A DNA stretch of 12,453 nucleotides from assembly GCA_035625455.1 (NCBI GenBank), contig DASPPO010000036.1, forward strand, positions 1 to 12,453, given 5' to 3'. The translations under genes and the position numbers were made by a program. This stretch comes from Nitrososphaerales archaeon. GTDB lineage: Archaea > Thermoproteota > Nitrososphaeria > Nitrososphaerales > Gagatemarchaeaceae. Under the pieces are notes generated by a model that did no database searches, had not been told where the DNA came from, and worked only from the letters and a program-made list of their open reading frames with translations. Of the stretch, positions 1 through 12,453 are shown one piece after another. The stretch's first letter is position 1, and each line of letters starts with the position of its first letter.

Positions 1-1023
1 GTGGGCGCCGGCATGATTTCTGCCCTCCCCCAGCCCCTTTCCAATTTTCTGAGCTTCCTTGTGGTGGGGGCGGGCGGGGACTCGGCCGAGTTGCTGAGGT
101 TCTTCGACCTCCACGTGATTGTATTGCCGGCAATACTCCTCGTCCTTCTCGTCGTCAAGATGTACATGCTGGAGGCACACGGAATATCCGAACCAGTCAC
201 CGGGAATGATGGTTCAGAGAAGGGCAGGAAGCTGATTCCAATATTCCCCAACGTCACGTTCTACCTGGCCGAGTTGGCGACGCTCTTTGGGGCGGCGATG
301 ATGCTCTTCTCCGTCCTCTTCCCTCTCGTGCTCCAGCCGGCGTACTCGGCGACGGCGGCATCGCAGTATACCCACCAGCAGCCCGACTGGTACTTCCTTT
401 GGATTTACCAGCTCCTGAAGATATCAGCGTTTGAGAGCGCAGGGCTCCCTGTCGCCCTGACGGCTGTGACTTTGATTTTCATACTGCTCCTCCTGCTCCC
501 CTTCCTGGACAGGGGAAAGGTCAGGAGGGTAAGCCAGAGGCCGTTCTACGTGACCGTGGGTCTGGTGCTGGTGGCCGAGATCATCGTGCTGACCATCTGG
601 GGGTATCTCACCCCAGGAGAGGTGATCCCTGACGAGCAGGCGGCCCTGGTGCTCGGAGGGACGGCGATGGCGGTGGTGGTCATCACACTGCTGTCGTATC
701 GCCTTGTGCTCGGGAGACTCGTCGGGAAGTTGGACACCATTTCCCAGCAGGGGTCCGCTATACGCTCCTCCGGTGTCTGGACGGCTGCTGCGTTCTCCTT
801 CCTTCTCGGGCTCGGGGCCTTGGCGATGGGATCGGCGGCCAACACCCTCACGGGACTGGTATCTACCGGGGGCGCATTGGGGTCCTGGGCGTACCTCGCG
901 GGCGCTTCGGGGGTCCTGGCCGCGGCGATGGGGGCGACGGCATACCTTCTGTACAGAGTGGACTTGGGGACCGGCGCCGTAAGGAGGAGGATAAGGGCGT
1001 TCGAAGTGGGGTGGAGAGAGTGA
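1..1023 (+). CDS. Cytochrome b of a Rieske/cytochrome bc-type complex, 5'-truncated by the window edge (helix D onward, plus the subunit-IV-like C-terminal half and extra C-terminal TM helices)
   Basis: The frame is open from nt 1. The first residues (GAGMISALPQP) align with the mid-protein WGATVITNLLSAIP block of canonical cytochrome b, so the GTG at nt 1 is probably internal. Contains the helix-D block RFFDLHVIVLP and the Qo-site signature PDWYFLWIYQLLK (PEWYF motif). Many hydrophobic helices. Stop TGA at 1021-1023. Confidence 0.85.
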   Translation: MGAGMISALPQPLSNFLSFLVVGAGGDSAELLRFFDLHVIVLPAILLVLLVVKMYMLEAHGISEPVTGNDGSEKGRKLIPIFPNVTFYLAELATLFGAAMMLFSVLFPLVLQPAYSATAASQYTHQQPDWYFLWIYQLLKISAFESAGLPVALTAVTLIFILLLLLPFLDRGKVRRVSQRPFYVTVGLVLVAEIIVLTIWGYLTPGEVIPDEQAALVLGGTAMAVVVITLLSYRLVLGRLVGKLDTISQQGSAIRSSGVWTAAAFSFLLGLGALAMGSAANTLTGLVSTGGALGSWAYLAGASGVLAAAMGATAYLLYRVDLGTGAVRRRIRAFEVGWRE

Positions 1024-1295
1024 GCACTAGAAACGACTGGGGGAGCACCAAGATTTTCGTGCTACTGCTGCTCGCCGTGCAGGTGGTCGCAGTGGTGTTC
1101 GCCTGGCTGCTCAACCCGCTGGGCGCGAAGAGCGAAACAGAGTACGCCCTGCTGCTGGCCGTCGACCTCGTGGCGTTCGCGCTCATTTCCTATGTAGGGA
1201 GGTTGGGGGGAACGGGCAAGGATCCGAGGGGAGGTTATGTCCTGGCGGGTTCGGCTGTAGTGCTCTTCCTCATGTTTCTTGTACTGCTGGCTTGA
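1011..1295 (+). CDS. Small hypothetical membrane protein (about 91-94 aa, three predicted TM helices)
   Basis: ORF starting at GTG 1011 or GTG 1020; the latter forms a GTGA overlap with the cytochrome b stop. Three hydrophobic segments: IFVLLLLAVQVVAVVFAWLL, YALLLAVDLVAFALISYV, YVLAGSAVVLFLMFLVLLA. No family recognised. Confidence 0.5.
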   Translation: MERVSTRNDWGSTKIFVLLLLAVQVVAVVFAWLLNPLGAKSETEYALLLAVDLVAFALISYVGRLGGTGKDPRGGYVLAGSAVVLFLMFLVLLA

Positions 1296-1441
1296 GTCAT
1301 CCGACAGCATGAGCAAGTCGTCCAACGCCATTGTCGCGAACAGGGTTCGCCCCATTTTCCATGTGTAGCCCTCATCGGTGCCTTGTAAGCGCCCGACCGA
1401 GGGTTCCAATCTGTAAGCCCGGCCATGTCGGTTCGGTCCTT

Positions 1442-1579
1442 CATGTGACTCTTGGGTGCCGCACGAAGGTGTTTTGCAAAGGACTGCCTACCCGTGGGTG
1501 GTGCAAAACCAGGCCAGCCCAGGTTTGAACTCCGTTTGGTGAAATGGGACCGATTTCCAAAGCTGTTTAGAGTCACATG
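1442..1579. repeat. Nested inverted-repeat unit (138 bp) in a convergent intergenic spacer; candidate structured RNA or MITE-like relic
   Basis: Perfect 11-bp inverted repeat CATGTGACTCT (1442-1452) / AGAGTCACATG (1569-1579). It encloses a perfect 8-bp inverted repeat GTTTTGCA (1471-1478) / TGCAAAAC (1502-1509). It also encloses a 9-bp hairpin with a 2-nt bulge, TTTGG-tg-AAAT / ATTT-CCAAA (1535-1561). No flanking target-site duplication is visible. Confidence 0.4.
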
Positions 1580-1589
1580 CCAGAAACTC

Positions 1590-1604
1590 GATGCTTAGAG
1601 CATC
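1590..1604 (-). terminator. Small hairpin overlapping the stop codon of the HTH_10 gene; possible terminator
   Basis: GATGCT-tag-AGCATC (6-bp arms, 3-nt loop). On the minus-strand transcript it is followed by GAGTTTCTGG (short T-run). Weak evidence only. Confidence 0.25.
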
Positions 1605-2250
1605 AATTCCTTCTCTCGCGATGTGTCTTCCTCTCTAGGTAATCATGCACTATCTTCCTCTGCCCTCTTCGAAGAATTTCTGCGAGAGTCGACTCCTTCA
1701 CGCCAGTCCTCAACGCCAGGCCCTTTAGGCCAATCCTCTTCGGAAAGTCCAGGTAGCCGGTCTCGAAGGCGATTGAAAGTATCTCTTCCTGGCGGCTGGT
1801 TAGCAGTTCGCTTTCATGCAGTTCTTTAAGGAGCCTCAGGTGGTATGTAATCTCTGATTTTTCCAGACCTTCCACGAGCTCCTTGTACGAATCCTTCCCC
1901 CCGAGAACGGTCCAGTGAGGCTGGCCCTGGGTTCCGATTACAAGGGAGGAGAGGAAGCACTTTGACTTCGCCACCTGTTTACAGACAGTGCATCGCTTGG
2001 ACGAAACCGAGCCATATACGTGCCCGGCTTTGGATCTCATAAAATCCACGTCGATCACGTCTCTGTCACCCTGAATCATTCTCATCAAATCCTCCATGCT
2101 GCCTGGGTCGACCTGGAGTTCGAAAAGATGCTCGACGATACCCCCCGCCAGGATTTTCGAATCAAGAATTTCAATGGACGCGCCATAACGCTCAGCGGCG
2201 AGCCTTATCCATTTGTGGGGCTGTGGGCACTCAAGAACGGCCTCTATCAC
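1603..2250 (-). CDS. HTH_10 (bacterio-opsin-activator-type) archaeal transcription regulator with a four-cysteine N-terminal domain
   Basis: 215 aa, GTG start at 2250. The C-terminal block LTSRQEEILSIAFETGYLDFPKRIGLKGLALRTGVKESTLAEILRRGQRKI is the classic HTH_10 motif. The N-terminal domain has C8 and C87-x2-C90-x7-C98. Confidence 0.85.
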   Translation of the reverse strand: MIEAVLECPQPHKWIRLAAERYGASIEILDSKILAGGIVEHLFELQVDPGSMEDLMRMIQGDRDVIDVDFMRSKAGHVYGSVSSKRCTVCKQVAKSKCFLSSLVIGTQGQPHWTVLGGKDSYKELVEGLEKSEITYHLRLLKELHESELLTSRQEEILSIAFETGYLDFPKRIGLKGLALRTGVKESTLAEILRRGQRKIVHDYLERKTHRERRN

Positions 2251-2362
2251 GGACGACTGCCCGAATCGGTCTTATATCAAATGTGGACTGCTCTAGGGCC
2301 CTACATCCCTCAAATCTAAGGGCCAAGGCTTAACCAAATCGCGCTCTCAAGAGCCGGATAAG
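2251..2362. promoter_or_regulatory. Divergent promoter region between the regulator and the nirK-like operon, with a palindromic candidate operator
   Basis: TTATAT at 2272-2277 lies 22-27 nt upstream of the minus-strand GTG at 2250. The A/T-rich GCTTAACCAAAT at 2328-2339 lies about 24-35 nt upstream of ATG 2363. A perfect 10-bp palindrome TAGGGCCCTA sits at 2294-2303, with a related half-site TAAGGGCC at 2317-2324 just upstream of the second box. Confidence 0.4.
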
Positions 2363-3751
2363 ATGGGAATCTTAGGGCAAGAGAGAAGAGAAATTTCATC
2401 AGTCCAAGTGCTGACGATAATTGTGATTCTGGCGCTGGCGGCGGGGGGAATATCCTTCATAGACACCTCACAGACGATGAGCAGCCAGATTTCCAGCCTT
2501 CAGAGCGAGGTAAGCGCCCTGCAATCGAGAACTGTTTCGACCGTAGTGAGCCAGAGCAGTTCCCAGGCGCAGGCAGAAGCCCCTGTAATACCGACGACGA
2601 GGCACTTCAGCTTAATCGTCACTAACGCACCGGTAGAAATCGCAACGAACGTCACCTATGATGCGTGGACCTTCAATGGTACCGTTCCTGGCCCCACCAT
2701 CAGGGTCAACCAAGGTGATACGATTGATTTCACGTTGTACAACCCCACCTCTGCAGCTCATTCTATCGACTTCCACGCTGCCCAAGTCGACTGGTCCACG
2801 GACTATGCGACAGTCCCACCCGGCGGGTCCAAGACGTTCAACTTCACGGTAAACTACCCGGGAATCTTCATGTACCATTGTGGTACGGCCCCTGTTCTCG
2901 AGCACATCGCCAACGGTATGTTCGGCGCGATAATAGTGAACCCCCAGACGCCGCTCCCCGCCGCTACCGGGGGAGAATACGTCCTCGTTGAGAACGAGTG
3001 GTACCTGAACTCGCTGCCAGGCACAGACGGTCACTACTCGGGCAACCTCACCAAGATGCTCGCCGCTACGCCAGACTACGTGACGTTCAACGGCACGGCG
3101 TTTCAATTCCAGAAGTCACCACTTCTCGTCGAGCCGAACCAGTTAGTGAGGCTCTACATCCTCAATGTCGGGCCAAGTCTTTGGGAGGCATTCCACGTCA
3201 TCGGAGCACTGATGGACACGGTCTACATCGACGGGAACCCGTCGAATGTCGAGCACGGCCTCCAGACCCTCAATATCCCGCCTTCAGGAGGAGCTATCGT
3301 CGACATGTACTTCCCTGATGCAGGCGGGGAAAATCCGTTTGTCAACCATGCCTTCGCCTACGCATCCATTGGGGCGGTCGGGATCTTCAAGGTTGCTGCC
3401 GCGGGACAGTCCACGACCACCGGCACAACAGCTTCGACGCAGACCTCTAGCTCGACTCCCACTGGAAGCGTGGGTGTTGCGATCAACTCTGGGTCGGCTC
3501 TCAACACGACGTCCACCTACTTCTCCCCGTCGACGATAACCGTGGTCATTGGAGTGAACAGCACTGTCATCTGGACAAACGACGACAGCGCAGAACACAC
3601 GGTCACAGCCACAAACAACAGCTTCAACTCAGGGTACATACAGCCGGGCCAATCGTTCACCTACACCTTCACCACCCCAGGTACGTACACTTACTACTGT
3701 ACGATCCACCCGTGGATGAAAGGCACTGTCATAGTCAAGGCAGCTGGGTGA
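2363..3751 (+). CDS. nirK: Membrane-anchored NirK-type copper-containing nitrite reductase homologue (two cupredoxin domains) fused through a Ser/Thr linker to a C-terminal amicyanin-like cupredoxin domain
   Basis: 462 aa. NirK blocks present: H133-SID-F-H138-AA, Y-H172-C173-x7-H181-x4-M186, and FVNH329AFAYASIGAVGIFKV. N-terminal TM segment VQVLTIIVILALAAGGISF. Linker QSTTTGTTASTQTSSSTPTGS (nt 3407-3469). C-terminal domain carries H412 and YYC446-TI-H449-PW-M452. Eight N-x-S/T sequons. Confidence 0.85.
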   Translation: MGILGQERREISSVQVLTIIVILALAAGGISFIDTSQTMSSQISSLQSEVSALQSRTVSTVVSQSSSQAQAEAPVIPTTRHFSLIVTNAPVEIATNVTYDAWTFNGTVPGPTIRVNQGDTIDFTLYNPTSAAHSIDFHAAQVDWSTDYATVPPGGSKTFNFTVNYPGIFMYHCGTAPVLEHIANGMFGAIIVNPQTPLPAATGGEYVLVENEWYLNSLPGTDGHYSGNLTKMLAATPDYVTFNGTAFQFQKSPLLVEPNQLVRLYILNVGPSLWEAFHVIGALMDTVYIDGNPSNVEHGLQTLNIPPSGGAIVDMYFPDAGGENPFVNHAFAYASIGAVGIFKVAAAGQSTTTGTTASTQTSSSTPTGSVGVAINSGSALNTTSTYFSPSTITVVIGVNSTVIWTNDDSAEHTVTATNNSFNSGYIQPGQSFTYTFTTPGTYTYYCTIHPWMKGTVIVKAAG

Positions 3752-3755
3752 TGCC

Positions 3756-4223
3756 ATGCCAGATACCAACCCTCGTCCCGTGGACCAGGCTAGGCGCGAT
3801 GCCATAATCAAGATCCTCGGCGGCGCAGCGACTCTGGTGGCTTTGGCGGTGGGGGCCTATGCTCTCTCGTCCGGGTCCCCTTCGCCCCAGGATGCAAGTC
3901 AATCCTCCCTGTCCACGCGCTCGTCCACGGTTTCAGGGGCCTCTGGGGTGCTCGTTCAATCTGGCAGCGCAAGCGGGACTACAGTCCGAGTAGTCTATTT
4001 CGGGATGCCTCTGAATGTGACTGGTTCTAAGAAGGAGACCGTTACTCTGAGCAATCCTGCCTATCTATCAGACCTCAAGGCTCTGTTGGTTACGATGCAT
4101 CCAACTCTCAAAGATATGCTCCCCACGATGCTGTTCCTGGTCGATGGCGTTTCCGCAAATGGTAACCCGCGACTTCAGAACGATGTTGAGGTTGATATTT
4201 TAGCCCAGATTGCAGGCGGCTAG
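3756..4223 (+). CDS. MoaD/ThiS/SAMP-like ubiquitin-fold (beta-grasp) protein ending in Gly-Gly, with an N-terminal twin-arginine-containing signal/TM anchor and a Ser-rich stalk
   Basis: 155 aa; ATG lies 4 nt after the nirK-like stop. The N-terminus QARRDAIIKILGGAATLVALAVGAYA|L looks like a signal peptide or anchor. It is followed by a Ser-rich low-complexity stretch (aa about 37-75). Residues about 76-155 (VRVVYFG...LSDLKALL...LFLVDGV...LQNDVEVDILAQIAGG-stop) match the MoaD/ThiS pattern, including the terminal diglycine. Confidence 0.7.
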   Translation: MPDTNPRPVDQARRDAIIKILGGAATLVALAVGAYALSSGSPSPQDASQSSLSTRSSTVSGASGVLVQSGSASGTTVRVVYFGMPLNVTGSKKETVTLSNPAYLSDLKALLVTMHPTLKDMLPTMLFLVDGVSANGNPRLQNDVEVDILAQIAGG

Positions 4224-4232
4224 CTGGCGAAA

Positions 4233-4580
4233 TTGGAAGAGAAACACTTTGGACCTCCCAGGGGACTTATTCCCGGCCAGAAGGAGATCTTGTCCCTCTT
4301 GGTGGCATATCAAGAGGGATCAGTAGTCAGCCGGACGATCATCAACAAAAGAGAAGGAACCGTAACCATTTTCGCCTTCGACGAGGGTGAGGGCCTTAGC
4401 GAGCACACCGCCCCCTACGACGCACTCTTGCACATCCTCGAAGGGAGAGCCGAAATCACGATCTCAGGAAAAACGAGTTCTGTCGAACAGGGCGAGGCGA
4501 TTATACTCCCCGCGGGAAAACCCCACGTCGTGAGGGCTTTGAGCAGGTTCAAAATGTTGCTCACTATGGTAAGAACATAG
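4233..4580 (+). CDS. Cupin-domain protein (cupin_2-like, single domain)
   Basis: 115 aa from TTG 4233. Cupin core: GTVTIFAFDEGEGLSEHTAPYDALLHILEGRAEITISGKTSSVEQGEAIILPAGKPH. No signal peptide. Its stop TAG (4578-4580) overlaps the next gene's GTG by 1 nt. Confidence 0.8.
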   Translation: MEEKHFGPPRGLIPGQKEILSLLVAYQEGSVVSRTIINKREGTVTIFAFDEGEGLSEHTAPYDALLHILEGRAEITISGKTSSVEQGEAIILPAGKPHVVRALSRFKMLLTMVRT

Positions 4581-5044
4581 TGACGTCCATGTCCAATGCT
4601 CCAGGAGCGCCTCGGCGGCTGGCGTTTGCGGACCTGATTTCGGTGCTCATATCAGAGCATGCTGAAATTGAACGTAAGCTTACGGAGCTCAGAAGGTCCT
4701 CCGAGACCAAGGATTTCACGCGTTCTGAGGCAATCCTAAAGGACCTAGACAAGCTGTTTCGACAACACATAGCGGACGAAGAAGCACAGGTGCTTCGCTT
4801 CTTGATCGATGCCTATGGTGTGAAAGGAGCGGAGTCCGCAATCATGATTTTCCGTCAGCATCGACCCATCTACCGATTGATCCAGGAAGTGGGGAAACTC
4901 GCATCACTCCCACCTGGAGAGCTTGCTGTGAACGAAGCGAAACTGAGTGAACTGCTCACGGAACACACAGGAGCTGAGGAGACTCTCATCTTCCCAAAGG
5001 CGCTATCCACATTCAACACTAGATCGCGCATGCCGAGCCCCTGA
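4580..5044 (+). CDS. Hemerythrin-like (HHE cation-binding) four-helix-bundle protein
   Basis: 154 aa from GTG 4580 (alternative ATG at 4589). Repeated H-x3-E type motifs on predicted helices: SEHAEIE, RQHIADEE, RQHRPIY, TEHTGAEE. No signal peptide. Confidence 0.75.
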   Translation: MTSMSNAPGAPRRLAFADLISVLISEHAEIERKLTELRRSSETKDFTRSEAILKDLDKLFRQHIADEEAQVLRFLIDAYGVKGAESAIMIFRQHRPIYRLIQEVGKLASLPPGELAVNEAKLSELLTEHTGAEETLIFPKALSTFNTRSRMPSP

Positions 5045-5055
5045 ACCAGGTCAGT

Positions 5056-5118
5056 CCGAAATGGCGGTGCCGGCATCTACCCGCGGGGTCCGAAGTCTGT
5101 CAAGGGGCTCCATTTCGG
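5056..5118. terminator. Inverted repeat between convergent genes; possible bidirectional terminator structure
   Basis: Perfect 9-bp inverted repeat CCGAAATGG (5056-5064) / CCATTTCGG (5110-5118). An internal 8-bp palindrome CCCGCGGG sits at 5080-5087. The region lies between the hemerythrin-like stop (5044) and the 3' end of the minus-strand gene (5151). Confidence 0.25.
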
Positions 5119-5150
5119 TTGCTCCAATCCTGGCGGGTGTTGCGCAGTCA

Positions 5151-5651
5151 CTACCGCTGCGGCAGCCGCGCGGGTGATTTCTGGACGACTCCAATAATTA
5201 CGACTATGATTCCCGCTACAATGCAGAGGAATCCCAAAAGAACCAGCACGCCATACCTGACTATGCCAGAGTTGAGGGGGGTTGCGACAATAGTCGTGCT
5301 AGGCGGGGATGGAGCAAAGGAGACGTAAAAGTAGTCTCCTGTCAGGCGCGTGTACGTATCGCTTCCCGAGGCCGACGCGTTGATGGGGATAGCATAGGTG
5401 CCAATGTTCGTCGAGTTCACCAGGCCGAGATCTTGGGCGTGGATTACCCCACCATTTGCTGAGGGAGAAGTTATGACAAGTGCCGATGTCGTGTTTAGCA
5501 CTATCTCGGCGGAGACGTACTCGCCGGAATGGGGCTCGGTGAAAGATTTGCTTATCGTCAGCGTGTTGAGCGCTCCGATGACACCCACCGCTAGGAGGGC
5601 CAATCCGACGACAAGCACAACCACTCCAATCACCACCCTACGGGTTCTCAT
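5151..5651 (-). CDS. Hypothetical bitopic membrane protein (N- and C-terminal TM helices flanking a beta-rich, sequon-bearing external domain)
   Basis: 166 aa with an ATG start. N-terminal TM VVIGVVVLVVGLALLAVGVIGAL and C-terminal TM YGVLVLLGFLCIVAGIIVVIIGVV followed by a basic tail. N-x-S/T sequons at NTT, NST and NAS. No family recognised. Confidence 0.65.
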   Translation of the reverse strand: MRTRRVVIGVVVLVVGLALLAVGVIGALNTLTISKSFTEPHSGEYVSAEIVLNTTSALVITSPSANGGVIHAQDLGLVNSTNIGTYAIPINASASGSDTYTRLTGDYFYVSFAPSPPSTTIVATPLNSGIVRYGVLVLLGFLCIVAGIIVVIIGVVQKSPARLPQR

Positions 5652-5674
5652 GCCGAGAAGTTGGCCAAACTCTG

Positions 5675-5680
5675 CTTAAA
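5675..5680 (-). promoter_or_regulatory. TATA-like box for the 5151..5651 gene
   Basis: Minus-strand TTTAAG lies 24-29 nt upstream of the ATG at 5651, with no Shine-Dalgarno between. This is consistent with a leaderless transcript. Confidence 0.35.
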
Positions 5681-5747
5681 TGGGATTCGATTTCTAAGTG
5701 TATTGCGCCGCTGTGTGTTGCAAACCCTGAGACCCGCAGCTACGTTC

Positions 5748-5933
5748 TTAGGGAGCGCGTGATCCCTCCCGGAACTCTACGACACAAATTTTGTTTGAGA
5801 CCATTTCACGGATTGTCCTCCAGAGGAATCTCGTGAAAATCGTCTCATGCGCCCCGGAATAGTACGCTGACCAGTTCCTCCCCGTTTTCTGCCCCTTAGT
5901 GAGAACGTGCTTTTCCCTCCAATCGGTGGTCAT
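5748..5933 (-). CDS. Questionable small ORF (61 aa) with a strong Shine-Dalgarno-like sequence
   Basis: The ATG at 5933 is preceded on the minus strand by GGAGGGTGATTTCCT. The GGAGG(G)TGAT core is close to the complement of the 16S rRNA 3' tail. Product MTTDWREKHVLTKGQKTGRNWSAYYSGAHETIF... has no family I recognise. It lies in a 400-bp spacer of lower GC. Confidence 0.25.
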   Translation of the reverse strand: MTTDWREKHVLTKGQKTGRNWSAYYSGAHETIFTRFLWRTIREMVSNKICVVEFREGSRAP

Positions 5934-6054
5934 AGGAAATCACCCTCCATAGGTGCCAGCATCCTCATCAGCTTCTCCGGCCTCTCAAGGGACACTGCAG
6001 GATTACCCTAGGAAGGGGGAGGTCGATAATCGGCAGAGAGGCGGGGGCTCTCCG

Positions 6055-6828
6055 TTACTCAATCAGTCTCTTTAGCAGAACAGAAGAGCTGAGTATGAAG
6101 GCGGTCGTGAAGGCAAGCAGCACGAGAATGTCTACGGGGAGGCCGGAGTAGTCCCCGGTAAGCAGCATGGCCCTCATGGCGTCGACCACGTAGCTGAGCG
6201 GGTTGTACACGGAGATGGTCTGCAACCACGTGGGCATGAGAGAGATGGGATAGATCGCATTGCTGGCGAAGAAGAGGGGCATCGTTATCACCTGGCCAAT
6301 TCCCATCATCCTGTCTCGCGTCTTTAGAAAGGACGCCAGGGTCATGGAGAGGCTCGCGAAGCACATGGCGAAGAGCACTGACACCAGCAGGACCCCGGCG
6401 ATGTCCAGCGGGTCGAAACGCAGGTTCACGCCTATGATCAGTGCCAGGGCGAAAATCATGATCCCCTGAAATATTCCCCTGACGCCCGCTGCCAGTGCCT
6501 TCCCGACGACGACGGAGATTCGGGGAGACGGGGTCGAAAGGAGCTTAGTGAGCAGGCCCACGTCTCGTTCCCAAACAATCGTAATCCCGTAGAATATCGC
6601 TATGAAGAGGACAGACTGTGCGAGTACACCTGGCGCAATGTACTGCATGTAGCTGTAGCCACCGGGGGCGAGGCCCCGAATGGTGTTGAAGACCTCCCCG
6701 AACACTAAGAGCCACAGCGCCGGCTGGACTGTCCTCATCCAAAGCTCGGTGGAATCGTGGCGCAACTTCCTTGCCTCCATCTCGGCTATGGTGAATGCGC
6801 TGGAGACCGACCGCTGAAGAGTGCTCAT
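6055..6828 (-). CDS. ABC-2 type transporter permease (DrrB/NodJ-like exporter membrane subunit)
   Basis: 257 aa with about six TM helices. The N-terminus (AEMEARKLRHDSTELWMRTVQPALWLLVFG) and overall pattern are typical of the ABC-2 family. ATGA start/stop overlap with the upstream ATPase gene at 6825-6828. Confidence 0.85.
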   Translation of the reverse strand: MSTLQRSVSSAFTIAEMEARKLRHDSTELWMRTVQPALWLLVFGEVFNTIRGLAPGGYSYMQYIAPGVLAQSVLFIAIFYGITIVWERDVGLLTKLLSTPSPRISVVVGKALAAGVRGIFQGIMIFALALIIGVNLRFDPLDIAGVLLVSVLFAMCFASLSMTLASFLKTRDRMMGIGQVITMPLFFASNAIYPISLMPTWLQTISVYNPLSYVVDAMRAMLLTGDYSGLPVDILVLLAFTTAFILSSSVLLKRLIE

Positions 6829-7742
6829 CGTCCGTGCCTCGTCGCGCTTCTTCGTGCGGAGCGGGCGTCTTTGTAGCTGTCTATCTGCTGCAGCGAACCC
6901 TTGGCGTACTTCATGAACACGTCGTCGAGAGTGGGCCTGCTCAGGGAGATGGATTCGACCGTGGCCCCTAGGCCTTCGAGATAATCAGTTATCCGAGGGA
7001 TGACCTTTTCGCCGTCAAGCGTCAGAATCTTCATAGTTCCCTGGCTTGAGCTCGATATCGAGCCGAGTTCAGGGGGGACTGAATCAGGGAGCTTCCCAGA
7101 CGCAGTAATCGTCAGCACGTCCCCGCCGACCGAACGTTTGAGCTCCTTCGGGGCCCCTGACGTAGCTATCCTTCCCATGCTCATTATGGCCAGCCTGTCG
7201 CAGAGCTCGTCGGCCTCGGCCATGTCGTGGGTTGTAAGCAGGATAGTCGTGCCGAAGTTGCGGTTCAGCTGCTTGATGTGGTCTATGACCTGCAGGCGCG
7301 AGTAGGGGTCTAGCCCTATGCTTGGTTCGTCAAGGAAGAGTAGTTTGGGGCGGTTGACCAGGGCCTGCGCGATTTCGAGGCGTCTCATCATTCCTCCAGA
7401 GTAGTGTTTTACGAGGTCGTTCGCCCTTTCCGCGAGCCCGAAGAGCTCGAGCGCATCGTGTATCCGTCTGTCACGTTGCTCGCGCTCCACATAGAAGAGC
7501 TTTGCGAAGATTAGAAGGTTCTCGTAGCCTGTGAGGTCGCCGTCGACAGAAATTGCTTGGGGGACAAATCCGAGCATCCGTCTGACTGCCTCGGGGGAGC
7601 TGAGCGCGTCGACTCCGAAAACCCTGATGGCCCCTGCTGTGGGTCTCGAGATTGTGGTGATCATCTTGATTGTTGTGGTCTTGCCGGCGCCATTGGGGCC
7701 CAGGAGTCCGAAAATTTCCCCCTCCTTCACTTCGAAGCTCAC
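6825..7742 (-). CDS. ABC transporter ATP-binding protein (DrrA/CcmA-like, partner of ABC-2 permeases); the true start is probably upstream of 7742 (see findings)
   Basis: Walker A GPNGAGKTT, Q-loop, signature YSGGMMRRLEIA, Walker B LLFLDEPSIGLD and H-loop TTHDM are all present. Coordinates run from the first canonical start (GTG 7742). The conserved first strand VAVHVSGLTKIYAGGTRAVDDV is encoded in-frame upstream of it. Confidence 0.9.
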   Translation of the reverse strand: MSFEVKEGEIFGLLGPNGAGKTTTIKMITTISRPTAGAIRVFGVDALSSPEAVRRMLGFVPQAISVDGDLTGYENLLIFAKLFYVEREQRDRRIHDALELFGLAERANDLVKHYSGGMMRRLEIAQALVNRPKLLFLDEPSIGLDPYSRLQVIDHIKQLNRNFGTTILLTTHDMAEADELCDRLAIMSMGRIATSGAPKELKRSVGGDVLTITASGKLPDSVPPELGSISSSSQGTMKILTLDGEKVIPRITDYLEGLGATVESISLSRPTLDDVFMKYAKGSLQQIDSYKDARSARRSATRHGR

Positions 7743-7858
7743 ATCGTCAACGGCTCTGGTTCCGCCTGCGTAGATCTTCGTCAGACCCGAAACGTGGACG
7801 GCGACCGTGCCCTTCTGCTCTTCAGGTTCCCTTGCGGCTTCGAGCTGCTGAGGGAGGG

Positions 7859-8410
7859 TCAGCTTCTCTCCCCTCCTGTGTCCCCAGCTTGTACCGTTAG
7901 GTCTCCTCCAGCAGCAAGAGCCTTCTCGAGAATGTCGTGCAGGGCTCGCTTTTCCCCGGCGCTCAGAGGTTCAAAGAGTGCAGACATGGAGACCAGCTGT
8001 TCCCTCCTCCACGAACCAAGTTTCTTGGCGCCCCTCTTCGCCAGCGTAACGGTGACAATTCGTTCGTCCCTTTCCCTTCTCTCCCTCTTTACCAGTCCAG
8101 CCCTTTCCAGTCGTTTTGCCGCAATTGAAGCTGACCCGGCAGTGCACCCAATTCCCGAAGCGATATCCTTGATTTTCATCTTTCCGTGTTCCCTGAGCAT
8201 TCTGAGTATCCAGTACTGCTCTCGCGTTATCGCCCCCCTCTTTACCGGAGAAGCCGACCTCCACCTCTGCCACAGAACCTGCAGCAGGTCGCTGACGCTC
8301 TCCGAAGACACAAGGGGCAATGGTCTGAGGGGATTAATTAGACTATCTATTCGTTTGACAATCAAATATTCTTCTCGTCGAGCGTGATAAATGGGGAACT
8401 TCCCCTTCAA
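7859..8410 (-). CDS. MarR-family winged-helix transcription regulator (maximal ORF; likely start is GTG 8311, giving 150 aa)
   Basis: wHTH core: ITREQYWILRMLREHGKMKIKDIASGIGCTAGSASIAAKRLERAGLVKRERRERDERIVTVTLAKRG. The first 33 codons from TTG 8410 fall in a markedly AT-rich stretch that looks like a promoter. Confidence 0.85.
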   Translation of the reverse strand: MKGKFPIYHARREEYLIVKRIDSLINPLRPLPLVSSESVSDLLQVLWQRWRSASPVKRGAITREQYWILRMLREHGKMKIKDIASGIGCTAGSASIAAKRLERAGLVKRERRERDERIVTVTLAKRGAKKLGSWRREQLVSMSALFEPLSAGEKRALHDILEKALAAGGDLTVQAGDTGGERS

Positions 8411-8428
8411 CCTGAGGAGGCTGCGGCT
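8312..8428 (-). promoter_or_regulatory. AT-rich putative promoter/operator of the marR-ABC unit, plus a hairpin after the upstream gene
   Basis: ATTAATTA at 8333-8340 lies 22-29 nt upstream of GTG 8311. A 13-bp palindrome TTTGA-caa-TCAAA sits at 8354-8366. A 13-bp palindrome GGGGAA-c-TTCCCC sits at 8393-8405, 24 nt downstream of the stop of the 8429..9142 gene. GC content drops well below the window average. Confidence 0.4.
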
Positions 8429-9142
8429 TTACAGAAGTGGAACCAGAAGTACTGCCACTAACCCTGTCAGAAACACGCCGTCGAACGTCCCCGCTCCTCC
8501 GATGCTCGCCATGGATGATCCCAGCTTTCCTATGCCCCTTAGGTTCGTGATGTCCGCGCCAATCAGAGTGCCCAGAGTCCCTGATACGTATGCGACCACC
8601 GCGGGGGAGCCAGGTACGAGCAGATACGACACAACGGCGGCAACGATTGGGGGGAGAAACGAAGGCGTCACGATCCCCACTCCCCTCACCTTCCTCGCCA
8701 TGAGGTGCACCATGACCGCAACGACGACCGTGCCCAGAATAGCGGCCGGAAGGAGGCTGGAGTGGCCGACAAGCAGGTAAACCGAGACGAGTATGGGGAT
8801 AACTGCCCCGCCGACGTTCACGGCGATTACGGTAATCGCCTGTTTGTACACTACGCTCGGGACCCGATAGTACAGCCCAAACACTCTGACCTCCTGAATG
8901 GCCACCCGGGGCTCGGAGCTCTTCACTTCCCCCACCGGGACATTGATCATGCTCCCTAGGAGTGTTCCCCATAGGATTAGGAGATATTCGATAGAGTTGA
9001 ACCCGATCCGTTCGAAGGCGATGTCGCCAAGGCTGAGAAGCAAGACGACGATGATTACACCCGTCACCAATGCAAGAGCCGTGGACAAGAAGCTCCGGTG
9101 GTAACGGTGGACGACAATGCGTTGATTCAAGGGGACGTCCAC
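8429..9142 (-). CDS. Polytopic integral membrane protein, DUF1614-like (family recalled from memory)
   Basis: 237 aa from GTG 9142. Multiple TM helices. Gly-rich blocks (INVPVGEV, IAVNVGGAVIPILVS, IGGAGTFDGVFLTGL) resemble the DUF1614 family. Confidence 0.7.
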   Translation of the reverse strand: MDVPLNQRIVVHRYHRSFLSTALALVTGVIIVVLLLSLGDIAFERIGFNSIEYLLILWGTLLGSMINVPVGEVKSSEPRVAIQEVRVFGLYYRVPSVVYKQAITVIAVNVGGAVIPILVSVYLLVGHSSLLPAAILGTVVVAVMVHLMARKVRGVGIVTPSFLPPIVAAVVSYLLVPGSPAVVAYVSGTLGTLIGADITNLRGIGKLGSSMASIGGAGTFDGVFLTGLVAVLLVPLL

Positions 9143-9221
9143 CCGGGGATAAATTGCTAGTCTATTAGCCGTTGGAGGTTTATGGTCTCTAAGGTCACCA
9201 CCACATGAAAGGCGCCCCTAG

Positions 9222-11456
<2,235 letters not shown>

Positions 11457-11557
11457 GGAACACCAGCACAAGAAACCAATTCGCACGTTTCCCTTGGGTG
11501 AATCCCAATACGTCCGAGCCATAGCCCCATTGGCGCCGTGCTTCCGGAAAACGCTTT

Positions 11558-12295
11558 ATGCCCCTGTCAGCACCAACGGAACTCCCACAATTGGCGAGCC
11601 TACCGGACGACCATGCCCAGTCTGAGCGTGCGCGCTATCTTTTCGCATGTGCGATAGCGGGTGTGATTCTATACGTCATCCTGGACGCGGTCGTCCAGTC
11701 TCTCCCGCCGCACTACAGTCCGATTAGTCAAGCCGAGAGCGACCTCGCGGTAGGACCATACGGGTACGTAATGACGCTGAACTTCATCAACAGGGGCGTC
11801 CTGTCTCTCTGCTTTCTCTTCGGAGTCGTCCTGACCGTCTACAGCACGGAAACGGCGAACGCAAGGCTCAGGAGGGGCGCGTACGCGTTTGCCGTCTGGT
11901 CCGTGGGCGCCCTGTTGCTTGCAGCGTTTCCCACCGACGTACCTGCTACACCTGTTTCGTGGCACGGTGCGATTCATCTGTTGGTGGCCATCTTGGCCTT
12001 CCTCGGGGGCGCGTTTGGGGCTCTCTACATCTCCCTGGGGATGGTCGGGAGCGGTCCCGTCGCAAGGGCAAGGAGTTTTGCCCTCCCGCTTGCGGTCTTG
12101 TCGGTATTCCTCTGCTTAGTGGAGCTTCTTGGCCCCTTTGCGGCCCCGGGCTTCTTCTCCCATTACGGGGGTCTGGTGGAGCGTGTGTTCCTAAGTTCTG
12201 TGCTGCTCTGGGTAACCGCGGTCTCCGTAAAGATGTTAGCAAATCCTCCTCTACCAAAGGGGCCGACTGAGCAGTCTCAGGCATCCACGCCCTAG
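11558..12295 (+). CDS. Integral membrane protein, DUF998-like (family recalled from memory)
   Basis: 245 aa with an ATG start and about six TM helices. The block YSPISQAESDLAVGPYGYVMTLNFINRGVLSL resembles the DUF998 pattern (Y-x-P...IS-x-L...G...M...F...G). Confidence 0.6.
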   Translation: MPLSAPTELPQLASLPDDHAQSERARYLFACAIAGVILYVILDAVVQSLPPHYSPISQAESDLAVGPYGYVMTLNFINRGVLSLCFLFGVVLTVYSTETANARLRRGAYAFAVWSVGALLLAAFPTDVPATPVSWHGAIHLLVAILAFLGGAFGALYISLGMVGSGPVARARSFALPLAVLSVFLCLVELLGPFAAPGFFSHYGGLVERVFLSSVLLWVTAVSVKMLANPPLPKGPTEQSQASTP

Positions 12296-12453
12296 GTCAA
12301 ATTCTCCGCTGGCAACGAAACATTCAAGGTGTCATTCCACTCGTTACTCCAAGAGGTCCGTTGCGCAGGAAGTCTCCTGACGCCGCGGGAGGGTTCGTGT
12401 CTGTGGCAGCCGTCTTCCTGCTCGGCCTGATCGGATCTGGCCGGGAATTGTGA

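Follow-up and report, generated by a model that had tools for sequence, protein, structure and literature searches.

A 155-amino-acid ORF on the forward strand (3756-4223) of the window, by which is meant the whole 12,453-nt stretch of Nitrososphaerales DNA that was analysed, encodes a MoaD-like beta-grasp protein that carries a predicted twin-arginine (Tat) signal at its N-terminus, ends exactly at Gly-Gly and is paired with the gene of a copper nitrite reductase (NirK). It is best read as an accessory factor of NirK that leaves the cytoplasm via Tat and most likely delivers Cu(I), a reading to which a probability of roughly 0.4 is assigned; its export is a prediction, and its binding of Cu is only proposed. 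Of the three roles that the sequence-only reading had proposed, namely a carrier, an accessory or maturation factor and a conjugation tag, the accessory or maturation factor is ranked first here, and the choice remains unresolved.

The C-terminal domain (residues 75-155; 3978-4220) was assigned to the MoaD/SAMP1-type beta-grasp from structure prediction, structure and profile searches, and conservation. Residues 75-150 were modelled by AF2 with a pLDDT of about 90, and the best Foldseek match was MoaD2 (6jbz_B; E 7e-6, TM 0.87), with human MOCS2A (5mpo), SAMP1 (3po0; TM 0.78), E. coli MoaD (TM 0.76) and the Ahp1-Urm1 structure 7q5n among the other matches. A profile of the family aligned with MoaD2 over its full length, GG included (E 5.7e-6, profile versus PDB). 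The 155-aa protein alone scored 17.5-19.8 bits against Pfam ThiS (PF02597), below the cut-off of 22.5, and reached E 0.13 against NCBIfam moaD; PF02597 was matched by 36 of 37 family members tested (best E 1.3e-11), and the NCBIfam matches among these 37 were to moaD_arch (TIGR01687; 31), SAMP1 (11) and a Urm1-like family (5). The MoaD/ThiS/SAMP-like ubiquitin fold that had been read from the letters alone, and that searches failing to recover a beta-grasp would have refuted, is thereby upheld. The same is true of the free C-terminal Gly-Gly, which homologues lacking or extending past it would have called into question: G154-G155 (4215-4220) immediately precede the stop codon (4221-4223; ...AQIAGG-TAG), and GG forms the last two residues in 181 of 181 extended members and ends 289 of the 307 unique family sequences. 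Residues Y81, M84, E94, P101, H115, M121, M125 and G131 are near-invariant (96-100% among the 181 extended members). A 2Fe-2S beta-grasp ferredoxin was also considered and is ruled out by the absence of Cys from the domain.

A profile search with the family retrieved 317 cluster representatives at E of 1e-3 or below, and by sequence comparison the 155-aa protein is one divergent member of this larger family. The best 150 of these 317 relatives are mostly 115-173 aa long and combine the motif (S/T)-R-R-x-(F/L/A)-(L/I)-(K/R), a linker and a domain that ends exactly at GG. Existing annotations call these genes 'hypothetical' or give them the generic name 'MoaD/ThiS family' or that of 'molybdopterin converting factor small subunit'; this third label is probably wrong for the Tat-signal family. 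The signal is often truncated by gene callers. No description of Tat-bearing MoaD/ThiS proteins was found in the literature. The hosts are uncultured archaea of soil and peat, of Nitrososphaeria type.

The gene upstream (2363-3751, forward strand) was identified by PDB, Pfam and NCBIfam comparisons as a membrane-anchored NirK with an amicyanin-type cupredoxin fused at its C-terminus. Its best PDB match is 3x1e, 'Nitrite reductase' (E 1.5e-69), with which the motifs HSIDFH, YHCGT...HIANGM, FHVIG and VNH are aligned and conserved; these are the Cu-site motifs of NirK structures, and the two-cupredoxin core thus retains the T1 and T2 Cu ligands together with the catalytic Asp and His. The match to TIGR02376 (E 6.9e-55) scored 186.6 bits, under the equivalog cut-off of 296.3. 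The Cu demand of the enzyme, fused cupredoxin included, is three per monomer. At the N-terminus it has a strongly hydrophobic anchor in which no RR is conserved, followed by a Ser/Thr-rich stalk; given such an anchor and the lack of RR, the enzyme probably crosses the membrane unfolded and acquires Cu outside. Hitch-hiker export of NirK was rejected, since NirK carries an anchor of its own.

The search for related loci included a degenerate nucleotide pattern that encodes GDEVDFIP, and 61 unique family-bearing loci were compared, 37 of which were informative because 600 nt or more could be read upstream of the family gene. In 31 of the 37, a membrane-anchored NirK with a fused cupredoxin is the gene directly upstream of the MoaD-like gene and has the same orientation, with gaps of -178 to +82 nt (most of them -4 to +66); a 32nd locus has NirK on the opposite strand at a distance of 1.5 kb. 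The pairing persists while the identity of the MoaD-like protein drops to about 35%. The coupling to a nirK-like gene inferred earlier from this one stretch is thus borne out, as is the 4-nt gap between the stop codon of the copper enzyme (3749-3751) and the ATG of the MoaD-like ORF. A Cupin_2 gene with no signal peptide evident by eye (4233-4580, forward strand; Pfam E 1.8e-10) follows 9 nt 3' of the MoaD-like stop, and a hemerythrin-like gene (4580-5044, forward strand; Pfam hemerythrin E 4.5e-11) starts on the final base of the stop codon of the cupin gene; on the other side lies a divergent HTH_10 regulator (1603-2250, reverse strand; Pfam E 8.5e-16). Among the 61 loci, a cupin homologue occurs within 5 kb in 20, hemerythrin-like neighbours form two clusters found in 14 and 13, and HTH_10 recurs in 24; HTH_10 was likewise seen in L001, L002, L004 and L009. 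A sulfur-relay neighbourhood was considered and rejected, as TusA, DsrE and an SQR-like gene were seen in a single pair of loci (L004/L005). The window yielded no Rfam match. The CDC48 gene of the window, which the sequence-only reading had mentioned without claiming a functional link, has no counterpart in any of the related loci examined, and its proximity is coincidental.

Within the domain, M84 (4005-4007), H115 (4098-4100), M121 (4116-4118) and M125 (4128-4130), all on the forward strand, are conserved in 96%, 97%, 96% and 99%, respectively, of the 181 extended members. At the positions aligned with M84, M121 and M125, mycobacterial MoaD2 has Ala, Val and Cys; in a mixed group of short sequences, canonical MoaD among them, those members that lack Met show G/Q/S/A, I/V/L and C/L/A. 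The H115-P116 pair is common in this short group as well. From reasoning on beta-grasp topology only, without coordinates, the four residues are inferred to lie around the point from which the GG tail extends. An equally tenable role for the Met residues is that of a hydrophobic docking patch comparable to the Leu8/Ile36 patches of ubiquitin.

As an accessory factor, the protein would work as follows. Its first steps have strong computational support: the MoaD-like gene is co-transcribed and translationally coupled with NirK, the twin-arginine signal should direct the folded beta-grasp domain across the membrane via Tat, after which the domain is either released or held on its Ser/Thr-rich stalk, and NirK itself is anchored N-terminally on a stalk outside the cell. 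Routing through Tat may reflect a fast-folding beta-grasp or a protein loaded ahead of export. Outside the cytoplasm, the domain is inferred to act as a dedicated NirK accessory factor, in which three family-specific Met and one His, arranged as a collar where the flexible GG tail begins, would form a soft-ligand Cu(I) site that captures Cu(I) and passes it to the copper centers of NirK or of its cupredoxin. A small Tat-signal protein encoded beside a copper enzyme is not without precedent: MelC1, the 'caddie' of Streptomyces tyrosinase, adjoins the gene of its copper enzyme and is needed for copper loading and export. MelC1 is, however, not a beta-grasp protein, and its partner is signal-less and hitch-hikes, whereas NirK has its own anchor. 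The proposed hand-over of Cu(I) would parallel, by analogy, that from AccA to AniA in Neisseria, where AccA, a periplasmic PCuAC protein, delivers Cu(I) to the NirK AniA of Neisseria gonorrhoeae via an H/M motif (PMC13006917). AccA and the present family would thus have in common that a small extracytoplasmic Met/His protein serves a copper nitrite reductase; however, the PCuAC fold is unrelated to the beta-grasp, the motifs differ, and Cu binding by the present family is only proposed.

The tentative preference for a Cu(I) chaperone rests on the fold and its GG, the family-wide Tat motif, the link to NirK, the Met/His signature and the AccA precedent. Several observations count against it. 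It is not apparent why a pure metallochaperone should require an invariant terminal GG at the canonical MoaD tail length, the family spacing M...H-x5-M-x3-M is unlike the PCuAC motif HXnMX21/22HXM, and H115-P116 is, as noted above, not specific to the family. A role dedicated to NirK is further challenged by three members (at loci L008, L032 and L074) that do not adjoin NirK. We know of no Cu chaperone, the PCuAC/AccA, CusF and CopC types included, with a MoaD-type beta-grasp fold, and the claim is therefore one of chaperone-like working, not of membership in a chaperone family.

Much of the same evidence could be accommodated by a subunit that handles neither copper nor sulfur. Such a metal-free docking or regulatory protein would bind the NirK trimer or the cupredoxin through a Met-rich patch on the beta-grasp, with its GG tail entering a narrow channel in the way that the MoaD tail enters MoaE, and would stabilise, assemble or gate NirK. 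The tightly conserved, translationally coupled gene pair is what such a subunit would predict, and both the length of the tail and its GG are those of MoaD, in which the tail acts by entering a pocket of the partner; the conserved patch is also inferred to correspond topologically to the partner-binding surfaces of ubiquitin and MoaD. Three invariant Met would nevertheless be unusual for a plain interface, no NirK-Ubl fusion was seen among the matches listed, and the family members without an adjacent NirK are as awkward here as for a dedicated chaperone. On balance, this docking role is possible but unlikely; together with the pre-activated carrier considered next, it is the main rival of the chaperone reading.

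A carrier activated before export would account more directly for the GG. In this scheme, which is likewise doubtful, a cytoplasmic E1 of MoeB/UbaA type adenylates and thiocarboxylates the GG and Tat exports the folded product, whose thiocarboxylate would then serve outside as a soft Cu ligand, as a donor of sulfur or reductant, or in an ATP-independent, oxidant-triggered conjugation like that of Urm1. The Tat pathway exports folded, already modified proteins, and the invariant GG at canonical MoaD tail geometry in all of the extended members is what a carrier would require. The closest curated families, given above, are active sulfur carriers or modifiers. Urm1 thiocarboxylate is known to conjugate independently of E2 and E3, and an Ahp1-Urm1 structure is among the Foldseek matches. 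Thaumarchaeota also encode Ubl-E1 fusions, so that the lineage does possess enzymes of the E1 type (PMC11237513; PMC2948915). Set against this, E1, JAMM, rhodanese, MoaE and ThiG are all absent from the recurrent neighbours across the 61 loci, and a search of 743 kb of family loci, which covered neighbourhoods only and used an E. coli MoeB probe, found no E1-like ORF. The 12.5-kb window holds no E1-like gene and no acceptor gene (MoaE, ThiG), and no JAMM gene was noticed in it. A thiocarboxylate outside the cell would, moreover, be exposed to oxidants and Cu(II), and we know of no need of NirK for sulfide. A combined version, in which an E1-charged, Tat-exported thiocarboxylate with the Met3His collar is used outside without ATP, either as a Cu(I) ligand for NirK or in an oxidant- or NO-triggered conjugation, is quite unlikely; the conjugation variant would be E2/E3-independent and Urm1-like, with NirK or surface proteins as its targets.

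The accessory-factor reading places the domain outside the cell, and this depends on the N-terminus. The n-region (residues 1-19, PRPVDQARRDAIIK; 3756-3812) contains the twin arginine R13-R14 (3792-3797) and is followed by an h-region (I20-A36, ILGGAATLVALAVGAYA; 3813-3863) that closes with an AxA-like AYA, and then by a linker rich in Ser, Thr, Ala and Gly (residues 37-74; 3864-3977), all on the forward strand. RR is found in all close homologues with a complete N-terminus, the h-region is kept among them, and the motif of the 155-aa protein, A-R-R-D-A-I-I-K, fits the Tat requirement Z-R-R-x-hydrophobic-hydrophobic. Over 176 family members, which were chosen for having an [RK]R motif, the consensus is (S/A/T)-R(97%)-R(100%)-x-(A/L/F)-(L/I)-(R/K). 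RR occurs in 171 of the 227 members of at least 115 aa, and RR-x-h-h followed by an h-region in 162; those that fail this test mostly start at an internal Met just past RR or have KR. The mean Kyte-Doolittle hydropathy of the h-region is 1.88, compared with 2.45 for the adjacent NirK anchor, a moderate value as for Tat substrates, whose h-regions are less hydrophobic than Sec or SRP anchors. The linker has low pLDDT in the AF2 model and varies in sequence and length across the family (median 32 aa) at constant composition (S 24%, A 11%, T 11%). The twin-arginine n-region, h-region and Ser-rich stretch described by the sequence-only reading are thus all present, and the Tat consensus is canonical in extended relatives. 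We conclude that the N-terminus is predicted to be a conserved twin-arginine signal or anchor, cleaved or retained, and that export itself is only a prediction. A lipoprotein was excluded, since the sequence has neither Cys nor a lipobox. The N-x-T sequon that had been pointed out inside the domain was dismissed as a functional glycosylation site, since N87 varies among close homologues.

The opposite topology (N-out, C-in), in which the protein would be a membrane-bound but otherwise ordinary sulfur carrier that faces the cytoplasm and depends on E1, would reconcile the GG with ATP-dependent chemistry, and the charge bias of the 155-aa protein taken alone is weak enough to allow it. It is nevertheless highly improbable: an N-in, C-out orientation is predicted by the conserved RR/K-rich n-region ahead of the h-region as well as by the Tat consensus of the family, and many members have AxA-like cleavage sites past the h-region. 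Archaeal proteins outside the cytoplasm typically have stalks rich in Ser and Thr, and such a stalk is also present in the NirK next door.

That the ORF is a genuine conserved gene translated from the upstream ATG is confirmed by homologues and by a third-position bias that runs over its full length. Homologues number 42 at E of 1e-3 or below, nearly all 143-155 aa long, and a codon alignment of six orthologues gave an excess of third-position changes, the counts at the first, second and third codon positions being 129/89/265 in residues 1-37 and 246/173/659 in the beta-grasp domain, with relaxed constraint in the linker. Purifying selection on residues 1-37 makes a start at the internal in-frame GTG at 3948 very unlikely. 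The notion that the protein is an ordinary 91-aa cytoplasmic MoaD begun at this GTG, its extension an annotation artefact, finds some footing in the existence of that codon and in certain database homologues annotated as short, but it is effectively refuted, as the RR and h-region are kept down to about 35% identity, one homologue called as 104 aa (P0035) has a complete, in-frame, RR-containing N-terminus from an ATG 153 nt 5' of its called start, and in several loci the ATG stands 4 nt past the NirK stop; the evidence that would have overturned the exported form was therefore not found.

Among known systems, MoaD and archaeal MoaD (TIGR01687, PF02597; MoaD2 6jbz and 6jc0; MOCS2A 5mpo) are closest in fold (TM 0.80-0.87) and share a full-length profile match, an equal tail length and Gly-Gly directly before the stop. 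The present family differs in its extra N-terminal stretch of about 75 aa, made up of a Tat-type signal and a Ser/Thr linker, in its specific Met triad, and in being encoded with NirK rather than with MoaE, MoeB or Moco genes. The MoaD/ThiS superfamily is cytoplasmic, lacks targeting signals and works with E1 and with MoaE or ThiG, often encoded nearby, whereas the present family carries an RR n-region, h-region and linker and has none of these partners in the window or the 61 loci. SAMP1 of Haloferax volcanii (3po0/4hro) and Urm1 have the fold (TM 0.78-0.80) and C-terminal GG in common with it but are cytoplasmic and dependent on UbaA/Uba4 and ATP, while the present protein is predicted to be exported and nothing connects its family with JAMM, E1 or the proteasome, the CDC48 of the window not being conserved in related loci. 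YukD/EsaB resemble the present family in placing a prokaryotic ubiquitin-like fold in a membrane or secretion context, and YukD is noted not to be conjugated (Iyer et al., 2006, PMC1779556). YukD is not known to have a GG terminus. Both belong to ESX/type VII systems, have no Tat signal and are not associated with copper enzymes.

Taken together, an exported MoaD-like protein beside NirK suggests an undescribed helper outside the cytoplasm. Proteins of the MoaD/ThiS/SAMP/Urm1 type are regarded as cytoplasmic carriers that depend on ATP and E1, and a Tat signal joined to the intact carrier hallmark, a free GG on a canonical tail, would mean that ubiquitin-fold biology reaches beyond the cytoplasm and raises the question of what purpose the GG tail serves where ATP is unavailable. 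To our knowledge, the maturation and regulation of archaeal NirK are poorly understood; the family marks an unnoticed, tightly coupled partner of this enzyme in uncultured soil and peat archaea of Nitrososphaeria type, and NirK activity bears on the release of NO and N2O.

Computational analysis shows that the MoaD-type carrier domain is intact and bears a Tat-type signal, and reveals a tight, conserved and translationally coupled pairing of this protein with an externally anchored NirK. The Ubl gene (3756-4223, + strand) encodes 155 aa, from an ATG located 4 nt after the stop of the NirK ORF (2363-3751) to a C-terminus of EVDILAQIAGG followed by TAG. A Pro/Arg-rich n-region with R13-R14 precedes an h-region (ILGGAATLVALAVGAYA), a Ser-rich segment of ~38 aa and a C-terminal module of 80 aa, and a GTG lies in frame at 3948; every one of these features had been listed in the sequence-only reading and was found in the ORF. 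When 5.8 billion proteins were searched by word index, 42 relatives had E<=1e-3, almost all of them 143-155 aa long; their alignment conserves the RR, the h-region, a VVYFGMP motif and the terminal GG around a variable linker, such that the joint retention of anchor and GG that the earlier reading had wished to see verified in homologues is indeed present. In codon alignments of six orthologues, third-position changes dominate in residues 1-37 (129/89/265 at codon positions 1/2/3) and in the domain (246/173/659), and the linker is under more relaxed constraint (232/171/281). Further, a homologue called as 104 aa (P0035; L127:1513-1980) has the full MSRGNPRPVDQARRNAIIKVL... N-terminus in frame, with an ATG 153 nt upstream of its called start. 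The conserved N-terminus, the codon-position bias and this upstream ATG together indicate that the long form is the real product. Gene calls at internal Met codons, by which the Tat signal is lost, are frequent (P0035, P0039, P0040, P0196 and others), and database lengths therefore underestimate the spread of the N-terminal extension.

When 1.84 billion cluster representatives were searched exhaustively with the profile, 317 proteins passed E<=1e-3 and 70 passed E<=1e-10; the best 150 of the 317 are mostly 115-173 aa, with the domain running to the last residue. The N-termini of the best members carry textbook twin-arginine signals (e.g., SRRRLLKSVLLLSAVG, TRRAALKGIFLASAG, SRRDFLKWMFGSALG), followed by a Ser/Thr/Ala-rich linker with a median of 32 aa. 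The 176 sequences preselected by an [RK]R motif give (S/A/T)-R-R-x-(A/L/F)-(L/I)-(R/K) as consensus; the window protein, with ARRDAIIK, represents the family in slightly divergent form. Of the 227 unique members with 115 aa or more, RR is present in 171, and in 162 there is RR-x-h-h with an h-region behind it; the others mostly have a KR variant or begin at an internal Met just past the RR, the latter being a gene-calling artefact. Hydrophobicity is lower in the h-region of the window protein (1.88) than in the NirK anchor (2.45), as expected for Tat versus Sec/SRP targeting.

The window protein matches Pfam ThiS end to end at 17.5-19.8 bits, just below the cut-off of 22.5. Nevertheless, the MoaD/ThiS/SAMP fold suggested at the outset was recovered by structure and profile comparison: AF2 with the family alignment gave a beta-grasp order of elements for residues 75-150 (pLDDT ~90), Foldseek against the PDB ranked mycobacterial MoaD2 first (6jbz_B, E 7e-6, TM 0.87), with human MOCS2A, Haloferax SAMP1 (TM 0.78-0.80), Pyrococcus MoaD, E. 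coli MoaD and Urm1 among further matches, and the domain profile aligned with MoaD2 from the first strand through the terminal GG (E 5.7e-6). Broader relatives matched PF02597 (36/37), NCBIfam moaD_arch (31/37) and SAMP1 (11/37); no dedicated curated model exists for the family. Its tail equals that of canonical MoaD in length (EVDFIPxxAGG and EVAFFPPVTGG, respectively).

All 181 extended members keep the terminal GG, and Y81 (99%), M84 (96%), E94 (99%), P101 (96%), H115 (97%), M121 (96%) and M125 (99%) are strongly conserved. Y81, E94 and H115-P116 are frequent, too, in a comparison group of short sequences (<=92 aa), made up of canonical MoaD and truncated fragments of the family. M84, M121 and M125 are largely family-specific; about half of the short group has Met at these positions and the rest G/Q/S/A, I/V/L and C/L/A, respectively, and MoaD2 has Ala, Val and Cys. 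Inferred from canonical beta-grasp topology, without coordinates, M84 (end of strand 1), H115 (C-terminal end of the main helix), M121 (the following 3-10 turn) and M125 (start of strand 3) would share one sheet edge around the exit of the C-terminal tail, in positions where ubiquitin has its Leu8 and Ile36 patches.

The upstream gene encodes a bona fide NirK. Its top PDB match is 3x1e ('Nitrite reductase', E 1.5e-69), a Geobacillus enzyme, and the two align over the motifs HSIDFH, YHCGT...HIANGM, FHVIG and VNH, which in NirK carry the T1/T2 copper ligands and the catalytic Asp/His. The C-terminal cupredoxin is of the amicyanin type (YYCTIHPWM), and this architecture has been noted across Thaumarchaeota (PMC11237513). 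The NirK N-terminus (window 2363-2600; L001-L007 and ~20 metagenome loci) comprises a very hydrophobic anchor and a conserved stalk (DTSQ..QISSLQSEVSALQ) whose heptad-like segment (DTSQTMSSQISSLQSEVSALQSR) may form a trimeric coiled coil. In contrast to the downstream Ubl, it lacks a conserved RR, and NirK thus probably crosses the membrane unfolded via Sec/SRP and must acquire its three Cu per monomer outside, whereas its small partner is predicted to use Tat.

On five contigs with close relatives and two MAG contigs (labelled Nitrososphaerales and Nitrosopumilales), the Ubl gene lies behind a Cu-oxidase plus cupredoxin ORF of 444-489 aa, usually with a 4-nt gap. A degenerate DNA pattern for GDEVDFIP, applied across JGI metagenomes and followed by ORF calling and HMM search, provided 69 family genes (61 unique). 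When the neighbours in these 61 loci were clustered, 42 loci proved to have a NirK-like ORF no more than 5 kb away, and in almost every case it is the immediate upstream neighbour in the same orientation. HTH_10 regulators were present at 24 loci and cupins at 20, and hemerythrin-like genes formed two clusters, seen at 14 and 13 loci. Where at least 600 nt of upstream sequence is available, NirK is directly upstream in 31 of 37 loci, which bears out the proposed coupling to a nirK-like gene; CDC48, whose proximity had also been pointed out, never recurs in family loci. NirK is divergent and 1.5 kb away in L009, and five other loci lack it upstream, two of them with only ~670 nt of upstream sequence. 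There are genuine exceptions. L008 (5968-7295, on a 965-kb contig) lacks a NirK within 6 kb. It has ZnuABC-type metal transporter genes on its upstream side, and the gene directly downstream encodes a 254-aa membrane protein without a Pfam match, in which a Ser/Thr linker joins a TM segment to a cupredoxin-like C-terminus lacking the Cys ligand. L032 (2762-3292, 4131-4346) has no adjacent NirK, an Oxidored_molyb (sulfite-oxidase/YedY-type) protein ~0.8 kb away on the opposite strand and an HTH_10 regulator on the other side. In L004/L005 (8551-10917), an ArsR-type regulator, an SQR/FCSD-like flavoprotein, TusA and DsrE are convergent just downstream of the Ubl gene, a set that does not recur in other loci.

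In the window, cupin_2 and hemerythrin-like genes (4233-5044) are tightly coupled to the Ubl gene, which they follow after 9 nt, and overlap each other by 1 nt; neither product has an evident signal peptide, and they may constitute a cytoplasmic NO- or O2-related arm of the operon. A 5'-truncated cytochrome b (b/b6-type N- and C-terminal domains, long C-terminal membrane extension) and a 94-aa membrane protein (1-1295) point to a respiratory-chain context beside the NirK cluster. The genes at 5151-5651 (-), 6055-8410 (-), 8429-9142 (-) and 11558-12295 (+) look unrelated; they encode a 166-aa protein with terminal TM segments, DUF1614 and DUF998 membrane proteins and an ABC-2 exporter pair (DrrA-like ATPase and permease) with a MarR regulator, none recurring near family members.

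HYA56225.1 ('hypothetical protein [Nitrososphaerales archaeon]') falls in the 90% cluster of the window protein, and further members are labelled as MAGs of Nitrososphaerales or Bathyarchaeia. MAGs account for all named members, and most loci derive from peat or soil metagenomes. L004 and L009 (HXX72085.1, HUK50540.1), labelled 'Acidoferrales bacterium' and 'Terriglobales bacterium', carry the archaeal-type HTH_10, NirK-cupredoxin and Ubl set of the Nitrososphaerales MAGs; these labels probably reflect mis-binning. A [NiFe] hydrogenase and complex I lie beside one family locus, a hint, by inference, of non-ammonia-oxidising Nitrososphaeria.

The Ubl domain is inferred to act on NirK outside the cytoplasm. 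Cu(I) delivery to, or maturation of, NirK is tentatively ranked first (probability roughly 0.4), with Cu binding putative and export predicted. In its favour, a Met3His set is typical of extracytoplasmic Cu(I) chemistry, the set would by its inferred position lie around a flexible tail, NirK, probably routed via Sec, requires three Cu per monomer, and the NirK AniA is known experimentally to need a Met/His periplasmic chaperone, AccA (PMC13006917). However, the invariant GG has no obvious use in a chaperone, and the Met residues may be a mere docking patch, which leads to the first rival reading, a metal-free subunit or tail plug, of low probability. The invariant GG and canonical tail are best accounted for by a second rival of equal probability, a carrier that is thiocarboxylated in the cytoplasm and then exported folded via Tat; against it, NirK has no known sulfur need, and local E1 or sulfur-relay support is lacking, as E1, JAMM, rhodanese, MoaE and ThiG were absent from the recurrent neighbours in the 61 loci and a MoeB probe had no match in 743 kb of loci. 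That the signal merely anchors a domain facing the cytoplasm is improbable, and a mis-called start is scarcely credible, initiation at GTG 3948 being effectively excluded by N-terminal conservation, codon bias and the upstream in-frame ATG of P0035.

Signal-bearing ThiS/MoaD proteins are unmentioned in the main comparative surveys of prokaryotic/archaeal Ubl and beta-grasp proteins, which give membrane or secretion contexts only for other branches (e.g., YukD, SLBB, staphylokinase), and full-text searches gave neither an account of a MoaD with a Tat signal nor one of NirK paired with MoaD. The superfamily is known, but this family within it was previously unremarked; its architecture, its predicted location and its partner are new. 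While the mechanism is still inferential, the finding itself is robust and surprising for those who specialise in Ubl biology and denitrification.
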